From IMG/VR virus record IMGVR_UViG_3300046779_000230, positions 23,562-87,561 of that record: a stretch of 64,000 nt of DNA. The stretch is one strand, 5' to 3'. This document shows positions 1 through 64,000 of the stretch, piece by piece. Source of the stretch: a virus. Its lineage: Duplodnaviria > Heunggongvirae > Uroviricota > Caudoviricetes. Below the pieces are notes generated by a model. That model worked only from the letters and a program-made list of their open reading frames with translations. It had not been told where the DNA came from and searched no databases. The position numbers and the translations under genes are program-made. Position 1 is the stretch's first letter; every line of letters starts with the position of its first letter.

Positions 1-1585
1 CAGTACCAAAGTCTTCTTCTTCATTACGCAGAGCACGACCAATAGCTTTATTGTGTGCTTGTGCAGTTTTGTGCTCTGGTTCAGCGTCTGGAACTGGGTT
101 CTTTAGCTTGTACTTTGCACCACGAGAAGCATCCATCATCTTACGCTTGATAGCGTTTTCTTTGTTACGTTCTTCGATCTGCTGAACTTCTTCTTTTAGA
201 TCGCTGTGTTTGATAGTAGTCTTTGGACCATCATTGGCAGAGTGTAAGTGAACATTATCACCATCACGCTTGGCAGTCCAGTGGCGACCAGTCTCGTCTT
301 TGAACTTGTGTTCTTGTTGATCCTTCAACGCATGAATCGCTTGGTGGTGTTCTGGGTGTAACGGAATAGAGAAAGAAGAACCGTGATGTACAGTCTTCAT
401 AGTACCCCAAGAATACTTTTTAGTTTCTACTGTTGCTTCAGTGATTTCTTGCTCTTCTTTACGCAACAATTTAAAATCATGCTTGTCTAGTTTGCCGTTC
501 TTATTCTTGTCCAACTTGTGTTGGTCGCCTTTAAGTTCTTCTTTGGCAAGTTTAGTTGCAGTTGCATACATAACAGACTTGGCATCAGCACCGTATCTGT
601 CTTTAAATGAGCTAAGATTTTTCTTCATACCTTTTACGATGTCCTCTCGTTTTTTCATTTGTTCATCAGACATCTCTTCTTTAACATTAGTTGGGTGTCC
701 GTTAATTGGCTTTTTAGTAGCCTTGTATGCTTTGTGTTCTGGAGTACCTTTGATGTACTTACGATCTAGAGTTGGAGCAACTGGAGCATGCTGCTCTGTT
801 GCATATTCTTCGCGGTGAACAGTTGCACCTTTGATCTTACGTGCAACATTAGTAGCATGAGATTGAGAACCAAAAGTCTTCCACTTTTTACCGTTGATGT
901 GAACGGCATGTGGGTGATCAGCTTGCTTGGCAGGTTTGTGGTCATCCCAACCTTCATCGTTGGCACCACCATCAAGATGATATGCAAGAGATTGACGCTT
1001 GCCCATACCACTAACGCTAGACTTGTAGTCGCGAGTATATGCATCATCACGACGACCATACGCTTCTTCTACAGCTTCTTCTTTAACAGGTTTACGCCAT
1101 TCTTTATTACCATGGTAACGATCAAGATGTTTCGCAAGAGATTCTTTATCGCTGGCAGAAGCCTTTTTATGGTAGTATGCTTTCTTTGCAGAATCTGCGC
1201 TATACATTCTTGGGTTGCTTGCGATTTCACTTGGATCAAATGATTCATCAAGATCTAATTCTTCTGATACACCACGATAATGATTAAGAGCATCAGTGTG
1301 GTTATTCATTTTAGATGCCTCAAGCGCACGTTTGTTCATTTTTCGCGCATAATCTTTTTGTGCTTGTGTAGAATCTTTAGATGAAAGATCTTTTAAATGT
1401 TTAACAGCAAGGCGTTTATATGTAGTAGCCACGTCTAAGATTTCTTCTTTGACTTCTTCTTTCTTGTCAGCGTCGAACACAATGTGACGTGCTTTATATT
1501 TCTTACCAGAAGCAGAAACCTTGTAGTCTGCAGACTCGACTTCGCCTTCTTGTATTTGTTGTACGATTTCTTTAAATGTTTTCAT
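1..1585 (-). CDS. hypothetical Lys/Glu/His-rich protein; N-terminus in the window, C-terminus beyond the left edge (at least 528 aa); contains an EF-hand-like loop DKNKNGKLDKHD
   Basis: This ORF is absent from the supplied track because it has no stop inside the window. I checked every in-frame triplet from the ATG at 1585-1583 (MKTFKEIVQQIQEGEV...) down to position 2 and found no stop codon. The ATG lies 1 nt after the stop of the upstream gene (1587-1589). Only short antisense ORFs otherwise cover 1-1586. Confidence 0.7.
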   Translation of the reverse strand, partial: MKTFKEIVQQIQEGEVESADYKVSASGKKYKARHIVFDADKKEEVKEEILDVATTYKRLAVKHLKDLSSKDSTQAQKDYARKMNKRALEASKMNNHTDALNHYRGVSEELDLDESFDPSEIASNPRMYSADSAKKAYYHKKASASDKESLAKHLDRYHGNKEWRKPVKEEAVEEAYGRRDDAYTRDYKSSVSGMGKRQSLAYHLDGGANDEGWDDHKPAKQADHPHAVHINGKKWKTFGSQSHATNVARKIKGATVHREEYATEQHAPVAPTLDRKYIKGTPEHKAYKATKKPINGHPTNVKEEMSDEQMKKREDIVKGMKKNLSSFKDRYGADAKSVMYATATKLAKEELKGDQHKLDKNKNGKLDKHDFKLLRKEEQEITEATVETKKYSWGTMKTVHHGSSFSIPLHPEHHQAIHALKDQQEHKFKDETGRHWTAKRDGDNVHLHSANDGPKTTIKHSDLKEEVQQIEERNKENAIKRKMMDASRGAKYKLKNPVPDAEPEHKTAQAHNKAIGRALRNEEEDFGT

Positions 1586-1586
1586 T

Positions 1587-2027
1587 TTAATCCTTTAAAC
1601 TAGAGCGAAGCATCCACTTGTGTTTTTTATGTGAATCTAATCTGGCTGCAGCATAATCTGCTATACTATGCTCATTCGCTGCTGTTGCTGTGGTGAATAA
1701 TTTATTTAGGTTATTAAGCACTTCTTCATTTGCAAGAGACAGCTTCAATAACATAGTAGAAACCGATTGTGGTTCCTCGTCATCTTCTGGTATAGACTTG
1801 TATGCATACATCTCAGAAATACTACGTGGAGCATACTCATCTAAGATTCTTAGGTATTCTGCTGTCTTGTCGATAGAGCCATAGACATCAGAGTATATCT
1901 CGGCAAAGAAATCATGGTACTGTGAAAAGTTAATACCCTCAACATTCCAGTGATAAGAGTGTGCTTTAAAGTACATGACAAACTGATTTGCCAGTAGTGT
2001 TTTTAGCGCTAATTTCAATTCGTCCAT
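1587..2027 (-). CDS. Dps-family ferritin-like protein
   Basis: The 146-aa product has YFKAHSYHWNVEGINFSQYHDFFAEIY, which matches the Dps ferroxidase helix pattern (HW.V.G..F..H..F.E.Y). Its size is typical of a four-helix bundle. Confidence 0.75.
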   Translation of the reverse strand: MDELKLALKTLLANQFVMYFKAHSYHWNVEGINFSQYHDFFAEIYSDVYGSIDKTAEYLRILDEYAPRSISEMYAYKSIPEDDEEPQSVSTMLLKLSLANEEVLNNLNKLFTTATAANEHSIADYAAARLDSHKKHKWMLRSSLKD

Positions 2028-2028
2028 A

Positions 2029-2514
2029 TTAACTTCCTACAGCGTTGACATTATCGTAAACAGAGAACTCTGGAGTTTCAACTTTAGACTTCCAGCCCAT
2101 TTTACGCAACTTCAAAATACAATGACCTGGACCATCAAAGATCAATCTAAAGTCTTTATCAGCATAAATTCTATCTGCAAACGCATTGTGGTCAAAATCA
2201 TAATATCCAGCATTAATTAGATAATAATGATTGTGCATTAAACCAGTACCGCCGTTAACGATACGAGTAACATCAAGTTGTTTATCTTTTTTAAGACCCC
2301 ACCATATTCCAGTAATATAAACGTGAGATCCAGTATACTGAGCAAAGTGTCCGTCTGTTTCTGGAGAATCTCCAGCACCTGCTACATATACTTGTGTTGG
2401 TGTTGTTAGTACAGTACTTAGGCTAAGATCAACTGTTTGTCCAGCGGCTTCAGTTGTGTAGATTTTAAGTACAGCTTCGGTTTCTGTGTTTTTAAGAATG
2501 TGTATATTGGCCAT
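2029..2514 (-). CDS. hypothetical protein; paralog of the head-module ORF 48739-49170
   Basis: Both proteins share an N-terminus (ILK.TETEAV.K), an ITG..WG motif and a C-terminus (LKLRK..G...KVE..EF..YDN...VGS). I moved the start to the ATG at 2514-2512, which gives a TAATG overlap with the upstream stop. The track starts this ORF at 2526. Confidence 0.55.
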   Translation of the reverse strand: MANIHILKNTETEAVLKIYTTEAAGQTVDLSLSTVLTTPTQVYVAGAGDSPETDGHFAQYTGSHVYITGIWWGLKKDKQLDVTRIVNGGTGLMHNHYYLINAGYYDFDHNAFADRIYADKDFRLIFDGPGHCILKLRKMGWKSKVETPEFSVYDNVNAVGS

Positions 2515-3125
2515 TAGCAGTTCCACTTTCTAAGCGCCAAGGCTTTACGAGTTGGGCGACCCTTTTCGTCTTTCATTGGACCTTCCATACCGCCCATGCG
2601 AGCACAGAAAGACTTGCGACGTTTTGCAGCTTTGCTGTCTGGGTTTAATTTAGAAGGTGGAGTTGTGACTGGAGCTTTTAGGTTCGCACCTTTGGCATTG
2701 TAAGCGTCACGACCCTTTTGAGTCAGACCACCAGTAGAACTCTTATGTCCTTTTGCATCAACTGCATACTCCAGCAATTCTTGATCAGAAACTTCTTCTA
2801 GAGTTTCCCAGATTGATTCTACTTCTAGATTATGTTCTTGTGCTAGTTCTTCAACAGCTTGCTCGATCAAATCAAACTGAGCTTCAACAGATTCTGCCGA
2901 TGCTTTAAACGCTGCTGCAGTTGGAGCACCTTTGCTTCCTGGCTTACGCATCTTTTCACCAGAACCATTTTTGATTCTTTCACGTTTAGCGTGGATGTTA
3001 TCCCACAAGCCATTCTTACCTTCTTTGATACATGAACCTTCAGCGCATGGAGCAGTTCCAGGTTTACGCTTGTATCCTTTCCAGCAATCACATTTTTCTT
3101 CTAGGAATTGATTGAAACTTAGCAT
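2514..3125 (-). CDS. hypothetical protein with a Cys knuckle (CDCWKGYKRKPGTAPCAEGSC) and a basic C-terminus (SFCARMGG...ALRKWNC)
   Basis: The 203-aa ORF abuts its neighbours on both sides. No function was recognised. Confidence 0.5.
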   Translation of the reverse strand: MLSFNQFLEEKCDCWKGYKRKPGTAPCAEGSCIKEGKNGLWDNIHAKRERIKNGSGEKMRKPGSKGAPTAAAFKASAESVEAQFDLIEQAVEELAQEHNLEVESIWETLEEVSDQELLEYAVDAKGHKSSTGGLTQKGRDAYNAKGANLKAPVTTPPSKLNPDSKAAKRRKSFCARMGGMEGPMKDEKGRPTRKALALRKWNC

Positions 3126-3126
3126 A

Positions 3127-5475
3127 TTAGTTAGCCTTTGTGAATGTGTCGTGAGACAATCTTGATTTTTCTAGTTGGCGAATTCTTGGAACAAGTTTCA
3201 TTGCAACTCTGCCAATGATAGCCTTACGGTTCTGTAACATTCGCTCAATGCGTTCTTTTTCACCAACAGAAAGAGAAGACATATCTCTACCACGAAGGAT
3301 ACGCTTCTTCATAGTTTTGATAGCTAATCTGCGAGCACGTTTGTTGATAGTAGAATTATTAGAGTGACGACGTAAGGCTAGCTGTGCTGCACGTTCGCGT
3401 TTAGCTTCAGTCTTGCGCATACGGAATTTAGCTTTCATTCGCTCAATGCGCGAAAGAACTTCTAAGATAGCTTGTTCATTAACAGAAAATTCTAATTCAT
3501 CTCCGCTTTCTGGATCGATAACTGCAAGTTCGTCTTCGTCGTAATCATTGACAATATCATCGTCTGTGATTAGATTCAACAACTCGTCAATCTCATTTTC
3601 TGGAACGTCTTGTTCAGGTTGTCCAGCAGTAGAAATTTCTATCTTTTGATTTTCGTAAGCAGCGTCACAAGATGTTTCTTCCATTAGTTGAGCGTAGTGA
3701 GCCCAGCTGTTTTCTTCTGCTAGTTTAGATCTGTTGAGATTTTCAATTTCTTTCTTGACCTTTAGCGTATCATTACCATATTTTCTATGGTGATTGTGTA
3801 CAGCTGTTAGGTAAGCCAAACGCTTTTTAGCTGCTGTCTTATCAGACAACAGAGAGCCTTTGTCCATTTGTTGGATTTTCTTCCAATCGTCTGTTTGGCT
3901 TTCGCTCATATGTTTGATCTTCATCTTGCGAACAGTATCGCTTTGACCATGAGAAACTGAGTGACCAAGTTTTTTCTTATCAGCTGGAGACATAATATCA
4001 CCTGCTAGATTAGAGTTGCTGCTTGTGTCAACTTTAGCAACAGTGGCTTCTTTTAGTTTATTAGGTTTTAGGGTAGCGTCGTAGTCAATACCAACTTCAG
4101 TAGCCAACACTAACATCTTGTCTAAGATTGCAAGAGCTTCTGCATTCAGCGCTTTGGTTTTAACTTTACGTAGAGCATTGTTGACCAATGACTCTGGATT
4201 AGAAGAAGACTCAGCAGTTTCAATGCCGAGAATAGTAGCGATCATTCTCGCGACTTTAATCTTGTCTGTAGATTTCAAAGTCTTGTCTGTTAGTCCTTCG
4301 TTCATCTCGTCCTTACCTTTTTCTTTGTAATTAGTTAAGAAGCCTTCAATCTCATGGCGGTGCATGTGCCAGTAATCTTCGTGGTGCATAAACTCACCGA
4401 CTCTGTCTAGAGATTCTTTAGCTTTCTCGTGGTAGTTATTCCAGTCTTGTACTTCTTGTTGTGTTAGTTCTTCACCCTTTAAGTGGCGGTCATTGATAGC
4501 CATATAAGCATCAGTGCTCTTGAGAGCATTTAGAACAGCAACAGGATCTTTTTCGCCAGATCTAGCGATTGTGTCTTGGAATGCCTTCGACGCTGACTCT
4601 GCTTGGTCGAAGTTTTTAGTTGTATATCCCTTGAATGTGATTTGCTTTTTAGCATAACCAGTAGAGACATCTTCTTTTATTTGGTTTTCTGAAAGTGTAA
4701 CATCTTGGATCCACTTACGAGAAACATCGCCATTAGAATTGGCAAGGACAAGGTAATTGCTACCTCTGTCTAAAATTTCATAGCGTTGGTTGTTAGACTC
4801 AACAAATTGTCCAATGTGATAGATTTGACCTTTGTGGTATTTTTCTCTTAGAGAATCTACATCGAACTTGACATTTTCTTTTATCGCTTCAAGACCCATA
4901 CCAGAACGAATATCGTTCATTAGTCTCTTGCCATCAATGTCACGCATTGATGAAGGCAGACCAGTCTTGAATGTGGCGTAGTCGCCTTTAGAAGCCAGCG
5001 AACGCATTTTAGTGGCAGACATACCAGAAGCATCATCGGCGTCTGGATCTCGTTCACCAGCAGAAACTACTTGAATTGTATCAAAGTGGAATTCAGATCC
5101 ATTGTACTTGTTCAGCAGTTTCTCGTACTCTGGAATACGGTCACTGCCAGCAACCATAATCAGATTCTTGTACTTTTTGTTTAGTTCTTTTGCAGCTTCG
5201 ATGAATGTTCTAACTTGAGCGTTGGCTGCAACAAAGTGTGTGCGTGGAAACATAAGGTTCAAATAGTGAACCTTTTTATCTACTGGTAATGGATTCTTTT
5301 TAGCGTCTTGAGATTTTGACGCATAGATCGCATGGTCGGCACCACGCTGTGTGGCTAGTTTCTTAACTGCCTTGACTAGAAGTTCGTGTCCTGTAGTTGG
5401 TGGATTAAATCTACCAAAGGCGAACACAACTGATTTTGACGGTAATTCTTTTATTAATTGTCTGTAGTTTTTCAT
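3127..5475 (-). CDS. cytidylyltransferase/NMNAT-like nucleotidyltransferase domain fused to a C-terminal extension of about 580 aa with no recognised function
   Basis: The N-terminus has FGRFNPPTTGHELL (GxFxPxHxGH-type motif) and MSATKMRS (ISxTxxR-type motif), as in archaeal-type NMN adenylyltransferases. The rest is Lys/Glu-rich with a basic tail. A TATAAATA late motif lies 31 nt upstream. Confidence 0.6.
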   Translation of the reverse strand: MKNYRQLIKELPSKSVVFAFGRFNPPTTGHELLVKAVKKLATQRGADHAIYASKSQDAKKNPLPVDKKVHYLNLMFPRTHFVAANAQVRTFIEAAKELNKKYKNLIMVAGSDRIPEYEKLLNKYNGSEFHFDTIQVVSAGERDPDADDASGMSATKMRSLASKGDYATFKTGLPSSMRDIDGKRLMNDIRSGMGLEAIKENVKFDVDSLREKYHKGQIYHIGQFVESNNQRYEILDRGSNYLVLANSNGDVSRKWIQDVTLSENQIKEDVSTGYAKKQITFKGYTTKNFDQAESASKAFQDTIARSGEKDPVAVLNALKSTDAYMAINDRHLKGEELTQQEVQDWNNYHEKAKESLDRVGEFMHHEDYWHMHRHEIEGFLTNYKEKGKDEMNEGLTDKTLKSTDKIKVARMIATILGIETAESSSNPESLVNNALRKVKTKALNAEALAILDKMLVLATEVGIDYDATLKPNKLKEATVAKVDTSSNSNLAGDIMSPADKKKLGHSVSHGQSDTVRKMKIKHMSESQTDDWKKIQQMDKGSLLSDKTAAKKRLAYLTAVHNHHRKYGNDTLKVKKEIENLNRSKLAEENSWAHYAQLMEETSCDAAYENQKIEISTAGQPEQDVPENEIDELLNLITDDDIVNDYDEDELAVIDPESGDELEFSVNEQAILEVLSRIERMKAKFRMRKTEAKRERAAQLALRRHSNNSTINKRARRLAIKTMKKRILRGRDMSSLSVGEKERIERMLQNRKAIIGRVAMKLVPRIRQLEKSRLSHDTFTKAN

Positions 5476-5505
5476 CGTTTTCCATCTATATAAAGTAATT
5501 ATATC

Positions 5506-5513
5506 TATTTATA
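5506..5513 (-). promoter_or_regulatory. T4-type late promoter motif TATAAATA
   Basis: The motif is an exact TATAAATA on the minus strand in the 42-nt gap upstream of the ATG at 5475. A gp55 late sigma gene is present in the window. Confidence 0.55.
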
Positions 5514-5517
5514 ATTC

Positions 5518-6747
5518 TTATCTCTGCCAACCTTTGATAACGTCTGGAGAGAAGTTAGCTTTACTGAATTCTAAACGATCTACAATCTTAACAGCGCCAC
5601 CAGTTAGGTGATCAATGGCAACAAAGCCTTCGACTCCAGTTACCCTAAAGCCACTTGATGTCTTTAAGAATGTGGATATATGACCAGCTTCGTTCATCTT
5701 AGAGATTATTAGCTGCTTGGCATCAGCTATTAAAGTTGACAGTTGGAAGATTTCTGCGATTCTTCTTTGATCATGGTCTGCAAAGAACTTGACGATACGC
5801 TGGCGCTTTTCTTCGGCAGCAGCCTTGCCCTTTTCAGTCTTCTTTGAGTCAATGTCTTTTTGATAGCGAGCATGGATCCAGTCGTATAAACCTTTTACAT
5901 GGGCACGGGTGTCAGTTATTCTTTGACCTGCACGAACTTTGGTGTTGTTGTATGTATTGATCAACATATTCAACTCGTCGTCAGCAGCCATCTTGTTTAA
6001 GGCAACTGTGTCTATAACGCTAAACAACTTACCAGCGTTGGAAAGGATAGCAGTTACCTTGGCAGTTTCTTGCTTGGTGAATGTTGCTGTACCAGAGTAG
6101 TCTTTGTAAGTGGCATCGTCCATCCAGATTGTTGATACTTGATTGAACTTTGAGGCTATGTCTTTACCAAACGCAGCAGTCATAGTTTCAAACGAAGTGC
6201 CAGTGTACGTTGTGTGCCATACCACACCAATCTTTGCAGATCTTATCTTTCTACCCAACTCTGACTCAAAAGGCACAGCGTACAAAATAGTGTTTGGGTG
6301 GAATGTAATATACTTCTCACCGTCAATAGTTTCAACCTTTGTATCATCAGTGAACATCAAGTCACCTTGATAAACACCAGACTTGATACCAAGTTTTGAA
6401 AACTCAGCCAGTGCTACCTTTAATTTAGCAGCTAGATCGCCACTTGTGTCGGCATCAATCTCTGCTGCAGTTTTGTAGACCTTTGGCTCTTTGTTAAAGA
6501 CACCCTTTTTGGCAATAAAGAATTTACCGTCACGTGGATCAATACCAGCAAACACTGCTGGCGCACCGTCCCACTTGACAGTTGCTGTAATCTTAGAAGC
6601 TGAATTACCAGCCAACATGTCTCTTAGGTTTCTAAGAAAGTTAATGGCTTGACGTGTGCCATTAACTCCACCATCGAAGACCAAGTCCTCGATGTGTGTC
6701 ATGTGTGTATTCTTTTGCTCTAGAACAAATGTCTTTAAAGTTTTCAT
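5518..6747 (-). CDS. covalent nucleotidyltransferase (RNA/DNA ligase-like) protein
   Basis: Motif I is TVKWDGAPAV (KxDG), motif IV is GVEGFVAID, and motif V is GAVKIVDRLEFS. The protein is distinct from the canonical ligase at 22008-23291. Confidence 0.55.
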   Translation of the reverse strand: MKTLKTFVLEQKNTHMTHIEDLVFDGGVNGTRQAINFLRNLRDMLAGNSASKITATVKWDGAPAVFAGIDPRDGKFFIAKKGVFNKEPKVYKTAAEIDADTSGDLAAKLKVALAEFSKLGIKSGVYQGDLMFTDDTKVETIDGEKYITFHPNTILYAVPFESELGRKIRSAKIGVVWHTTYTGTSFETMTAAFGKDIASKFNQVSTIWMDDATYKDYSGTATFTKQETAKVTAILSNAGKLFSVIDTVALNKMAADDELNMLINTYNNTKVRAGQRITDTRAHVKGLYDWIHARYQKDIDSKKTEKGKAAAEEKRQRIVKFFADHDQRRIAEIFQLSTLIADAKQLIISKMNEAGHISTFLKTSSGFRVTGVEGFVAIDHLTGGAVKIVDRLEFSKANFSPDVIKGWQR

Positions 6748-6748
6748 A

Positions 6749-7963
6749 TTACTTTAGACCAAATGTACCAACAACGCCTCTGTGTGGTCCAGAAGAACCT
6801 TTCATTGTCATAGTGGCAACACGAGAAATCTTACCAGTTTCTTTGTGAGTGCCACGGATAACAGCAGAGATACCTTGGTGAACAACGTGAAGATTCTCGT
6901 AGTTCTTTAGGTGTTCGCTGGCGATACTGTCTGAAGGTTTAACAACTGCCTTAGAAGAGCCATCGCTTTGCACGTGGCTGTGCGCGACTGTGTGTGGAAT
7001 ATGTGTTGGAGCAGAAACGTGATCTGTTACAAGTTTACGTAACTCTTGATCAGATTTAGTACCGATTGCTTCTGCGAACTTTTTGGCCAGCGCTTGTTTA
7101 CCAACTAGCGCAGACGCCTCAGCTTGAGAAGCACGAGTTGCTGAATGTTGAGCAAAATGCTCTTTGTCTTTTGCTTGGTCGTGAGCGTTAACAAACATCT
7201 CTAGGTGCTTGTGCAAGTTCTTTTCTTTGGCAGATAGTTTTCTGTCTGTGGCAACCAAACCAGTTAAACGAGCATGCTCGGCACGAGCCTTGTCAATACC
7301 CATTTTATCAACTTTCCACTGAGCGTGGCGGTCTTCAGCAGAACCATGATACCCAATAGTTTCCATATTGGCATGGTGGTTTTTCATCAATCCGTTAAGT
7401 GTACCAGATGATAGTCCAGCAGTTTTCTCTAGAGAGTCAAGACCTGGATTGCGATAGTTTGGTTCTTTATTAGTACCGTACTTTGCAGAAACACCATGAT
7501 GACCAACAACCTTGCCATCTTTATGTAGCGTCATAATCAAGTCAGCGTTAGAGTTAACGTCCTTGATGCCAGTAGTCTTTTCGTGGTCGCCAGCTTTTGT
7601 TGCTTTATCTGGGTTTGATGTCCAGTGGACATTACCAACATTAACACCATTACCAAGATGACCTTCTTTGGTCAAGTGCTTTAGCAACGCTTTGGCAGTA
7701 TCTTTTGAGTGGGAATCGATCTCATTATAAGCAGCATCACCAATCTTCTTTTTAAGACGGTCATGTACTTGTTGAGGAGTACCAGCGTGGTCTTCGTTCT
7801 CAGACTCAGAACGGTGGTGTTCTGGTAGAGTGCCAGCTGGATGTAAGTGTTTTGCAAGCAGCAGTTCGTGCAGCTTGCCTTTGTCGTCAGAAGAAACAGA
7901 ACTGCTTAAAGCAGCTTCTTTGAGAACTATTTTTTCTGTTAAGAAATTCTTTAATCGTAGCAT
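6749..7963 (-). CDS. hypothetical His-rich protein
   Basis: I moved the start to the internal ATG (MLRLKNFL...), which follows the RBS AAAAGGA and lies downstream of promoter 7991-8018. The track start at 8011 falls inside that promoter. A weak PD-(D/E)xK-like pattern (NADLIM...VSAKYG) was noted but is not supported further. Confidence 0.5.
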   Translation of the reverse strand: MLRLKNFLTEKIVLKEAALSSSVSSDDKGKLHELLLAKHLHPAGTLPEHHRSESENEDHAGTPQQVHDRLKKKIGDAAYNEIDSHSKDTAKALLKHLTKEGHLGNGVNVGNVHWTSNPDKATKAGDHEKTTGIKDVNSNADLIMTLHKDGKVVGHHGVSAKYGTNKEPNYRNPGLDSLEKTAGLSSGTLNGLMKNHHANMETIGYHGSAEDRHAQWKVDKMGIDKARAEHARLTGLVATDRKLSAKEKNLHKHLEMFVNAHDQAKDKEHFAQHSATRASQAEASALVGKQALAKKFAEAIGTKSDQELRKLVTDHVSAPTHIPHTVAHSHVQSDGSSKAVVKPSDSIASEHLKNYENLHVVHQGISAVIRGTHKETGKISRVATMTMKGSSGPHRGVVGTFGLK

Positions 7964-7990
7964 ATCAATCCTTTTGAATTCAGTGTTGAA

Positions 7991-8018
7991 ATTATACATT
8001 AGATTGTACAAAAGTCAA
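7991..8018 (-). promoter_or_regulatory. sigma70-type early promoter TTGACT-16-TATAAT
   Basis: The minus strand reads TTGACTTTTGTACAATCTAATGTATAAT, ending 27 nt upstream of the ATG at 7963. Confidence 0.55.
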
Positions 8019-8041
8019 CAGATAACTGAATTATTTAGGAC

Positions 8042-8734
8042 TCATGCTAAATTGGTATACTTTCTGTCCCACTTGTAGATCTGCTGATACAGCTTGGGTA
8101 TGGCAGCATTGTTTCTGTGGTCGTAGTTGAAAGTCTTTAGGATGTACTTTAGAGTAGTAGAACCTCTGGTTGTACCAGAAGCCAGTAAGTCTGTTAGAAC
8201 AGCCTTGGGTCTGTTTACCTTAAAGTCCAGATAGACACAGTGGGCGTATGCTTGTATCTCGTCAAACTCTGATAGGTATCTACGTTCGGAATCTATCTTG
8301 TCCTTACCAACACGCTTGTAAGGAACTACATAATCACTACATTCATCGTATCTTCTATCATACTGCATAAAGTGTATGATCTCGTGCATTAGTGTTTGGA
8401 TCAACTTGAACTTAAAACGATCCCAAGTTTCTTGGTTGAATATGAATTCGTTAAAGTGTTTGGTATGAATGTTTAACAGTATCTGTCGTTTTTCTGGATC
8501 GTACTCGCCACTGACAGCAATGTAACTTTTATAGACTTTAGCCTTTGATGGCTCTTTTAAAAAGTCTAGTCTGGTTCTCCACTTTCTAAAATAAAATGAG
8601 AGACCTGCCGCATCGTTTCGATACAGATCAAGGTCTCTCCAAACTTTAGATGGGATTAGTCTAGCCCTAAAAGGTCTTTCCTTGAAGTTCAACAACTTCA
8701 TCCAATCGTAATTAGCTGTTTCTAGGAATTTCAT
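8042..8734 (-). CDS. putative zinc metallopeptidase-like protein (HExxH)
   Basis: The 230-aa product contains TLMHEIIHFMQ. No other motif was recognised. Confidence 0.4.
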   Translation of the reverse strand: MKFLETANYDWMKLLNFKERPFRARLIPSKVWRDLDLYRNDAAGLSFYFRKWRTRLDFLKEPSKAKVYKSYIAVSGEYDPEKRQILLNIHTKHFNEFIFNQETWDRFKFKLIQTLMHEIIHFMQYDRRYDECSDYVVPYKRVGKDKIDSERRYLSEFDEIQAYAHCVYLDFKVNRPKAVLTDLLASGTTRGSTTLKYILKTFNYDHRNNAAIPKLYQQIYKWDRKYTNLA

Positions 8735-8755
8735 AACACCTAGAAAGGTCTTGCA

Positions 8756-9361
8756 TTACCTAATAGAATTCTCCAAGAAGGCAAGAACTTTCGCTTGTTC
8801 CTCTAAGTTAGTGTTGTTAAACTCAGTAATATAGGACATCAGTTCAAAATTTGATAGCAAGTTACTATATTTAGTTTCTCTGCCTCTTAGGAATTGTTCG
8901 GACTGGTCTGAGCCACGATCCTTGTAGCGTTGCTCCAGTAGTTCTTTTGGAGCCTTGAGATACACAACAATCAACTCAGTGTTTGGCAAGTTCATACAGA
9001 ACTCCAAGAAAGATTGATTAAAGACTCGGTCACCTTCGAACAGGATGTTACAGTTGTTAGAAGCGATCCACTCTTGTAGTGGTGGTTGAACTGCCATGGA
9101 CAAGCGATCTGTACCAGCGAATAATTCACCTTCGTTGTACTTACCAAGGATGTACAAGTCATGCTCTTTATTATAGAGAGCAGACACTAACTTAGCAGGT
9201 TCAGTACCGATAAATTCTTTACCTTCCATGAACTTACGGAATAGCGTAGTCTTGCCTGTACCTGGACTTCCACCAACGGCAATGATCTTTCTAGTCTTGA
9301 CTTCGTTCTTGATCAACTTAACTTCGATTCGATCTGAAATACCAAATTTATCAATTAACAT
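8756..9361 (-). CDS. P-loop kinase-like NTPase (candidate DNA or nucleotide kinase of the modification cassette)
   Basis: The 201-aa product has the Walker A motif AVGGSPGTGKTTLF. Its start overlaps the upstream radical SAM gene by 7 nt. Confidence 0.55.
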   Translation of the reverse strand: MLIDKFGISDRIEVKLIKNEVKTRKIIAVGGSPGTGKTTLFRKFMEGKEFIGTEPAKLVSALYNKEHDLYILGKYNEGELFAGTDRLSMAVQPPLQEWIASNNCNILFEGDRVFNQSFLEFCMNLPNTELIVVYLKAPKELLEQRYKDRGSDQSEQFLRGRETKYSNLLSNFELMSYITEFNNTNLEEQAKVLAFLENSIR

Positions 9362-10785
9362 CTTACACCTATCATTCTCTTGTATTGTTGGAGTTTCATC
9401 TTGTTGATGGACGAAACATTGTATTTAGACTCTAGTTCATTATATCTCAGCTTTAAGATTTCGTCAATCTTAATTCCTAGATTTGCAACTGTCATGATTT
9501 GAAATTCTGCAATCTTGTTTATTGGGTCTCTACGAGACATTATAGAATTAGCGTACATGGAACATATAGTATAGTTAAGGTTCTGACTCTTTAATGTCCA
9601 TGTATTGTTGTCTGTTATTTCATATCCATAAATTTCTGGATTTAAACTAAATTCAGAACCATAGTCACCCTTGTTCTTTTTGAATAACATTAGTGGATAA
9701 ACACTTATATGGTCAACAGGATTATTTTTATCCATAATCCAATCATTGGTTTCTTCAAAATACTCTACGGTGTCATAAGGTAATCCATAGATCAAACCAA
9801 TACCTATGTTTACTTTACCATTCCACTTTTCTTTTAACCAAGACAATCTATCTTTGACTTTGTTCGGCGCGAGACTTTTACCAATGGCAATACCACTTTG
9901 CTTATTGAGCGTTTCAACTCCAAAGAAAGTGCCAACTAATCCAGCTTCTCGTAGCAAGTCAGCTTGATGTGGATACTTGTTTAACAAGTCTAGTCTAAGG
10001 TAACAAGAAAAGTTAATCTTGAAAGGCAGAGATGTGAACAGTTTGTGTATTGCTTCAATCTTGTCGTTGTCATCATTGAAGGTATCATCTGTTATGTAGT
10101 AGTTGGTACATCCAGTTGCTTCCCAAGTTTTTATCATGTCATCTCTGACTTCTTCGATGTCTCTTAAGTAAGTACCTTTCTTTTTACCAATCAAAGAATA
10201 CCCACAGAATTTACATTTGAAGATACACCCACGCGCCAACTCCAGCGGTAGAGACTCTCCGTCAAGAATAGAAAAGTCTTTTCTCCACCAATGAGTCTTG
10301 ATGTTATCCATCTTTGGCTCTGGGAATTGTTTGGAATCAAAAATCTTTGGTTGCTGTACACCATCTGCCACACCCTTTGTGTATTCAATGATAGCATCAT
10401 CTGCGTATCCTAGGATGTAAGTATCAATGCGATCATCAGAAGCCCACAAGGATCTAACACCACCATAGATCAACTGCACATTAAACTGTTTGATGTATTG
10501 AAATAGTTTGTCTACATCTGCTGGTGTCATGTGTGGAAATAGCGTTTGGTCTCCCCAGAAAAAGGTAGAAGAAAAACCAACCCATAATGTATTGTCACTG
10601 ATGTGAACACTCAATGCTTGTATGATTTCATCAACAGTAAAGTATTGAGTAAAGTCAATAACTCTAGATGTATAACCAGCGTTTTCAAGAGCAGAAGCTA
10701 TTCTGTAAGAACCCAAGTTTCTTTGGATCTGAGAATAGGTTTCTGGAGACGTTGGTCCAGCAGCAATAATAATGCAATCAATCAT
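9355..10785 (-). CDS. radical SAM enzyme with an N-terminal B12-binding-like (class B-type) domain
   Basis: ELARGCIFKCKFCGYS carries the CxxxCxxC motif. It follows a Rossmann-like N-terminal domain (MIDCIIIAAGP...LGSYRIASALENAGY). Confidence 0.8.
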   Translation of the reverse strand: MIDCIIIAAGPTSPETYSQIQRNLGSYRIASALENAGYTSRVIDFTQYFTVDEIIQALSVHISDNTLWVGFSSTFFWGDQTLFPHMTPADVDKLFQYIKQFNVQLIYGGVRSLWASDDRIDTYILGYADDAIIEYTKGVADGVQQPKIFDSKQFPEPKMDNIKTHWWRKDFSILDGESLPLELARGCIFKCKFCGYSLIGKKKGTYLRDIEEVRDDMIKTWEATGCTNYYITDDTFNDDNDKIEAIHKLFTSLPFKINFSCYLRLDLLNKYPHQADLLREAGLVGTFFGVETLNKQSGIAIGKSLAPNKVKDRLSWLKEKWNGKVNIGIGLIYGLPYDTVEYFEETNDWIMDKNNPVDHISVYPLMLFKKNKGDYGSEFSLNPEIYGYEITDNNTWTLKSQNLNYTICSMYANSIMSRRDPINKIAEFQIMTVANLGIKIDEILKLRYNELESKYNVSSINKMKLQQYKRMIGVRC

Positions 10786-11804
10786 TAAAAGAATTCTTCT
10801 AAACCAACTTGAACAGGTTTCTCATCATCAAACAACCACTCTAGGTTTTCCATCTTGCCACTACGTAAGAACAATGGAAACTTTTCTTTGTCAATACCAC
10901 GCTTGGAATCTAGACGCAAGTCAATAGTTTCGTTACGGGCTTGCCACATAACATTCCAATCAATACCATGCCAACCGTCGCCTTCGCATTTGATAATCTC
11001 TTCAGCTTGGCGATCAAGGTAGTAACCAAGATAACGCCCATGATTTTCTCTAAAGATTTTCTTAAAAGAACACAGGCATGTTTCCATGGTAAAGAAATCA
11101 ATTTGGTCTGTTAGATCTGGGAATCTTCTTCGCGTTTCTTCCAGAATGTCTCTGGCTTGTACTTCAAGAGATCCATACTCGCTTCCAGTGAGTTTTCTAT
11201 CATAATCGTCATCCTTGCCAAGGGCAAGTAGTAATCCATTACGATGAGAACGGGAACCATCATAATCGTCCAACATGAGAGAAGTAGGAGTAACAAGCAC
11301 ACCAGCAGTATGTTTAAGGTGCTGAAGATAAAACCAAGTGCTGTAACGCCCAAACTTATGCAAGCTGTTTTTAAGTACTGACCACAACGCATCAAAGTTT
11401 TGCGTCTCATTATCTCCGTAGTACGATTCGAGTGTTTCACGTTGATCTTTCTTTCCAATAAACTTTTGATACGATTCGAACATGGCAGGCAAGTGACCTT
11501 TGTTCCACTTTGTATCAGTTTGATATCTTAATCGCTTGTAGTTAGCAGTATTCCACTGCTCCATTCTATCAACAGTAGCCAACTCAAAGTCAGGAAACTC
11601 ATTCATTAGAATCCAAGCTGTTGGTAGATAGTATGTGTTACCATATAACCAACACAACCACAATCGTTGTTCATCGTTGTGTTCGTATCGCTCGTTCATG
11701 TAGTTGGTAGCCCAAACAGCTGGATCGCAGTCGTCATACTTTAACGACCATGCATACCAACGAATAAAGGCTTCACGTCGATTTTGTTTTAATCTATAAT
11801 CCAT
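10785..11804 (-). CDS. conserved hypothetical, predicted all-alpha, Trp/Tyr/Arg-rich protein; positional candidate for an aGPT-Pplase-like transferase
   Basis: The 339-aa ORF overlaps both neighbours by 1 nt. The functional guess rests only on its position within the cassette. I cannot verify any family motif from memory. Confidence 0.35.
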   Translation of the reverse strand: MDYRLKQNRREAFIRWYAWSLKYDDCDPAVWATNYMNERYEHNDEQRLWLCWLYGNTYYLPTAWILMNEFPDFELATVDRMEQWNTANYKRLRYQTDTKWNKGHLPAMFESYQKFIGKKDQRETLESYYGDNETQNFDALWSVLKNSLHKFGRYSTWFYLQHLKHTAGVLVTPTSLMLDDYDGSRSHRNGLLLALGKDDDYDRKLTGSEYGSLEVQARDILEETRRRFPDLTDQIDFFTMETCLCSFKKIFRENHGRYLGYYLDRQAEEIIKCEGDGWHGIDWNVMWQARNETIDLRLDSKRGIDKEKFPLFLRSGKMENLEWLFDDEKPVQVGLEEFF

Positions 11805-12445
11805 TATTTTAAAAAGTCTTCAAGAGATGGCTGATCCATCAGTGCATCTCGTAGCCATGCTTTACCAACTGTATCAATAGCAGCTTGAGTCTTTGCTTTC
11901 TTTTTGTCACCCCAAGTGTAAGACTCTAAACCTTCGCGACGGAATTGTTCACGAGCTTTTTGTGGTGGTAATGCTTGTAGTGGATTTACGATGGCGTTGT
12001 CTCTGTAAGCAATTTGCTCGGCACGTGTAGCGAATAGTGGTTGGTCACTGCGGAGTGAACCTGTTGGATCAACTGCCCAGAAGACCAAACCATTGCGTAT
12101 GTGCCAGCTGACAGAGGTTGGTGTACAAGAGATTTTAAGTCGTTGGACTTTTCGTTCTTCAACTGCATATTTGATCCAAGAGTCCCAGCACTTTGACGCA
12201 TATCCCTTTCCTTCTTTACCTTCAACTGTAACGATTTCATACAGGTTTGCATAGCCATCTCGATTGAATGTGGCAAAGATTAAAGAGACAACTTCACCGT
12301 TGTCTTCGAATGCCATTGGCAGATTCTTTTCATAATTATGAAAGCGAGTCCATAATGAATGTGCAGCCGATAAGAACTTGGTGTTCTTACCAGCTGGACT
12401 TGAATCAATAATTTGTTGAACTTTAGTTGAGTTAATGAATATCAT
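11804..12445 (-). CDS. GNAT-fold N-acetyltransferase-like protein
   Basis: VTVEGKEGKGYASKCWDSWIKYA matches the acetyl-CoA loop pattern (Q/R-x-x-G-x-G/A). It is followed by RLKISCTPTSVSWHIRNGLVFW. Confidence 0.5.
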   Translation of the reverse strand: MIFINSTKVQQIIDSSPAGKNTKFLSAAHSLWTRFHNYEKNLPMAFEDNGEVVSLIFATFNRDGYANLYEIVTVEGKEGKGYASKCWDSWIKYAVEERKVQRLKISCTPTSVSWHIRNGLVFWAVDPTGSLRSDQPLFATRAEQIAYRDNAIVNPLQALPPQKAREQFRREGLESYTWGDKKKAKTQAAIDTVGKAWLRDALMDQPSLEDFLK

Positions 12446-13142
12446 GTTGATAATCTACAGCGCTTTTAATAGAGACTGCACGCAATTCCATTTTCAAGTC
12501 GCCATCAAGTTTAATGTATGTATTCATTGGAACTTCCATAGTTGGAAGAAACAATCCAGCACGTTGTGGAATATCGGCAGTAGAAGTAATTATACTACCA
12601 TTAGTCATTGTAGTCAAATATAATGGTCGTTTGCCATTACGGTAAACAGTTACCTCTTTGGTAGATGCAATAAGTTGACAAACAGCCATGGACATATTAC
12701 TGAACTCTTCTAGTGGACTTTTTGCGTGTAGCACCAATTCACTGTCGTTCTTTGTTTCAGTTTTATAACCGTACAACTCTTGCCACTTTTCTGGCAGTTC
12801 TTGGGTAATAACACCATTGTGAACAATAGCAACATTATCGTTACCCAACGGTTGGTTATATTCCAAGTCGCTAGTTGAATAACGGCAGTGTCCAATCATA
12901 TACAAGTTTCCATCTTCATTCAAGAATGATTTGAAGTTATCATTATGCATGTGTTTCTCAACGAATTGATCAGCTGGGATCGCTTCTTTGATTGTAACAA
13001 GGTTACCTTTATTCCAAGCAGGAATAAAAGAAATACCAGTGGCGTGCAAACCACGAATCTTTGATTCAACGAATACACGTTTTAAGGATTCAAAATCCTT
13101 CAGAGAAGGATTCTGTATAACTGCTCCGATAACGGCACACAT
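12432..13142 (-). CDS. stand-alone class-II (Ntn) glutamine amidotransferase domain
   Basis: The protein starts MCAVIGA, giving the nucleophile Cys2. It also has IGHCRYSTSD..NQP, VHNGVITQ and KNDSELV. At 236 aa it has no fused synthase domain. Confidence 0.8.
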   Translation of the reverse strand: MCAVIGAVIQNPSLKDFESLKRVFVESKIRGLHATGISFIPAWNKGNLVTIKEAIPADQFVEKHMHNDNFKSFLNEDGNLYMIGHCRYSTSDLEYNQPLGNDNVAIVHNGVITQELPEKWQELYGYKTETKNDSELVLHAKSPLEEFSNMSMAVCQLIASTKEVTVYRNGKRPLYLTTMTNGSIITSTADIPQRAGLFLPTMEVPMNTYIKLDGDLKMELRAVSIKSAVDYQHDIH

Positions 13143-14536
13143 TAGAAGAAACTTTCAAGTGAATTAGATTTATCTGACTCTGGGTGATACTTCAACAACA
13201 CTTCTGCGCCAAGTTTTTTCTCGCAGTAGTCATACCACTCTTGACTTTCCCACATACCAGCAGAAACACCATTCCAAAGATGACGCTCAGAGCCGTCTTC
13301 GTTTCGGTGACCTGCATGCTCTTTGTTCAAACGACGAGATTCAACAAACTCATAACGGCAGTCTTCATACTCTTTTGAACCAAGTTCAAGCATCTTTTCA
13401 CGGAAATAACAAACCAGTGAAATACGTTCGGCTTCTTCATCCAACAATTCAATTGGAGTGTTACCGTGCATAACTTCGTGGTTGTTGATCAACAGCAAGT
13501 CGCCTGGACGTACATTGACAGCAACGCGATACTCTGGAGCAATTAGATAACCACCCTTGTAATTGCCGTTGTTAGAAAGAACCAACAAGTTAGAAAGACC
13601 ACTATTCAAGTCGCCTGCATCAAAGTGTGCTGCAGTACGGAATGTTTTGTTAACAGTGATTGTAGTGAATGGAGTTTCTGGAACCAAGAATTGTGGATCA
13701 AGTTTCTTGGCAGCTTCCATTTGATTATTGTAACGCCATGGCATCAACTCTTTAAAACCTTTGGCAAGAGTCTGTAGGAATGGGAATGCCATCTCAAACT
13801 TCTCACGATTCTTTTCAGTATAAGAAGTTGCACGACCATAAGGGATACGTGGGTAACGATCAAACCAACCAGCAATACCAGAGAACACACCGTTGGCATA
13901 AGTTGTTTGACAAACATATTTCTGCACAACACGCTTGGCTTCGGCACGTTGTTCATCCAAACTCAATTTACGAGTACGCTCAACCCACTCATCAAAAGTG
14001 AAATTGTCCTTTTTAACCGCCTGAATACTCCAAACATTGTTCTTATTAGAAGGCTGTTCTTTCTTGTTGGCGTGTTGACGCTTTAGTTCTTCGATTGGAT
14101 CTTCACCAAAGATGTTGGCTTTGGGATTAGAAAAGTAATCAATCACATCGTACTCATACTCAGTGACCCACTCTCTGTTACCCAACTTGTCTTTTCGTGG
14201 ACCAGCTGCGATGCCACGGTTTTGAGTCTCAACAGCTGCTTCACGTAGCCCAACATATGCAGCCAACTGTTCTTCTTTTGAGAAGAAGTTCTTACGGAAC
14301 TTAAATGCAATACGCATTTCATCCGTACCTTTAGGGCAGCTGGAGCAGTCTTTGTCTGTGTCGCAAGATGCTTGTTGAGCGATATCGCAGTTTACTGGCA
14401 TGTAAACGTCGGCGTCATAATCAACTAGAATATCGTAATGTGATTCGTCTACAAACTGACCCAGAAGATGAGAACAGTCGTGCTTTTTATCAGCCACGAT
14501 AATTTTAACATTTCTACCTTCATCTATTTTACTCAT
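13142..14536 (-). CDS. 2OG-Fe(II) dioxygenase of the TET/JBP family
   Basis: FRTAAHFDAGDLNSGLSNLLVL (HxD..[ND].N.G), KGGYLIAPE, HEVMHGNTP and ERISLVCYF align with the catalytic-core strands of metazoan TET as I recall them (AHxHRDxHNxxNG; GGVAVAP; HATTP; RISLVFY). There is an N-terminal Cys cluster, NCDIAQQASCDTDKDCSSC. Confidence 0.75.
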   Translation of the reverse strand: MSKIDEGRNVKIIVADKKHDCSHLLGQFVDESHYDILVDYDADVYMPVNCDIAQQASCDTDKDCSSCPKGTDEMRIAFKFRKNFFSKEEQLAAYVGLREAAVETQNRGIAAGPRKDKLGNREWVTEYEYDVIDYFSNPKANIFGEDPIEELKRQHANKKEQPSNKNNVWSIQAVKKDNFTFDEWVERTRKLSLDEQRAEAKRVVQKYVCQTTYANGVFSGIAGWFDRYPRIPYGRATSYTEKNREKFEMAFPFLQTLAKGFKELMPWRYNNQMEAAKKLDPQFLVPETPFTTITVNKTFRTAAHFDAGDLNSGLSNLLVLSNNGNYKGGYLIAPEYRVAVNVRPGDLLLINNHEVMHGNTPIELLDEEAERISLVCYFREKMLELGSKEYEDCRYEFVESRRLNKEHAGHRNEDGSERHLWNGVSAGMWESQEWYDYCEKKLGAEVLLKYHPESDKSNSLESFF

Positions 14537-14547
14537 TTATCTTCTCC

Positions 14548-15954
14548 TTAAAACTTGAAACTGTCGTAATTGTCTTCTCTATGTATTCGTTTACCAAAAG
14601 AGCTTTTATCAAAAACAGGTCCATCATCCTTTTCCTGTCCAGAATCTGACAATCCTTGCTGTGCAGATTCTTCAACATCATATAACTTCATCTTGGAACG
14701 ATCGATACCAACTACGAATCGTTTATAGAAGCTAGGGTCATTATAACGGTTCTTCAATTGCTTGACGATAATCTGATTCAAGGCTTCTAACTCTTCGTTT
14801 GATACCAACGCAAACATAAAGTCGGCAGTGGCAGGTAGACCAAACGATTCAGATGTATCTTCAAGACCTGGGTCTGAATTGGAATAACCAGAACGAGTAG
14901 TTTGTGTAGCCGAAAGAATCGGAACATTATACTCAACAGCTAATCCACGTAGTTCTTCTGCAATGCTCTTGATATATGTATAAGAGTTTACAGAACCACC
15001 TTGCTTCATACGCTGAGACGCACAAATGTTCAAATAGTCAATCATAATAATATCAGGGGCGAAATCTCGTTTAAGTTTCAGTTCTTCCAACAGCGCTCTA
15101 AAGTGACCAGCATGAGCACTTGCAGTTGGATATTCTTTGATGATCAGTTTACCTTTGGTCTTGTTGGCAATCTTTTGAAGACGATTATCAAAGATGTCTT
15201 TATCAACAACCTTCAATTCATCCATTGTCAAGTTCAACAAGTTGGCATCGATACGTTCAGCGATACGTTCTTCAGCCATTTCCATGGTAATGTAAAGCAC
15301 ATTACGCCCTTGGGTCAAACATCCAGCAGCCACGTGACACATGAACAATGATTTACCAACACCAGTACCAGCCAGTGCAATGTTTAGAGTTTTCTTGGAC
15401 AGACCACCTTTAGTGATCTTATTGAACATCTCTAAGTCAAAGGCAATCTTTTCTTCAACGCGATGGTAGTAATCAAAACGTGCATCATGATCTCCCAAGT
15501 AATCGTGACCAACGTGACTGTCAAAACAAACAGACAACGCTTCTGAAAGGATACTTGGGATAGCGTCTTGTGTGTGTTGCTTGTCTCTGCCGTCAATAAT
15601 TTTGATTGAATCAACAATCGCGTTATAGACAGCTTTGTCTTTACAAAACTTTTCTGTGTTAGTGACTAACCAATCACTGTTGATTGGAGCTTGTGCTAAT
15701 CCATCAATGACTTCGTTAATCTCAACCAATTCTTTATCGATAAGATCAGTACGGTTACTGACCTCAATGGACAAGATTTCTTTGGTTGCTGGTTTATTAT
15801 ATTTGTTAAAGAATTCGATAATCTCTGAAATGATCACCGACTCTTTTCTGTCGGCAAAGTAACTCTTCTTAAGGAATGGAATTACTTTGCGACAGTACTG
15901 TTCATCATAAATTAAATTTGCTAGAATCGTCTGTTCAATTCTCATCAATACCAC
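14548..15954 (-). CDS. gp41: replicative DnaB-like helicase (T4 gp41 homolog)
   Basis: It has the Walker A motif LAGTGVGKS, NVLYITMEMAEERIAERIDANLL and SAIAEELRGLAVE, which closely parallel T4 gp41. The start may instead be the ATG at 15945. Confidence 0.93.
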   Translation of the reverse strand: MVLMRIEQTILANLIYDEQYCRKVIPFLKKSYFADRKESVIISEIIEFFNKYNKPATKEILSIEVSNRTDLIDKELVEINEVIDGLAQAPINSDWLVTNTEKFCKDKAVYNAIVDSIKIIDGRDKQHTQDAIPSILSEALSVCFDSHVGHDYLGDHDARFDYYHRVEEKIAFDLEMFNKITKGGLSKKTLNIALAGTGVGKSLFMCHVAAGCLTQGRNVLYITMEMAEERIAERIDANLLNLTMDELKVVDKDIFDNRLQKIANKTKGKLIIKEYPTASAHAGHFRALLEELKLKRDFAPDIIMIDYLNICASQRMKQGGSVNSYTYIKSIAEELRGLAVEYNVPILSATQTTRSGYSNSDPGLEDTSESFGLPATADFMFALVSNEELEALNQIIVKQLKNRYNDPSFYKRFVVGIDRSKMKLYDVEESAQQGLSDSGQEKDDGPVFDKSSFGKRIHREDNYDSFKF

Positions 15955-16237
15955 CAGTATATGAAATACTATTATTCTGTAATTCTTCGAGAATAATAAA
16001 TTTCAGTAGTTCACCGATGTACATTTCAAATTCTTCGGTCTTATAAGTGACGCCAGCATCTTCATGTACATCATACTCAAAGTTCATCTTGCAAGTGTCA
16101 TCAACACCATCGTTGATTTCCTCAAATGAAACTTTCCCATAAGAGAAAATTATACCTGAGAATGGACCAGAGGTCAACTTAACTGCCTCTACTCCACTCT
16201 TGCGAGACTCTACAACAATGTAAGGTTTGTCACTCAT
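15935..16237 (-). CDS. hypothetical acidic protein
   Basis: The 100-aa ORF overlaps both neighbours. No motif was recognised. Confidence 0.45.
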   Translation of the reverse strand: MSDKPYIVVESRKSGVEAVKLTSGPFSGIIFSYGKVSFEEINDGVDDTCKMNFEYDVHEDAGVTYKTEEFEMYIGELLKFIILEELQNNSISYTGGIDEN

Positions 16238-17300
16238 CGAATTCTAGTTCTTCTAATGCTTTGTCAAGGTCTTCGCTTTGTACCATATCGACTGTGCCGA
16301 TAGAGTATTTGTCCTTCACAAAATCATAGAAAGACTTTTGCTGCAAGATAGGTAGCCAGAAGTCTTTGGTATCTGTATCCTTGATGCGATACTTCTTGTC
16401 TTCAATGACACCAGTTTCTAAATCTACCTTTGAATACCAACCATTGCTAGGCTTGACAACATGTCCTGACTCGAGTGCAAGATCAAGTAGACCGCTCCAC
16501 TTGCTAATGCCACCGTCAAAAGATACGGAAACAGGGATCTTAGATTTTTCTTTAACATGACGAGATTTTTCAACGTTGATAATAAAGTTGTAACCTACAA
16601 CTTCAGTGCCTTCTTTTTCTTGCTGGCGACCAAGGATATAAATGTTATCAGCAGAGTAGTATGAACCAGTGCCACCACCAACGATGTCTTTAGGATACAA
16701 ACCAATTTCTTTGTAGGTGTGGTTAACAACTACCATTGGAATGTCTTTAAGTGTCAAGTGTGGAGTAATCATTCGGAACAATGACTTCAACTGCTTGGCA
16801 CGACTCATGTCTGCAACAGACTTACCATCTAGGGCATCTTCAACTTCTTTCTTAGAAGCCAAGTTACCAATAGAGTCGATGATAATGATAACGTGTTCAC
16901 CACGTTCGATGTTTTGCAGCTGCTGCATGCAGTCAAACTTTAATTGTTCAATGTCGGTAATAGGAACATGAACAACTCTTTTAGTATTAATCCCAAAAGC
17001 GTCAAAGTAAGACTGAGGAGTACCAAACTCAGAATCATAAAAGAGAACAACAGCATCATCATATTTGTCCTGATATGCTTTTGCCATTAGCAAAGAGAAT
17101 GCAGTCTTAAAGTGCTTTGATGGACCAGCCCACATAGTAAGACCTGGAGTTAGACCACCATCAAGGCGACCAGCCAGCGCGACGTTAATGACTGGGATTG
17201 AAGTAGGAATCATATCCTTCTTCTTAAAGAACTTGGAATCCGATAGGATAGAAGTATCTTTGATTGTAGAATTCTTTCGGATTTTATCTAGAATACTCAT
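16230..17300 (-). CDS. uvsX: RecA-like recombinase UvsX
   Basis: It has the Walker A motif WAGPSKHFKT (T4 has GPSKSFKS), a size of 356 aa, and the expected position next to gp41. Confidence 0.9.
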   Translation of the reverse strand: MSILDKIRKNSTIKDTSILSDSKFFKKKDMIPTSIPVINVALAGRLDGGLTPGLTMWAGPSKHFKTAFSLLMAKAYQDKYDDAVVLFYDSEFGTPQSYFDAFGINTKRVVHVPITDIEQLKFDCMQQLQNIERGEHVIIIIDSIGNLASKKEVEDALDGKSVADMSRAKQLKSLFRMITPHLTLKDIPMVVVNHTYKEIGLYPKDIVGGGTGSYYSADNIYILGRQQEKEGTEVVGYNFIINVEKSRHVKEKSKIPVSVSFDGGISKWSGLLDLALESGHVVKPSNGWYSKVDLETGVIEDKKYRIKDTDTKDFWLPILQQKSFYDFVKDKYSIGTVDMVQSEDLDKALEELEFDE

Positions 17301-17554
17301 TATTCACCTTTAATGAAAGTCAGTAGAGCTTGTTCGTTCATATATCCAGAACGAGAGCGAATAGTTGCACCAGTGTCATCAACGATAACTACCATTGGTA
17401 CACCGCGAACATTATATTGTTTGGCGACTTCCATGTTCTGGTCGATGTCAATGTCTTCGATTGTGATATCAATCTTGTCGCCAGCTTCTTGAATGACACG
17501 TGACAGCATCTTGCAAGGTTGGCACCATTCGGCGTAAAATTTTAACATTTTCAT
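17300..17554 (-). CDS. trx: thioredoxin
   Basis: The 84-aa product contains the WCQPCK active site. Confidence 0.85.
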   Translation of the reverse strand: MKMLKFYAEWCQPCKMLSRVIQEAGDKIDITIEDIDIDQNMEVAKQYNVRGVPMVVIVDDTGATIRSRSGYMNEQALLTFIKGE

Positions 17555-17577
17555 ATATTTTCTCCTAGTATTTTAGT

Positions 17578-17606
17578 ATTATACAGTATATTTTATTGTA
17601 AGGCAA
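17578..17606 (-). promoter_or_regulatory. sigma70-type early promoter TTGCCT-17-TATAAT
   Basis: The minus strand reads TTGCCTTACAATAAAATATACTGTATAAT, ending 23 nt upstream of the thioredoxin ATG. Confidence 0.55.
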
Positions 17607-18194
17607 TTATGTTTTCTTAGAACGTGGCACATCGAACACGAATGTAACTCTGACATTATCACCAATGTTCTTTGCACCGTGTGGTAATTTATTGTTAAAC
17701 CAAAGCAAAGTTCCAGGCTCTACTGTAACAGATTCATCTCCCACAGTGTATATGTATCTTCCTTGAATTGAAAGATGATAGCGATCCTTTGTTCGGTAAT
17801 AATCACCGATGTCAATGTGTGTTCCAACTACACCACCAACTGGCAGTGATAAGAAACCACATCGACTGACTTTCTTGAAGTGTCGTTTGACAAAACCAAT
17901 AACTTCAGTGTGATGTTTGATTGCTGGAGTTGGAATGCACAGTTCGGTATCTCCAACATAATCATCTATGTTTTCAATACCACCCATAATTAACTGCAAC
18001 ACACCAGCTTGAACATCTGGGAATCCATACGTAAGCATGGACTTAACGCCATCAACTCGCGTTTGAATTCCCCAGTCTTCTGGATGTTGCTCCAACTGCG
18101 CCAAAATCTTTGACACATTGAGTCCAGTTTTGATTATCTTAATGTTATCCAAAGAAGTCTTCCAGTGAACTTTCTTCTTGCGTCTTCCAACCAA
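17607..18194 (-). CDS. cupin/2OG-Fe(II) oxygenase (Asp/Asn beta-hydroxylase-like)
   Basis: GTHIDIGD (HxD) and NKLPHGAKN (distal His) lie in a beta-rich protein of about 190 aa. The annotated ATG overlaps the polymerase gene by 50 nt, so the true start is uncertain. Confidence 0.55.
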   Translation of the reverse strand: MVGRRKKKVHWKTSLDNIKIIKTGLNVSKILAQLEQHPEDWGIQTRVDGVKSMLTYGFPDVQAGVLQLIMGGIENIDDYVGDTELCIPTPAIKHHTEVIGFVKRHFKKVSRCGFLSLPVGGVVGTHIDIGDYYRTKDRYHLSIQGRYIYTVGDESVTVEPGTLLWFNNKLPHGAKNIGDNVRVTFVFDVPRSKKT

Positions 18195-20631
18195 TTGGTT
18201 CGATTACGTTTTGAAGAGCATCTAAAAACACCTTTTCAAATTGAAGGTCATAGTCTATGTATGATTCCAGATTAAACTCTTTTGGCAATTCACTGGTGAA
18301 TGCGATAACGTCTTCTTGGAATGGATTGGGTTTTCTGACATAAACAAACTTGATCTTATCACCATCACGAATGGCTTGGTACTTGTTATCAATACCAAAA
18401 CGCTTGCAGTAGTGGTTGAACAGTAAGGCACCACGAACGTGGATTGGTGTACCCTTAGTGTAGATTGGAGAACCAGCGTACTGTTTCATACCATTAACAC
18501 CACGAGGGAATGCAATCTCCTGAACAGGCAGCTTATTGAACACTTCCCTAAAGTCATTAACATACTTATGTAGTTTCTTTTCGTCACCTTCTAGAATAAC
18601 ATTAATAGAGTCTTTTAACTTATCACGAATCACAGCTGGCGTTGAAGACTTGACCATCTCAAGACCCATAACTTTGATCTTGGGTTTTGCGTATTGAACA
18701 CCTTCAGAGTTGTGCACGTTTAGAACATAACGCTTTTTGGCAGTCCAGATACCTTTGTCGGCTAGAACTTCGCGCTTCATAACCATCTTCTGACTATATG
18801 CGTTCATGTACTTTGCCAACTCTTGATAACCGTCATCAATGAACGGCTGAAGAACTTCTTCGCAAACTTTGTCCATGAACTTAATCTTGGCATTGGTGTC
18901 TTTACCCTCACAAACCTTTTCTACTAGATTCTCTAGTGTCAAGTAGATTGAGTCAGTGTCGATCGCAACAACGTAATCTTTACCATCAGTCTTCATAGTC
19001 TTGTTCATGAATGCATTTAGCTTGTTAGCCATCCAACGAATAGACAATTGACCTGAAGTTGTAATACCTTCAGCCATACGAATATCAAAGTAACGGAAAT
19101 ACTGATTACCCATGGCACCGTAAGCAGAGTTAAGGGCAATCTTCATAGCCATCTGCAAGTTATTCAATCGCGAGATGTCTTTCAACAAGTGCTTTTTAGT
19201 CTTGTCTTTTTCATACTCTTGTTGAACACCAAGCATCTGCTTCTTGAACTTGGAACGATCCTTGTACATCTTTTCCATCAACTCAGGCATAAAACCTTTG
19301 ATGTCTTTACGATAACACCAACCGTTTGCAGTTAAAGCCAAGTCACGACGATGTGCATAGCTAGTATCAACTTCTTGGTTCAGCAGCTTTTCTACCGTGA
19401 CTGGAATCTTCTCATGAGTCAAAGTCTCTGGTGAGATATTGTACTGCATAATCAAGTGAGGGTACAGTGAGTTCAAGTCAAAGGATGCCATCCACTTATG
19501 TAAACCAATCAACGGATCTTTAACGAATGCGCCTTCGAATTGAGAGTCTTTGCCAGAATAAGTCTTGGCTGGAATAACAATACGCTTTGTTCGCAAATGG
19601 TTATAGATGATAGAATCCCACATACGAACTTGAGAGTAAACATCTTCTGGATTGATCTTGGCATTATAAGCCATAGTCAAATGCAGTTCGATCAGACGCA
19701 TCTTGTCTTCCATGCGGTCAACCAATTCAACGTCGTGGATGTTATACTCAACAAACTGTTGCCAGTGGTTGGTGTAAAACTCTCGGAATGTATCTCCTGG
19801 GTTTTCTTTCTTCTTGTCGCCTAATTCTTGCTCAGCGATGTAGTCCAGTCGATAAGACTCTTGCTTGGAGTATGTATACTTTTTATACAACTCAAGATAG
19901 TCAAGCTGACTAATACCAGTAATGTCGTAGTGGATCTCTTCGTTACCTTTGATGAATGTCTTACGCTCATTCACCATACCCCAAGGGCTAATTTTATTGG
20001 CAAAGGTGTCGCCAAGTTCACGGGCAATGCGACGAACCAAATATGGCACGTCAAAGAAGTCAGTGTTCCAACCAGTAATAATGTCTGGATAGTTTTGTTG
20101 CCACCAGATCATAAACTCTTTGAGCAAGTGTTGCTCATCGCGACAGTTGATATAAACTACATCATCGCGATTGTGAACGAATGCACCAATACCAAAAGTG
20201 ATGATGCGTTTAGAGATTAGATCTTTAACAGTAATCAACAACACTTCTTCGTTGGCTGTGCGAATGTCTGGGAATCCAGACTCAGTTTTGGTTTCAATGT
20301 CAATGGTAAATACCTTGAGCAATTCCATATCCCAGTTAACATCGCCTTCATAGGTGTCACTGATATATTGATATGCGTAGTTGGTATTACCAAACACTGA
20401 AAAGCCTTGGACGCCATCATAACGCTTGACAAAATCTCGCGTTTCTCTGATCGATCCAGGCTTTACTTCATCCACGTAGATACCTTCAAGAGTTTTCCAA
20501 TTAGATTGACTCTTGGAAGTCACATAGAGTGTTGGGTAAAAGTCTACTTTACGATTGTATGCTCTACCTTTATCATAGCCTCGAACGAAAATCTTATCGC
20601 CGATGGCATATACTGATGTGTAAAATTCCAT
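18145..20631 (-). CDS. gp43: family B DNA polymerase (T4 gp43 homolog)
   Basis: The motifs are Exo I FTIDIET, motif A FDLNSLYPH, motif B KIALNSAYG and motif C VAIDTDSIY. Confidence 0.95.
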   Translation of the reverse strand: MEFYTSVYAIGDKIFVRGYDKGRAYNRKVDFYPTLYVTSKSQSNWKTLEGIYVDEVKPGSIRETRDFVKRYDGVQGFSVFGNTNYAYQYISDTYEGDVNWDMELLKVFTIDIETKTESGFPDIRTANEEVLLITVKDLISKRIITFGIGAFVHNRDDVVYINCRDEQHLLKEFMIWWQQNYPDIITGWNTDFFDVPYLVRRIARELGDTFANKISPWGMVNERKTFIKGNEEIHYDITGISQLDYLELYKKYTYSKQESYRLDYIAEQELGDKKKENPGDTFREFYTNHWQQFVEYNIHDVELVDRMEDKMRLIELHLTMAYNAKINPEDVYSQVRMWDSIIYNHLRTKRIVIPAKTYSGKDSQFEGAFVKDPLIGLHKWMASFDLNSLYPHLIMQYNISPETLTHEKIPVTVEKLLNQEVDTSYAHRRDLALTANGWCYRKDIKGFMPELMEKMYKDRSKFKKQMLGVQQEYEKDKTKKHLLKDISRLNNLQMAMKIALNSAYGAMGNQYFRYFDIRMAEGITTSGQLSIRWMANKLNAFMNKTMKTDGKDYVVAIDTDSIYLTLENLVEKVCEGKDTNAKIKFMDKVCEEVLQPFIDDGYQELAKYMNAYSQKMVMKREVLADKGIWTAKKRYVLNVHNSEGVQYAKPKIKVMGLEMVKSSTPAVIRDKLKDSINVILEGDEKKLHKYVNDFREVFNKLPVQEIAFPRGVNGMKQYAGSPIYTKGTPIHVRGALLFNHYCKRFGIDNKYQAIRDGDKIKFVYVRKPNPFQEDVIAFTSELPKEFNLESYIDYDLQFEKVFLDALQNVIEPIGWKTQEESSLEDFFG

Positions 20632-21050
20632 TAGTTAGTTTTCTCTGCTAAATCTTTATAACCTGCCCAGCTTGGATGAATTCCATCAGGTTGTATTCTG
20701 TTAATTGGTAACACAGTGTCACCGAAATTCTTGGCAATAATTTGAACCCAATCTTGTACGATCTTGATATCTACATTGCTGGCTTTTAAATTACCTGCTG
20801 GTAAAATCCAGAACACACGCTTGCCTTCTGCACGTTGCCGAATAGTTAGTAGTTCTTTAAATGTATGAACACCGCTGTGATCATTCGACCCAAGGCTGAT
20901 AATAACTGTCTCAGCTGGCTGCATTTTGTGGGCGTAGTTTTTATTAAACTGCCAAGTGTTAATACCACCCTTGCCAACTAGAACACAATCTGGGCGTTGC
21001 TGATGTATACCAACAGCAATACTATCACCAACAATTAGACAATCAATCAT
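20631..21050 (-). CDS. SGNH/GDSL-family hydrolase
   Basis: It contains LIVGDSIAVG (GDS block), LGSNDH and DGIHP (DxxH). I moved the start to the ATG at 21050, which gives an ATGA overlap with the upstream stop. Confidence 0.6.
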   Translation of the reverse strand: MIDCLIVGDSIAVGIHQQRPDCVLVGKGGINTWQFNKNYAHKMQPAETVIISLGSNDHSGVHTFKELLTIRQRAEGKRVFWILPAGNLKASNVDIKIVQDWVQIIAKNFGDTVLPINRIQPDGIHPSWAGYKDLAEKTN

Positions 21051-21619
21051 ACTTGCTTTCCATATAACAACATCATAACATCCAGAGCACAATCGTGTAC
21101 TGGGTGATGTTTGATAACATTATGTCGCGCGAATTCAGGATGCTCTACGCTACAATAACCATTAGTAGAACCGTACATGATATCCACTGCAGTTCTAATA
21201 TCTCGCCACTGAGCATAACCAGTTATCTCTTGCATACCACATTTGGTTGAAAGAGAATCAATGGCAAGTTGATCCAATGAACCGCGAGCCCACATAGTTT
21301 GTTTGTGGGCATTCGGGAACTTGTTCATATAGTTATGTAGTTCAGTGATAGCTTCTTCTGCAGTTAGATCAAAGGCACTTGGATCCAAAGAAACTTTTCT
21401 AACATACTCATGTTGATTTTGCCACCACTCTAGAGTTGATAGAGTTACAGTTCTACCCAAACGCTGTACTTGATCCTTAGATTTTAGCTTAACGAAACAC
21501 GCTCCGTCAAGTAATTGTTGATAAGTTGGTTGTTGCTCTGGGTCAAAATGAATCAATGCTGCCGATAAAACGACAGCATTAGATTCGACACCCAGCGTTT
21601 CTACGTCGAAGATAAACAT
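21047..21619 (-). CDS. DEDD-type 3'-5' exonuclease (DnaQ/RNase T-like)
   Basis: MFIFDVETLG is an Exo I DxE motif. HHPVHDCALD is an Exo III HxxxD motif. Confidence 0.7.
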   Translation of the reverse strand: MFIFDVETLGVESNAVVLSAALIHFDPEQQPTYQQLLDGACFVKLKSKDQVQRLGRTVTLSTLEWWQNQHEYVRKVSLDPSAFDLTAEEAITELHNYMNKFPNAHKQTMWARGSLDQLAIDSLSTKCGMQEITGYAQWRDIRTAVDIMYGSTNGYCSVEHPEFARHNVIKHHPVHDCALDVMMLLYGKQV

Positions 21620-22011
21620 TAACTATTCTTTCTGTTTTGGTATTCTTGTTCGTGTTCATCACACAAAGTTCTAATCCATCCACCACTACGACGCGAACCA
21701 AGGTGTCCACATGTTTCGCATGTTCGCGCAGCCCAAGATTCTGCCATTGAAACTAATCCATCGATGTAATCGTCTCCGCCTTGGTAATAAAAACGAAGTC
21801 CACCAAACTTTTCTTTGATCTGTTCAACAACAACTTGTGTGACAGAACCTTCTTTAGTTTTATTGCGCCAATCAATGTGTGTTTGAATATGTGAACACAG
21901 CACTTGAATAATAGGCAACCATCCATCACCAACAGCAACGCCACCGTATTGCCCAGCAAACATCTTAGGATAAGTTTCCTCTAGATGTTTCTGGAATTCT
22001 TCATTTGTCAT
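21619..22011 (-). CDS. hypothetical protein with a C-terminal zinc-ribbon-like motif CETCG...LCDEH
   Basis: The 130-aa product contains QIKEKFGGLRFYY. Its function is unknown. Confidence 0.5.
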   Translation of the reverse strand: MTNEEFQKHLEETYPKMFAGQYGGVAVGDGWLPIIQVLCSHIQTHIDWRNKTKEGSVTQVVVEQIKEKFGGLRFYYQGGDDYIDGLVSMAESWAARTCETCGHLGSRRSGGWIRTLCDEHEQEYQNRKNS

Positions 22012-23291
22012 TTAATATCTCCACTGGCATCAGCCACTTCTTTATCATCACGAATCTCTAGAACGATAGGCAAGAAAAGAGATTCTTCACCAGCCTTGTT
22101 TTTGATACGCATGTTATACTTGATAGCAGCAATTTTACCGATAATTTCTGCACCTTGTTTACGTTGGTCATCGTTAAAACCAGAGCCAACAGAAACCTTA
22201 ATCACACCATCAGAAGACTCGCATTTGATAGCACCAAGCAGACCAGCATACTTGCCAGTGCCTTCTTCGATGCCAACAATCTTTAGATCGCACTCTAGTT
22301 CACCCTTGAATTTAATCTGAGTTTTTGAACGCTTGTCTTCCCAGATACCATTCATGTCTTTGAGGATGATACCTTCTTCACCACGCTGCAGCATTTCTTC
22401 GAACAGAGCCTTTGCAGTTTCGTAGTTATCCACTTCCCAACTCTTGACCAAAGAAACTTTCTTAGGCATTTTAATAGCTTGTAGAGTTTCGAAACGATCC
22501 TTGTACTTGCTAGTGCCTTTACCGACAATAAAGTCTTCATATGGAATCACATCCCAGATGGTAGCTTGGACTTTACTAGCTTCATCAGCTTTAATCGTAC
22601 CTTTGTTGGCTTTGTTTAGAATACCATTACCAGTTTGGCGATCAAGAATAACACCATTATCGCGCACAAGTAATTCGCCGTCAAACACAACATTCTCATT
22701 ATCGGCTAGGGCGATAAACTCTTTTTCTAAATTACCAAGCAGTTGAATCTCTTTACCATTACGACTACGGAATTCGCACTTACCATCCTTTACGATGGCG
22801 TTGAATCGCATCCCGTCCATTTTGAGTTGGACGTAAGCTGGGAACTTTACCTTGTCCACCAACTTTTGCTCGAACTGGCTGCACAACATTACTGGATATT
22901 CTAGCACCAAACCAGTCCACACTGCGTTTGCGGTTGATACTTGTACCCCACATTTTAAATCCTTTTGAATAATACGCTCAATAACCTTTGCGTCATCGGC
23001 TGACACAACTTCTAGAATAGCAGTTAGACGATCGATGGCTGCATTGCCAGTAACAACGCGACCAGACAAGTCACCAAGTGAAGGCAACATCGACTGCAGC
23101 GATGCAGCATGTGCTGTGGTGTTGGGGGTGTACTTTGGAATCTTACGCTGATAGAATTGAGTGAATGGGTCTAGAGCCAGACGAACCACTTCACGAAGAA
23201 CTGCATTGTCTTTATTAAGATTCAGCTGCTCGATTTTAAAATTACGAGAAGAGTTGGCAGCAAGTTCATCAAAAAAGACATTCAGATTCAT
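22008..23291 (-). CDS. ATP-dependent DNA ligase
   Basis: Motif I is VQLKMDGMR, motif IV is GEEGIILKD, and motif V is TQIKFKGE. Confidence 0.9.
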   Translation of the reverse strand: MNLNVFFDELAANSSRNFKIEQLNLNKDNAVLREVVRLALDPFTQFYQRKIPKYTPNTTAHAASLQSMLPSLGDLSGRVVTGNAAIDRLTAILEVVSADDAKVIERIIQKDLKCGVQVSTANAVWTGLVLEYPVMLCSQFEQKLVDKVKFPAYVQLKMDGMRFNAIVKDGKCEFRSRNGKEIQLLGNLEKEFIALADNENVVFDGELLVRDNGVILDRQTGNGILNKANKGTIKADEASKVQATIWDVIPYEDFIVGKGTSKYKDRFETLQAIKMPKKVSLVKSWEVDNYETAKALFEEMLQRGEEGIILKDMNGIWEDKRSKTQIKFKGELECDLKIVGIEEGTGKYAGLLGAIKCESSDGVIKVSVGSGFNDDQRKQGAEIIGKIAAIKYNMRIKNKAGEESLFLPIVLEIRDDKEVADASGDIK

Positions 23292-23470
23292 TTCAATTCC
23301 TTAAATTTACGGTAACGTGTGTCAAAGCCGATTGGTTTCTTAAACTTAGTTACCTTCTTTGTGTTGACATTATAGAATGCCACCATCTTGCTTTTGTCGT
23401 CAGTTAGGTAGTAGATGTGATTGGTCACATTACCAACCCAGTCACTGGTGACTTCTTGGAAGGCTTTCAT
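23288..23470 (-). CDS. hypothetical small protein
   Basis: The 60-aa ORF overlaps both neighbours by 4 nt. Confidence 0.4.
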   Translation of the reverse strand: MKAFQEVTSDWVGNVTNHIYYLTDDKSKMVAFYNVNTKKVTKFKKPIGFDTRYRKFKELK

Positions 23471-23679
23471 AGCGAGCGTGAAGGATAGCCAACAGCAAAG
23501 CCACTGGTGCCAATTTGGAAACTGCGAGAGGCTTTAGAACTCATTTTCTGAGTGGTGCGACGACGAGACTTTTTGGCTTTGACCACTTCAATCTGACCAC
23601 CACGAGCAAGGAATTGCTGTACAGCTTCAGATGTTTCTTCACGAACTTGTGATTTGGTTTTGTAGATAGTTGCTTGCAT
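23467..23679 (-). CDS. hypothetical small basic protein
   Basis: I moved the start to the ATG at 23679, which follows the strong RBS AAAGAGGA. The product contains FLARGGQIEVVKAKKSRRR. Confidence 0.45.
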   Translation of the reverse strand: MQATIYKTKSQVREETSEAVQQFLARGGQIEVVKAKKSRRRTTQKMSSKASRSFQIGTSGFAVGYPSRSL

Positions 23680-23698
23680 GATATAGTCCTCTTTCAAA

Positions 23699-23896
23699 TT
23701 AAACAAAATCGTAATAAGTCTCAGAACACATGGTACCCATCATGATACCTGCAGTCACTTCGGTATAGATTGCATTGAAAACTTTGACGGCAGTCTTTGA
23801 GTCACGTGTATTCAGGAACAGCGTACCATTCGTGAATGTAGCTGGAACATTGGTAACTGATTCAACCACTGCCAAAACTTTGTTTTCGAATTCCAT
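23699..23896 (-). CDS. hypothetical small protein
   Basis: I moved the start to MEFENKV, which follows the RBS GAGAAAGG. The track's longer ORF (to 24016) runs through a promoter and a terminator. Confidence 0.45.
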   Translation of the reverse strand: MEFENKVLAVVESVTNVPATFTNGTLFLNTRDSKTAVKVFNAIYTEVTAGIMMGTMCSETYYDFV

Positions 23897-23926
23897 CTTA
23901 GTACCTTTCTCAATCACAATAGAGTT

Positions 23927-23955
23927 ATTATACAGCAGGTGACCATAAAAGACAA
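23927..23955 (-). promoter_or_regulatory. sigma70-type early promoter TTGTCT-17-TATAAT
   Basis: The minus strand reads TTGTCTTTTATGGTCACCTGCTGTATAAT. It shares TTGTCTTTT...CTGTATAATA with the promoters at 42693 and 37726. Confidence 0.6.
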
Positions 23956-24012
23956 CAAAAAGTTGCAATGACCCCACAGGTTTGAGGGGCTTGTAAGTTG
24001 TTGATTTATAAA

Positions 24013-24036
24013 GCAAAAACCCTCCTATCGGAGGGT
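24013..24036 (-). terminator. rho-independent terminator
   Basis: The hairpin is ACCCUCC-GAUA-GGAGGGU followed by UUUUG, 20 nt after the stop of 24058-24357. Confidence 0.75.
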
Positions 24037-24057
24037 CTAAAAAGTAATACCTAAGTG

Positions 24058-24357
24058 TTACATTTTTGGCATCGCGCCAGCAGGGACGATCTGAATACCA
24101 GAACCGAATACACGGTTATATTCATTTACCATCTTTTGATCAGGTTGAGCTTCTGACGCAATAGCTGATTTATACAAATTAACATTACCATCAGCATAAG
24201 GCATATATGGAGCGATACCAACGCCCATTTGTCCAGAAGATGTTTGTTGAATTATAATATTCGCTGGGTTTTTTAATTCAAGATGTTTATCATAATGGTT
24301 AAACACTTCAGAAATTAGTTCTTCACCATTAATCAATTTAAATACTTTAACATTCAT
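24058..24357 (-). CDS. hypothetical protein; weak resemblance to ORF 42816-43169
   Basis: The 99-aa product has the N-terminal pattern KLINGEELISEV...LELKNP..I. Confidence 0.45.
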   Translation of the reverse strand: MNVKVFKLINGEELISEVFNHYDKHLELKNPANIIIQQTSSGQMGVGIAPYMPYADGNVNLYKSAIASEAQPDQKMVNEYNRVFGSGIQIVPAGAMPKM

Positions 24358-24359
24358 AA

Positions 24360-24563
24360 TTATTCCTCTATAACAAGATTTTCAATAAAATCGACAGCTT
24401 GGTGTTGATCAAAGAAAAATCTAAGATGTATTTTCTCCATATCAAAACCATGCATAGCCATAACTAATATCTGTTTGTTTTTATAAACAGATACTTTTAA
24501 AACCCAGTTACCTCTTCGCACAGTAACAAAGGAAATTAAATTGGGGGATAGTTTTGCTCTCAT
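24360..24563 (-). CDS. hypothetical small protein
   Basis: The 67-aa ORF is tightly spaced between its neighbours. Confidence 0.4.
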   Translation of the reverse strand: MRAKLSPNLISFVTVRRGNWVLKVSVYKNKQILVMAMHGFDMEKIHLRFFFDQHQAVDFIENLVIEE

Positions 24564-24572
24564 ACCTAGTAT

Positions 24573-25130
24573 TTAGGTATGACGTCTCCAGTAAAAATCA
24601 AATACTCTAAAATTGTTTTTAAAGTACATATCATATAAAGCCACTCGATCCATATAAACATCTTTTGCTATTGTGGATGGAGTTGCTGGCTCAATATTAA
24701 CTCTGGCATCTGACTCACCATATTCACTGACAACTACCATAGAGTTTTTCTTGGCAATGTGACGCATGGCTTGATTCTCAGTTAGGCAATGCATAAACAC
24801 ATGAGTGATACCACGTGTTCTCAACCATGTTACTGCACGTTCAAACATGTGTTGAGCCAAGCCTTGTCCTCTATAATCCTTATCAACAGAACATCCTAAT
24901 TCAGCTTCGTTATTAACGACAGCAACGTGGCAAGCAGCCACAAGATGTCCGTCTATATGATCTATACCAAACCACTTTGAGTCAGTCTTGAAAGAGTTTT
25001 CAATATATGATTTGATGTAATCGTCGGAGACTCCACCACCGAATCTAAGTCGACGGTCTTCTCCTTGTAAACTGGTCAAGTGAACAACCAGCTTTGTCTT
25101 ATCTAACAGCGATAATTTTCTTGGTACCAT
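24573..25130 (-). CDS. GNAT-family N-acetyltransferase
   Basis: VDKDYRGQGLAQHMFERAV is an R-x-x-G-x-G/A acetyl-CoA loop. The protein is 185 aa. Confidence 0.75.
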   Translation of the reverse strand: MVPRKLSLLDKTKLVVHLTSLQGEDRRLRFGGGVSDDYIKSYIENSFKTDSKWFGIDHIDGHLVAACHVAVVNNEAELGCSVDKDYRGQGLAQHMFERAVTWLRTRGITHVFMHCLTENQAMRHIAKKNSMVVVSEYGESDARVNIEPATPSTIAKDVYMDRVALYDMYFKNNFRVFDFYWRRHT

Positions 25131-25131
25131 G

Positions 25132-25156
25132 ATTAAAAAGGGGCATAAGCCCCTTT
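25132..25156 (-). terminator. rho-independent terminator after hsp20
   Basis: The hairpin is AAAGGGGC-UUAU-GCCCCUUU followed by UUAAU. Confidence 0.7.
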
Positions 25157-25158
25157 AA

Positions 25159-25635
25159 TTACTCTTGTAAAAGAGACTTGTCGCCTTTAGCCTTTACTGG
25201 CACTTTCTTTGGCTTAGATGCTTCTGGAATAAGACGCTCAAGAGCGATCTTAAGCATGCCATTGAAAAGTTCAGCGTCCTTGACTTCAACTTGATCGTTT
25301 AGCGCAAAAGTGCGAGTGAATGCACGTGCTGCGATACCCTTGAATAAAAAGTCTTCAGATTCGTCTGCTTTGACATTACCCTTAACAACTAGCTTACCAC
25401 CGTCAATCTCGATGTCAATCTCGTTCTGACCAAAGCCAGCAACTGCCATCTCAATGACGTAATGAGTGTCATCAACCTTACGGATGTTGTATGGAGGATA
25501 GTTTGGGATATTCTTAGTAACGTCGTCGTGCAGTTTTTGCATTTTCGAGAATTGCTCATCGAAACCGACGAAGAACTTGTCAAAGTCCTTGAACACGTCT
25601 TGACTAAAGAATGATGGAATGAATGATTTGCTCAT
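25159..25635 (-). CDS. hsp20: small heat-shock protein (Hsp20/alpha-crystallin, IbpA-like)
   Basis: YNIRKVDDTHYVIEMAVAGFGQNEIDIEIDGGKLVVKG is a typical alpha-crystallin domain. Confidence 0.9.
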   Translation of the reverse strand: MSKSFIPSFFSQDVFKDFDKFFVGFDEQFSKMQKLHDDVTKNIPNYPPYNIRKVDDTHYVIEMAVAGFGQNEIDIEIDGGKLVVKGNVKADESEDFLFKGIAARAFTRTFALNDQVEVKDAELFNGMLKIALERLIPEASKPKKVPVKAKGDKSLLQE

Positions 25636-25660
25636 ATGTTTCTCCTATTAAGCGAGGTTA

Positions 25661-25845
25661 TAAAAATTACCACCCGAAGCATGGTAGTGCTGGTTACTTT
25701 ATCCAGCGGCAATTAACGAATGCCAGTGAAATCTCTCGGACGCCATTGACCGTAGCATCAACGTTCCCAAGGTAGTGGGACAAAATAGTATGCGTTTTAA
25801 CTTATGGCGTAGGGCGCATCCCCTGCCACTTCCCATCCCTGAGAA
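25661..25845 (-). ncRNA. candidate structured RNA or leader ending in an intrinsic terminator
   Basis: This is a 210-nt non-coding gap that is visibly more GC-rich than its surroundings. Several hairpins can be drawn: CGUUGA/UCAAUG, GCUGG/CCAGC and AGGG/CCCU. A long-range pairing GGGAAGUGG/CCACUACCU is also possible. The heptamer CACUACC occurs twice. The 3' end is a UUCG-tetraloop hairpin plus AUUUUU (25661-25686). Confidence 0.35.
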
Positions 25846-26013
25846 TTATTCTGTTTGTGCAGCAGCTGCTTGTTCAGCACGCAACTGATCGATCTGTGCA
25901 TCACCTTGTTGCTTGATCTTCAAGATAAGAGCAACAACTTCATCAAATGGGTGCTTGCCCAATACGCGAAGAATAGTATTTACGTCAGATGGATTCAATT
26001 CAAGTTTAATCAT
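25846..26013 (-). CDS. hypothetical small protein (55 aa, below the track cutoff)
   Basis: The product is MIKLELNPSDVNTILRVLGKHPFDEVVALILKIKQQGDAQIDQLRAEQAAAAQTE. Its start forms an ATGA overlap with the regA stop. Confidence 0.4.
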   Translation of the reverse strand: MIKLELNPSDVNTILRVLGKHPFDEVVALILKIKQQGDAQIDQLRAEQAAAAQTE

Positions 26014-26429
26014 TTTGTTTTCTTTCCTATGTTATATTTAGCTACCAATTCCCATTGATCCTTTTCTTTGTAAGAAACGACCTTAATTTGAGACAAAGAT
26101 GCTTTTTGTTCAGACTTCTTAGTATCTAGGATCTTCAATAAATCCCAATCTTGAAGCAATGAAGCAATAGCATTTCTACGCTCTACATCACCTTGGGTAA
26201 TGTTCGATTCTTTACCGTCCAATGCAAATAGTTCTTTGAAGTGTACGATAAAGTATCTGCCTTGCTTGTGTAAGATATGGCAAGACTGATATAATTTATT
26301 CTCTTTTCTGGAAGCGATACCAATTCTGGTAAGAGTTTCGCGGACTTTTAGGAAGTTGTCTGGTTCTGGCAGACTCACCTCAAGCATGGACTCAGGAGTC
26401 CAATCGTAGTAAACCATCTCGATAGTCAT
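26010..26429 (-). CDS. regA: translational repressor RegA
   Basis: FLKVRETLTRIGIASRKENKLYQSCHILHKQGRYFIVHFKELF closely matches T4 RegA (FLKVKETLTRMGIANNKDKVLYQSCHILQKKGLYYIVHFKEML). Confidence 0.92.
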   Translation of the reverse strand: MTIEMVYYDWTPESMLEVSLPEPDNFLKVRETLTRIGIASRKENKLYQSCHILHKQGRYFIVHFKELFALDGKESNITQGDVERRNAIASLLQDWDLLKILDTKKSEQKASLSQIKVVSYKEKDQWELVAKYNIGKKTK

Positions 26430-26806
26430 TATTTTCCACCTTTATATAATTTTTCTTTTATCATAGTAAGTTGTTCATCTGAAAGGACAGTTAGTGCCTC
26501 TTTCGCCTTTTCGTCAGAGTACTTAAAGTACTCTTTAACTAAGAGCATGGATTCTGAGCTGGCATCTTTTTTAGCCCACTTACTAAATCGCTTGCGCTTA
26601 GGTATAGTATTTAGGAAAAAGAAAAACTGCCAGTCCTTATCGATGAAGCTGAGACGGTTCATCTCATTAGCATACATGACGGTGTCTGGAAAATATGATA
26701 ATCCTCGGTTTACAATATAAGGTAAGTAGTCCTTTGAAGCTGTTGGGTCTTCGAATAAATTTCTTTTGTTATCACAAATCGCATTAATAAAGTCAAAAGG
26801 TGTCAT
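26429..26806 (-). CDS. gp62: clamp-loader small subunit (T4 gp62 homolog)
   Basis: PKRKRFSKWAKK parallels T4 PRGKRYGKWAK. The gene has the expected position between gp44 and regA. Confidence 0.8.
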   Translation of the reverse strand: MTPFDFINAICDNKRNLFEDPTASKDYLPYIVNRGLSYFPDTVMYANEMNRLSFIDKDWQFFFFLNTIPKRKRFSKWAKKDASSESMLLVKEYFKYSDEKAKEALTVLSDEQLTMIKEKLYKGGK

Positions 26807-26976
26807 TCGTTAAGTACCCAATTCTCTGCTGCGTCTTCAGCTTTGTCTAGACTGTGATATGTTTCGTACAATTCTTCACCAGAAACAGTGTCAGTGAATA
26901 CTACTTGGTAGTCACCAGTGATGATTGACTCAACTGTTGCTATTCTTGTTCCTTGTTGATATGTGCTAATTTCCAT
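26803..26976 (-). CDS. hypothetical small protein (57 aa, below the track cutoff)
   Basis: The product starts MEISTYQQGTRIATVESIITGDYQVVF. Its ATG abuts the upstream stop and its stop forms an ATGA overlap with the gp62 start. Confidence 0.4.
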   Translation of the reverse strand: MEISTYQQGTRIATVESIITGDYQVVFTDTVSGEELYETYHSLDKAEDAAENWVLNE

Positions 26977-27300
26977 TTAAATAAATCCTACTTCTTTTAG
27001 GTTTTCTGATGTTGCATTGAACTTCTTGTTAGGGAATCTCTTTGCAAGTTCTTTTTCTAACTCGTCACGAGTCATGCCTTGACCCATAAACTCATCACTT
27101 TCAGAATTAAATACATACAGGGCTTCGCCATGTTTTTCGATCTTAATCGGAATGGTGTTTTCTTTGATAGTATTTACCATGTCTGTTTCAAGGTCATCTA
27201 GCATAGATGACACAATTTTCTTGGCATAACGCTCACGTTGTACCCATCCAAAAACAAAACCCAAAACAAACGCGATAACAAAAGCAATAACGAGTTCCAT
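26977..27300 (-). CDS. hypothetical membrane-anchored protein
   Basis: The N-terminal hydrophobic helix is MELVIAFVIAFVLGFVFGWV. Confidence 0.45.
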   Translation of the reverse strand: MELVIAFVIAFVLGFVFGWVQRERYAKKIVSSMLDDLETDMVNTIKENTIPIKIEKHGEALYVFNSESDEFMGQGMTRDELEKELAKRFPNKKFNATSENLKEVGFI

Positions 27301-27309
27301 ATATGTATC

Positions 27310-28263
27310 TCACTTAAATTTACAGTTAGCCATGATCTCAGTAAGAGCAGCCATGATATTCAATTCTTGATCAGCCACGAAAGCTGCCTTGTATTGATAG
27401 TCAGCCAAGATAAGAACCATCTGTGGAATGCTAGGTGGTTCCATGTAAGTAGTAGATGTATCATAAAACTGACGGAAAAGACCAGTAATATCAGCATCTG
27501 AATTCTTTGCAACCCAAGAGCGAACTTCAGTAAAGTTCTTTTCTTTCAAGAATCCAATCAGAGTCTTGTAAGATTCTTCTGACATATTGATAAGAATACC
27601 AGAATCAATCTTACCAGCCACAGAGTATTTCTGTAGTTCATTCAAGATTCGGCGATAGTCAGGAAAGTGTTTGGTAGTTAGCTCAGCAACAGACTTTGGA
27701 TCAAACTCAATACCTTCTTGCTTCAAGATTTTAGTTGCACGTTTAAAGAAAGTAGCAGCAATCTCTTGCTTGTCTTTGTTCTCAATCTTAAAATCTACGT
27801 TGGCACATCGTGAACGCAGTGGCTCAATGATTTTATTCTTGAAGTTACATGTAAAGATAAAGCGACAGTTAGCAGAGAATTCTTCCATGAAAGAACGCAG
27901 TGCTGGTTGAACAGAATCTGATGTCATGTAATCAGCTTCGTCGATAATAACAACCTTCTTGGCATCAGTCAAAGAAACAGTCGAAGCAAATGCCGTGATT
28001 GTAGTTCTAAGAGTATCAATCTTACGACCCTCGTCAGAACCGTTGATCATCAGATACTCTGCACCAATTTCATTACACAAGGCTTTAGCCACAGTTGTCT
28101 TACCAACACCAGCTGTTCCAGAAAACAAAAAGTGTGGTAGTTCACCTTGAGCAATATATTCCCTGAATGTCTTTTTCAGAGACTCTGGCAGAACACAATC
28201 ATCAATTTTCTGTGGGCGATACTTTTCAACCCACAGAAATTGTTCTTCACGGCTATCAATCAT
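27310..28263 (-). CDS. gp44: clamp-loader large subunit (T4 gp44, RFC-like AAA+)
   Basis: It contains EKYRP, the Walker A motif GTAGVGKTTVAKAL, the Walker B motif VIIDEAD and LRSRC. I chose the ATG at 28263, which follows a GGAG RBS. The track starts this ORF at 28284. Confidence 0.92.
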   Translation of the reverse strand: MIDSREEQFLWVEKYRPQKIDDCVLPESLKKTFREYIAQGELPHFLFSGTAGVGKTTVAKALCNEIGAEYLMINGSDEGRKIDTLRTTITAFASTVSLTDAKKVVIIDEADYMTSDSVQPALRSFMEEFSANCRFIFTCNFKNKIIEPLRSRCANVDFKIENKDKQEIAATFFKRATKILKQEGIEFDPKSVAELTTKHFPDYRRILNELQKYSVAGKIDSGILINMSEESYKTLIGFLKEKNFTEVRSWVAKNSDADITGLFRQFYDTSTTYMEPPSIPQMVLILADYQYKAAFVADQELNIMAALTEIMANCKFK

Positions 28264-28276
28264 TATAAAAACTCCA

Positions 28277-29734
28277 TTATTCAAATTTCAAAACATATCT
28301 ATTCTGCTCTAGCAAAGTCTTGTGATCAATCAATGCTAATTTAGAAAAGTCACTCAAGTAATTATTATACATCGACATTTGATTGGAGACAACTTTTTCT
28401 CCATGTGACTGCATAAAATTACTACTAATAGTATTCACATCAAACAAACCAAGACCATCCATAACTTGTATCCAGTTTGTTTCACTAAACATAGTCCAAT
28501 TACCAGAAAAGTACATTCTAGTTGGCATTGCACTCTTGAATGTTTCTAAGTTTTCTCTAATAAAATCTGTCTTGGTTATTTCGTTTTTCACTGTCTTCCA
28601 AAAATCACTATCTGACCGTTTTGTCATATAATGTAGTTGAACGAAATCAACAATATTATCAAATGAAGAAATAAACTCTTTATTGTAATGGTCAGAAGCC
28701 TTTCGGTTGACTACCCAATACTCAAAAGACTGAACAAACCCCATAGCTTGTAAAATAGAATTACCAATACTAGATGCTTCTAAAGGTTCAACGAACGATG
28801 CAGACAATCCAATAGAAAGACAATTATTAATCCAAAATCTATCTACTCTACCAGCTTCAAATTTAATATCTTTGGCAATATTAACTTGTTCGGTGTATAC
28901 AGATTGTACCTCATCATGTGCTTGAGATGAATTTATAAAATCATCACAGAATACATATCCATTACCATAACGACCACGTGTGGAAATTCTCCAATTCCAT
29001 CCAGAAGACAATGCTCTAGATAATGTATATGGAGATAACTGAGAGACATCATCAGTTGGGAATGCCAATGCATGATTCATTGGAAGATATTTCTTATAAG
29101 AAATCCATTTAGCTCCAAGTTTAGAAGCTAAGAATTTCTTAAATCCAGTGCTATCAATAAAGAAATCAGCATCGAATACTTCACCAGATTCAGAAACTAC
29201 AGAACCAATATCGCCATTCTCTAAGATATTTACATCTGTTAAAGTTGTCTTGACGATGTTAATATCGCGCTCTATACATTTCTTATGTAAGTATTCATTT
29301 AACTTAAATGTATTAAAATGGTATTGGAATGTTGTGTTAATTCCACCAACCATTCTAACCATATCTGTGCCAACGGTAACATCAACAAGTTGAATACCTT
29401 TGTGTATACAAGTCTTTTCTAATAAGTGGTCTTCTTGGGTTTGCCAAAAAGGTTGACCAATCGCATGAAAATAGCTTTTACCATCTCCATTCCAATTCTC
29501 AAACTTGATGCCTTTCTTCAAGGCACCATCAGTCTCGCGAACTAATTCTCGATTGTCGAGACCTACATAATCACAGAACTGAGACCAATGCTCAGTCGAT
29601 CCCTCTCCAACCCCAATAATACCAATATCTGTAGATTCGATAATGGTTATGGGGTAGAGTGGATATGCTTTACGTATAATCAAGGCAGAAATCAGACCTG
29701 CAGTCCCGCCACCTACGATTACAAATTTCTTCAT
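28277..29734 (-). CDS. flavin-dependent (tryptophan-type) halogenase
   Basis: It has VGGGTAGL (GxGxxG), IGVGEGS, LKKGIKFENW (region of the catalytic Lys) and SSGWNWRIS (WxWxI motif). Confidence 0.8.
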   Translation of the reverse strand: MKKFVIVGGGTAGLISALIIRKAYPLYPITIIESTDIGIIGVGEGSTEHWSQFCDYVGLDNRELVRETDGALKKGIKFENWNGDGKSYFHAIGQPFWQTQEDHLLEKTCIHKGIQLVDVTVGTDMVRMVGGINTTFQYHFNTFKLNEYLHKKCIERDINIVKTTLTDVNILENGDIGSVVSESGEVFDADFFIDSTGFKKFLASKLGAKWISYKKYLPMNHALAFPTDDVSQLSPYTLSRALSSGWNWRISTRGRYGNGYVFCDDFINSSQAHDEVQSVYTEQVNIAKDIKFEAGRVDRFWINNCLSIGLSASFVEPLEASSIGNSILQAMGFVQSFEYWVVNRKASDHYNKEFISSFDNIVDFVQLHYMTKRSDSDFWKTVKNEITKTDFIRENLETFKSAMPTRMYFSGNWTMFSETNWIQVMDGLGLFDVNTISSNFMQSHGEKVVSNQMSMYNNYLSDFSKLALIDHKTLLEQNRYVLKFE

Positions 29735-29737
29735 ATA

Positions 29738-30394
29738 TTAAAAGTCGAATGTAGAATCAGATTCAACAGCAACGTAATACACTAGATCACCAGCAGACTT
29801 AAAGCGAGAGATTTTCTTGCTGGAAATACTAACAGTATATTCACCTGGGAGCATCTTAAGGTTTTCAACTTTCAAGTTGACTTTGAAAGACTTGTCTGTG
29901 GATCCAACTGGCTCGCTGAAAGAGTTACCAGTTGCATTCTTTTTATCGCCAACTACAGCAGTAATAGTAGTGCCGTCACCAACAATAGAAACGTCGGATG
30001 CACGAAGAACTGAAGCAGTCTTGTGAATCATGTTCAACATGGCAGCAGTCATTGTGAACTCGATGTCAGCATTCGGGAATGTGATAGACTTTTGCGGAGC
30101 AGTCAAGACAGTTGCATCAGCTGCAAAGTATTTGATGCTCATGTTACCTTGCTTGATAGTAACATACTTTGTATCAAAGTCCAATTCAGGATCTTCGAAC
30201 AACGACATGGCACCAAGGAATTCGTTTAGATCGTAGATACCAAAGTCTGGGAATGTCTCAGAAACAACAGCGTCTGCCATCACGTTCTTTTGAGCAGAGA
30301 TTGTTGCCAGTTTATTACCTTGCTTCAACAGAAGGTTTCCATTGATGCCTGCAAAGTTCTTAAACAGGGCAAGGGTTTCTTTTGATAGTTTCAT
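29738..30394 (-). CDS. gp45: sliding clamp (T4 gp45 homolog)
   Basis: MKLSKETLALFKNFAGINGN parallels T4 MKLSKDTTALLKNFATINSG. The C-terminus YYVAVESDSTFDF parallels T4 NYVVALEADSTHDF. Confidence 0.95.
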   Translation of the reverse strand: MKLSKETLALFKNFAGINGNLLLKQGNKLATISAQKNVMADAVVSETFPDFGIYDLNEFLGAMSLFEDPELDFDTKYVTIKQGNMSIKYFAADATVLTAPQKSITFPNADIEFTMTAAMLNMIHKTASVLRASDVSIVGDGTTITAVVGDKKNATGNSFSEPVGSTDKSFKVNLKVENLKMLPGEYTVSISSKKISRFKSAGDLVYYVAVESDSTFDF

Positions 30395-30432
30395 TATTTC
30401 TCCTAAAATATATTACTATGTATAATAGATTA

Positions 30433-30456
30433 TGCCTGAAAACCAAGTTTCAGGCA
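30433..30456 (-). terminator. hairpin terminator candidate (weak U tail)
   Basis: The hairpin is GCCUGAAA-(6 nt loop)-UUUCAGGC, 9 nt after the rubredoxin stop. It is followed by AUAAUC rather than a U run. Confidence 0.45.
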
Positions 30457-30464
30457 AATTATTT

Positions 30465-30596
30465 TCACTCCATCAGGACGTAGTCGTTCTTGGAAACACC
30501 ACATTCTGGGCAGTTGACTTCATCTGGAAGACTCAACCAATCAGCTTCTGATAATTGGTGACCACAAACGATACAAACATAAATTCGTTCAGACAT
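30465..30596 (-). CDS. rubredoxin-like small protein (43 aa, below the track cutoff)
   Basis: The product is MSERIYVCIVCGHQLSEADWLSLPDEVNCPECGVSKNDYVLME, with CxxCG and CPxCG knuckles. Its start overlaps the rubrerythrin stop (TAATG). Confidence 0.6.
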   Translation of the reverse strand: MSERIYVCIVCGHQLSEADWLSLPDEVNCPECGVSKNDYVLME

Positions 30597-31045
30597 TATA
30601 GGCTCTCCTTAACTTTTTGGTATGCTTCAGCGTGACGCTTTTCAACTTTAGCAAGGGCAGCGAATCGCTTTTCAGCCAATGCCAACACTTTCTTGAACTG
30701 CTCAGCGTGTTCTTTAGATTCAGCTGCTTGGTAGCGAGCTTCTAACATAGCTTCGTCGTTCTTTTCCAACTCAGCTTCTTCTTCCATGCGTGGATACATT
30801 TCTGTAAACTCATGGGTCTCACCGAGAATGGCAAGATGCAAGCATTCTTTTGTAGATGGTTTACCGATCAGCAACTCAAGATGACCCCAAGCGTGAAGGA
30901 TCTCTTGATCAGCTGTATGTTCAAAGTGTTTAGCAACATCCTCGAACCCTTCAGCGCGTGCCAACTTGGCGAAATAACGATACTTGATATGAGCCATGGA
31001 TTCGCCAGCCAATGCGCTCTCAAGGTTTTTAATTGTTACAGACAT
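30596..31045 (-). CDS. rubrerythrin-like di-iron protein (ferritin-like domain only)
   Basis: LAGESMAHIKYRYFA, DQEILHAWGH, ILGETHEF and AESKEHAEQF provide the paired E...ExxH motifs. Confidence 0.8.
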   Translation of the reverse strand: MSVTIKNLESALAGESMAHIKYRYFAKLARAEGFEDVAKHFEHTADQEILHAWGHLELLIGKPSTKECLHLAILGETHEFTEMYPRMEEEAELEKNDEAMLEARYQAAESKEHAEQFKKVLALAEKRFAALAKVEKRHAEAYQKVKESL

Positions 31046-31059
31046 ATTTTCCTTTTAAT

Positions 31060-31593
31060 TTACCAGTCAGAACTTGGACCAGAGTCAGAACTTGATGAGT
31101 AAGAACTCGATGAATCAGAACTTGAACTCCAAGATGATTTTGGGCTAGATGTATCAGAATCACCCCAGCCATATGATGATTCATTTGTTTTTACGCTAAC
31201 AGATCCAGTGTCTTCATTTTTAGTGACAACACCAGAAATACTGTCAGAATTAGAATTAAGCAGTGTATTAATAACAACAGCAGTCATAACACCATCCATA
31301 AAACCATCATCGTGAGATTTAACAGATTGTGTTGGTGATGGAGCATAAGAAACAGTTGTTTCTTTTCCACGAGGTGGAACAGCGCGAGTATTATCTACAG
31401 CTACAGCCTTCATTTTAGCTTGAAAGTTTTTACGAGACTGACGAGCAATTTCGATTTCTCGAAGACGCTCTTGCTCAGCTTGTTCTTCTTTAAACTTTTT
31501 ACGACGTTGATTGATTCGGAGTTGAGCACGAATCGCCAGAATGGCTAAAGCCACCCCAGCAATCGCCACAGCAATTACTAGGATGTCGTCCAT
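31060..31593 (-). CDS. hypothetical single-pass membrane protein with a Ser-rich C-terminus
   Basis: The N-terminal helix is ILVIAVAIAGVALAILAI. The C-terminus is SSPKSSWSSSSDSSSSYSSSSDSGPSSDW. Confidence 0.45.
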   Translation of the reverse strand: MDDILVIAVAIAGVALAILAIRAQLRINQRRKKFKEEQAEQERLREIEIARQSRKNFQAKMKAVAVDNTRAVPPRGKETTVSYAPSPTQSVKSHDDGFMDGVMTAVVINTLLNSNSDSISGVVTKNEDTGSVSVKTNESSYGWGDSDTSSPKSSWSSSSDSSSSYSSSSDSGPSSDW

Positions 31594-32390
31594 TATTTAC
31601 CTACAACAACTTGACCACGGAAGTCGAATGGAATAACAACAGTGTTTACTTTACCGTTCTTAATACCTTCGGCGATATCAGCTTGAGCCTTTGCTTGCAT
31701 ATAAGCAATTGATTGAGCGCCTTGATTAGCCAACGCTTGCATACGACGAGCCTCAGCTTCAGCAGTCTTTACTTCAACTTCTTTTTGCTTGAATTCATTC
31801 TTTGAACGAACCAATGCGTTGGCAGATTCAACGACGCTATCAGCAGGCACTACGTTACGTACAAGAACCTGAGTAATAGTGATACTACCATCCAGCTTTT
31901 CGTCAGTCAGTGTCTTTTGAATTTGTTCTTTGATAGACAATTCCATTGCTTGACGAGCATCAGCCATTTCCAACGCTTCGTATTTACGCGCTTCTTTGTA
32001 GATAGCGTTACGTGCAGCATTGTGGATATAGTTAAACATCAAGTAAGTATCGCCATCGTGTTTAACGTGGAATGCCTTTGACTTGGTGTTATAAAGTTCA
32101 GCAACCTGAGACTGATTCAAGCTGTAGATAACGATGGCATCAAAGTCTTTCATTGTGCTGTTATCTTTGGCAATTGGAGTCATGTCGTCCAATTTCACGT
32201 TAACATCTTTGACAGGGAATGTCAGAACATCACCAACCAAGACTTGATTGAAAGAACCTGGAAGCAATTCCTCATTCTTAACTTGCTTATCAAAACCAAC
32301 TCGCAAACCAACTTCACCAGTTTCAATACGGGTGCAACCAGTCAGCAATACAGCGCCAGCCAAAATAGCCATAGAGACAAGACGTTTCAT
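31593..32390 (-). CDS. SPFH/band-7 (prohibitin-like) lipoprotein
   Basis: It has a signal peptide with the lipobox LLTGC. This is followed by ETGEVGLRVGF and a long coiled C-terminal region typical of SPFH proteins. Confidence 0.75.
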   Translation of the reverse strand: MKRLVSMAILAGAVLLTGCTRIETGEVGLRVGFDKQVKNEELLPGSFNQVLVGDVLTFPVKDVNVKLDDMTPIAKDNSTMKDFDAIVIYSLNQSQVAELYNTKSKAFHVKHDGDTYLMFNYIHNAARNAIYKEARKYEALEMADARQAMELSIKEQIQKTLTDEKLDGSITITQVLVRNVVPADSVVESANALVRSKNEFKQKEVEVKTAEAEARRMQALANQGAQSIAYMQAKAQADIAEGIKNGKVNTVVIPFDFRGQVVVGK

Positions 32391-32391
32391 A

Positions 32392-32478
32392 TTAAATAAA
32401 TCCTTTTACCATTAGAAAGAAACACACAACAAAACCAAGAACAAAATACAGTGGGCGGAGCCAGACATCATTAATCAT
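32392..32478 (-). CDS. possible 28-aa hydrophobic peptide
   Basis: The product would be MINDVWLRPLYFVLGFVVCFFLMVKGFI. It fits exactly between neighbouring genes, but it is very short. Confidence 0.2.
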   Translation of the reverse strand: MINDVWLRPLYFVLGFVVCFFLMVKGFI

Positions 32479-32486
32479 AATTCACC

Positions 32487-32663
32487 TTAGAAAGTTAGGA
32501 CAATTGCAGTCAAACAAGCCAGAGCAATAAATGCAGTCATGAAACTGTAGAATACTGCTTTGATCAGATCAAATTTTGCAGCTGGAGAAATGTGCCAGAA
32601 GTAACTGAGACCAAAGAACACCACACCCCACACTGCAAGGAATACCATAATAGCACGAATCAT
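32487..32663 (-). CDS. hypothetical small membrane protein with two predicted TM helices (58 aa, below the track cutoff)
   Basis: The product is MIRAIMVFLAVWGVVFFGLSYFWHISPAAKFDLIKAVFYSFMTAFIALACLTAIVLTF. Its start forms an ATGA overlap with the upstream stop. Confidence 0.4.
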   Translation of the reverse strand: MIRAIMVFLAVWGVVFFGLSYFWHISPAAKFDLIKAVFYSFMTAFIALACLTAIVLTF

Positions 32664-32956
32664 TTTTTAATTCTTTCTAAGAATTCTTGAGAGAGTTTAT
32701 TGTGTTGTTCAATAGAACAATAAAGAATCCACTCACAAGGAACTTTTACATTATCTTTATCCAATAAGAAATAACCAATAAGGGTATAAGGAATACCTTC
32801 ATCGATATTTCTTTCGATCGAAAAGACATCTAAGTTATCCCAATTGACAACAAAGTTACACGAAGCAAGATCAGCCTCGCGTAGATTGTCATTTTCTAAT
32901 TTCAAAGACTTAATAGTCTCTCGAGCTTCACGTAGTTCGCTAAACAAGTTCAACAT
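32660..32956 (-). CDS. hypothetical protein
   Basis: The 98-aa ORF overlaps its neighbours. Confidence 0.45.
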   Translation of the reverse strand: MLNLFSELREARETIKSLKLENDNLREADLASCNFVVNWDNLDVFSIERNIDEGIPYTLIGYFLLDKDNVKVPCEWILYCSIEQHNKLSQEFLERIKK

Positions 32957-33279
32957 TATACATCCTTTGAATACTTCACATCATGCTCATACAAGAAAGC
33001 CAAGCAACACATAGCGTGAGCCAAGTGGTGAATGCCAGACTCTGGATCAACTTGTTCGCCCATTTTCCATGCCCACACATGACGCTCAAGCGCAGCAAAG
33101 TAACGTCGCTTAGAATCAGGAACCAACTGCCAATTATCAGGCGCATATTTTTGAGCACCAAAGGTCAAAACTTTGACCATCTCTGCTTGAGCAAGAGGTG
33201 GAATCAGATCATAGCGAAGTTTATCGCCATCAAACTTACGACCATCGGGTGTAGCTTCTTTTTGTTTTTTAGTAACCAT
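32956..33279 (-). CDS. small all-alpha protein resembling the phage dATP/dGTP diphosphohydrolase-type (DUF5664-like) domain
   Basis: RKFDGDKLRYDLIPP...FGAQKYAPDNW...HHLAH resembles the K(Y/F)DxGKxRxxL...KY..NW pattern I associate with that family. This comparison is from memory only. Confidence 0.4.
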   Translation of the reverse strand: MVTKKQKEATPDGRKFDGDKLRYDLIPPLAQAEMVKVLTFGAQKYAPDNWQLVPDSKRRYFAALERHVWAWKMGEQVDPESGIHHLAHAMCCLAFLYEHDVKYSKDV

Positions 33280-33329
33280 ACTATCTCCAGTGTATCAACT
33301 ATGGGCACTCATAGAATGCCCATAAGCAA

Positions 33330-33590
33330 TTAGCCGCGAGTGAAAATGGTAGCACCAGCAACATGATTTGCAATTGCAATCATACGCTTGCTTGGCTTAC
33401 CGATGCGGTACTTAGTTGTTTCTGTGCCATCGGACAGAGTAGCTTTGTTGCTATAGATGCAATGACCTTGCATGCGCAATTGATGAATTGCATCATGTGG
33501 GTTCTTCAAACCAAAAGAGCCAGCGATCTGGCGAGCAGTGACTGTAGCACCATTTTTAAGATGATTCAATAGCTTTGCTTGTTTAGACAT
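33330..33590 (-). CDS. hypothetical protein, possible winged-helix DNA-binding protein
   Basis: The 86-aa product contains GATVTARQIAGSFGLKNPHDAIHQLRMQG, an HTH-like segment. Confidence 0.35.
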   Translation of the reverse strand: MSKQAKLLNHLKNGATVTARQIAGSFGLKNPHDAIHQLRMQGHCIYSNKATLSDGTETTKYRIGKPSKRMIAIANHVAGATIFTRG

Positions 33591-33617
33591 AATATCTCCA
33601 TACCATCAACAAAAAGA

Positions 33618-33650
33618 GGACGTAAGAGAGATGGTGTATCCCTTACGCCC
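33618..33650 (-). terminator. hairpin terminator candidate
   Basis: The 9-bp stem GGGCGUAAG/CUUACGUCC has one G-U pair and a 15-nt loop. It is followed by UCUUUUUGUU. Confidence 0.5.
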
Positions 33651-33655
33651 TGTAA

Positions 33656-34153
33656 TTAAATTTCGATGCCGTTTTCGCGGAGGATCTGATTGAAGTCCTC
33701 TGTGTCGTCATCGTATGCATCAGATTCAGCGATGACACTTTGCAAGCGTGAAGTATCCATAGTAGATTCTTTCTTCACAGCCTTGGGTGCGACAGTTTTA
33801 GTTTTAGTCTTGGTCTTAGCCACAGTAGTCTTAGCGACTTTGGCAACTTTAGCTTTAGCAGCCTTAACAGGATTCTGCTTGGCATCAAGTTCAAGATTGA
33901 ATGCCTTCATTTCCTCTGCAGTGGGAACTGGCAGTTGGTACACACCACGCTCAACTTTGTTCTTGTTGAACAACCAGTTGGGGTAACCAATCTTTTCACC
34001 CTTAACACCATTGCGTTGTTCGCGCAAGATGTAATAGATGGAAGCACACTCTTTGAGTGTAATTTGTGGGTCTTTCTTGTATTGTGGTTTTTCTGCAAGA
34101 ACAGCCACAACAAAGCGTTTCTGGGAAAGAGTCAGGTTTGCAAATTTCAACAT
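33656..34153 (-). CDS. hypothetical protein with a histone-H1-like Lys/Ala/Thr-rich segment
   Basis: It contains KAAKAKVAKVAKTTVAKTKTKTKTVAPKAVKK. I moved the start to the ATG at 34153, which follows the RBS GAAAGGA. Confidence 0.45.
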   Translation of the reverse strand: MLKFANLTLSQKRFVVAVLAEKPQYKKDPQITLKECASIYYILREQRNGVKGEKIGYPNWLFNKNKVERGVYQLPVPTAEEMKAFNLELDAKQNPVKAAKAKVAKVAKTTVAKTKTKTKTVAPKAVKKESTMDTSRLQSVIAESDAYDDDTEDFNQILRENGIEI

Positions 34154-34200
34154 AATATATCCTTTCAAGATTACAAAACATTACCGAAGTAACAGATGTT

Positions 34201-34229
34201 ATTATACAGGAACTAACAATAAAAGGCAA
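34201..34229 (-). promoter_or_regulatory. sigma70-type early promoter TTGCCT-17-TATAAT
   Basis: The minus strand reads TTGCCTTTTATTGTTAGTTCCTGTATAAT. The leader contains a UUCG-tetraloop hairpin. Confidence 0.6.
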
Positions 34230-34290
34230 GTCTTTTTTGTAATAACCCTACAGCCCGTGGGGTTATTAAAAGTAAACCTAAAGTGTTACT

Positions 34291-35415
34291 TTAGAAGGGG
34301 ATTTCCTCTTCATAAGGCTGGGGAACTACTTTTTGGGGCTTGACAGGCTCTGGTTCAGGAGAAGCCACTTTATCGTACAAGTCGATAAATGCAGTCCTAG
34401 TCGAAGCATCAAACCGATTGCAGCACAGCTGTACGGCTTTTTCGCGATTCTTAAAGATTGCAAAGGCTCGAACAATGTGAATCATACGACGAGTTGTAAT
34501 AGTCTCATCGCAACCACCATCAGCAAAAGTTCTACGAATAGCTTCAGCCCACTTGACTAGAGTTTCAGCAAATTCTTCATCAACACAAGAGTATGTATCC
34601 ATCAGATTTTTAATAATCTTAACTTCAATCTTTGCGTTGGGATAGTCTTGATCAAAGGTAACAGCAAAACGCTCAAGGAACGCTTCGTTCAGAATGTTAG
34701 TACCAATGTAACGACCATCATCACTGCCTTTACCTTTTGTGTTGGCAGTGGCGATAATGTTAAATCCCTGAGCAGGAACAATCATCTCATTTTTAAGTTT
34801 GAAGTAGTATGGCTTGCCTTCAAGGATAGGTTGCAAGCACAACAAGGTGTTGGCAGCGCCAGCATCAATTTCATCCAACAGCAGAGTACAACCTGTGCGC
34901 ATGGCGATTAGCACTGGACCTTCGACAATTTCAACATTACCCTCTTGAAGAGTCTTGGAACCAATAAGTTGTTCTTCATCAGTCATCATGTTAAGGTTAA
35001 CACGAATCAATGGCTTCTTGTGCTTGGCACAAATTTGCTCAACCATTGTTGACTTACCATTACCAGTTGGACCAGAGATATAAGTTGGGTAGAAGATACC
35101 TTCTTTGATAATAGACTCAATGTCTGAGTAGTTACCAAATGGTACAAAGTTAGGATCTTTAACAGGAATCAAAGAATTGGATTCTTGAACAACTTCTTTC
35201 GTTGGGCTTTGAGCAGCTTGCTTCTTGGCAACAGAATATGAGCCACGACCAACTTTTTCAGTCATGAGCCAAACAGGATACTTGCTAGTGCCAAGATCAC
35301 TCATAACTTCCAACAGTTGCTGTCTGGTAACAACACCATCTGCAGAAACTGCAGGGAACATCTCATACATTCGGTTCTCAAAAGAACCACGAAACTCAGA
35401 ATCAATTTTAGCCAT
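34291..35415 (-). CDS. MoxR/CbbQ-class AAA+ ATPase (CobS-like)
   Basis: It has the Walker A motif ISGPTGNGKST and the Walker B motif TLLLDEIDA. At 374 aa it is followed downstream by a VWA partner gene. Confidence 0.8.
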   Translation of the reverse strand: MAKIDSEFRGSFENRMYEMFPAVSADGVVTRQQLLEVMSDLGTSKYPVWLMTEKVGRGSYSVAKKQAAQSPTKEVVQESNSLIPVKDPNFVPFGNYSDIESIIKEGIFYPTYISGPTGNGKSTMVEQICAKHKKPLIRVNLNMMTDEEQLIGSKTLQEGNVEIVEGPVLIAMRTGCTLLLDEIDAGAANTLLCLQPILEGKPYYFKLKNEMIVPAQGFNIIATANTKGKGSDDGRYIGTNILNEAFLERFAVTFDQDYPNAKIEVKIIKNLMDTYSCVDEEFAETLVKWAEAIRRTFADGGCDETITTRRMIHIVRAFAIFKNREKAVQLCCNRFDASTRTAFIDLYDKVASPEPEPVKPQKVVPQPYEEEIPF

Positions 35416-35441
35416 AATAAATTACTCCATTCACTAACATA

Positions 35442-35470
35442 ATTATACTGTAGTTATTGTTGCAAGTCAA
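35442..35470 (-). promoter_or_regulatory. sigma70-type early promoter TTGACT-17-TATAAT
   Basis: The minus strand reads TTGACTTGCAACAATAACTACAGTATAAT, ending 26 nt upstream of the ATG at 35415. Confidence 0.6.
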
Positions 35471-37707
35471 GCAACATATCCAATGAATCGGTTCAACAAA
35501 ACACGACTTGTTTTCTTGACATTTAGATAATTACTAAACTTTCTAGAAATAGCAGAAGCACTCATATTTGAAGTTGCTTCAAGTTCACCATCATCAATCT
35601 TAGTTGAAGATTGTGGAATCAAGAACAAGTCATCTCTGCCAGTGCCACTAATAGAAGCAAAGCCAGCATTCTTAAAATCTTTTCTCCAGTCTTCAATCAA
35701 TTCTTCGTAGTTACCCTTGAAGTCTGGAATGTTGCAACGAATAACACTTCTAAGATCTCGCAATGAGTTCTTAGAAATATAAAAGCCAACGACTGCAACA
35801 CCATAACGATCCTTAATCATACGAAGGATGACTTCGGTTTGCTTGGAAGAATCTGAACTAAACTCATAAGTCTTTTGTGTTTGTTCATCACGGATAAAAT
35901 GCTTTTGTGTGATTCTCTTATACTGACCATTGATATACTCATTCGAGTAAGAGTGTAAACCTGCACGAGAACCAACATATGGACCAATAGAACCACCTTC
36001 ACCATCGGTCAGTGTGATGAAAGTCATCTTTTCAATATTGTTGTTCTTGATGTACGTACCAAGATTGTTGTAAACCCAAACAAGAGCCTGATTCAATGGA
36101 GTTGCACCAAGGTCATAACCTTCATTCAAAAAGAATTTTGGATCAAGTGTGCGTTTAGCCATAGTGTTAAATTCACTGGATGTCATTTTATCAGAGAACA
36201 ATTCCAGCAACCTAAAGTTATCATTGGTCTTTAGAGTATCTCTGTTCTTGCTAACAGATGGAGATGGAGATTTATATCCATAACGATCTATTGTCTTCAA
36301 GTGATATTGAGATGTGAAAGCCAAAACACGGTATGGAATCTGAACCTTTGAACAGAACATAGCCAAGTTAATAACTTGTTGTAGTGTTTCTGTTATAACA
36401 TTAGACATGGAACCAGACCAGTCCAACAAGAAAATCATACCGTGATTTTTACCAGTGGGTAACACAGTCACACGTTTGAACAAGTCATCATTTAGTTTAT
36501 ACGACCAAATTTTACGCATGTCCAGCGAACCAACTTTAGAAGTTTGTGCACGCTTGTACATCTGAGCAGACTTACGCATATCAAATTCTTTGACAAGGTA
36601 ATTCACAGTGCGCACAGATTCACTTTTGAATTTCTCAAAGTCTGCATCAATTTCTTTTTGACGGTTGACCATCTGTTCATACCAACTATTACGGTATGGC
36701 ATATCGTCAATAGTCCAAGTTTTTTTGATCTCGTTCAAGATAGTCTTGTAAGAGATAACAGGATCTTCTTGGTAATGAGTATCGTATTTCCAGTAAAAAT
36801 AATGAGTGCTGTCATCAGCCAAACTTTCCAGTTGCTGACTAAATGCTTTGTCTGTTAGAGACTCAAGTTCATCTTCAGTTGTATCTTGGTTTGACTCAGC
36901 AGGAGTTTCAGTCTCTTCCTGTTCACCGCTTGGCTTACCATTTGGTTGTTGCTGATCATCAGAGTCTTGCTCTGCGTCAGAGTCATCCGAGTCATTAGAA
37001 GCAGGGGCTTCATCTTCTTGATCGTCTTCTTCTTGATCGTCTGCAGAACCAAATGTCTGGCTTGGATCATCTTGGTCATCATCTTCTTCTTCTTCTTGAT
37101 CTTCGGGAATAGATGACTTAGAAGAGTTTTGCTGGCGCTGTTCTTTTTGTTGCTTGATCTGATCCTTTGAAAACTCATAAATTTCATGAGCCAGTTCAAT
37201 GACTTCTTCAACAGTCTCACATCGTTCAGCACGATCTACGAATTCACGCTCAATAGAATTGAACTTAACACCACAATCAAAACCAGCTTTGTAGTACATG
37301 TTGATTTTGTCAATCAACAAAAGTTTGTCAAATGATTGGACTTGTTTAACCTTAAAGAAGTCACGATCGTTAAGTTGTTTGTAACCAGCACTCATGCGTT
37401 TACGCAGACCTGGATACTTACGTTTGATTAGTTTTTCAATGCGCACATCCTCCAGCACATTAAGGTATGTCATAATGCGAGGATTCTTTTCGATGGGTTC
37501 GATGTACTTTTCGCCTGTGTAAAGAGCGTGACCAACTTCGTGAGCGATCAACATGTCTTCAATCTCTGGCGTCATGTCTTTCCAGAGTGGCAAAGTTAAC
37601 ACACGTGATCTGATATCAAAAGATGCAGTACGTGTTGTGGCGCGAACAACAGTTAGGTTTTCTGTTGCAAGAAGTTTAGCGGATAGGTCTGATGTTGCAG
37701 TGTGCAT
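35467..37707 (-). CDS. VWA-domain protein with an N-terminal HExxH metallopeptidase-like domain (CobT-like/DUF2201-type partner of the MoxR ATPase)
   Basis: It contains LIAHEVGHALYT (HExxH), an acidic linker of about 90 aa, and IFLLDWSGSM (DxSxS MIDAS motif). I moved the start to the ATG at 37707, which follows the RBS GGAGAT. Confidence 0.75.
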   Translation of the reverse strand: MHTATSDLSAKLLATENLTVVRATTRTASFDIRSRVLTLPLWKDMTPEIEDMLIAHEVGHALYTGEKYIEPIEKNPRIMTYLNVLEDVRIEKLIKRKYPGLRKRMSAGYKQLNDRDFFKVKQVQSFDKLLLIDKINMYYKAGFDCGVKFNSIEREFVDRAERCETVEEVIELAHEIYEFSKDQIKQQKEQRQQNSSKSSIPEDQEEEEDDDQDDPSQTFGSADDQEEDDQEDEAPASNDSDDSDAEQDSDDQQQPNGKPSGEQEETETPAESNQDTTEDELESLTDKAFSQQLESLADDSTHYFYWKYDTHYQEDPVISYKTILNEIKKTWTIDDMPYRNSWYEQMVNRQKEIDADFEKFKSESVRTVNYLVKEFDMRKSAQMYKRAQTSKVGSLDMRKIWSYKLNDDLFKRVTVLPTGKNHGMIFLLDWSGSMSNVITETLQQVINLAMFCSKVQIPYRVLAFTSQYHLKTIDRYGYKSPSPSVSKNRDTLKTNDNFRLLELFSDKMTSSEFNTMAKRTLDPKFFLNEGYDLGATPLNQALVWVYNNLGTYIKNNNIEKMTFITLTDGEGGSIGPYVGSRAGLHSYSNEYINGQYKRITQKHFIRDEQTQKTYEFSSDSSKQTEVILRMIKDRYGVAVVGFYISKNSLRDLRSVIRCNIPDFKGNYEELIEDWRKDFKNAGFASISGTGRDDLFLIPQSSTKIDDGELEATSNMSASAISRKFSNYLNVKKTSRVLLNRFIGYVA

Positions 37708-37725
37708 AATGTATCTCCAGATAGA

Positions 37726-37754
37726 ATTATACACCAAAACCGTATAAAAGACAA
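37726..37754 (-). promoter_or_regulatory. sigma70-type early promoter TTGTCT-17-TATAAT
   Basis: The minus strand reads TTGTCTTTTATACGGTTTTGGTGTATAAT, directly after terminator 37761-37787. Confidence 0.55.
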
Positions 37755-37760
37755 CACCAA

Positions 37761-37787
37761 TAAAAAACCCTGTCAGAGACAGGGTTT
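37761..37787 (-). terminator. rho-independent terminator after gp46
   Basis: The hairpin is AAACCCUGUC-UCU-GACAGGGUUU followed by UUUA (UUUUUU counting the last stem bases). Confidence 0.8.
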
Positions 37788-37791
37788 GCGG

Positions 37792-39510
37792 TTAGTTAGT
37801 TGCAATAACTGAAAAGTCGTTTCGTTTTTCAAACTTGATCACACTTCTAAACTTATCGAACAACTGGTCACCTTTGTGAGAGATAACAAAGACATTCGAA
37901 TGTTCTCCAAGAGTATTCATTAGATTCAAGAAGTAATCAGTACCAGCTGTGTCCAAACTTGAATCAAAAATCTCGTCTAATAGCAACAAGTTTGTGTTCA
38001 CTGAGTTTTTCATCTTGGCAATTTGTCGCCATGTAAACAAGATTGATAAGTCGATACGCATCTTTTCGCCTTCAGAGAAACTTGCATAAGTAAACTCATC
38101 GCGATGACGAGATTTGACAATCTCGTTAAAGTTCTCATCAAGTTCAAAGTGAATGTAAGCATCCATGGCATTCAGATACTTGTTAATCAACTTGTTCATA
38201 ACTGGCAAGTATTCACGAATGATAGCAGTTTTGATCCCAGTGTCTTTTAACAACAAGTTTGCTACTTCTTCGAGATTACGGTGTTCTTGTAGAGTAGTTT
38301 TCTGCTTGATCAATTCCATGGCAGCACTTGCTAGTTCTTTCAACTTACGCTTTTCTTCATCAACATTGGCTGTGTCCATAGTCGATTCTTCGACTTCAGC
38401 TTGAAGAGTCTTGTTCAACTTGTTCAACATAGAGATGTTGGCATTAAGCGTTGAAAGTTTGATATTTAAATCAGTGATTTCTTTTAGAACAGTGTTCATG
38501 TCTGACAAGTCGTTATTCAACTTGCTAAAGATATCTTCTAAATCAGACAGTCTCTTGTTCTCAAATTCAATCTTGGCATTTAGTTCTTGAACAATGGTTT
38601 CTTTATGATCGTGCGGAATGCCTTGTGAGCAGGACGGGCATACGCTGTTCTCATCAAAGAATTCGGCATGATGTTTGTGTTGCTCGACGATGGAAAGTAG
38701 TTTATTTTTAAACCCCTTTGCCTTTTCAATGTCACTATCAACCTTACTCTTGTTAGCAGTTTGTAGTTGGAGTGAGGTAATCTCAGCAAGTGTCTCAGCC
38801 ACCGCTGTTTCGCTTCGCTGTATTTCTGAGTTATTAGCTTCGATCTTAGATAGTAGAGATCCAATAGCTTCTGACTTGGCATTTGTAAGAGTTTTAATGA
38901 GTAACGATTGTCCATCAACCTTAGTCTTCGCAGTTGCAATCTCCCCTTCAATCCTCTTGATAGTGTCACGTGTTTCATTGGCTTTTTCTTTCAACAACTG
39001 ATTCATAGTCGAGAAGATACGAATATCAAGAATGTCTTCAATAACTTCTCGGCGTTGACTTGGAGACAACTGCATGAATGGGACAAACGAAGCTGAACCC
39101 AAGATAACAACCTGTGTGAAGGTTTTGTAGTTCAGTTTTAAAATCTGTTGCTCAAGAACTTTTTGGTAGTCTTTGGCAGCAGCATCTTGGTTCATTAAAA
39201 CACTATCAACCCAAATTTCAAATTTGTTGGGTTTGATACCACGAATAACTTTATACTTCTTGGCACCAATACTGAATTGAACTTCAACAAGACAGTTCTT
39301 ACCATTGATAGAGTTAATCAGTTGTCCCTTGTTGATATTACGAAATGGTTTACCAAACAAAGCAAAACACAAGGCATCTAGAACAGTGGATTTACCTTCA
39401 CCGTTCTTGCCAATGATAAGAGTGGTTGTTGATTTGTTCAGTAAGATTTTGTTAGCAGAATTACCAGTTGATAGAAAATTCTTCCATTCAATACTTTCGA
39501 AAACAATCAT
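37792..39510 (-). CDS. gp46: Rad50/SbcC-like recombination ATPase (T4 gp46 homolog)
   Basis: It has the Walker A motif GKNGEGKST, a long coiled coil with a CPSC zinc hook, the signature FSEGEKMR and the Walker B motif LLLLDEIF. Confidence 0.9.
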   Translation of the reverse strand: MIVFESIEWKNFLSTGNSANKILLNKSTTTLIIGKNGEGKSTVLDALCFALFGKPFRNINKGQLINSINGKNCLVEVQFSIGAKKYKVIRGIKPNKFEIWVDSVLMNQDAAAKDYQKVLEQQILKLNYKTFTQVVILGSASFVPFMQLSPSQRREVIEDILDIRIFSTMNQLLKEKANETRDTIKRIEGEIATAKTKVDGQSLLIKTLTNAKSEAIGSLLSKIEANNSEIQRSETAVAETLAEITSLQLQTANKSKVDSDIEKAKGFKNKLLSIVEQHKHHAEFFDENSVCPSCSQGIPHDHKETIVQELNAKIEFENKRLSDLEDIFSKLNNDLSDMNTVLKEITDLNIKLSTLNANISMLNKLNKTLQAEVEESTMDTANVDEEKRKLKELASAAMELIKQKTTLQEHRNLEEVANLLLKDTGIKTAIIREYLPVMNKLINKYLNAMDAYIHFELDENFNEIVKSRHRDEFTYASFSEGEKMRIDLSILFTWRQIAKMKNSVNTNLLLLDEIFDSSLDTAGTDYFLNLMNTLGEHSNVFVISHKGDQLFDKFRSVIKFEKRNDFSVIATN

Positions 39511-40568
39511 TAAACAACCTCAATGTTAACTGCTTCAGTGTATAAACTGCGCATGTATGTTTTAATCTTTTCTTTATCCATATCAGTCTCGATAGAATCA
39601 ACGTAGTGACCAAGAACAGAAAGCGTATCTTCTAGATTGATATTTTCATCATCAAGTTCGCCGTCACTAAACTCAGACATATCTTCGACAACTTTGATAT
39701 CTTGACATCCTTTATTATACAACTTTTGAATAAACTTATCAAACTTGTAATAGTCAGTTTTATTGACAACAACTAATCTAACATACTTGCCTGTTAGATC
39801 TGATTTGTCAAGGTCGAAGGGTTCTTTATCCTTGTCGTCGTACTCAATTCTCTCGAACATTCGATAAGGATTGCGAATGAAGTCGAGGTTTCTTGTGTCG
39901 AGGTCAAACAAGTGAAATCCTCGGGGATCGTTATAGTCTTGCCATGTAAGCTCATATGGGTTTCCGAGGTAGTAGATCTGCTTATCATCAGACTTGTGAT
40001 GATAATGCCCAGAAAAAACCATGTCAAACTTGTCGAATGTTTCTTTAGAAAGTCCATCATGCGATTCCATACCTCTGTACATAGCAAAGCCAGCAATTTC
40101 AAAGTGACCCATACAAATTTCGGCTTTTGTACTTTTCATATGGTCAACGCATTCAGAATAATTATCTGTACAGATCCAAGGAATCATACAAATAGAAACA
40201 CCATCAATGACGATGGTTTCTGGTTTAGAGATAACATCTATGTTGGCATACTCGTTCAACAATAAGTCTGGTGAGTTGACATCATTGGTATTCTTGAAGT
40301 AAGTATCGTGATTACCTGCCAACATATGAACTCGAATTCCTCTACGCTCAAGTTCATCAAAGAACATTTTCTTGGCTCTGTCAAGAGCGTAGAAGTTTAC
40401 GTACTTACGGCGATCAAAAGTATCACCAAGAATAAGAACAGTATTAATATTGTTTTTATCCAGCGTAGGAAAAAATACATTTTGATAAAACTTTTCAAAG
40501 AAATCCAAGAATGTGATGCTGTCGTTGCGAGCACCAAAATGTTGATCAGTTATTAACGCTACCTTCAT
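39510..40568 (-). CDS. gp47: Mre11/SbcD-like nuclease (T4 gp47 homolog)
   Basis: The phosphoesterase motifs are ITDQHFG, LGDTFDR, LAGNHD and SGHYHH. Confidence 0.9.
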   Translation of the reverse strand: MKVALITDQHFGARNDSITFLDFFEKFYQNVFFPTLDKNNINTVLILGDTFDRRKYVNFYALDRAKKMFFDELERRGIRVHMLAGNHDTYFKNTNDVNSPDLLLNEYANIDVISKPETIVIDGVSICMIPWICTDNYSECVDHMKSTKAEICMGHFEIAGFAMYRGMESHDGLSKETFDKFDMVFSGHYHHKSDDKQIYYLGNPYELTWQDYNDPRGFHLFDLDTRNLDFIRNPYRMFERIEYDDKDKEPFDLDKSDLTGKYVRLVVVNKTDYYKFDKFIQKLYNKGCQDIKVVEDMSEFSDGELDDENINLEDTLSVLGHYVDSIETDMDKEKIKTYMRSLYTEAVNIEVV

Positions 40569-40576
40569 GCAATTCC

Positions 40577-40801
40577 TCAGAATGATGTTGGTTGTGCTAC
40601 ACCACGAACAAGAGCCATCAGACCAGTTTGTAAGTCTGTTGCACCGATACTAATCCAACGCTGATCCAGAGTAGGTTGTGAGCGTAGACGTTCAACCAAT
40701 TCTCCAAGTTCAGCACCTTTGGCTTTGATCTCATTCATAAGATTAATCTCATCTTGAGAAAGATCACGATAGCCTTTAATTTGTTTGTGTTGATTGTCCA
40801 T
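40577..40801 (-). CDS. hypothetical small protein
   Basis: I moved the start to MDNQHKQIKGYRDLSQDEINLMN, which follows the RBS AAGGAG. No motif was recognised. Confidence 0.45.
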   Translation of the reverse strand: MDNQHKQIKGYRDLSQDEINLMNEIKAKGAELGELVERLRSQPTLDQRWISIGATDLQTGLMALVRGVAQPTSF

Positions 40802-40940
40802 CAGGAATCTCCTTGTATAATTTAATTTCAATGACATCTCCAGTTTTAACAGTTAGTGAAAACTGACTAGCTTCACCAAACGTGTTAAACCACTTAAAAG
40901 CCACCATTGACCCAGATGTGTAGTATGTAACTTTATACAT
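40776..40940 (-). CDS. possible 54-aa protein (below the track cutoff)
   Basis: The product starts MYKVTYYTSGSMVAFKWFNTFGEASQFSLTVKTGDVIEIKLYKE. Its start overlaps the AAA ATPase stop (TGATG) and its 3' end overlaps the next gene by 26 nt. Confidence 0.3.
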   Translation of the reverse strand: MYKVTYYTSGSMVAFKWFNTFGEASQFSLTVKTGDVIEIKLYKEIPDGQSTQTN

Positions 40941-42124
40941 CAATAAAAACCAACCTTTCTGGAATTCTTTGAATTCTTGACACCATCAGATTGCTTGTTG
41001 AAAATTTCAGCAATGCTGTACTTGCCAGTGGCACTGTCAGTTGGCGCAGCGACGCCAAGTTTGTCAGCCAATACTTTGGCTTGTGATGTATCCAACTGAT
41101 CAAAGGTAACGATGTCAAAACAACGACCTGGACGCACCAAGGCAGAATCAACATCGCGAATGCTTGGCAAATTTGTAGAGAAGATCATCTTCTTACCGCG
41201 AGTTGTAACCAAACCATCACCCACGTTCAAGAAACGGTGCATCATTGTGTTACCGTCACTACGAGACTTCAAGAATGCATCACTGTCTTCCAACACCATG
41301 ATTTCAGTGTCGTCTTCGATAAAGCGTGCAAAGAAACCATCCTTCTCAAGGATTTGAGAATCGTAAGAAACGATTGCGGATGCGTTGCGGTGAGACAGCA
41401 AGCCACGGATGAATGTAGTCTTGCCAGTTCCAGGTGGACCAATCAACAGCAAGATGTTTGCTGAAGAATTCATATATCGATCGTAGTAGCTTTCCAGAGA
41501 TTCACCATTAAGGAATGGATACATCTCAGCAACTGGCAAACGATCACGGTTAAGAGGGACGCTCACAGAATGACCATCGCTGCCGTAAACCCATTCGATG
41601 TGAGATGTCACAACAGAGAATGCGTCTTCAACCATCTCGATGATCTCAGTAACAAACTCTTGGCTACCATATGCACGAACATTAGTTGAGTTTGAGCTAA
41701 CGCTGTATGTGATGTATTCGTTGGTTGCTTCAATGACGATAAAGCCAGAAGAAGAACCACCTTGAACAATCAAATCACCATCAAAGTTTTGTTCAACCCA
41801 ATTAGCCCATGTGCGACGATTGGCAAGCACAGTTGTATCGCGGTGGAGTGTGCGTTGGTTTGCGTCAACGCGACGCTTTAAAATTTCTGATGTGATCAGA
41901 TCATCAAAGTCGTTAACACCAAGAAAGATTTTGTTGTCAGTTTGATTGTTCATATATGTATTCAAGTTCAAATAATTATCATCTGCAGAAATTGTTCTAC
42001 GCTTTAGAGTTCTACCACTTCTTGCTCTAATCGCTCTAGCCCTAGCGGGTCTGTATGCTATTGCTCGTTCAATACCACCATTACTAAGGCTATTGATCAA
42101 GTCCCTCACGCTCTGTGACATCAT
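40940..42124 (-). CDS. classical-clade AAA ATPase (BCS1-like)
   Basis: It has the Walker A motif LLIGPPGTGKTT, the Walker B motif IMVLEDSDA and ALVRPGRCFD. The N-terminal domain of about 220 aa is of unknown function. Confidence 0.8.
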   Translation of the reverse strand: MMSQSVRDLINSLSNGGIERAIAYRPARARAIRARSGRTLKRRTISADDNYLNLNTYMNNQTDNKIFLGVNDFDDLITSEILKRRVDANQRTLHRDTTVLANRRTWANWVEQNFDGDLIVQGGSSSGFIVIEATNEYITYSVSSNSTNVRAYGSQEFVTEIIEMVEDAFSVVTSHIEWVYGSDGHSVSVPLNRDRLPVAEMYPFLNGESLESYYDRYMNSSANILLLIGPPGTGKTTFIRGLLSHRNASAIVSYDSQILEKDGFFARFIEDDTEIMVLEDSDAFLKSRSDGNTMMHRFLNVGDGLVTTRGKKMIFSTNLPSIRDVDSALVRPGRCFDIVTFDQLDTSQAKVLADKLGVAAPTDSATGKYSIAEIFNKQSDGVKNSKNSRKVGFY

Positions 42125-42656
42125 CTACTCCATCATCAATAAATTCATCTAAGTTTGGTTGCTTTTTCTTTTTCTTTTCTTTTTTGCGTTCAATAAACGT
42201 ATCGTCAAACGTCTGATTGGCTTGCATAAATTCAAGATAAGCATTGTGGTATCCTGTACCTTCGTCTTGCTCTTGCAGTTCAAACATCTCAAAGGGCATG
42301 TCTTGTATCAACTTGCCTTTGATGTATGATTGTTTCTTTTCTTTTGCTATCCTACGCAAGAATGCATAGTAAATAATTTGGGTGAAGTATGCAAAAGGAT
42401 TGCTGGACTTGTCTGGGTTAAAGTTATCAATGTACTGAATGCAGTTCTCGATACCGTCGAGAATCATATCATCACGATATGAGTAGTTGATAAAGTTTGG
42501 CTTGTACGAAAGGTGATTGGCGATCTTTAAGATGCATTCACCGATGTAGTTGCTAATGATTGGCTTGGGTCTGCCTTCTTGTTTAGCCAACTCCACAGAG
42601 TCTCTATACTTAATTAGTGCATCTAAAAAATCTTTGTTATTTACGTAGTGAGCCAT
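42090..42656 (-). CDS. gp55: late-transcription sigma factor (T4 gp55 homolog)
   Basis: YVNNKDFLDALIKY parallels T4 YVNNKELLQAIIDW. NPFAYFTQIIYYAFLRRIAKEKK parallels T4 [23 protein letters not shown]. Confidence 0.9.
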   Translation of the reverse strand: MAHYVNNKDFLDALIKYRDSVELAKQEGRPKPIISNYIGECILKIANHLSYKPNFINYSYRDDMILDGIENCIQYIDNFNPDKSSNPFAYFTQIIYYAFLRRIAKEKKQSYIKGKLIQDMPFEMFELQEQDEGTGYHNAYLEFMQANQTFDDTFIERKKEKKKKKQPNLDEFIDDGVDDVTEREGLDQ

Positions 42657-42692
42657 ACATGGGCGTTCCTCTTGTAGTTCAAGTTATCAAGT

Positions 42693-42721
42693 ATTATACA
42701 GCAACAAGTGTGAAAAGACAA
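42693..42721 (-). promoter_or_regulatory. sigma70-type early promoter TTGTCT-17-TATAAT
   Basis: The minus strand reads TTGTCTTTTCACACTTGTTGCTGTATAAT, ending 36 nt upstream of the gp55 ATG. Confidence 0.6.
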
Positions 42722-42815
42722 ACTTTCTTTTGTAGCCAAAGCATTGCAAAATACATTTGCTTTTTTATTTGACTTGAGGCATAATTCAGGGTGTTAGGGT
42801 TGGTAAAGATATAGA

Positions 42816-43169
42816 TCAATTAATCGTATCGTTACCGTCCATTATGAATCTGTAGGATCCGTCATCCTCTGCTTCTCTCTCAGGACGCTCATCTTCTTCT
42901 GACTCTGTCAGCCTGATGTATGTTTTTATAAATGGCTCAGCCAGATTTTTGATAAACATTACATCTCTCTTGTCCAAGATGAATTCAGAATCTTCAGTGA
43001 AGGGACAGAATGGAGCAGCTGCAAGATGTTCTCTACCATCTGCAAGAGATGGCACAGACTTGATCACAAGAGGATTATTCAGCTGAACAAAATTTTCATC
43101 CTCAGCCCCTAAGACAGACATCAACGTCTCTCCAGAAACAAGTTTCAACACAACATAGACATCATTCAT
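42816..43169 (-). CDS. hypothetical protein with an acidic C-terminus
   Basis: The 117-aa product has the N-terminal pattern LKLVSGETLMSV...VQLNNP..I, which weakly resembles ORF 24058-24357. Confidence 0.45.
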   Translation of the reverse strand: MNDVYVVLKLVSGETLMSVLGAEDENFVQLNNPLVIKSVPSLADGREHLAAAPFCPFTEDSEFILDKRDVMFIKNLAEPFIKTYIRLTESEEDERPEREAEDDGSYRFIMDGNDTIN

Positions 43170-44653
43170 TGTAAGTCAACTTCCACAAGTTTTAGTTTAA
43201 ATTGTTCTTCAGCGTATGTCTTGTAACGCTCAGCAGCATGATTTAGTGTATGATTCTTCCAAGACTTCCAATGCAAGTCATCTGCAATGTCGTAAAGTTT
43301 ACAAGAAACCTTACCGTCCTTTAAACGCAAACCACGACCAATGGATTGTAAATTTCTAATTTTTGATTTTGATGGCGACGCAAAGATAACATTCTCGATG
43401 GATGGTATGTTGATACCTGTGGAGAACGTGCCATAAGATGCGATGATGATTGCATCGTCTTCACCTTCTGTGATGTGACGAACTGCTTCTCTATCAGCTG
43501 TGTCTGTTCCACCGTACACAAAAAAGACTTTTCTGTCATCGTGTACTTTATCTTTTATAAGATCGTAGAGAACTTTACCGTGCTTTTCAACGTATTGAAA
43601 AAGAACGAGCGTATTACCTTTAGAATTTACTGCCAGATTTCTGATGAACTTGTTACGCTTTTCGTTCGTAACTAGCCAATCCATTTCTTCTTGGTACGTG
43701 TTTTTATTACGTTCTTTACGAATTAACTCACTATATTTTAATATAAGACACGTTATATTTAGTTGAGTCAATTTTCCAGAATCCATCAACGCTTTGGTAG
43801 TTGTCACACGATGTACTGGACCAAAGATACCTTCAAGGACTAGCTGGTGAATCTTTTTATTGTCTAGTGTACCAGTTGTGCCAATGCGATATTGGATGGT
43901 GTCCATCTTTTCCATAACACCAGTTAGTGACTTGGCTTTAAAGTTATGAGCCTCATCTCCAAACATAACATGGAACTGTTTGAACCATGACTTTGGTTGC
44001 AAGTAGATGGATTGCCAAGTTGTGATCAACACATGCTTGGTAAAGTCTTTTGGAAACCCACTGTATAACTTTTGGCAGTGGGTACCAACATCAAACCCAT
44101 TTGCTGATGAATAGTCTTCAAAGTCAGCGTACATCTGTTCAACTAGCGAAGTTGTTGGAACAATAAGAATACACTTACGTCCTTCATTCAAATGCCAACG
44201 CATTGTAGTGTATATGATGAACGACTTACCTGACGCAGTTGGCGACAGTAGTAATACACGCTCTTTGTTAAGAGCAGTCTGTACAGCTTCTACTTGATAA
44301 TCTCTAATCTCAATTGGCTTACCACGTCCATGTGGATTTAACCATTTGGCAAACTCTTCAACAAGTTCTGTTGTTATATTGTTGTTTGGAGCAAAGTTGT
44401 CTTTTAGTTCTACTGTATATTGATTGCGTTCGGCGAACTTGACAACATAATCTAACAATCCAATGTACAGAGTTTTTCTTACTTGATCATATAGACGCAC
44501 CTTACCGTCCCACAATCTTGCTCTGTATTGAGGAGTGTATTTTGCACCTGGATATTCATATGTGAAGAAATCAGCGATCTCCTGTTCAACAGAAGGGTCA
44601 CTGAATACTCTGACGTAAACTTCGTCTAGCTTTTCTACTTTTATTACATTCAT
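43166..44653 (-). CDS. uvsW: UvsW SF2 helicase
   Basis: It contains LLSPTASGKS, MFGDEAHN, GTTGT and QSIGRGLR. I chose the ATG at 44653, which gives a TAATG overlap with the uvsY stop. The track starts this ORF at 44680. Confidence 0.9.
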   Translation of the reverse strand: MNVIKVEKLDEVYVRVFSDPSVEQEIADFFTYEYPGAKYTPQYRARLWDGKVRLYDQVRKTLYIGLLDYVVKFAERNQYTVELKDNFAPNNNITTELVEEFAKWLNPHGRGKPIEIRDYQVEAVQTALNKERVLLLSPTASGKSFIIYTTMRWHLNEGRKCILIVPTTSLVEQMYADFEDYSSANGFDVGTHCQKLYSGFPKDFTKHVLITTWQSIYLQPKSWFKQFHVMFGDEAHNFKAKSLTGVMEKMDTIQYRIGTTGTLDNKKIHQLVLEGIFGPVHRVTTTKALMDSGKLTQLNITCLILKYSELIRKERNKNTYQEEMDWLVTNEKRNKFIRNLAVNSKGNTLVLFQYVEKHGKVLYDLIKDKVHDDRKVFFVYGGTDTADREAVRHITEGEDDAIIIASYGTFSTGINIPSIENVIFASPSKSKIRNLQSIGRGLRLKDGKVSCKLYDIADDLHWKSWKNHTLNHAAERYKTYAEEQFKLKLVEVDLQ

Positions 44654-45090
44654 TACATTCCAGCTAGGAACTTTTTCCATTCCACGTGTGTTTTAATCTG
44701 CCAATCTCTGGCTTTGATTTGACTTAATATAGACTCAAGCAGGTATATCATTGTTTCAAGATACTCAATCTTGACTCTCATTGTATTTAGATCTGAGTCC
44801 CCTTGAAGGAATTCGTCCATCTCATTCTTTAGTGGCTTAATACCTTGCCACTGTACCCAGCCGAGTTCATTCAATTCATCGCGGCTGAGTTCACCCCTGT
44901 AGTACCTAAACTTATTCTTGCGAAGTTGGTTATGGTCTGATGAAAGTTTTGTGTGTTTGAGTTTAACCCCTACGAGTAATCGTAGATATTTTGCGTGTAG
45001 CTTTGGGGTTGCTGTGGCTTGTTCGCCGAGAAAGTTATCATTAATGGAACAGTCTTTGTCCCATTCATCTTGTAGCTGTTCAATATTCAT
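44653..45090 (-). CDS. uvsY: recombination mediator UvsY
   Basis: The 145-aa product has the expected position next to uvsW. Its helical pattern is similar to T4 UvsY (LQ.E...D........A...P.L..K....). Confidence 0.8.
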   Translation of the reverse strand: MNIEQLQDEWDKDCSINDNFLGEQATATPKLHAKYLRLLVGVKLKHTKLSSDHNQLRKNKFRYYRGELSRDELNELGWVQWQGIKPLKNEMDEFLQGDSDLNTMRVKIEYLETMIYLLESILSQIKARDWQIKTHVEWKKFLAGM

Positions 45091-45114
45091 AATATCCTCA
45101 AAAATTATGTAGAC

Positions 45115-45143
45115 ATTATACTACATAATTGTAATAATTTCAA
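45115..45143 (-). promoter_or_regulatory. sigma70-type early promoter TTGAAA-17-TATAAT
   Basis: The minus strand reads TTGAAATTATTACAATTATGTAGTATAAT, ending 24 nt upstream of the uvsY ATG. Confidence 0.55.
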
Positions 45144-45673
45144 TTAAATTTGTAATAACTGTATCTGAATGTGGCGTTACCTACTAGGTATTGCACGTCT
45201 TGATTTGTTGATTGGAAGTTAAGAGATTCCAAAGAAATTGGAAATAGATCAATAAAACTAACTGTTTGAATAGCTTTATTGTTAGATCCTAAGATTTCTA
45301 GAGTTGCATCAGAATAGTTTTTAGCTAATTCAGAAACAACACCACGTTGGTCTTCGTTGATAAAATTAACGTACTGATTGTAGTCATTAGGAAATCCCAA
45401 TGCAATAATCCAGTTGTATATGGATTTGTAGTTCTCCATACTTTCGTCTACCAAAAACTGAACATTCAAAGTATCGTAAGTAAGAGACTCACCTGGAATT
45501 GGTGTTGTGTGGAATGGGTTTCCAAACTCTGGTGAACCAATCAAAATCCCTGGAAGATTTACTTGCTGACAGAAGAATGATACGCTTGGTAATTTTTGAA
45601 TGGCAAAATTGAACCCATTTGGTGACAATGGATTTAAATTTGCTGGAAGAGGACAGGTAAGTGTTGTAGCCAT
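45140..45673 (-). CDS. gp19-superfamily tail protein; by size and synteny a gp3-like tail-tube terminator
   Basis: At 177 aa it contains FNFAIQKLPSVSFFCQQVNLPGI...LNVQFLVD...F.YSYYKF. This parallels the tube protein in this window (FRVELTFPSFV..FLCKAATLPAS...WSVTVYND). It sits directly after gp23, where gp3 lies in T4-like cyanophages. Confidence 0.55.
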   Translation of the reverse strand: MATTLTCPLPANLNPLSPNGFNFAIQKLPSVSFFCQQVNLPGILIGSPEFGNPFHTTPIPGESLTYDTLNVQFLVDESMENYKSIYNWIIALGFPNDYNQYVNFINEDQRGVVSELAKNYSDATLEILGSNNKAIQTVSFIDLFPISLESLNFQSTNQDVQYLVGNATFRYSYYKFN

Positions 45674-45687
45674 AAAATTATTTAGGA

Positions 45688-45715
45688 ATTAAAAAAGGCT
45701 CCCGAAGGAGCCTTT
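45688..45715 (-). terminator. rho-independent terminator after gp23
   Basis: The hairpin is AAAGGCUCC-UUCG-GGAGCCUUU followed by UUUAAUU. Confidence 0.85.
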
Positions 45716-45750
45716 GAGTACCTATCTTACGTAGGTTCTATCTTACTTGA

Positions 45751-47028
45751 TTACATCAAGTTTGTAACTTTAACCTTGCGGTAGTATACGTTTTGGCCAG
45801 AAGCCATGCTAGTGAATGGGTTTGCAACCATACCGTAGCGAGTCTTGAAACCAATCTTTGGTTGGAAAGTGTTTGGATCAACTGCACGAACCATTTGTAG
45901 AGGAACGTATGGGCAGTAGAACAAACCAGCGTCAAAGGCAGAAGTACCTTTGTAACCAACAACGAAGAACTGGCTAGCAGACACGTTTGCAGAGTATGGA
46001 TCAACATACACTTTGTACTTGCCGTTTAGAACACCAGCGAAAGTAGTAGAAGTGTCGTCAACGTTTAGACCATTGTTACCAGCCAAAGCAGGAGTGTAGT
46101 CTAGAACACCAGCCATCGCCAATGCAGAAGCAACGTCTGCAGAAGTGATGATGAAGTTACCACGACCACGACGAGTTTGTTGACCGATAGCGTTTGCTTC
46201 ACGTTCGATTTGGAACATCAAGCCCTTGAACTTTTCAACAGACCAGCGACCATTAGAGTCAACGTCCAAGTCGAAAGTACCAGCAGTAGCAGTACCAACT
46301 TGGGCACCAGCCTTAGCAGCAGAGTAAACAGTACGAACAACTTCGCGGTTGATTTCTGCAGTGATTTCAGAAGACAAGATGTTAGACAATTCGCCTTCAG
46401 CATCCAAACCATGAACTGCCTTCAAGTCTTGAGCCAATTCAATAGTGTATTCTGCTTTCAAAGCACGAGTTTGTGCAGTAACAGTAGTCTTCTCGATAGA
46501 GAATGCCATTTGGTTGAACGCTGTTGCGCCACCTAGATCTTCAGCAGTAGCTGTAGAAACTGGAGTACCAGTAGTGTAAGTACCGTCAACTGGGTTAGAA
46601 CCAGCGTGAGTACCAGCACCAGAGAAGTCAGTATCTGCTTCGTTAAATAGAGCTTCAGCGCCAGCTTGGTTAGTGTACTTGCTCTTCATAGCGAAGATTA
46701 AACCAGTTGGTTGAGTCATTGGCTGAACACCAGCGATGTCATAAGCGATCATCTGTGGAGCAGCACGGCGAACCAAGCTGATTAGAACTGGATCGTAACC
46801 AGCCATGTTTGCGTTAGTACCAGCACCACCCAAAGCGATACCGTCGCCACCAGCGTTAGCTGGAGTAGCTTCGAACAATGCTTGAGCTTGCTTTGCCATT
46901 TCGCGTTCTTGGTTTTCCAAAAGAACAGCAGTAACTTCCTTACGGTAGTTGTCTTTGATAGATGGTGCAGATTCTGCGTTTAGAATCGGTGCCCATTTTT
47001 CCATTAGTTGTTGACGTGATGCAGTCAT
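45751..47028 (-). CDS. gp23: major capsid protein (T4 gp23 homolog)
   Basis: IELAQDLKAVHGLDAEGELSNILSSEITAEINREVV parallels T4 IELAQDLRAVHGMDADAELSGILATEIMLEINREVV. FQPKIGFKTRYG parallels T4 FQPVMGFKTRYG. Confidence 0.95.
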   Translation of the reverse strand: MTASRQQLMEKWAPILNAESAPSIKDNYRKEVTAVLLENQEREMAKQAQALFEATPANAGGDGIALGGAGTNANMAGYDPVLISLVRRAAPQMIAYDIAGVQPMTQPTGLIFAMKSKYTNQAGAEALFNEADTDFSGAGTHAGSNPVDGTYTTGTPVSTATAEDLGGATAFNQMAFSIEKTTVTAQTRALKAEYTIELAQDLKAVHGLDAEGELSNILSSEITAEINREVVRTVYSAAKAGAQVGTATAGTFDLDVDSNGRWSVEKFKGLMFQIEREANAIGQQTRRGRGNFIITSADVASALAMAGVLDYTPALAGNNGLNVDDTSTTFAGVLNGKYKVYVDPYSANVSASQFFVVGYKGTSAFDAGLFYCPYVPLQMVRAVDPNTFQPKIGFKTRYGMVANPFTSMASGQNVYYRKVKVTNLM

Positions 47029-47054
47029 TTTATTTTCCTTTTAAATTGTTGAGA

Positions 47055-48038
47055 TTATTTGCGGTTTAGTGCTTGTAGATACTTTGCCATTGTTGGGTCA
47101 ACTTTCTTTTCCTCGAACAATGCTTCTACTGGAGCGTCTGATACAACAGAAGATACTTCTGCTGCTGGTTTTGCGACGAAATAATTTTCGCGGATTGTTT
47201 GAACTTTACCTTTGAAAGATTCTGAATCTTCAAAGACTAATTCTTCTGCTAGACCTTTCAACTTCTCGACTTCAGTTGCCGCCAAACCTTCGCATGCCAT
47301 TGTAACGATTTCGTTACGAGTCATTTCGCTGACAGTTTTTGTCAACTCAACGTTGGCTGCTACTTGTTCGTCCAACTTAGCGTTTAGTTGTTCAATCTGT
47401 TCTTCTAAAGAACCTAGTACATCAAACTTCTCTTCTGGAACTTCGATATAGTGTTCTTCGAATAAACCTTTTAGTCCAGCAACAAATCCTTCTAGGATTT
47501 CCGCCTTCATACCACGCTCAAGGGCTAATTCATTCTGTGCCATCCACTGCTCGGCAATATAGCCAAGATATCCATCAACTTGTTCAACAATTCCCTCGAT
47601 ATTCTGTGCTAGTTGTTCATCCAACTTAGCTTCGAATGCTTCTTCTAGTTTAGCAACTTCTTGCTTAACTCTAGATACTACAGCTGCTTCAAAAATAGTT
47701 GCAGCTTTAGTTTTAAATTCTTCTGACAATTCTTCGCCGTTGATTAGAGCAGCAACATCAGCAGAAACGTCTACAGACAATTCTTCTTTAACTGTTGGCT
47801 TTGCGTCTTGTGCAGATGCGTTTGCTGTTACTTTGTTAGCCTTCTTAGAAGTACCACCTTCAGCAGACTTTTCATCTTCAACATCATTACGTGCGTTGTC
47901 TGGGTTCTGTGCAGCAGACGGAGCTTTTAGAGCTTCTTCGTCTAACTCATCTTCTACTAGATCTTCGGACAATTGCTCTTCAATTTGAGCTTCCTTAGAT
48001 TCAGCTAGAAGTTTAGCGATTTTTTGTTCGATTGACAT
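47055..48038 (-). CDS. gp22: prohead scaffold/core protein (gp22-like)
   Basis: The 327-aa protein is highly acidic and coiled-coil. It lies between the protease and the major capsid gene. Confidence 0.75.
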   Translation of the reverse strand: MSIEQKIAKLLAESKEAQIEEQLSEDLVEDELDEEALKAPSAAQNPDNARNDVEDEKSAEGGTSKKANKVTANASAQDAKPTVKEELSVDVSADVAALINGEELSEEFKTKAATIFEAAVVSRVKQEVAKLEEAFEAKLDEQLAQNIEGIVEQVDGYLGYIAEQWMAQNELALERGMKAEILEGFVAGLKGLFEEHYIEVPEEKFDVLGSLEEQIEQLNAKLDEQVAANVELTKTVSEMTRNEIVTMACEGLAATEVEKLKGLAEELVFEDSESFKGKVQTIRENYFVAKPAAEVSSVVSDAPVEALFEEKKVDPTMAKYLQALNRK

Positions 48039-48072
48039 CGTGTTCTCCTGTAACTGGAATAGTTCTATTAAA

Positions 48073-48088
48073 TTATTTATTATTTATC
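48073..48088 (-). promoter_or_regulatory. late promoter motif GATAAATAATAAATAA (two overlapping nATAAATA boxes)
   Basis: The motif lies 42 nt upstream of the gp22 ATG and overlaps the gp21 stop codon. An identical 16-mer occurs at 58101-58116. Confidence 0.55.
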
Positions 48089-48737
48089 TGATTTCACTCA
48101 GAAATTTCTTGAAAGCGTAAGCCTTTGCTTCTTCTAAATTCTTTGATGAAGTTTTCTTAATTAAAGACTTGACAGCATCAATATGTTTTTCCACAAACTT
48201 TCCATCAACAAATACCCACTCTTTAGATTCCATAATGCCTCTAACGAAAGCATCTGGAGCAGATGGGTCGGCAACGATATCAGCGGCTGTTGAAAGCATA
48301 AAATCGTCTTGTACAACTTGAACACCTTCTTTGTTCATCTGTAAAGAACCAAGAGCACGACTAGAAACGCCAAGGTTTGCTCCACCGTCTAATAGACCAC
48401 GTGCAATATTACCCATTGGTGTTTCAAGAATCTTTGCTCTACCGATATAGTTGGTACCTTCTTTACGAAGATCAACAATAAGATGAGACACTCTGTCTAA
48501 GTTAATAGATGGTGTGTCTGGGTGGCCAAGTTCACCGTAAGCGCGATTTGCTTTAACATATGATTCCATATATCTTGCAACTTCTTTATCCATGATTTGC
48601 TCTGGATAAGATCTACCATTACGGTTTATTAGTTCTGATTGAAGAAAAATACCTTCGATAAAGTATTGTTTACTTTTACCTAGTTTTTCTTCAACGATAA
48701 ATTTTGTATCTAGAACTTCTTCTCTGATAAGTTTCAT
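48084..48737 (-). CDS. gp21: prohead protease (T4 gp21 homolog)
   Basis: GELGHP parallels T4 GELNHP. LGVSSRALGSL parallels T4 PGVSSRGLGSL. Confidence 0.9.
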   Translation of the reverse strand: MKLIREEVLDTKFIVEEKLGKSKQYFIEGIFLQSELINRNGRSYPEQIMDKEVARYMESYVKANRAYGELGHPDTPSINLDRVSHLIVDLRKEGTNYIGRAKILETPMGNIARGLLDGGANLGVSSRALGSLQMNKEGVQVVQDDFMLSTAADIVADPSAPDAFVRGIMESKEWVFVDGKFVEKHIDAVKSLIKKTSSKNLEEAKAYAFKKFLSEIR

Positions 48738-48738
48738 T

Positions 48739-49170
48739 TTAGCTTCCTACTGTAGTTGTGTTGTCGTAAGAACCGAATTCTGCGTCTTCTACTTTAGGTG
48801 CATATCCAGAAACTTTACGTAGTTTTAAATATAACTCTACATAACCAGTACCAGTTTGCGCGACTTCAATGTCGAATGTGTTCGCTGTATTCTCTGATGG
48901 CAACTCTTGACCATCAAAAGAAATCATATCAGCTTGTTCAGTTGGTAGTGTCAAAACTCTTGTTGAGTTTCTAGAAACTGCAATAACATTGGCATTCTCA
49001 CCACCCCAACGAACACCAGTAATATTAACTGTTTGTGTCGCGCCAGAGATAGCTTGGTTGCTGTCTAAAATGTCTGCTTGAATATCAATAGTAGCAGTGC
49101 CGCCATTACCTGCGACTTTAACAACAGCTTCTGTTTCTGTTAGTTTTAAAATGCTTTTAGTTAGTGCCAT
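48739..49170 (-). CDS. hypothetical head-module protein; paralog of 2029-2514
   Basis: See the entry for 2029-2514. The two proteins share their N- and C-terminal blocks. Confidence 0.5.
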   Translation of the reverse strand: MALTKSILKLTETEAVVKVAGNGGTATIDIQADILDSNQAISGATQTVNITGVRWGGENANVIAVSRNSTRVLTLPTEQADMISFDGQELPSENTANTFDIEVAQTGTGYVELYLKLRKVSGYAPKVEDAEFGSYDNTTTVGS

Positions 49171-49606
49171 TTTGTTCCTCTAATTTATCGAGCACATATA
49201 GAAAGTTTTCTTTTGACTCTCTCATATACTCAATAATATCTTTTTGATTCTGTAACAAATTATTTAGGCGTTCTTGAGTTTGTTCTGAAATTGCTACAAT
49301 TGTTTTGTCTGACAGAACATAATGTATCTTGTTCTCAACTAATCTATCAATTTTGTTGTATTTACGCAGTTCACAGATAACAGGGTCTACTGAAAAAATA
49401 TTAGAAGCAGCTAACTCAACATATGACTCTATCAGAGTATCTGTTACTCTAACATCATGATGTTCTTTGATTATTTCTGCTACCTTTGAAGATGGAATTT
49501 CTTCGTAGGCTTCTTTAACTACTTCTTCTACAACATGATCAGTTGATGGCTTACCCACAGACTTGCTGTGTATATTCATTGAACCAACAAACTGTTTATA
49601 ATTCAT
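49157..49606 (-). CDS. hypothetical protein in the position of the T4 prohead-core gene gp68
   Basis: The 149-aa ORF lies between the portal and protease genes. The call rests on synteny only. Confidence 0.4.
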   Translation of the reverse strand: MNYKQFVGSMNIHSKSVGKPSTDHVVEEVVKEAYEEIPSSKVAEIIKEHHDVRVTDTLIESYVELAASNIFSVDPVICELRKYNKIDRLVENKIHYVLSDKTIVAISEQTQERLNNLLQNQKDIIEYMRESKENFLYVLDKLEEQNGTN

Positions 49607-49788
49607 TACTCAGCTTCTGCCTCTGTTTCTGTCTGTTGGACATTGAACATATTTTGAGCAACTTGTACTCTCATATCATCTAGCTTCACAGATAATTTTT
49701 CTGCCATAGCGGCATTGAATGCAGATTCTGTATCAACAGCATTACCTGTAACAATAGCAGAAATAAGATCTTTCACAGTATCAGTCAT
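49606..49788 (-). CDS. hypothetical small acidic protein in the position of the T4 prohead-core gene gp67
   Basis: The 60-aa ORF has the C-terminus ETEAEAE. The call rests on synteny only. Confidence 0.4.
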   Translation of the reverse strand: MTDTVKDLISAIVTGNAVDTESAFNAAMAEKLSVKLDDMRVQVAQNMFNVQQTETEAEAE

Positions 49789-49798
49789 TTAGTTCTCC

Positions 49799-51472
49799 TC
49801 AATTTGGCCATTTGCCTTTAGTCGGCTGTTTATTTGTTTGTTGCGTTTGGTCGTCTGCTGGTTGCTCATCTTGCGGAGCAGCGTCGGCACCTTGGTCACC
49901 ACCATCTTGTCCTTCAGGTTGAACCATGTTCTGCGCCATAAAGTTTTGTGCAGCTGTTTGTTGAGCGCCATCTAGTGTGCCCAATTGTTCAGCGTGTGAT
50001 AATTGGTCAGCTTGTTCAGATTCGATTTGGTTTTCGATTTCTTCAATCTCATCATCTTTCAATTGAAGAACATTCTTACGAACCCATTCTTTTGAATAGT
50101 ACTTGCCAACGAATGGATCTAACTGAGCTAACATGTTAACACGTTGTAACAATACTTCTGAATCTTTTAGTTCTGAGTAGTGATTGTCTTCAACAAAGTC
50201 GTAACGAATGTCTTGCTTGATATCATCCCACTCTTCTGGGCGAATGATATTCTTTGCGATTAACTGAACACGTAGCGCATCAGTAAACATTGTAGAGAAT
50301 TTTCTACGCAGTCTAACGATAAACTTATTAAACTTAATTTCTTCTCTGCTGATTTCAGTTGAACGACCAATAGAAAAACCTTGCTGCTCTTGCAAACGGC
50401 TAATTGGCACGTTTAGTGAGTGGTACAACTTGGATTGGAAGTATTCAATATCTTGAATCTCACCAAGGTTTTGTCCACCTGGAAGTGTAGTAATTTCTGT
50501 GCCTTTACCGCCTTCACGACGTGGCATCCAGAAGTCTTCCATCATTGAAAGGTGTTTACGATCGTCACGTGTTTCACCAGTAGTTGCGTCATAAACAATC
50601 TTGTTACGGAACTTGTTCATAATATCGTTAACATACTGTTCAGCTTTTAGCTTTGGTAAGTTACCAACGTCAACGTAGAAAATTCTACGCTCTGGGGCGC
50701 GTGAAATACGATAGATGACTAGGGCGTCTTCGATAAGTTTTAATTGGTTTACTGGTTTGATTGCCTTATGTAGATAAGACATCATCATGCCAGTGTTCTG
50801 GTCAATGTAACCAGATGGTACATACAACACAGAATCAAGGGACATCTTCACCCCTTGTGTAGCTGAGTCAGTGATACCTTTATCATTGTAAAGATAAAAC
50901 TCTTCGACTGTCTTTACAACTTCTAGTCCTTGAGCGTTTTTTTCTTTTACAATGTTTTTAATTCTACGAATCTTACGAGGATCAATGTATCTAAGTTCTA
51001 CGATACCTTGCTTGACATTCTTTTCGTCAATCAAGATATGAAAATACAATCTTCCGTCAATGTACCAATTACGGAATAACTCGTGTGCGCGATCGTTGAA
51101 TTTTAAAATCTTTAAGACTTTTGCAAATTCTTCTGAGATCTTTTTCTTGATTGCAGAAGAAACATTAACATCGTCTAATACAATACTGACTGGTGGATGC
51201 ACTCCATCAGCCACTATAGATTCATTAACAATATCATCAATAGCACCATCACAATCGCTGTACTGAGCAGTTTCACGATAACGACGAATTAAATCATTCT
51301 CGTTTTTTACGATGCTATCTAAGTCGATGACCATGCCATAATAACCACCAGAATTGACTCCAAAACTGGTGTTTACTACAGTTGCACCATCACCATCAGC
51401 TGCGCTCGGAGCAACAATACTCAGAGGCGCAGCTTGGTCTTTACGTTTTATCTCGAACCCAAAAATATTCAT
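49799..51472 (-). CDS. gp20: portal protein (T4 gp20 homolog)
   Basis: At 557 aa it contains a YRISRAPERRIFYVDVGNLPK core block like that of T4-type portals. It has the expected position between gp19 and the prohead genes. Confidence 0.88.
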   Translation of the reverse strand: MNIFGFEIKRKDQAAPLSIVAPSAADGDGATVVNTSFGVNSGGYYGMVIDLDSIVKNENDLIRRYRETAQYSDCDGAIDDIVNESIVADGVHPPVSIVLDDVNVSSAIKKKISEEFAKVLKILKFNDRAHELFRNWYIDGRLYFHILIDEKNVKQGIVELRYIDPRKIRRIKNIVKEKNAQGLEVVKTVEEFYLYNDKGITDSATQGVKMSLDSVLYVPSGYIDQNTGMMMSYLHKAIKPVNQLKLIEDALVIYRISRAPERRIFYVDVGNLPKLKAEQYVNDIMNKFRNKIVYDATTGETRDDRKHLSMMEDFWMPRREGGKGTEITTLPGGQNLGEIQDIEYFQSKLYHSLNVPISRLQEQQGFSIGRSTEISREEIKFNKFIVRLRRKFSTMFTDALRVQLIAKNIIRPEEWDDIKQDIRYDFVEDNHYSELKDSEVLLQRVNMLAQLDPFVGKYYSKEWVRKNVLQLKDDEIEEIENQIESEQADQLSHAEQLGTLDGAQQTAAQNFMAQNMVQPEGQDGGDQGADAAPQDEQPADDQTQQTNKQPTKGKWPN

Positions 51473-51492
51473 AATTAAGTTTTTAGTTTAAC

Positions 51493-52080
51493 TTATAGAG
51501 GTAGAGAACCAACTGGTGTATCAATAGAAACATTGACACCAAAGCCAGAAGTCGCACCAGTGTTAGAAGTAAAGAAGTTGTATTGGAATTCAACATCAAA
51601 CTGCTCAATGGCATTTTGTTGTTCATAATCCAAGCCAATAGCTCCAATTACAGTTGGGAATGCGTCTACAAACTTATAAGTCTTGACAGTTGCACCATTA
51701 CGATCTAGTTGGTGAACAGCTAGGTCAACTTGATAGTCAGATGGGTTTACACGACCGCTAGTAGTGTCGTAGTTCTGAATACCAGACTGCCATTGTTCTA
51801 GAGCATTACGAATACCGAATGTAGTATCGTTATACACAGTAACTGACCATGGTTGGAAAGTGCGTTCACCAGCGAAGTTTACTGGGCGACCACGATACAA
51901 AACTGGAATAGTTTCGATAGTAGAAGCTGGTAGTGTTGCTGCCTTACATAAGAATTGAGCACGTTGTCCTGCAACAACACCCAATGTCACGAATGACGGG
52001 AATGTTAGTTCAACACGGAATTGATTAGGGCGAGCACCGCCCCCAATCATTTGTGCCTTAAAATCAGCGATATTTGCCAT
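51493..52080 (-). CDS. gp19: tail tube protein (T4 gp19 homolog)
   Basis: RPNQFRVELTF...FLCKAATLPAS..ETIPV...GERTFQPWSVTVYND parallels T4 gp19 RPNLFQVEISY..FQCKATALPAG..EKIPV..GDRTFDDWTVTVMND. Confidence 0.9.
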   Translation of the reverse strand: MANIADFKAQMIGGGARPNQFRVELTFPSFVTLGVVAGQRAQFLCKAATLPASTIETIPVLYRGRPVNFAGERTFQPWSVTVYNDTTFGIRNALEQWQSGIQNYDTTSGRVNPSDYQVDLAVHQLDRNGATVKTYKFVDAFPTVIGAIGLDYEQQNAIEQFDVEFQYNFFTSNTGATSGFGVNVSIDTPVGSLPL

Positions 52081-52099
52081 TTAAATCTCCTTGTTCCTT

Positions 52100-52107
52100 T
52101 ATTTATC
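52100..52107 (-). promoter_or_regulatory. late promoter motif GATAAATA
   Basis: The motif lies 20 nt upstream of the gp19 ATG. Confidence 0.5.
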
Positions 52108-52116
52108 TCTTACTTC

Positions 52117-54285
52117 TTAAGCGCCGATTTCGCTAAAGTTGATACCAGAGCGAGCAGCCACGAAGTTCAAGCTGATAAAGTTGATAGAACGGTTTGGTTT
52201 AACGAAGATATCGGCAACGAATTCGTTACGGTCAATAACCTCACCAGTGTTGTTAGATTCGTCGCACTTAACAACGAAGTCTGTGATACCACGGCGACCT
52301 TGTACATCACGTAGGAATGGCTCGACCAAGTTCTTGAACTGAGCGCGAGTGAAACCATCGTTGAATTCAAACAACTGGTACTTAGCAGCAGTAGCGATTG
52401 CTTTCTCAAGAACGATAAACAAACGACGAACGTTGATACGATCAAACGCAGATGGCTTGCTTAGAAGAGTCTTGTCGCCAAATAAGACAGTACCTTCGCC
52501 TGGGAATGTAACAACTGGGTTTACGCCAGCTTTGTACAAGTTATCGCGATCAGTCTTGTGTAAGAATACACCTAGTTTAACAACATTCTTGATTTGACCA
52601 CGGTTTAGACCACCTGGAGAGAACCATGGGTCATTAGTATAGTCAGTGCGCGCACATAGACCAGCAACATCACCGTTCAATGGGATCCAACGATACTTGT
52701 CGTTGTAACGGTCATATTGATATTTGTAACCAGAGTCCATCACTGCATAAGAAGTAGACGGAAGAGCATTTCTATACTCGATAATCTGATCAACAGCAGA
52801 AGATCCATTTAGGATAACTTCTCCAGTATCTACGTTTTCTGGTGAAATGAACACAACACAATCTTTACGTGTTTCAGCAACGTTGTTAATAACATATGTT
52901 GCAACAGTGGCAGAAGCCTTGCCCAATGGAATCAAGCTGATGTCGTATTCAGTGTCGTTGGCTAGCAATTCCCATGCTGTCATTAGTTCACCATCAGTTG
53001 GCATACCACCATCAACACCACCAGATAGACGGTAATCGCTGTAACCAGCGTTTACGAATGCTGTATTGTCAGCAACACCACCCCAGTTAGTTCCACCAAC
53101 TGGATGATCCATCCACCAGATGTACTGAGAGCGAGAGTTAATAACATCTTTGTAGTAGTTGTTTGTTCCATCAGATTTCTTGGCATTTAGAGCTTTAGAA
53201 ACAAATGCAAACTTTTCTAGAACACCGCCTGGAGTTCCAGTCCAACGACCATCAGCGTCAATAACGATAACGTGTAGTTCATCATTAGAACCAGAAACAG
53301 AAGCAGCAAAATCTGAAGTTCCTGGAGCTGAATCGAATTCAGACTTATGATCCCAAGTAGCCCATTCACCTGCATCACACACACCAACGTAAATAGAGTT
53401 ACCAAGAGTACCTGGATACTTAGCAGCCCACTGCCCGATAACAGCAGCGCCATCGTGGTAGTTTTGTAGATAATCTGAAGAGTTATTAACCTTAACACCA
53501 GAAACTACTACAGTAGCTGTTGCAGTCGCTGCTGTTCCGCCGCCACCTGCAGGTGCATTGATAGTAACAGTTGGCGCAGATGTGTATCCAGAACCAACGT
53601 TAGAAACAAAAATACTAGTAATAATAGAATTACCTATTGTAACAGTGCCTACTTCTGCACCTGTGCCATTACCAGAAATAACAGCAGATGGAGAAGAAGT
53701 ATAACCAGTACCAGCATTAGTGATTGTGATACCAGTAACAACACCGCTAGAAATAATAACAGTACCTTGGGCTCTAACACCACCAGTTACTTGTGGTAGG
53801 GCAAAATCTACAGTAGCTGTAGTGTATCCAGATCCACCGCTAGAAATTGTAGCAGCAGTAACACCGCCGCCAGATAATCTTGCCACACCAGTTGCAGTAA
53901 CACCACCTGGAGTCTGTGGATTTGAGAATGTTACTGCTGGAACATCAGTGTAACCAGAACCTGGTGTAGTCACTGTTACACCAGTAACCATACCAGTTTG
54001 AACTGCTACGGCGTTTCTTGCCTGAGCAGAATCTGTTCTAACTGCGATTAAATTGTTTGTATATGATAGGAAGTTTGCAGCAGTGAAAAAGTCTGCAGCG
54101 TTGTGTTCTTCTGGTTTGCCAAAGTTACGAACCAATTCATTTTCTGAAGACACTGTTGTAGGAGCCAATACTGGACCCCACTGGAAATGCCCAGCAAAAC
54201 CGCCAGCAGAACTAGATACTGCTGGAACGATTGAAGAAAAATCTTTTTCTGTGACTGCAACGCCTGGAGATAGTTGGAACGGCAT
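52117..54285 (-). CDS. gp18: contractile tail sheath protein (T4 gp18 homolog) with an inserted four-fold repeat
   Basis: The C-terminal block is GVNPVVTFPGEGTVLFGDKTLLSKPSAFDRINVRRLF, typical of sheath proteins. The gene has the expected position between gp17 and gp19. Confidence 0.9.
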   Translation of the reverse strand: MPFQLSPGVAVTEKDFSSIVPAVSSSAGGFAGHFQWGPVLAPTTVSSENELVRNFGKPEEHNAADFFTAANFLSYTNNLIAVRTDSAQARNAVAVQTGMVTGVTVTTPGSGYTDVPAVTFSNPQTPGGVTATGVARLSGGGVTAATISSGGSGYTTATVDFALPQVTGGVRAQGTVIISSGVVTGITITNAGTGYTSSPSAVISGNGTGAEVGTVTIGNSIITSIFVSNVGSGYTSAPTVTINAPAGGGGTAATATATVVVSGVKVNNSSDYLQNYHDGAAVIGQWAAKYPGTLGNSIYVGVCDAGEWATWDHKSEFDSAPGTSDFAASVSGSNDELHVIVIDADGRWTGTPGGVLEKFAFVSKALNAKKSDGTNNYYKDVINSRSQYIWWMDHPVGGTNWGGVADNTAFVNAGYSDYRLSGGVDGGMPTDGELMTAWELLANDTEYDISLIPLGKASATVATYVINNVAETRKDCVVFISPENVDTGEVILNGSSAVDQIIEYRNALPSTSYAVMDSGYKYQYDRYNDKYRWIPLNGDVAGLCARTDYTNDPWFSPGGLNRGQIKNVVKLGVFLHKTDRDNLYKAGVNPVVTFPGEGTVLFGDKTLLSKPSAFDRINVRRLFIVLEKAIATAAKYQLFEFNDGFTRAQFKNLVEPFLRDVQGRRGITDFVVKCDESNNTGEVIDRNEFVADIFVKPNRSINFISLNFVAARSGINFSEIGA
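53500..53994 (-). repeat. four tandem protein repeats of about 40 aa (G[ST]GYT..P.V.I/F) within the sheath gene
   Basis: Residues of about 98-262 carry TTPGSGYTDVPAVTF, SSGGSGYTTATVDF, TNAGTGYTSSPSAVI and SNVGSGYTSAPTVTI. Confidence 0.7.
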
Positions 54286-54360
54286 TGTTGTTCTCCTTGT
54301 TTAATAGTTTTACTCTAGACAATTTTATGTCTACATTTTATTTAGTTTTTACAGGATTTC

Positions 54361-55938
54361 TCAAAAGTCTAAGGGGTCTGATTCTGGCTGTCCATCATCA
54401 TAGAAACCGAATGGAGTCAATTCCTCTTCAATTGCCTGAATTTGCTTCTTATACATAATTTCTCTTAGGTTTATGTTATTTAGGTCTTTAAAATAACTGT
54501 TTGTAGACAACCAGCTAAACAAGACCAAAGGCATAACCAAGTCATCATGATAACCTTCATCTGCTTCATACGAACCTTTCTTTTCGATAAATGTCGAAAT
54601 TTCAGATATCGTGTCTGCGTCATTAATAATAAGTTTATTTTCTTCTACCATAGCTTTAAAGTTATGGCATCCGATTCTCTTGATTTTCTTGTCAGTGACA
54701 ACACCAAGTTGTGTTTTACCACCACCAAATCCACCAGAAACTACCTGTCCACCATTTGTTCTGGTAACCATCAAAATATTCTCATACTCTAATTCTTGAT
54801 ACAAAATATGAGCCACTTGCTCAGAGATGTTAATCTCTAATAACACAAACGCTTCGTTGTAGTCTTTACCAACTTTGTAGATTACGTTTGGATATAGCAG
54901 TGGACTGATTTCGTTATTTCTGTACTTTGCAACAATTCTGTACGGTGTTTCTGTTATGTCAATAACTTGGAAGGCTGAGTAGTCGCCACCAACACCTTTG
55001 GCAACGTCGGCTATCATACAGTAAGTGTGTCCAGCTTGTGGTTTCACATAGACATCTAGACCATCTTTACTATACTGAATAGTATCTACTGACATTCTAG
55101 CAATAACATCGGCATTGACTAGGGTTAAACTAGAACCCAAGAATTTACACAAAACTTCTTGGTTGTACTTGAGATCACCAAGCATGGCTTTTTGTTCGTT
55201 CGCCCATGCTTCATCTCGACCTGGAATTTCCCAGTAAGGAATGAATAGTGGAACAAAACCGTTGCGACCATTTTCAGCGTCATTCCAAAACTTCCAAAAG
55301 TGGTTGTAACCAAGTGGAGTTGAACTCAATAGAATCTTGGTAGTTTGACCAGCAGAAATAGTTGGATATACTGATGTAAAGAATTCTTCAGCAACGTTGT
55401 TTGGAATAATCGCAGCTTCGTCAACGTACAGCATGTTAACAGACTTACCACGAATACCAGACTTACCAGTTGCAGCAGTGAATACCTTTGAGCCGTTTTC
55501 TAGTTCAATGTCACCTTTGTTCCAAGTAGTAACACCTTGCTGCATCCACTTTGGTAGTAACTCATACATTGTTTGGTAACGATCCAAAACTTCACGGGCA
55601 GCAGTAGCTTTGTTGGCTAGAATAGCAACAGTTTTATTTGCTTGGAATAAGGTGTACCAAAGGATGTAAGCAGCAGAAGTAGTAGTCTTACCTTGCTGTC
55701 GTCCTTCCATAAGAATAACGCGACGGTTATTGTGGATGATGTTTACTTTATTTTTCTGACAGTCGTACAGTTTGAATAACTTTAGACCATGATCCAGAGT
55801 AACGATCTGGCAGTAGTTTTCAATAAAGTAAATCGGATCCTGAGAACACTTAATGTACTCTTGGATATTCTGTGGTGTAAACTCAACTGTAACGCCAGCC
55901 GCTTTAAGGTTGGCGTTACTATTATAAATCTCAGCCAT
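54361..55938 (-). CDS. gp17: terminase large subunit (T4 gp17 homolog)
   Basis: It has the Walker A motif EGRQQGKTTT and the Walker B motif MLYVDEAA. At 525 aa it has the expected position before gp18. Confidence 0.9.
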   Translation of the reverse strand: MAEIYNSNANLKAAGVTVEFTPQNIQEYIKCSQDPIYFIENYCQIVTLDHGLKLFKLYDCQKNKVNIIHNNRRVILMEGRQQGKTTTSAAYILWYTLFQANKTVAILANKATAAREVLDRYQTMYELLPKWMQQGVTTWNKGDIELENGSKVFTAATGKSGIRGKSVNMLYVDEAAIIPNNVAEEFFTSVYPTISAGQTTKILLSSTPLGYNHFWKFWNDAENGRNGFVPLFIPYWEIPGRDEAWANEQKAMLGDLKYNQEVLCKFLGSSLTLVNADVIARMSVDTIQYSKDGLDVYVKPQAGHTYCMIADVAKGVGGDYSAFQVIDITETPYRIVAKYRNNEISPLLYPNVIYKVGKDYNEAFVLLEINISEQVAHILYQELEYENILMVTRTNGGQVVSGGFGGGKTQLGVVTDKKIKRIGCHNFKAMVEENKLIINDADTISEISTFIEKKGSYEADEGYHDDLVMPLVLFSWLSTNSYFKDLNNINLREIMYKKQIQAIEEELTPFGFYDDGQPESDPLDF

Positions 55939-55941
55939 ATT

Positions 55942-56688
55942 TTAGAATGTGTCTTCCCAACTCTCGCTAGTTACTTGTGCTGTAGCTGGATCGCCAGTTG
56001 CAGTATATGTTTGATTTGGATTAGTCAAGTCAGCATTATTGCCGACATTCGCGTTGACTGTTTGAATAACTTCTTTACTGCCAATTCCACCAAATATGTT
56101 GGTTTTCATTTGGAATTGTAGAGTGTGTGTTACGAATCTACGTGTTTGAAAGTCGCCATCATACTCATCGGATACGCTTACACTATTCAATATGATAGGA
56201 ACATCCAATTTAACATTCATGTCTGGTACAGCATTGATAGTTAGCGTGTACTCTGGAGTGAATGTTGGAAGTATTTGCTCTAATATCTGTAGACCATCTT
56301 CTTGAGTCTTTGTCAAGATATACAATGAAATATCAATGTTGTATGGCACTGGAGTGTACAGAGTTGGCACTGAACCCAAACCGCCACCACACTTTATTTG
56401 TTGCATACGATTCATCTTACGAGTTGGATCATAAGAATATCCATTGATCTCGAAAGACATTCTTGGTAGAGAAACGTATGTGTTGTTGTCTAGGTTTGGA
56501 TCTGAATCTATTCTAACCAACCACTTTTCTTTTGGTGCATACGCAAGAGGAACTTGTAATCTTTGTACAGTTGTACCAGTCACAGAGTCGCCTTGCTTTC
56601 TGTCGATATAGATGTCACTGAACAGTCTACCGAATGCTACGATAGACTTTCTAATTATTCCGTGATAAAAAACATTACCGTTTAACAT
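55942..56688 (-). CDS. gp15: tail sheath stabiliser/terminator (T4 gp15 homolog)
   Basis: FSDIYIDR, VPLAYAPKEKW, LPRM and LQILEQILPTFTP parallel T4 gp15 FSNIQIKR, VPITYASKEHF, LPRI and FQIVEQILPYFQP. Confidence 0.85.
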   Translation of the reverse strand: MLNGNVFYHGIIRKSIVAFGRLFSDIYIDRKQGDSVTGTTVQRLQVPLAYAPKEKWLVRIDSDPNLDNNTYVSLPRMSFEINGYSYDPTRKMNRMQQIKCGGGLGSVPTLYTPVPYNIDISLYILTKTQEDGLQILEQILPTFTPEYTLTINAVPDMNVKLDVPIILNSVSVSDEYDGDFQTRRFVTHTLQFQMKTNIFGGIGSKEVIQTVNANVGNNADLTNPNQTYTATGDPATAQVTSESWEDTF

Positions 56689-57344
56689 TAAGCAACCTCA
56701 CCGAATGGGTTTGATTCATTGAACAATACATCAGCTGCTTGAGTTTTATATGCATTGTTATCGCCGTATGACTCTTGTACATCGATATCTGGTGCTTTGT
56801 CTACATCAAATGTTTTTAGATTTTCAAAGGCATCAACTTCAGCAACGCCAGTATTGATAATCTCTGACGAGTACTGGAATAGTTCTACTTGCAATTTGTA
56901 CACGTACAACTTTCCTATTTGATAGAATGGATCTTGGTGTTTGACAAACTTGATCTCAAACAATCCCTTTGTCAGAGGAAAGAATATCAAATCACCTTCA
57001 GCTGGACGATTAGGTAGTATAGAAATGTTTTGTGACCCAACGACTTGCTCCCATCTACGGCGAGAGACTACAAGCGTTGCAGACTGTTCCATCATAAGAC
57101 CAAACTTTTGAACGAATGCGCCTTGTCCATCAAAGTTGTCGATGTTTTCAAAATACATCTCTAGTGGGACAGCGTGTTCAAATTTACTTAATCTGTCTTC
57201 GCCAAGAATTTCATCTTTTGATACCAGAGATCTTGGAATGTAAAGAACATCATTACCATACATCTTCAACGATTCGATGATGATATCCTCAATGAGATTT
57301 CTCTCATTGGTAGTGCCGTGTGAAAAGTATGGATTTGTTGCCAT
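56688..57344 (-). CDS. gp14: neck protein (T4 gp14 homolog)
   Basis: PAEGDLIFFPLTKGLFEIKFVKHQDPFYQIG parallels T4 gp14 [31 protein letters not shown]. Confidence 0.85.
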   Translation of the reverse strand: MATNPYFSHGTTNERNLIEDIIIESLKMYGNDVLYIPRSLVSKDEILGEDRLSKFEHAVPLEMYFENIDNFDGQGAFVQKFGLMMEQSATLVVSRRRWEQVVGSQNISILPNRPAEGDLIFFPLTKGLFEIKFVKHQDPFYQIGKLYVYKLQVELFQYSSEIINTGVAEVDAFENLKTFDVDKAPDIDVQESYGDNNAYKTQAADVLFNESNPFGEVA

Positions 57345-57346
57345 TA

Positions 57347-58084
57347 TTATCCCAAGAAAAAGTCTAGTGGAGCAGACTTGTTCATTAGATCGTCTTCTAA
57401 ATCTTTGATCTCTGTAACGGCTTCGTCGTACAGCTTATCACCGTCCAAGATAACACCGCCTGGAAGTTGAATTCCAGAAAACTTCTTAATGTTTATAGCC
57501 CACTGCTTTTTAAATAGTGCAGTCACGTAATGTTTCAACCAAGACTCATTCCACATCTTAGTGTATGTAGTTGGGTCTAGAGCGCGATAACATTCTACTA
57601 CCACGTATTGCCCTTCTTGCACATCTGATTCCCAATTCACATCCAACATCAATCTGCCTTGGATTCTATTGAAGCGATAAAGCGTTGCGCCATTCAGCTC
57701 CATATCCAACAAAGACAAGTGACTCATAATAGTCTTGTAGTAGATGATAGAAGTTGAAGTCAAGTCATACAAGTCGTGTAATCTCAGTTGGTACTGAACG
57801 TCGAATAGACTCTTAGAAGAAGATGAATGTGAGAAAGGAATAACGCGAGTAACACCATAAACTAAGTCTGGCATTGGAAGATATTGATTTGCGATATCTT
57901 CTGCAGTCACTTGGTGTTTTAGATAAACCTTTTCAGAACCATCCCAGTGATATTGTCTCCAGTATTCGATAGCTTCGTCTATTCTATCTTCTAGCTGGAC
58001 ATTATCTACGTTAATTTCGACAACAGGTGCACCCAGCGCTCTAAGCGCATATTCTTTTAGTTGTTCTCTAGTGCTTACTGCCAT
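57347..58084 (-). CDS. gp13: neck protein (T4 gp13 homolog)
   Basis: The call rests on its position upstream of gp14/gp15 and on the N-terminal pattern LKEYALRALGAPVVEINV...QLEDRIDEAI. Confidence 0.75.
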   Translation of the reverse strand: MAVSTREQLKEYALRALGAPVVEINVDNVQLEDRIDEAIEYWRQYHWDGSEKVYLKHQVTAEDIANQYLPMPDLVYGVTRVIPFSHSSSSKSLFDVQYQLRLHDLYDLTSTSIIYYKTIMSHLSLLDMELNGATLYRFNRIQGRLMLDVNWESDVQEGQYVVVECYRALDPTTYTKMWNESWLKHYVTALFKKQWAINIKKFSGIQLPGGVILDGDKLYDEAVTEIKDLEDDLMNKSAPLDFFLG

Positions 58085-58100
58085 GTTATTTTCCTGAGTG

Positions 58101-58116
58101 TTATTTATTATTTATC
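58101..58116 (-). promoter_or_regulatory. late promoter motif GATAAATAATAAATAA
   Basis: This 16-mer is identical to the one at 48073-48088. It lies 24 nt upstream of the gp13 ATG and overlaps the stop of 58112-59149. Confidence 0.55.
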
Positions 58117-59149
58117 CAGTAAAAATGTTCTGATAGTCGTCTAGTAAGAACAACCACTCAGGCTCATGGATAGAAAATGTTGAAATCTTTTTTGGTTTAT
58201 TTCTAGCATAGTGTTCCATACCTCGATCCGCTAGAAAGTCTCTCATCTGCCATCTGTGTGTAGAAGAGTCGCCTTTAACTTTTGTAAATGGTTCGTTGGT
58301 GCTAATAGCCCACTGCTGAAATTCAATAGAATCAAAAAACCCATGAATCATTTTAGCTTTTTCTGGACTAAGAAGAATCTTGTGTTCGTATATCGCTGTA
58401 TACCAGTCTAGGTTAAAAATGCAATACCATCTAAGGTCTGCAATAGTTTCTATTTTTCTTGGTGAAGTTTGAATAATTGGGTTTAAAAATTCAAGCAAGT
58501 CTTCATTAACATTACCGATATAAGACTCATATATCGTTTCTTTGTTACCTAGTGTATGATGAAACATAGCCTTATCACCAGTAGCAAACATATCATCAGT
58601 TGGTCCAAACAATTGATTGCCACACATACCACTAACAAAGATAGAATCATCAGTATTGTGAAAGCTAAAGTTATTTCTGGCTCCAACTCTAATATCAAAT
58701 AAGAAATCGTTCTTTATCTTAGAGTCAAAAAGATCGCCAGATTCTATGATAGAATTATATGTACCGAACACTCTTACTTGATCTTTATCTACAGCAAACT
58801 CTTTTAAAATGTAAAGAATATATGTACTGTCGATGCCACCAGACCACATAACATTAATTTTCTTACCAGTAGATAGAAGTTCTTTAGCTCGACGCTCTGC
58901 AACTTCATGAAAGCTAGTGTTATAGTTTTCTACTCGTTTTGGGATTGGATGAAGGTTTGGAGTTATATCGAGAAAGTGTTTCAGGTTTCCAGTCCTATCA
59001 TAAACAGCATTATGCTTGTTTAGACCGAACCACTCATAACTCTCGAATACATCTCTTGTATTGGCTAAGAATGGTGTTGACTCTATTGTTTCTCGACTTC
59101 CAGTTAGAAGTTCTGATATTAGTTGTGGGTTATAATATAAAATAGACAT
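58112..59149 (-). CDS. PP-loop ATP pyrophosphatase (asparagine-synthetase-domain-like adenylating enzyme)
   Basis: INVMWSGGIDSTYILY carries the SGGxDS PP-loop. At 345 aa it has no glutaminase domain. Confidence 0.7.
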   Translation of the reverse strand: MSILYYNPQLISELLTGSRETIESTPFLANTRDVFESYEWFGLNKHNAVYDRTGNLKHFLDITPNLHPIPKRVENYNTSFHEVAERRAKELLSTGKKINVMWSGGIDSTYILYILKEFAVDKDQVRVFGTYNSIIESGDLFDSKIKNDFLFDIRVGARNNFSFHNTDDSIFVSGMCGNQLFGPTDDMFATGDKAMFHHTLGNKETIYESYIGNVNEDLLEFLNPIIQTSPRKIETIADLRWYCIFNLDWYTAIYEHKILLSPEKAKMIHGFFDSIEFQQWAISTNEPFTKVKGDSSTHRWQMRDFLADRGMEHYARNKPKKISTFSIHEPEWLFLLDDYQNIFTG

Positions 59150-59168
59150 AGTGCCTCTAAGGAATCAA

Positions 59169-59184
59169 GGGAGCCGAAGCTCCC
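59169..59184 (-). terminator. UUCG-tetraloop hairpin (weak terminator candidate)
   Basis: The hairpin is GGGAGC-UUCG-GCUCCC followed by UUGAUUCC. Confidence 0.4.
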
Positions 59185-59189
59185 CTTTA

Positions 59190-60137
59190 TCATTGCAATT
59201 TAATTTTTTCTACTAATCCAGGTGAGAAGTAGTCTTGGAATTTATCATATACTGTAGAAGTGATTTCTCTAAACTTAGATTCTTCTTCTTCACTCATCTT
59301 GACAACTTGAATGTCATTTTGTTTACATTGTTCAAGAATATTTGGGATATCAGCAACAGACTCTTTACGCTCTTGACGCGCTGCGTTAAATGCAGCAGTA
59401 GTCATAATCTTCTGAGTCTTTTTATCAAATTGCTTAAAGAAGTCTTGATTAACAATAATAGAAGTTAAGAACAAGCTATGTGATGTTTCGTTAACTATCT
59501 TGAAAGACTTATATTGATCTAATGGGAAAACACGAACGTATGTAGACTCACCTGCAGCAATCTCGCCTTTGTCTGCATACTGGTTCATTTCTTCCAAAGT
59601 GATATCTTCGCGTGGAATAGAACCAAGAGCCTTAAATGTTTCAACGGCAACTGGAGAACGAGAAGTTCTAACCACTTTACCTTTCCATGCATCTACAGTG
59701 TTTGCAGCAAATGTAGATGGAACAATACGGTAACCACCAGAGTATGTAAATGACATAGCTTTAATGTTGGAATTCTTAGAAACCCCAGCCAATAGTTCTG
59801 TGCCAATTTCACCTTCTAGAACACGGTCAGCGTGTTCATGATCTTTGAACAAAAACGGCAGATCAAATGCATGTAGATCTTTGTTGTAGTCACCAAGCCA
59901 AGTAGTGTAGATGTGAGACATCTCAATCTTACCTGTATTGATTAAATCCATAAGATCGTATTTTGTTACTTTCTTACCATCGTTATATTTTTCAGCATAG
60001 TCAGAAAGAGACAAAACTTCGATGTCAAACGCACCGTCCGTTTTCTCGTTAACTTCTTTTGCAAATCGTTCAGCTACCTTCAAAAACAAGCCGATTGGCT
60101 CGTGGGCGATAACCCATTTGACATGTTTAGTAGTCAT
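59190..60137 (-). CDS. TRAP-type (DctP-family) solute-binding protein homolog without a signal peptide
   Basis: Three blocks match the DctP pattern: FDLPFLFKDHEHADRVLEGEIG, GKVVRTSRSP..ETFKALGS and GEIAAGES. The N-terminus MTTKHVKWVIAHEP lacks a hydrophobic leader. Confidence 0.7.
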   Translation of the reverse strand: MTTKHVKWVIAHEPIGLFLKVAERFAKEVNEKTDGAFDIEVLSLSDYAEKYNDGKKVTKYDLMDLINTGKIEMSHIYTTWLGDYNKDLHAFDLPFLFKDHEHADRVLEGEIGTELLAGVSKNSNIKAMSFTYSGGYRIVPSTFAANTVDAWKGKVVRTSRSPVAVETFKALGSIPREDITLEEMNQYADKGEIAAGESTYVRVFPLDQYKSFKIVNETSHSLFLTSIIVNQDFFKQFDKKTQKIMTTAAFNAARQERKESVADIPNILEQCKQNDIQVVKMSEEEESKFREITSTVYDKFQDYFSPGLVEKIKLQ

Positions 60138-60436
60138 TTTAGTTCCTCTAAAACTTTGGTTTCAAAAAACCATTTTTCTGTTTGTGATTTTAAATCTATT
60201 TGCCTTCTTAAGAAGGGAGTTCTATTATTTATAAGAATCCTAATAATACTCTCTTCTGGAATTTCTTCTTTATTTAGGATCTGGGATGTCGGTATAACCG
60301 TATCTCTGTAACCATATTCCTTCGCAGAAGAGTCGTAAAAAAAGTAGTCCTTGACCGTGAATCCCTCACATCCACTTAGCGGAGATCTAGGGTACTGATT
60401 TATCTCGAATAGAAATTCATTAATATATGGTGTCAT
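60134..60436 (-). CDS. hypothetical protein translationally coupled to the rSAM gene and the SBP-like gene
   Basis: The 100-aa ORF has 4-nt overlaps at both ends. Confidence 0.45.
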   Translation of the reverse strand: MTPYINEFLFEINQYPRSPLSGCEGFTVKDYFFYDSSAKEYGYRDTVIPTSQILNKEEIPEESIIRILINNRTPFLRRQIDLKSQTEKWFFETKVLEELK

Positions 60437-61806
60437 ACTGATACGATCGGAATTACTTTTTTCTTGGTTTCGACTTTTCCATTAATCATCCAGAAAATGT
60501 CTTTTCTGTCTTGTCTTAGTGGTCCATCGATATAAACTGGAATGTGTCCTGTTAAAATTTCAATAGCTGCACAAAAAATGACAATGTTGTCGCTAAATGA
60601 GTTATCGCATGTGGCTTCCCATAATGGACCAGTTAAAAAGAAACAAGCACCTTTACAGATGTGTAACACAGGGCACTTAGAACATTCTTCTCGATCACTC
60701 CAATGCGTTCCTGTTTTTATCTCAATATTTTTAAGATCTTTAACATTACCCAAGTGGTGTGAAATTCCAGATGGATTATGCGAAACTGTAGATACATTCT
60801 GGCAAGTTAAGACATTACCCTTTAAGTCTATAGCAATATTTTCAGACTTGTCCATACCACATTTCTGAGATAAGGTTTCTTTTCTAACTCCAGTTTCCAG
60901 AGACTTAATAAAGTTACTTATTTTTGTTTGTATTGTGCTGTATCGAGTAACACTGTCTGCGCGAAGTTCGTCGAATGTAAATTTTCTATAGTTAATATGA
61001 GATTCATCATTCATTAAAGAGTTAGCAGTACCACCCTCGTCGTATGCGTCAATAAAAGTGCCTTCGCCGATTGATAGGTACTTTACATATTCTTCACCAA
61101 GTTCTTTTCTGATTAACTCTTCGAAAAATAATTGAATGTTTTTACGGCTAATATTTTTGTTAGTTATCATAGAATTGAAACTAACACGACCTAGAGGAGC
61201 TAAAGTTTTATATGCGTAGATGATACCTTCTCTACTGGATGGGTCATCTAGTGGGTCTGGACCGCGAATAAATTGACCAACCGCATCATGAGAAATACCA
61301 ACAGTAAACCTTAAGTTGTTTAACCAATCAACCTTTTCTTTGTCTAGTAGACTACCATTAGTGATAATAGAAAATTCTGAGTTTGGATACTTAGCGCGAA
61401 TTTCTTCAGCAAGAGGTTTCAAGGTCTTCCAATATACTAGAGGTTCACCACCCCAAAATTCAAAGTATCTATTCGAACCCTTACCGTCTTCTCCACCATC
61501 AAACCATGATGGTATTTGTTCTACAAATTCTTGAATATCATTTGGGTTTGTAGAATCTGCGTGTGGCACAAATCTCTGATTGCAGTAATCACACTCGAAA
61601 TTACAAGAAAGACCAAGCTGTATCTTAACAGTTTTTGGTGCCTTGCCAATTTCTAGTTTTTTCTGAGATTGTGGGAGATTGTTTATTCTAGTTTCGATGA
61701 CAGCGGTGCCATCTTCCCATGTTAGGGTGCTAAACGTAGAATTATAGATCAATTTTTTAGTTAGACCGTCTTTTGGGTTAACTGATGTTATTACAAATTG
61801 TGACAT
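60433..61806 (-). CDS. radical SAM enzyme with a C-terminal SPASM domain (peptide/protein maturase type)
   Basis: GLSCNFECDYCNQ carries CxxxCxxC. The SPASM pattern is CGMDKSENIAIDLKGNVLTC (C-x13-G-x4-C), then CSKCPVLHICKGAC (CX2CX5CX3C), plus a downstream Cys. Confidence 0.85.
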   Translation of the reverse strand: MSQFVITSVNPKDGLTKKLIYNSTFSTLTWEDGTAVIETRINNLPQSQKKLEIGKAPKTVKIQLGLSCNFECDYCNQRFVPHADSTNPNDIQEFVEQIPSWFDGGEDGKGSNRYFEFWGGEPLVYWKTLKPLAEEIRAKYPNSEFSIITNGSLLDKEKVDWLNNLRFTVGISHDAVGQFIRGPDPLDDPSSREGIIYAYKTLAPLGRVSFNSMITNKNISRKNIQLFFEELIRKELGEEYVKYLSIGEGTFIDAYDEGGTANSLMNDESHINYRKFTFDELRADSVTRYSTIQTKISNFIKSLETGVRKETLSQKCGMDKSENIAIDLKGNVLTCQNVSTVSHNPSGISHHLGNVKDLKNIEIKTGTHWSDREECSKCPVLHICKGACFFLTGPLWEATCDNSFSDNIVIFCAAIEILTGHIPVYIDGPLRQDRKDIFWMINGKVETKKKVIPIVSV

Positions 61807-61824
61807 TATATACCTTAAATGAAA

Positions 61825-61845
61825 TTCTGGGGACTAGCCCCAGAA
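61825..61845 (-). terminator. hairpin between the late motif and the rSAM start (terminator or 5'-leader structure)
   Basis: The hairpin is UUCUGGGG-CUAGU-CCCCAGAA followed by UUUCAUUU. Confidence 0.5.
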
Positions 61846-61846
61846 G

Positions 61847-61854
61847 TATTTATC
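61847..61854 (-). promoter_or_regulatory. late promoter motif GATAAATA upstream of the rSAM operon
   Basis: The motif lies 40 nt upstream of the ATG at 61806 and overlaps the stop of 61853-62632. Confidence 0.45.
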
Positions 61855-62632
61855 AAGAAATTGTTATGGTAAAATCAGCTATACCTGTGTATTTTCTATG
61901 ACCAGCCTTAACTCTCACTAAGTCTCCAACATCCATACCAGTAGTTAAAAGTTTAAACGAACCAGAACCATTGGTTAATGGCACTCTAAGTTTATTTGGA
62001 ATTCCATAAACTTGCTCTAAATAAACTTCCTTGACAGTAGGGCTAGAAGAAACATCAATAGTAATACTAGAGTCTACTCCGACAGAAGACTGTGTAGAAG
62101 ATAATGTCACTGGAGCTATTAGATCTCTAGTGAAACGAACTGTTTCGCTTGTGACATGTTGAGCAGATGGACCTTCTACGATATAATCTACATCATCGCT
62201 ATCTTTGATAACATATGTAAAGTCCGTGAAATCTCCCTCAGAATCTTCAACGAAAATTCCAAACGGTGTGTAGAAAAAACCAGATTCCTGAGAATACCCT
62301 TGTTTCTTAGAGACTAGTGTTTCTGCCAATAAATCTATGACCATTGGCGCGCAAACTGGATGGTGTGTATTATTCCCATCAGAATCTAATAATGGATAAC
62401 AACTTTCTACAATAGTCCACACAGACTGATCACAGAAACCTTTTGATGCCTTTAATGTTTGTAAAGACATTTCACACCAAAATATTTCTTTGTACTCTCC
62501 ATCTTTATTCACAGAGACTTTAACTTCTAGTGTTTCAGGTTGTATATTCAAAAATATCTTGGGTGGTGTTAGGTTTTCACCCGCTTCTTTATTGAAGATT
62601 GTGTTTGGCGTTTTCGATCTAATAATTCTCAT
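61853..62632 (-). CDS. hypothetical protein, possibly virion-associated (beta-rich C-terminal domain)
   Basis: The 259-aa ORF lies between the fibre-like gene and the rSAM operon. No motif was recognised. Confidence 0.4.
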   Translation of the reverse strand: MRIIRSKTPNTIFNKEAGENLTPPKIFLNIQPETLEVKVSVNKDGEYKEIFWCEMSLQTLKASKGFCDQSVWTIVESCYPLLDSDGNNTHHPVCAPMVIDLLAETLVSKKQGYSQESGFFYTPFGIFVEDSEGDFTDFTYVIKDSDDVDYIVEGPSAQHVTSETVRFTRDLIAPVTLSSTQSSVGVDSSITIDVSSSPTVKEVYLEQVYGIPNKLRVPLTNGSGSFKLLTTGMDVGDLVRVKAGHRKYTGIADFTITIS

Positions 62633-62640
62633 AGATTACC

Positions 62641-63786
62641 TTAACAGTTGCAGTTGCAGTTACAATTATGTGCACGAAGAACCATGTTAGTTCCTTGTCT
62701 AATTGTATCATACCAAGTTGTGTCATGTCCTGGGGGATTACGTGAAGCATTACCCATACAGTTACCTACAGCTCGACCACCACCACCGTCAACGAAGAAA
62801 CCATAGTTACCTAAGTTGTTAACGAATTGAGATAGGTGACCTGGACGACCTTGTACGTTACCCCATGGAGTCACTTCAGCATAGAATGCATATCCAACGT
62901 TAGTTACGCTAACTGCTCCAGTGTTACCTTGAACAGATGTAACTGGGACTGAGACTACAACTGCGCCAGTGTTACCTTGAACAGATGTAACATGAGCAGA
63001 AACTGTTGGATTACCAGCAACACCATCTCCGTTAGAAACTGTAATACCACCACCAGCAACAATAGTTCTTGTTGCCATAGAACCAGTACCAGTTCTTGAA
63101 AGCATACCAGTTGTTGTCAAACCAGAAAGAGCAGACAAGTCAGAGTCGAATGGCTGAACGTCAGTACCGATTGTTAGACCAAGAGTGGCACGAGCAGTTA
63201 TTGCATCGCCATCGTCTAACAGAGTTCTGGCATATGGCGTCAAGCTAGTAGTATCGGCAGTGCCAAGACCTGTGTAATAAGGCAATGTATTTGCTGCAGA
63301 TGTTGTTGCAGCTAGGGCATCTAACTCTAGATTCCATGCTTGTACATCAGAACCAATGGCTAGACCCAAGTTAGTTCTAGCGCCAGCTGATGTAGATGAG
63401 CCAGTACCACCGTCTGCGATTGCCAAGTCTGTGATACCTTGGATTAAACCACTGGTAATCGCTGCTTCACCAGAATGTTTACCACTAAAATCTGCAGCTG
63501 TGATTACGTTGGCTTCAAAGTTACCTGAAGCATCACGAACTACTGCAGAGCTTTTATCAGCACCAGCTGGTAGCAATACAGATGCACTATAACCATCTAG
63601 TAAGTCGGCATCTAAGCCAGAACCGCTGCCGTCAACTGTTTTAAGTTTAGTTAAGATATCAGCTGCATTATAATCAACAGCTGTTAATTTTGTGGCTAAT
63701 TCGTTGTTCAGGTTACTAAAGTTTGCATCGACTTCAGCGTTAGTCAGCGGACTTCCTTTAGTACCTCTTAATGTAATAACTGCCAT
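62641..63786 (-). CDS. tail-fibre-like protein ending in (Asn-Cys)4
   Basis: The N-terminus [24 protein letters not shown] is a common phage-fibre N-terminal motif. SVQGNTGAV fibre repeats occur twice. The region between is Gly/Thr/Ala-rich and beta-type. The C-terminus is [11 protein letters not shown]. Confidence 0.75.
62644..62667 (-). repeat. codon-level tandem repeat encoding NCNCNCNC at the extreme C-terminus
   Basis: The minus strand reads AAT TGT AAC TGC AAC TGC AAC TGT TAA. Confidence 0.9.
62918..62991 (-). repeat. 26-bp direct repeat at a 48-nt period
   Basis: ccagtgttaccttgaacagatgtaac occurs at 62918-62943 and again at 62966-62991. It encodes [11 protein letters not shown] twice. 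Confidence 0.9.
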
Positions 63787-63797
63787 TTAAGGATCCT

Positions 63798-64000
63798 TTA
63801 TTTTTGCAAAATTTGGAGAATCAAAGATTTTATCTCTTGCAATTCATTCTTTATATTATTTATCTCTTTGGTATTATGAGAAATTTGATCCATCTTTTCC
63901 TTTTGGATTCTGGCTTCTTCTCTTCTCTGTAGATACCTTTGAACTTCGGTCTTATCAGTATTTATGATAGCCCCGTTAGAGACATCCCTAACTAGGCTAT
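63798..64000 (-). CDS. 3' end of a coiled-coil hypothetical protein running off the right edge (or a 31-aa ORF from the ATG at 63893)
   Basis: I checked the frame by hand and it is open from 64000 to the TAA at 63800-63798 (...EARIQKEKMDQISHNTKEINNIKNELQEIKSLILQILQK). It is not in the track. Confidence 0.35.
   Translation of the reverse strand, partial: SLVRDVSNGAIINTDKTEVQRYLQRREEARIQKEKMDQISHNTKEINNIKNELQEIKSLILQILQK
63857..63864 (-). promoter_or_regulatory. late promoter motif GATAAATA
   Basis: The motif lies 71 nt upstream of the fibre-like gene's ATG, inside the preceding ORF. Confidence 0.4.

Follow-up and report, generated by a model that had tools for sequence, protein, structure and literature searches.

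A candidate pseudoknot-rich RNA and a ROSE-like leader upstream of hsp20 in uncultured T4-like phages

INTRODUCTION

ROSE RNA thermometers mask the ribosome-binding site (RBS) of small heat-shock genes. The published short form combines a stable hairpin I, a hairpin II whose U(U/C)GCU motif places a G opposite the Shine-Dalgarno (SD) sequence, and a free AUG (PMC3669281). The phage leader described here resembles one such element, ROSE_3 (Rfam RF02523; Krajewski et al. 2013, PMC3669281). Both lie in the 5' UTR of an IbpA-type small heat-shock protein (sHsp) gene and comprise two hairpins, a stable hairpin I (GAUGCC...GGGUC, with a bulged G) and a hairpin II in which ACUCGCU faces AGGAG with a G opposite the SD, and both leave the AUG free. 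The phage hairpin II, however, lacks two apical consensus base pairs of ROSE_3 and reaches only about -2.5 kcal/mol. Furthermore, the leader is found in phages rather than gamma-proteobacteria, where it is a candidate thermometer by sequence, and in the clade studied here hairpin I has a U-run after it and another RNA before it instead of a sigma-32 promoter. The ibpA gene of E. coli offers a second parallel, being an IbpA-family gene with a multi-hairpin, SD-masking 5' UTR and a possible use as an aggregation sensor. PMC10410725 and its reference 28 describe E. coli IbpA as repressing itself via its own thermometer leader; unlike the phage leader, the element described there is a longer ROSE.

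The RNA that precedes the phage leader, termed the core below, has more distant counterparts. T4 rnaC and rnaD (species 1 and 2) are stable structured RNAs encoded within the tRNA cluster of a T4-type phage, a position that the core shares in five related loci (L107, L109, L119, L151 and L164). There is no sequence or motif similarity between the core and rnaC or rnaD, and the core lacks the tRNA-like 3' part that rnaC has. Tandem H-type pseudoknots are known from the T4 gene 32 autoregulatory pseudoknot, tmRNA PK1-4 and the upstream pseudoknot domains of plant viruses. The phage RNA is like these in its H-type pseudoknots with A-rich third loops, set in tandem, and in its neighborhood of T4-type replication genes, but it has no sequence relation to them, no tRNA-like domain or tag ORF, and does not lie upstream of gene 32. 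Terminating riboswitches and orphan phage RNAs (glnA RNA, manA, wcaG and PhotoRC in cyanophages) are likewise conserved, structured RNAs from between phage genes, and downstream of them there is often a terminator with an auxiliary metabolic or stress gene. The core differs from them in having no Rfam match and no exclusive terminator/antiterminator pairing, in occurring also in tRNA arrays, and in its modular, variable architecture.

The locus belongs to a 64,000-nt stretch (the window) of a tailed-phage record, IMGVR_UViG_3300046779_000230. A first-pass annotation, made from the letters alone, had proposed that a 210-nt gap in front of hsp20 encodes either an independent phage RNA terminated before that gene or a riboswitch- or thermosensor-like attenuator, in which a duplicated CACUACC element decides read-through. 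Here we examine the gap by comparison with related loci (L numbers) and find that it is best explained as a composite of independently folding minus-strand RNA units.

RESULTS

Genomic setting

The gap (25636-25845) is bounded on one side by the stop codon of a 55-aa ORF (orf55, 25846-26013, minus strand), which has no Pfam family, and on the other by the ATG of hsp20 (25159-25635, minus strand). The latter encodes an IbpA-like small heat-shock protein (Pfam HSP20 PF00011, E = 1.9e-17) and has its own terminator at 25137-25156. The UAA of orf55 (25846-25848) adjoins the RNA element, and the ORF is kept upstream of the element in many related loci; regA (PF01818, E = 1.3e-46) occupies 26010-26429. 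As first observed, the G+C content of the gap is above that of its flanks, at 0.467 (0.495 in the core) versus 0.421 for hsp20, 0.384 for regA plus orf55 and 0.394 for the whole window. The gap is not the largest gene-free one in the window, as had been stated, since 1252-1586 is longer when minus-strand ORFs of at least 50 aa are considered. Short ORFs are present inside the gap (45 aa, 25699-25836, minus strand; 50 aa, 25623-25775, plus strand). Coding by such small ORFs was rejected because their frames are broken by indels in relatives.

Stability of the fold and comparative evidence

Taken singly, the gap sequence is not unusually stable. Its minimum free energy (MFE) is -59.9 kcal/mol against -55.0 +/- 4.4 kcal/mol for shuffled sequences (z = -1.12), and 25 of the 200 shuffles are as stable. 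What sets the region apart from chance is therefore comparative evidence, namely strong compensatory change across some 100 related loci from uncultured T4-like phages. The element is 75-98% identical across many loci at which the hsp20 proteins are only about 70-80% identical, and relatives differ by indels of 1-2 nt and by compensatory substitutions, with no codon-like pattern. The region is thus real, non-coding and structured, yet differently from the original drawing. Of the hairpins in that drawing, GCUGG/CCAGC is a conserved helix, paired in 100% of sequences and with compensatory changes, and AGGG/CCCU belongs to a lineage-specific version of a conserved pseudoknot. CGUUGA/UCAAUG is not kept in relatives, where the conserved elements are CGU/ACG and a pseudoknot from the loop to GGCGUC. 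A long-range pairing of nine positions had also been drawn; its arm GGGAAGUGG is present at 25826-25834, but the pairing is not kept.

The core RNA

The core comprises 94 nt (25688-25781, minus strand) and is the sole match in the window of covariance model R1 (90.1 bits, E = 8.8e-20). We define the family by an H-type pseudoknot directly 5' of a (C)GCUGG-A-N4-GUAA-CCAGC-A hairpin; the type-A version has in addition a box-1 hairpin and a GGCGUCCG pseudoknot. The window core conforms to this definition. Its box-1 hairpin is UCCCA/UGGGA with the loop CUACCU, and the sequence ACCUURGG is nearly invariant. The helix Pb (CGU/ACG) carries a UGCU loop that pairs with GGCG. The pseudoknot PKc joins CGAG (25735-25738) to UUCG (25717-25720), and helix Pc joins 25721-25725 to 25707-25711. 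The 3' end is formed by the family signature, the Pd hairpin GCUGG-AUAAAGUAA-CCAGC with a conserved 3' A (25688-25707, minus strand), which occurs once in the window. The Pd consensus, GCUGG-A-NNNN-GUAA-CCAGC, is near-invariant; the helix is 100% paired, with the variants CCUG/CAGG, CCAG/CUGG and GCCGG/CCGGC. The RNA strand is fixed by G-U pairs. Covariation of its arms, together with their G-U pairs, led us to reject Pd as a DNA palindrome or protein site, and a promoter in its loop (TAAAGT) was dismissed since types C and D do not keep that motif.

The conservation and covariation on which the original proposal was staked are present in the type-A alignment of 33 sequences. Here 93.9% of cells are paired and 10 pairs are changed on both sides; none of 500 shuffles reach the observed level, and slid controls are 27-48% paired. 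In a second alignment, which includes copies away from hsp20, the paired share is 86.3%, and both Pc and Pd reach 100%. Pair 47:64, at 25736/25719 in the window, is seen as AU, UA and GC, and the Pc pairs as AU, GC, CG and UA. An independent parse recovered the pseudoknot 5' of Pd in 96 of 118 distinct copies. Applied to 100 pattern-derived loci, R1 yields 31 full-length type-A matches scoring 78-110 bits, weaker type-A matches of 58 bits in L107 and the truncated L124, and 23-44 bits for other types. Architectures vary, comprising types A to D and a compact form of 45 nt. About 40 nucleotides of the core fold are invariant, many of them unpaired. RNAalifold proposed a helix between box 1 (ACCUURGG) and the RBS box for types A and D. 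We do not count this helix as supported, since neither partner varies and box 1 is still found in L089, L181 and L192, where hsp20 and its RBS box are missing.

The optional 5' module

Upstream of the core lies a 5' module (25790-25839, minus strand), which begins with the GGGAUGGGAA box (25830-25839, minus strand) and continues into an H-type pseudoknot, PK0 (25790-25829, minus strand). The module is optional, the box being found in 33 of the 96 unique upstream contexts. In relatives, a TAAATA late-promoter-like motif is often seen 6-10 nt upstream of the box. The window itself has no such motif, which in 35 of the 96 contexts lies between the upstream stop and the element and there implies a separate start. 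PK0 was read from the sequence. Its stem 1 is GUGGC-AGGG / CCCU-(AC)-GCCAU, and its loop AUGCG pairs with CGCAU, 3' of the A-rich linker AAGUUAAAA. The automatic parse did not recover PK0 in the lineage of the window. In 23 of the 33 box-carrying relatives an H-type pseudoknot stands in its place with both stems of wholly different sequence, so that the topology is retained although the sequence is completely replaced. Together, the core and the 5' module (25688-25839) are a previously undescribed pseudoknot-rich phage RNA.

The hsp20 leader

The remainder of the gap, with the start codon, is a ROSE_3-like leader (25633-25691, minus strand) composed of hairpin I, a spacer, hairpin II and the AUG (25633-25635). 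Model R2 was made exclusively from leaders of another phage group, the one with the ROSE_3 matches. Searched against the 64-kb window, it finds the hsp20 leader (32.8 bits, E = 7.7e-8), and of the 80 loci collected by means of the window's hsp20 it recovers 76 (78 matches, E < 0.01). Rfam ROSE_3 itself matches the leaders of relatives at the right place and on the right strand (L254, L258, L221, L223 and L267) with scores of 22.7-37.7 bits (E = 5e-5 to 7e-3; the best is L254, 37.7 bits, E = 5e-5), all below the gathering score of 43 bits. These alignments span GGAUGCC...GGGUCC with the bulged G, ACUCGCU and AGGAG. ROSE_3 gave no match to the window leader even at E <= 10 in an 86-nt search. 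The window is thus linked to ROSE_3 indirectly, through R2.

Hairpin II (25642-25656, minus strand), CUC-G-CU / UAAU / AGGAG, appears in the MFE structure of the whole gap. Pairing between its U(C/U)GCU motif and the SD (25642-25646) bulges out the G at 25653, matching the ROSE_3 consensus positions ACUcGCu...aGgAG. The motif, as UCGCU or UUGCU, is found in 117 of 142 unique hsp20 leaders; 110 of 128 leaders adopt an SD-masking fold, in 104 of which the G is unpaired, and the AUG is unpaired in the leader folds. As in the published short ROSE elements, the leader ends at the ATG of a Pfam HSP20 ORF, and a stable hairpin (hairpin I, 25668-25686) precedes the SD-masking one. Hairpin II is very weak, at -2.5 to -4 kcal/mol, and nearly invariant, so covariation is unable to test it. 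In silico melting from 4 to 50 C gave a flat mean unpaired probability of the SD, 0.4-0.6, with no thermometer-like opening. The RBS box also resembles boxA (CGCUCUUA), a likeness that we judged weaker than that to ROSE.

The expectation of a thermosensor-like element before hsp20 is borne out in part: other members of the leader family match ROSE_3 just below the gathering score, and the window leader carries the anti-SD motif with a bulged G; its response to temperature is predicted from this likeness. By sequence the leader is of the short ROSE type (ROSE_3, Pseudomonas ibpA), with two hairpins, and hsp20 would be the gene under its control.

Hairpin I as a terminator

Hairpin I, UACCA-UG-C(UUCG)G-G-UGGUA (25668-25686, minus strand), is the hairpin first taken for a terminator. 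A terminator scan reports it (25688->25669; 6 pairs, tail AAUUUUUAUA) together with the U-run at 25662-25666 (minus strand), and no promoter-like site was found by scan between it and the RBS, both in agreement with the initial description. It also lies within the R2 match and corresponds to hairpin I of ROSE_3, bulged G included. A hairpin occupies this place in 87 of 88 relatives, and its apical YGC(C)-loop-GGG motif recurs in the other phage group, in 42 of 46 leaders. The U-run is less constant. At least four U within 9 nt are present in 58 of the 87 relatives and at least five in 8 nt in 49, while several have none; under various U-tract criteria 49 to 71 of the 87 pass, and roughly one third of relatives have a poor U-run or lack it. 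Together with its U-run, hairpin I is probably a leaky intrinsic terminator.

The heptamer does occur twice, at 25771-25777 and 25683-25689, as reported, but the proposed attenuator switch between its copies finds no support. The arms of hairpin I vary freely among 83 relatives, and permuting them among sequences does not lower their complementarity to the upstream RNA. In these relatives complementarity to the own core is 5.27 for the 5' arm (5.29 permuted) and 5.61 for the 3' arm (5.73 permuted), and 30 sequences have at least six pairs between the 3' arm and the box-1 region, compared with 30.2 +/- 2.3 for permuted arms. Neither the CACUACC duplicate nor any other co-varying antiterminator exceeds permuted controls.

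Occurrence of the core elsewhere

An unbiased scan with the Pd pattern shows that the core is not specific to hsp20. About 60% of the structured copies precede this gene, usually with regA or orf55 as the upstream neighbor; the others, sometimes reduced to the pseudoknot and Pd part, lie in phage tRNA arrays and at other gene boundaries. In the arrays the core begins 1-3 nt after the CCA of tRNA-Asp in L109, L119 and L164, follows tRNA-Asp with an extra insert of about 40 nt in L151, and lies 3 nt after another tRNA in L107. A tRNA-like sequence, seen by eye and not called by ARAGORN, lies 3-15 nt downstream of Pd in L099, L158, L164 and L183. A "domain A" beside the core in tRNA arrays was considered as a novel RNA and proved to be tRNA-Asp(GUC).

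At gene boundaries, the compact module follows pstS in five contigs with different downstream genes and a glycosyltransferase gene in three. In such contexts it starts at, or a few nucleotides from, the upstream stop codon, and a canonical terminator comes after it. In L097 and L198, where the copies lie at 3' ends, a terminator comes next and a separate promoter after it. Downstream genes other than hsp20 include a fatty-acid desaturase (L128 and L134; a truncated homologous ORF in L093), rubrerythrin, a GDSL lipase, an LpxH-like phosphoesterase and a malonyl-CoA-decarboxylase-like protein. The core almost always lies either 1-5 nt 5' of a hairpin, often with a U-run, or 14-70 nt 5' of an ORF start.

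In the other phage group, the same ROSE-like leader follows a promoter-like hexamer (39 hexamers in 41 leaders). The clade of the window has Pd at this place in 92 of 116 leaders and a promoter-like hexamer in only five of the 116. From these patterns hsp20 in the window clade seems to have no promoter of its own, which would place the core physically within the hsp20 5' UTR.

Database searches

The Rfam scan that had been recommended returned no relevant match over the whole window at the gathering score, and none at E <= 10 over 25500-26000 and 25615-25700. No Rfam 15 aptamer or ribozyme was matched in the window or in 21 related loci with the core or its pseudoknot and Pd part. ARAGORN found neither tRNA nor tmRNA in the window, and the Rfam tRNA and tmRNA models match neighboring genes in related contigs, never the core. 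The core was not found among 50,697 records of cultured phages. Against cultured phages, blastn with the gap, a type-C element and the compact module returned only matches of the RBS box, in Synechococcus phage ACG-2014f. It is common in viral metagenome contigs. A bacterial origin was rejected: the GTDB pattern matches, at least 120, look coding or like chance, with no pseudoknot among those listed.

DISCUSSION

We consider it probable that an autonomous, new phage RNA stands before a ROSE-like hsp20 thermometer whose hairpin I doubles as a leaky terminator. Transcription would enter from upstream, in the window probably from the regA-orf55 unit and in many relatives from the TAAATA site just 5' of the element. 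Hairpin I and the U-run would stop part of the transcripts and release a stable structured RNA of about 190 nt. Read-through transcripts would carry hsp20 with its SD masked by the weak hairpin II, whose opening on warming would raise translation; alternatively, the sHsp itself may hold hairpin II shut, as in E. coli IbpA. The original idea of an independent RNA fits the upstream 94-nt core, which folds autonomously and whose family also occurs without hsp20; the alternative idea of a CACUACC read-through switch is not supported. The core would be an autonomous RNA, either a stable ncRNA or a structural domain, possibly protein-binding or processed, and not a ligand-sensing attenuator of hsp20. 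More tentatively, and at slightly less than even chances, we suggest that the core and 5' module represent a new functional RNA class of uncultured aquatic T4-like phages (a stable trans-acting RNA, part of an RNP, or a ribozyme for processing). In some genomes it would be cut out of tRNA arrays and in others stand before hsp20, whose leader would separately be the first ROSE-type thermometer family described in phages.

Other functions can be envisaged for the core. The one that survives best, though we regard it as unlikely, is that of a riboswitch-like or other cis sensor that controls hsp20 and the other downstream stress and lipid genes by setting read-through at the hairpin or the accessibility of the RBS. 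A complex pseudoknotted fold with many invariant unpaired nucleotides is what such a sensor might look like; a hairpin or ORF start follows at short distance, the downstream genes lean to stress and membrane functions, and the window clade has no promoter between core and hsp20. A role in cis, instead of mere synteny, could also explain why some 60% of structured copies precede hsp20. Yet no antiterminator or anti-SD pairing co-varies with the core, whose helices are separate from those of the hairpin and do not overlap them, and no Rfam riboswitch family matches. The range from types A to D to the 45-nt form is unlike a single ligand pocket. Copies sit between two tRNAs in arrays, or at 3' ends before a terminator and a separate promoter, and box 1 is kept where hsp20 and the RBS box are gone.

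Slightly less likely still, the core is a processing element, a self-cleaving ribozyme or a substrate of RNase P, Z or E, that would detach the upstream transcript from the unit downstream and make the 5' end of the hsp20 mRNA at hairpin I. Small ribozymes are common beside phage tRNAs, and the core does adjoin tRNAs (after the CCA of tRNA-Asp, in L107, and with tRNA-like sequence downstream in four contigs) and many gene boundaries. Furthermore, Pd and its 3' A end 1-5 nt before hairpin I, where the other phage group has its promoter and transcription start. Against this, no Rfam ribozyme family matches, and by inspection two tandem H-type pseudoknots plus a hairpin, in this strand order, do not fit HDV-like, hammerhead, twister or pistol ribozymes.

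We attach marginally less weight again to the idea that the pseudoknots are a 3'-UTR or boundary module of the regA-orf55 unit, stabilizing or insulating it together with the terminator and unrelated to hsp20. The compact form near the stop of pstS and the glycosyltransferase gene, followed by a terminator, has just this appearance; regA or orf55 is the usual neighbor, and the module persists without hsp20 in L089, L181 and L192. The copies between tRNAs, however, are not in 3' UTRs, the TAAATA motif comes after the upstream stop in more than a third of contexts, and a generic stabilizer needs neither about 40 invariant nucleotides nor three pseudoknots. Finally, that the gap holds nothing functional, just chance hairpins or a hidden small gene, has almost no credence despite the unremarkable lone fold and the short ORFs, being already contradicted by our comparative data: the conservation of the element above that of the hsp20 proteins, its non-codon-like changes and the E-values of R1 and R2.

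If the leader works as its likeness to ROSE_3 suggests, T4-like phages of aquatic bacteria would carry a ROSE-type post-transcriptional switch along with hsp20, and temperature or protein aggregation, rather than the infection clock alone, would govern when their chaperone is made. The case also illustrates that what looks like a terminator before a gene can be hairpin I of a thermometer. More puzzling still is the upstream RNA, a multi-pseudoknot structure outside Rfam 15 and the cultured phages, whose positions in tRNA arrays, at gene boundaries and before stress and lipid genes suggest a general, undescribed function at the RNA level.

Genomic setting and conservation of the gap

All genes around the 210-nt gap (25636-25845, minus strand) are encoded on the minus strand, in the 5' to 3' order gp44 clamp loader (27310-28284), gp62 (26429-26806), regA (26010-26429; Pfam Translat_reg, E = 1.3e-46), a 55-aa ORF (25846-26013) that separates regA from the gap, and hsp20 (25159-25635; Pfam HSP20, E = 1.9e-17), which has its own terminator on its 3' side (25137-25156). 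At regA the identity to Pelagibacter phage HTVC008M, Methylophilales phage Melnitz and cyanomyoviruses is 67-70%. Likeness to cultured phages in this neighbourhood is limited to regA, and the window is therefore assigned to an uncultured aquatic T4-like myophage. A 485-aa gene of the FAD-dependent tryptophan-halogenase family (28277-29734, minus strand; Pfam Trp_halogenase, E = 8e-99) adjoins the clamp-loader genes and looks like an auxiliary metabolic gene.

The G+C content of the gap exceeds that of the window (0.467 vs 0.394), and the sequence elements described in the first-pass annotation are present: GGGAAGUGG, two copies of the heptamer CACUACC, and a UUCG hairpin with a U-run, with no promoter found between that hairpin and the ribosome-binding site. 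The claim that this is the window's largest gap does not hold, since 1252-1586 (335 nt) is longer; nor is the fold of the single sequence more stable than that of shuffled sequences (z = -1.12). The other stretches free of minus-strand ORFs of at least 50 aa, 30395-30595 (201 nt) and 42657-42815 (159 nt), have no Rfam match at the gathering score, and neither has 1252-1586.

Conservation and covariation in relatives, on which the earlier proposals had been staked, are both found. The gap is kept 5' of hsp20 in most of 80 IMG/VR loci retrieved with the hsp20 protein (the window clade), and over RNA positions 64-210 its identity of 75-98% often equals that of hsp20 itself. Each locus has a single copy of the 14-nt box UCGCUUAAWAGGAG. 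Alignments co-vary from GCUGG/CCAGC to CCUG/CAGG, CCAG/CUGG or GCCGG/CCGGC, and from GGCA/UGCC to GACA/UGUC, GCAC/GUGC or GAUU/AAUC, while the arms of the UUCG hairpin have wholly different sequences between loci.

Structure of the upstream RNA

Read on the minus-strand RNA, the gap comprises three units: an optional 5' module, a core and the hsp20 leader. The 5' module begins with the GGGAUGGGAA box (25830-25839), followed by an H-type pseudoknot, PK0 (25790-25829), whose stem is GUGGC-AGGG/CCCU-GCCAU; its loop AUGCG is paired to CGCAU, and its linker is rich in A. At this position, 23 of the 33 relatives that carry the box have a pseudoknot with the topology of PK0 but an entirely different sequence, with stem and loop pairs such as ACCGU/ACGGU and UGGCUGU/ACAGCCA, AUAGG/CCUAU and UGGUA/UACCA, or ACAAGGU/ACCUUGU and UGAGGU/ACCUCA.

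The core (25688-25781, numbered from 25782) contains the box-1 hairpin, which displays a near-invariant ACCUURGG; the helix Pb (CGU/ACG), whose loop pairs with an invariant GGCGUC; the pseudoknot PKc, which joins CG(A/U)(G/A) to the first four nucleotides in the loop of Pc, the hairpin that comes next; and the hairpin Pd, GCUGG-AUAAAGUAA-CCAGC, followed by a conserved A. Relatives fall into architectural types A-D, which share box 1, PKc/Pc, Pd, the following hairpin and the RBS box and differ in the middle. When 33 type-A sequences are aligned with MAFFT, standard pairs make up 93.9% of cells and 10 of 21 pairs change on both sides; none of 500 shuffles reaches the observed pairing, and slid partners yield 27-48%. 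The pseudoknot pair 47:64 occurs as AU (14), UA (14), GC (2) and UG (2). With copies from other genomic contexts included, a second alignment has Pc and Pd 100% paired. The frequent G-U pairs identify the structure as that of the minus-strand RNA. A covariance model built from type-A cores (R1) has a single match in the window (90.1 bits, E = 8.8e-20) and full-length matches of 78 to 110 bits in 31 of 100 pattern-derived loci; L107 and a truncated copy in L124 score 58 bits, and the other types 23-44 bits.

Genomic contexts and novelty of the core

An exact-pattern scan of IMG/VR for Pd (CGCTGGANNNNGTAACCAGC) returns at least 120 loci. Among the matches listed, about 66 have hsp20, or a 74-aa ORF and then hsp20, 3' of Pd (16 of them with variant RBS boxes such as UUGCUUUUAAGGAG), about 12 are apparent chance or coding matches, and about 40 retain both pseudoknot and Pd in four kinds of places other than hsp20; within this set the core is not hsp20-specific.

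A compact 45-nt form, an H-type pseudoknot plus Pd (for example AUCG-A-CCAC-AA-CGAU-AGA-GUGG-C-GCUGG...CCAGC-A), starts at or near the stop codon of pstS in five contigs and of a glycosyltransferase gene in three, among the matches listed, and the downstream genes vary between contigs. It occurs at L110 (4767-4786), L130, L134, L136, L142, L147, L159, L166, L194 and L198. A strong canonical intrinsic terminator lies directly 3' of this form in most contigs, L147 having no clear hairpin; L097 and L198 carry a separate promoter-like site 3' of the terminator. Other copies lie 14-70 nt 5' of a fatty-acid desaturase gene (L128, L134; the homologous ORF is truncated in L093) or of genes for a rubrerythrin, a GDSL lipase, a metallophosphoesterase and a malonyl-CoA-decarboxylase-like protein. 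In L089, L181 and L192, copies stand 3' of regA and hsp20 is absent.

Full type-A cores also occur in tRNA arrays: L109 4434-4549, L119 12410-12523, L151 2608-2722, L164 2345-2460 and L107 1921-2053. The core begins 1-3 nt past the CCA of tRNA-Asp(GUC) in L109, L119 and L164, after an extra insert of about 40 nt in L151, and 3 nt past a different tRNA in L107. In L109, L119 and L151 a long hairpin of about 16 bp separates it from the next tRNA; the hairpin interior in L119 and L151 repeats a GGGGAUGG motif that resembles the GGGAUGGGAA box. By eye, tRNA-like sequence lies 3-15 nt past Pd in L099, L158, L164 and L183, where ARAGORN makes no call. The contigs with cores in tRNA arrays hold many tRNAs. 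Permuted two-piece tmRNA genes, called with Rfam tmRNA_permuted / beta_tmRNA and ARAGORN, are present in core-carrying contigs of uncultured T4-like phages (L110 1858-2225, L119 10381-10779, L124 3101-3506, L151 693-1177), and L109 has a weak, sub-threshold YrlA-like match at 2107-2211.

The core is a new RNA family. It has no Rfam 15 match in the window or in 21 related loci carrying the core or its pseudoknot-Pd part, it was not found in cultured phages, and a full-text literature search gave no description of a similar element; the RNA of the Melnitz paper, a glutamine riboswitch beside a phage tmRNA, is different. Bacterial-genome matches to the Pd pattern, among those listed, were rejected as copies: they have no pseudoknot and appear to be coding or accidental matches.

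A ROSE-like leader of hsp20

The third unit (25633-25691, minus strand) comprises the hairpin first annotated as a terminator (hairpin I, 25668-25686) and the ribosome-binding site. Its counterpart was examined in a second set of 80 loci, fetched with Hsp20 of Synechococcus phage ACG-2014f. Between the regA stop codon and the AUG of hsp20 these loci have, in order, a canonical terminator, a TATAAT-like or TAAATA hexamer, a hairpin whose apex reads GAUGC(C)-loop-GGGUC, a short stretch of spacer, (A)CU(C/U)GCU, 4-6 nt and AGGAG. This is the arrangement of the short two-hairpin ROSE-like thermometers of Pseudomonas ibpA, where hairpin I is stable, the U(U/C)GCU of hairpin II forms an imperfect helix with the SD and places a G opposite it, and the AUG is unpaired (PMC3669281). 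Rfam ROSE_3 matches second-set leaders in the correct place and strand, all below its gathering score of 43: L254 reaches 37.7 bits (E = 5e-5), L258 30.7 bits, and L221, L223 and L267 29.4 bits, with L269 and L230 weaker. The alignment spans GGAUGCC...GGGUCC with its bulged G, ACUCGCU, AGGAG and even AUGACU.

The window leader is too diverged to match ROSE_3 itself. A model built from 22 second-set leaders only (R2) finds it as the sole significant match in the 64 kb (32.8 bits, E = 7.7e-8), and matches 76 of the 80 window-clade loci (78 matches at E < 0.01). A weak match at 60196-60250 (minus strand; 10.2 bits, E = 1.6), where CUCCCUUCUUAAGAAGG replaces the anti-SD/SD hairpin, is probably chance. 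Among 142 unique hsp20 leaders, 100 contain UCGCU and 17 UUGCU. An SD-masking mini-hairpin forms in 110 of 128 isolated segments, 104 with the G bulged, and the CUC-G-CU/UAAU/AGGAG fold also appears in the MFE structure of the whole gap. Hairpin II (25642-25656) has a stability of only -2.5 to -4 kcal/mol; because it is near-invariant, covariation is confined to flanking pairs (e.g. AGAC...GUCU). The computed melting of the leader is flat. The best-supported reading is that these last 59 nt would be the phage form of a ROSE_3 thermometer leader, travelling with an IbpA-like gene.

The RBS box (25642-25658; variants CUCGCUUAAU / UUGCUUUUAA / CGCUCUUAC) is similar, too, to the boxA consensus of NusB/NusE (CGCUCUUA / UGCUCUUUA), as is the L280/L281 leader (…ACUCGCUCUUACGGAG…), and in rrn operons a hairpin lies 5' of boxA. 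We judge this reading weaker than the ROSE match.

In about 15 loci of the window clade a 74-aa ORF is inserted between the 14-nt box and hsp20. Many relatives have a conserved 72-75-aa ORF (MLNNINTAIDSFQGIKTKFVETYVKNEELKKPL...FDAKKAF) between the ROSE-like leader and hsp20, which then has its own simple SD (L015-L019, L031, L057-L064, L086 downstream of 9553, L091, L095, L098, L113, L121 and others). The ORF matches no Pfam family and is phasin-like by eye; in these loci it, and not hsp20, would be the putative target of the leader.

Hairpin I is found in 87 of 88 distinct relatives and is followed by at least four U within 9 nt in 58 and at least five U in 8 nt in 49, some having no U-run. 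The homologous second-set hairpin has no U-run and follows a promoter-like hexamer (39 hexamers in 41 leaders). In the window clade Pd occupies the hexamer position in 92 of 116, and only 5 of 116 have a promoter-like hexamer. In this clade, hairpin I may thus have been recruited as a leaky terminator, and hsp20 would be expressed through read-through past it.

Functional interpretation

The first-pass observation is partly confirmed, and its interpretation has partial support. Both alternatives offered there, a thermosensor-like leader and an independent ncRNA, are plausible; an attenuator built on the duplicated heptamer is not. The 3' arm can pair over at least six positions with the box-1 region in 30 sequences, against 30.2 +/- 2.3 when arms are permuted among sequences, and the mean longest complementarity of each arm to its own core does not exceed the permuted value (5.27 vs 5.29 and 5.61 vs 5.73). 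The two CACUACC copies are not the mark of a conserved switch.

We favour the upstream RNA being an autonomous structured RNA rather than an hsp20 sensor, because it is located between tRNAs, carries a TAAATA of its own, resembling a late promoter, in 35 of 96 contexts, has a terminator-like hairpin behind it, is kept where hsp20 is missing, and shows no co-varying alternative pairing. That the core acts in cis as a sensor for hsp20 seems unlikely on these grounds, even with about 60% of structured copies among the matches listed lying 5' of hsp20, stress- or lipid-related genes downstream of others, and the core physically within the hsp20 5' UTR in the window clade. Likewise improbable is a putative processing element or ribozyme, which would explain why the core abuts tRNAs and why Pd ends at the transcription start of other phages' ROSE leaders, but by inspection the strand order of the core is unlike that of the HDV-like, hammerhead, twister or pistol ribozyme folds.

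The units of the gap fold independently, are optional and are combined differently between phages. E. coli IbpA represses its own translation via its thermometer leader (PMC10410725); the phage sHsp could therefore, by analogy, use its leader as an aggregation sensor, instead of or besides a thermometer.

What the first reader, a model, noticed from the sequence alone, without database searches (positions are those of the whole stretch)
58112..61854. Radical SAM/SPASM maturase operon behind a late-promoter motif, embedded in the virion-morphogenesis block
SEEN: ORF 60433-61806 has CxxxCxxC plus the complete SPASM cysteine pattern (C-x13-G-x4-C, CX2CX5CX3C and a further Cys). It is translationally coupled by 4-nt overlaps to a 100-aa ORF and then to a leaderless DctP-type binding protein. 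A hairpin follows, and then a PP-loop (SGGIDS) Asn-synthetase-like ATPase whose stop lies inside the gp13 late promoter 16-mer. A GATAAATA motif at 61847-61854 precedes the operon. The whole cluster sits between fibre-like genes and neck gene gp13, where T4-type genomes normally carry only structural genes.

ESTABLISHED: SPASM enzymes install thioether or C-C crosslinks, or formylglycine, on peptides and proteins (sactipeptide, ranthipeptide, QhpD, anSME and PqqE types). Asn-synthetase-like PP-loop enzymes form amide or lactam bonds.

INFERENCE: This may be a late-expressed, phage-encoded protein or peptide maturation system. It could act on a virion protein (see the (NC)4 fibre tail) or make a small molecule that the SBP-like protein binds. 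I know of no described equivalent in T4-like phages.
Basis: partly seen in the sequence, partly recalled or inferred. Interest (0 to 1): 0.8.

Follow-up and report, generated by a model that had tools for sequence, protein, structure and literature searches.

The report
Phage tail-fibre Cys-repeat maturase module
A marine T4-like phage carries a radical-SAM/SPASM enzyme that, across many phages and prophages, almost always sits beside a tail-fibre protein ending in an Asn-Cys repeat, which suggests an undescribed enzymatic modification (probably cross-linking) of the phage's host-recognition fibre.

Summary
The ORFs, CxxxCxxC motif, full 7-Cys SPASM motif, two ATGA overlaps, leaderless DctP-like protein, hairpins, SGGIDS PP-loop protein and ATAAATA motifs are all present.

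The tail is the only invariant part of the fibre's C-terminus. Of 25 distinct viral ORFs ending NCNCNC, 23 have a homologue of this rSAM nearby. rSAM homologues at 42-52% identity in Burkholderiales prophages, Achromobacter phage JWF/2-1 and other marine myophages again sit next to (N/D/A-C)n-tailed proteins. In three siphovirus-type loci the repeat is internal but is followed directly by a self-cleaving Hint domain.

The chemistry is inferred, not shown; Cys-to-Asn thioethers are my leading guess. The premise that this region holds only structural genes is wrong, because it is the known hypervariable host-recognition cluster of marine T4-like phages. I found no published description.

The parts
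62641..63786 (-). Tail-fibre-like structural protein (381 aa), the proposed substrate. It ends in HNCNCNCNC-stop.
   Evidence: PHROG tail-fibre and structural-protein hits. Residues 103-270 are homologous to cyanophage and Rhizobium-phage fibre proteins. 32 distinct homologues all keep the NC tail although the preceding ~60 residues diverge.
62644..62667 (-). Codons for the (Asn-Cys)4 C-terminal tail, the proposed modification site. At the DNA level it is an (AACTGC) hexamer repeat.
   Evidence: These are the only universally conserved Cys of the fibre family. It is the only such motif in a real ORF in the window. TRF finds period 6, 2.8 copies. Tail statistics cover 110 proteins.
61853..62632 (-). 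orf259, a conserved companion protein of unknown function. Its N-terminus is variable and its C-terminal ~90 aa (beta-rich) are conserved.
   Evidence: It lies between fibre and rSAM in nearly all fibre-type loci. Homologues occur in distant versions of the system: hhalign 97% in L080 and 96.6% in L041. No Pfam, PHROG or PDB family matches.
61847..61854 (-). GATAAATA, a T4-type late-promoter-like motif 47 nt before the rSAM ATG.
   Evidence: ATAAATA is present in the same intergenic region in 12 of 20 related loci, sometimes in the hairpin loop.
61825..61845 (-). Terminator-like hairpin (8 bp stem, then UUUCAUUU) between orf259 and the rSAM gene.
   Evidence: dG -12.5 kcal/mol, z -2.7. A hairpin of differing sequence occurs at the same place in most related loci.
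60433..61806 (-). Radical SAM/SPASM enzyme (457 aa), the proposed maturase of the fibre tail.
   Evidence: Homologues co-occur with NC-tailed proteins. The family has 266 representatives of 50%-identity clusters at E<=1e-30.
60134..60436 (-). orf100, a small conserved accessory protein with no known fold. It is translationally coupled to the genes on both sides.
59190..60137 (-). Leaderless DctP/TRAP-type solute-binding-fold protein (315 aa); accessory.
   Evidence: PF03480 at 3.7e-43 and NF037995 at 101.8 against a cut-off of 50. It aligns from the mature N-terminus of SiaP and keeps the conserved ligand-carboxylate Arg. A 77%-identical copy lies in the rearranged locus L248.
59169..59185 (-). 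GC-rich hairpin with a UUCG loop after the DctP-like gene.
   Evidence: dG -14.9 kcal/mol, z -3.2.
58112..59149 (-). Stand-alone AsnB-type PP-loop synthetase domain (345 aa, SGGIDS) without a glutaminase domain; accessory.
58101..58116 (-). GATAAATAATAAATAA, a tandem late-promoter-like 16-mer before gp13. It overlaps the stop of the PP-loop gene and marks the downstream boundary.
   Evidence: An identical 16-mer lies at 48088-48073, before another minus-strand ORF.

Best explanation
The rSAM/SPASM enzyme is a dedicated maturase of the tail-fibre protein encoded two genes upstream. Its target is the fibre's extreme C-terminal (Asn-Cys)4 tail.

Shown here:
- The enzyme has a complete radical-SAM site and both auxiliary-cluster Cys sets.
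- An (X-Cys)n tail (X = Asn 82%, Asp 8%, Ala 6%; n = 3-7) is the one feature shared by the otherwise unrelated proteins encoded next to this enzyme clade. This holds in marine T4-like phages, lambda-like Burkholderiales prophages and Achromobacter siphophages.
- Where the repeat is internal, a Hint autoprocessing domain starts at its last Cys, so cleavage would again expose the repeat at the C-terminus.

Inferred mechanism:
- As in NxxcB, PapB, QhpD and the sactisynthases, an auxiliary Fe-S cluster would hold a tail Cys thiolate.
- The 5'-deoxyadenosyl radical would abstract an H atom from a neighbouring residue. NCNC contains the N-x-x-C spacing that NxxcB uses for Cys-to-Asn C-beta thioethers.
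- A C-S bond would form, and the reaction would repeat along the tail.
- The result would be a compact, reduction-proof knot at the distal fibre tip. It could lie within one chain or staple the trimer.

Other components:
- orf259 is a conserved companion of unknown role.
- orf100, the leaderless DctP-like protein and the AsnB-type synthetase domain form an optional accessory set.
- Both the DctP fold and AsnB-type enzymes handle carboxylates. I therefore propose that this set binds and adenylates the tail's C-terminal carboxylate for amide or acyl transfer. This would parallel the activated thioester that the Hint domain makes in the siphovirus versions.
- The promoter-like motif and the preceding hairpin would express the enzyme late, with its substrate, but at a lower level.

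Step confidences: rSAM acts on the NC tail, about 0.7. The product is a thioether, about 0.35-0.4. The accessory set acts on the C-terminal carboxylate, about 0.2.
For: Link between the NC tail and the rSAM:
- the tail Cys are the only invariant Cys in 32 fibre homologues.
- a reciprocal DNA-pattern scan found 25 distinct ORFs of at least 80 aa that end NCNCNC and have at least 4 kb of downstream sequence. 23 of them have an rSAM homologue (40-68% identity) in the retrieved locus, mostly 150-3300 nt downstream.
- distant loci carry other NC-tailed proteins. L041 has three tandem ~87-aa copies. L080 has a 133-aa N/C-rich protein ending in (NC)7, 18 nt before the rSAM ORF.
- about 50 Burkholderiales loci have an rSAM at 42-52% identity preceded by an ORF ending NCNCNC[A/D]C[D/N]C(C).
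- two of these loci are lambda-like prophage tail modules.
- the NC repeat is followed directly by a Hint domain in Achromobacter phage 2-1, the B. paludis prophage and one MAG.

Enzyme class:
- the nearest characterised relatives are thioether-forming or protein-modifying SPASM enzymes (PapB 1.3e-16, anSME 3.9e-16, QhpD 1.1e-12, CteB 1.6e-6).
- (PMC9389541): NxxcB links Cys to Asn C-beta and tolerates Ala, Gln and Asp. The tails here use N, D and A.

Accessory genes:
- the six-gene set persists in shuffled order in L035 and L248. This argues for a functional module rather than chance neighbours.
- the PP-loop protein has an AsnB-type fold.
- the DctP-like protein keeps the carboxylate-binding Arg and has no leader.
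Against: - No mass-spectrometric or biochemical data exist. The type of modification is entirely inferred.
- All family-specific HMM scores are far below cut-off (for example PapB 60.8 against 340), so chemistry cannot be transferred by homology.
- At least two NC-tailed ORF families lack a nearby rSAM in the DNA available: a 184-aa protein ending ...ELCGLENCNCNC and a 203-aa protein ending ...GESNCNCNC.
- RSP15's candidate ends only in NTNCQCGN.
- A Cys-rich tail could instead bind metal or form disulfides.
- No RRE-like recognition domain was found. orf100 has no PqqD-like fold.
- The role of the accessory trio is a guess from fold-level properties.
- Virion incorporation of the fibre is inferred from homology only.
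Confidence: 0.6

Rival explanations
1. Same substrate, different chemistry or purpose. The NC tail is primarily a metal- or Fe-S-binding site, or a disulfide staple, of the trimeric fibre tip. The rSAM performs some other reaction on it, for example Cys oxidation to formylglycine or dehydroalanine (anSME-like), epimerisation, C-C cross-linking or methylthiolation.
For: anSME is as close as PapB by HMM (3.9e-16 against 1.3e-16; 4k37 at 1.3e-5). A trimer would carry twelve Cys, which could ligate metals. Burkholderiales tails often end in extra Cys/Gly (CC, CGC, CGCC). Metal ions in fibre tips are known from T4 (my own knowledge).
Against: The anSME recognition motif (C/S-x-P/A-x-R) is absent from the tails. 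The intervening residue is strongly constrained to Asn, Asp or Ala. That constraint is expected if it is a reaction partner, and is not needed for a pure metal site. Most characterised SPASM enzymes with Cys-rich substrates make thioethers (PMC9389541, PMC7876137, PMC12373016).
Confidence: 0.2
2. The rSAM, orf100, DctP-like and AsnB-like genes form a small-molecule (auxiliary metabolic) pathway. The rSAM and PP-loop enzyme make or alter a carboxylate metabolite that the SBP-like protein binds. Linkage to the fibre only reflects residence in the hypervariable island.
For: DctP-family proteins bind small organic acids, and the ligand-binding Arg is kept. AsnB-type enzymes such as beta-lactam synthetase, CarA and TsnB9 act on small molecules. 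The island is known to hold metabolic genes (PMC7029224).
Against: The rSAM occurs without the three accessory genes in about a third of marine loci and in essentially all Burkholderiales prophages, yet almost never without an NC-tailed protein. The SBP-like protein has no leader, and none of the adjacent genes is a TRAP membrane component. SPASM enzymes of this type act on peptides or proteins.
Confidence: 0.1
3. The NC-tailed proteins are precursors of a free RiPP-like product, for example a toxin, signal or anti-defence peptide released by cleavage, and are not functional virion parts.
For: Some carriers are small (87-161 aa) and occur in tandem copies like RiPP precursors. A Bacteriovorax clade has a 61-aa ORF ending ACACGGPCACGGPCY next to a 34%-identity rSAM.
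Against: The carriers have tail-fibre homology or fibre-like N-termini, and they sit inside tail-fibre modules next to central tail fibre J, S74 fibres and gp13. No protease or exporter gene is consistently present.
Confidence: 0.07
4. Chance neighbourhood. The genes are unrelated cargo of a plastic region, and the NC tail is a low-complexity accident of a hexanucleotide repeat.
For: The tail is encoded by a short (AACTGC)n DNA repeat. The region is hypervariable.
Against: Co-occurrence holds across phage families, habitats and unrelated carrier proteins, with differing codon usage, and in both search directions. Gene order changes while gene content is kept.
Confidence: 0.02

Closest known systems
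NxxcB/NxxcA (streptococcal RaS-RiPP; beta-thioether between Cys and Asn in an N-x-x-C motif)
   Same: It is a SPASM-type radical SAM enzyme. Its substrate motif pairs Asn with Cys, and NCNC contains the N-x-x-C spacing. The tolerated acceptor residues (Asn, Ala, Asp, Gln) resemble the residues seen between the Cys here (N, D, A).
   Different: No NxxcB sequence or model was available, so relatedness was not tested. The substrate here is the C-terminal end of a 90-550 aa phage structural protein rather than a small leader-dependent peptide. The motif here is a strict alternating repeat at the extreme C-terminus.
PapB/PapA ranthipeptide maturase
   Same: It is the best NCBIfam hit over the full length (1.3e-16, residues 60-389). 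It makes several thioethers in a repeat substrate and can use the C-terminal residue as acceptor (PMC12373016).
   Different: The score is 60.8 against a cut-off of 340, so this enzyme is not a member. PapB needs a carboxylate-bearing acceptor (Asp, Glu or the C-terminus), whereas marine tails contain only Asn, Ala or Val between the Cys.
QhpD/QhpC (quinohemoprotein amine dehydrogenase gamma-subunit cross-linking)
   Same: A SPASM enzyme installs multiple Cys thioethers in a protein that then serves as a structural subunit. Enzyme and substrate are co-encoded, for single-use stoichiometric action (PMC7876137).
   Different: The match is partial only (1.1e-12 against a cut-off of 453). QhpC has an N-terminal leader and Asp/Glu acceptors, and the context is a periplasmic enzyme rather than a virion.
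Anaerobic sulfatase-maturating enzyme (anSME)
   Same: It is a SPASM enzyme that acts on a protein without an RRE domain, and is the second-best hit (3.9e-16; PDB 4k37 at 1.3e-5). The Achromobacter phage JWF homologue was annotated with this name.
   Different: The score is 59 against a cut-off of 349. There is no sulfatase, and no C/S-x-P/A-x-R motif in the tails.
Asparagine synthetase B superfamily synthetase domains (AsnB, beta-lactam synthetase, CarA, TsnB9, lasso cyclases)
   Different: It lacks the N-terminal glutaminase domain (345 aa against ~500-570). There is no Pfam Asn_synthase hit. It forms a narrow phage-only family of 189 proteins. Its substrate is unknown.
TRAP-transporter solute-binding proteins (DctP family)
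   Same: Pfam and NCBIfam domain hits, full-length alignment to solved DctP/SiaP structures, and a conserved ligand Arg.
   Different: There is no signal peptide and no DctQ/DctM partner genes next to it. It is encoded inside a phage tail-fibre module and is translationally coupled to orf100.
Hint / bacterial intein-like autoprocessing domains
   Same: In Achromobacter phage 2-1/JWF, the B. paludis prophage and one MAG, the NC repeat is followed directly by a Hint domain whose first Cys is the last Cys of the repeat.
   Different: The window's fibre has no Hint domain; its repeat is already terminal. This is a variant of the same system, not a homologue of anything in the window.

Membership tests
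Radical SAM superfamily | CxxxCxxC motif for the SAM-binding [4Fe-4S] cluster, and a Pfam PF04055 match above the gathering score | tested here: met
   C68, C72 and C75 are invariant in 13 homologues. PF04055 scores 38.1 against 29.5.
SPASM subfamily | C-terminal 7-Cys pattern (Cx9-15Gx4C ... Cx2Cx5Cx3C ... C), and a TIGR04085 match above cut-off | tested here: met
   C316-x13-G-x4-C335, C375/C378/C384/C388 and C400 are all invariant. TIGR04085 scores 34.5 against 27.
PapB ranthipeptide maturases (NF047865) | Score above the equivalog cut-off of 340 | tested here: not met
   60.8 bits.
Anaerobic sulfatase maturase (TIGR03942) | Score above cut-off 349, plus a sulfatase substrate with the C/S-x-P/A-x-R motif | tested here: not met
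   59.1 bits. There is no such motif in the tails and no sulfatase among the neighbouring genes.
QhpD (TIGR03906), SCIFF maturase CteB (TIGR03974) and other named SPASM RiPP maturases | Score above the family cut-off | tested here: not met
   All 42 NCBIfam hits are far below their cut-offs (best 47.3 against 453 and 38 against 425).
NxxcB-type beta-thioether synthases | Sequence membership, and formation of a Cys S to Asn C-beta bond in N-x-x-C | not testable with these tools
   No NxxcB model or sequence was at hand, and no chemistry is available. Only the motif resemblance was noted.
RiPP systems with an RRE (PqqD-like) recognition element | A PqqD-like winged-helix domain in the enzyme or in a partner protein | tested here: not met
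Prokaryotic viperins (pVip) | Full-length match to viperin models | tested here: not met
   Only the radical-SAM core (residues 62-176) matches. The C-terminus is a SPASM domain.
DctP/TRAP solute-binding proteins | (a) PF03480 or NF037995 match. (b) Conserved ligand-carboxylate Arg. (c) Signal peptide and periplasmic location. (d) Adjacent DctQ/DctM genes. | tested here: inconclusive
   (a) Met: 148 bits, and 101.8 against 50. TIGR00787 scores 113.5 against 175, which is not met. (b) Met. (c) Not met: the alignment starts at the mature N-terminus. (d) Not met among the adjacent genes. The fold is a member; the transporter role is unlikely.
Asparagine synthetase B family | (a) PP-loop SGGxDS. 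(b) Synthetase-domain fold. (c) N-terminal Ntn glutaminase domain with Cys2. (d) Pfam Asn_synthase match. | tested here: inconclusive
T4-type late promoter | TATAAATA-like -10 element shortly upstream of a late gene, plus gp55-dependent late transcription | tested here: inconclusive
   The motif GATAAATA (7 of 8 positions) lies 47 nt before the ATG. Seven of ten ATAAATA copies lie 24-77 nt upstream of ORFs, and all are on the coding strand. Transcription was not testable.
Phage tail fibre (substrate protein) | Homology to known fibre proteins, and presence in virions | tested here: inconclusive
   Homology is met (PHROG tail-fibre families; cyanophage 'fiber' and structural proteins). Virion presence cannot be tested here.

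The most novel reading that the evidence does not exclude
Phage host-recognition fibres carry an enzymatically installed, RiPP-like cross-linked tip. A dedicated SPASM radical-SAM enzyme would knot the C-terminal (Asn-Cys)n tail with thioethers, possibly stapling the three chains covalently. The fibre's C-terminal acyl group would be separately activated, by an AsnB-type ligase with a cytoplasmic SBP-fold partner in marine myophages or by a Hint domain in siphophages, for amidation or ligation. This would be a new class of virion post-translational modification. It would be widespread in marine T4-like phages and in Burkholderiales phages and prophages, and needed for adsorption or fibre stability.
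Probability: 0.35. Interest if true: 0.9.

Novelty: new variant of a known kind. Interest (0 to 1): 0.78.

Why it matters
Tail fibres decide which hosts a phage can infect. Apart from autoproteolysis and chaperone-assisted folding, they are regarded as plain polypeptides. A radical-SAM cross-link at the fibre tip would matter in four ways:

- **New virion chemistry.** It would add a new kind of covalent chemistry to virion assembly, comparable in spirit to the HK97 capsid cross-links.
- **A very large SPASM substrate.** It would make the substrate one of the largest known for a SPASM 'peptide' maturase.
- **An explanation for a known observation.** It would explain the unexplained 'radical SAM cassettes' in the host-recognition islands of abundant marine myophages.
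- **A usable enzyme-tag pair.** It would provide a short C-terminal tag ((NC)3-4) with a cognate enzyme for making reduction-proof protein staples.

The system is experimentally accessible. Homologous systems exist in cultured Achromobacter and Ralstonia phages, and in prophages of Burkholderia paludis MSh1 and of Limnohabitans and Polynucleobacter isolates.

Tried and rejected
**Searches that found nothing**
- A DNA-level search of 58000-62000 against cultured phages gave no match.
- orf100 and orf259 have no family in Pfam, NCBIfam, PHROGs, PADLOC or PDB profile searches.
- The window has no tRNA and no Rfam hits.
- Literature searches found no description. I searched for radical SAM with tail fibre, SPASM or thioether, for NCNCNC or Asn-Cys repeat, and for phage JWF and RSP15. 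The only mention is a passing one in PMC7029224.

**Ideas tested and rejected**
- The proteins just upstream of the rSAM in Achromobacter phage 2-1, B. paludis and RSP15 as orf259 homologues: rejected. The first two are homologous to each other.
- orf100 as related to the small ORF after the rSAM in phage 2-1: rejected.
- Viperin/pVip hits: only the shared radical-SAM core matches.
- gp13 adjacency as a conserved feature: rejected. Among the IMG/VR loci, only L003/L044 (the 97-100%-identical contig) and L118 have gp13 within the retrieved sequence. L248 and L250 do end near gp13.

**Technical limits**
I repeated it with database homologues.
- The afdb50 fold library was unavailable.
- The structure-prediction cap left orf259, the rSAM and the fibre unmodelled.
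- Sequence profiles alone could not place the PP-loop protein beyond the P-loop. The structure comparison was needed.

Full report
**1. The observation**

*Radical SAM/SPASM enzyme (60433-61806, 457 aa)*
- It matches Pfam Radical_SAM at 38.1 bits (cut-off 29.5) and the NCBIfam SPASM domain TIGR04085 at 34.5 bits (cut-off 27).
- In an alignment of 13 homologues down to 44% identity, ten Cys are invariant. These are C68/C72/C75, C316-x13-G-x4-C335, C375-x2-C378-x5-C384-x3-C388 and C400.

*Downstream genes*
- The rSAM stop and orf100 start overlap as ATGA. So do the orf100 stop and the start of the DctP-like gene.
- The DctP-like protein matches PF03480 at 3.7e-43. It aligns with mature SiaP from its own N-terminus, so it has no signal peptide. 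It keeps the conserved ligand-carboxylate arginine.
- A GC-rich UUCG hairpin follows it (dG -14.9 kcal/mol, z -3.2).
- The next protein carries WSGGIDST. Its TAA stop lies inside GATAAATAATAAATAA, and an identical 16-mer lies before another ORF at 48088-48073.

*Promoter-like motifs*
- GATAAATA lies 47 nt before the rSAM ATG.
- ATAAATA is not enriched overall (10 copies against ~14 expected). However, all ten are on the coding strand and seven lie 24-77 nt upstream of ORF starts.

**2. Where the window comes from**

The window is an uncultured marine T4-like myophage.
- Its large terminase is only ~50-52% identical to those of the OM43 phage Melnitz and of cyanomyophages.
- gp13, gp14 and gp15 follow the cluster.
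- The region upstream of gp13/gp14 in marine T4-like phages has been described as a hypervariable 'host recognition cluster'. It holds tail fibres together with non-structural genes, and 'radical SAM cassettes' are mentioned there in passing (PMC7029224).
The location by itself is not surprising.

**3. The decisive evidence: enzyme and fibre tail travel together**

*Viral contigs found with the rSAM*
- A scan of IMG/VR found 41 loci.
- In almost all of them the gene order is fibre, orf259, rSAM.
- The fibre homologues diverge widely over their last ~60 residues. Even so, all end in NC(x)NCNCNC-stop, and these are the only invariant cysteines in the family.

*Reverse test*
- I scanned viral contigs for DNA encoding NCNCNC-stop.
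- 25 distinct ORFs of at least 80 aa had at least 4 kb of downstream sequence.
- 23 of them have a homologue of this rSAM (40-68% identity) in the locus, mostly 150-3300 nt downstream.

*The carrier proteins are not all homologous*
- 380-440-aa fibres like the one in the window.
- 130-180-aa N/C-rich proteins ending in (NC)5-7, 15-30 nt upstream of the rSAM ORF (about 160-200 nt before the aligned region).
- 87-167-aa fibre-like proteins, present as three tandem copies in L041.
- Proteins of 350-550 aa.

*Cellular genomes*
- A profile scan of 185,579 genomes found 80 loci, mostly in Burkholderiales. They include Limnohabitans, Polynucleobacter, Burkholderia paludis MSh1 and Paraburkholderia.
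- The rSAM there (42-52% identity) is again preceded by an ORF ending NCNCNC[A/D]C[D/N]C(C).
- Two loci checked in detail are lambda-like prophage tail modules. They run central tail fibre J, tail assembly protein, NC-tailed fibre, rSAM, endolysin.

*Cultured phages*
- Achromobacter phages JWF and 2-1 and Ralstonia phage RSP15 have the enzyme next to tail genes.
- In JWF the rSAM homologue was annotated as 'anaerobic sulfatase-maturating enzyme'.

*Tail statistics*
- Over 110 distinct tails, the residue between the Cys is Asn in 82%, Asp in 8% and Ala in 6%.
- The repeat number is 3-7.
- In 80 of 110 the run is the exact C-terminus. In most others it is followed by at most four Cys/Gly residues.

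**4. Hint-domain variants**

- In Achromobacter phage 2-1 the candidate fibre reads ...RANCNCDCNCSC|FPAGTMVLMADG.... Pfam places the start of a Hint domain at the last Cys of the repeat.
- The B. paludis prophage has ...GNCNCNCACTC|FPAGTRIMMADG..., and one MAG has the same design.
- From established knowledge of Hint domains, they cleave the bond before their first Cys through a thioester. The mature fibre would therefore again end in the NC repeat.
- This independently indicates that a C-terminal NC repeat is the functional element.

**5. What the enzyme resembles**

- By HMM, the nearest named families are PapB (1.3e-16), anSME (3.9e-16), QhpD, DynA, YhhB and the SCIFF maturase. All are far below their cut-offs.
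- The nearest solved structures are CteB and anSME.
- The enzyme therefore belongs to a separate SPASM clade. That clade has 266 representatives of 50%-identity clusters at E<=1e-30, and PHROG 1802 matches at 4e-64.
- Characterised relatives with Cys-rich substrates make thioethers:
  - NxxcB links Cys to Asn C-beta in N-x-x-C and tolerates Ala, Gln and Asp (PMC9389541).
  - PapB links Cys to Asp, Glu or the C-terminal residue (PMC12373016).
  - QhpD cross-links a protein subunit (PMC7876137).
- NCNC contains the N-x-x-C spacing.
- My leading hypothesis is therefore multiple Cys-to-Asn thioethers. This is an inference from analogy, not a result.

**6. The other genes**

*orf259*
- It has a variable N-terminal part and a conserved beta-rich C-terminal ~90 aa.
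- Homologues occur in distant versions of the system.
- The siphovirus versions carry an unrelated ~250-aa protein at that position.
- No known family matches it.

*The accessory trio*
- orf100, the DctP-like protein and the PP-loop protein occur in roughly two thirds of the marine fibre-type loci.
- The six genes recur in shuffled order in L035 and in L248. L248 runs NC-tailed 161-aa protein, DctP-like, DUF2061, PP-loop, orf100-like, rSAM, a 68-aa ORF, orf259-like.
- L250 keeps PP-loop, orf100-like and rSAM adjacent.
- Content is conserved while order changes, which argues for functional linkage.

*The PP-loop protein*
- It has no Pfam family, and a profile search detects only the P-loop.
- It is a stand-alone AsnB-type synthetase domain without the glutaminase domain.

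*orf100*
- It folds confidently (pLDDT 89).
- It has no structural relative in the PDB or BFVD, so it is not a PqqD-like RRE.

*Proposed role of the trio*
- Both the DctP fold and AsnB-type enzymes deal with carboxylates.
- In the marine tails seen here, the C-terminus is the only carboxylate.
- I therefore propose, with low confidence, that this set binds and adenylates the fibre's C-terminal carboxylate.
- That would be functionally parallel to the thioester made by the Hint domain in the siphovirus versions.

**7. Expression signals**

- Most related loci have a hairpin of differing sequence in the orf259-rSAM spacer.
- 12 of 20 have ATAAATA there, in several cases in the hairpin loop.
- This is consistent with attenuation after the abundant structural genes and late re-initiation for the enzyme. 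It remains motif-level evidence.

**8. Rivals**

- Same substrate but other chemistry or a metal-binding role (0.2).
- A small-molecule pathway (0.1). This is disfavoured because the rSAM commonly lacks the accessory genes but hardly ever lacks an NC-tailed neighbour.
- A free RiPP product (0.07). This is disfavoured by the fibre homology and the tail-module context.
- Chance (0.02).

**9. Verdict**

- The finding is best described as a widespread, undescribed pairing of a new SPASM clade with (Asn-Cys)n-tailed phage fibre proteins.
- The kind of enzyme and the substrate logic are known, but the biological setting, the motif and the accessory genes are new. Hence 'new variant of a known kind'.
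- Interest is 0.78. A phage or RiPP specialist would be surprised, and the idea is directly testable in cultured systems.

Noticed in passing
window 58101-58116 and 48073-48088 (minus strand): An identical 16-mer, GATAAATAATAAATAA (a tandem late-promoter-like motif), occurs twice. One copy is 24-31 nt before gp13 and the other is 42-49 nt before the 327-aa ORF 48038-47055. All ten ATAAATA copies in the window are on the coding strand.
   Followed up: partly
window 61825-61845; related loci L004-L030 in the orf259-rSAM spacer: A hairpin of conserved position but differing sequence precedes the rSAM gene in most related phages. In L012, L018, L022 and L025 the ATAAATA motif sits in the hairpin loop. 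This suggests a combined attenuator and late-promoter element.
   Followed up: partly
window 62645-62661: The NC tail is encoded by an exact (AACTGC) hexanucleotide repeat. Repeat number varies from 3 to 7 among homologues. In-frame slippage could therefore vary tail length.
   Followed up: no
L001:4853-6295 (Achromobacter phage 2-1), L201:5778-7307 (Burkholderia paludis MSh1 prophage), L183:5262-6392: Tail-fibre proteins in which the NC repeat is fused directly to a Hint (intein-like) autoprocessing domain. A conserved ~250-aa protein and the rSAM follow.
   Followed up: partly
L041:3799-9371 and L080:734-4839: Other modifying enzymes accompany the system in some phages. L041 has three 2OG-Fe(II) oxygenase-like genes with three tandem NC-tailed 87-aa proteins. 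L080 has a tryptophan-halogenase-like flavoprotein. L250 has a second PP-loop paralogue, a cupin, an aminotransferase and a methyltransferase.
   Followed up: partly
loci L164-L243; Cellular homologues are strongly skewed to Burkholderiales, and all cultured phages with the enzyme infect Burkholderiales (Achromobacter, Ralstonia). The window's terminase is closest to phage Melnitz of marine OM43 Methylophilales. The host may therefore be a marine betaproteobacterium rather than SAR11 or a cyanobacterium.
   Followed up: no
L215:1976-2161 and L216-L222 (Bacteriovorax/Bacteriovoracaceae MAGs): A more distant rSAM clade (31-35% identity) lacks NC-tailed neighbours. In L215 a 61-aa ORF ends GSACACGGPCACGGPCY, which may be a different Cys-repeat substrate.
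   Followed up: no
L109:4896-5450, L121:2672-3226, L153, L064, L130: Two protein families end in NCNCNC (184 aa, ...ELCGLENCNCNC; 203 aa, ...GESNCNCNC) without an rSAM homologue in the DNA retrieved. They are exceptions to the pairing, or the enzyme is encoded elsewhere.
   Followed up: no
L248:6756-6995 and L250:6730-6981: A small DUF2061 protein with predicted hydrophobic helices sits immediately upstream of the PP-loop gene in the rearranged versions of the module. It is absent from the window.
   Followed up: no
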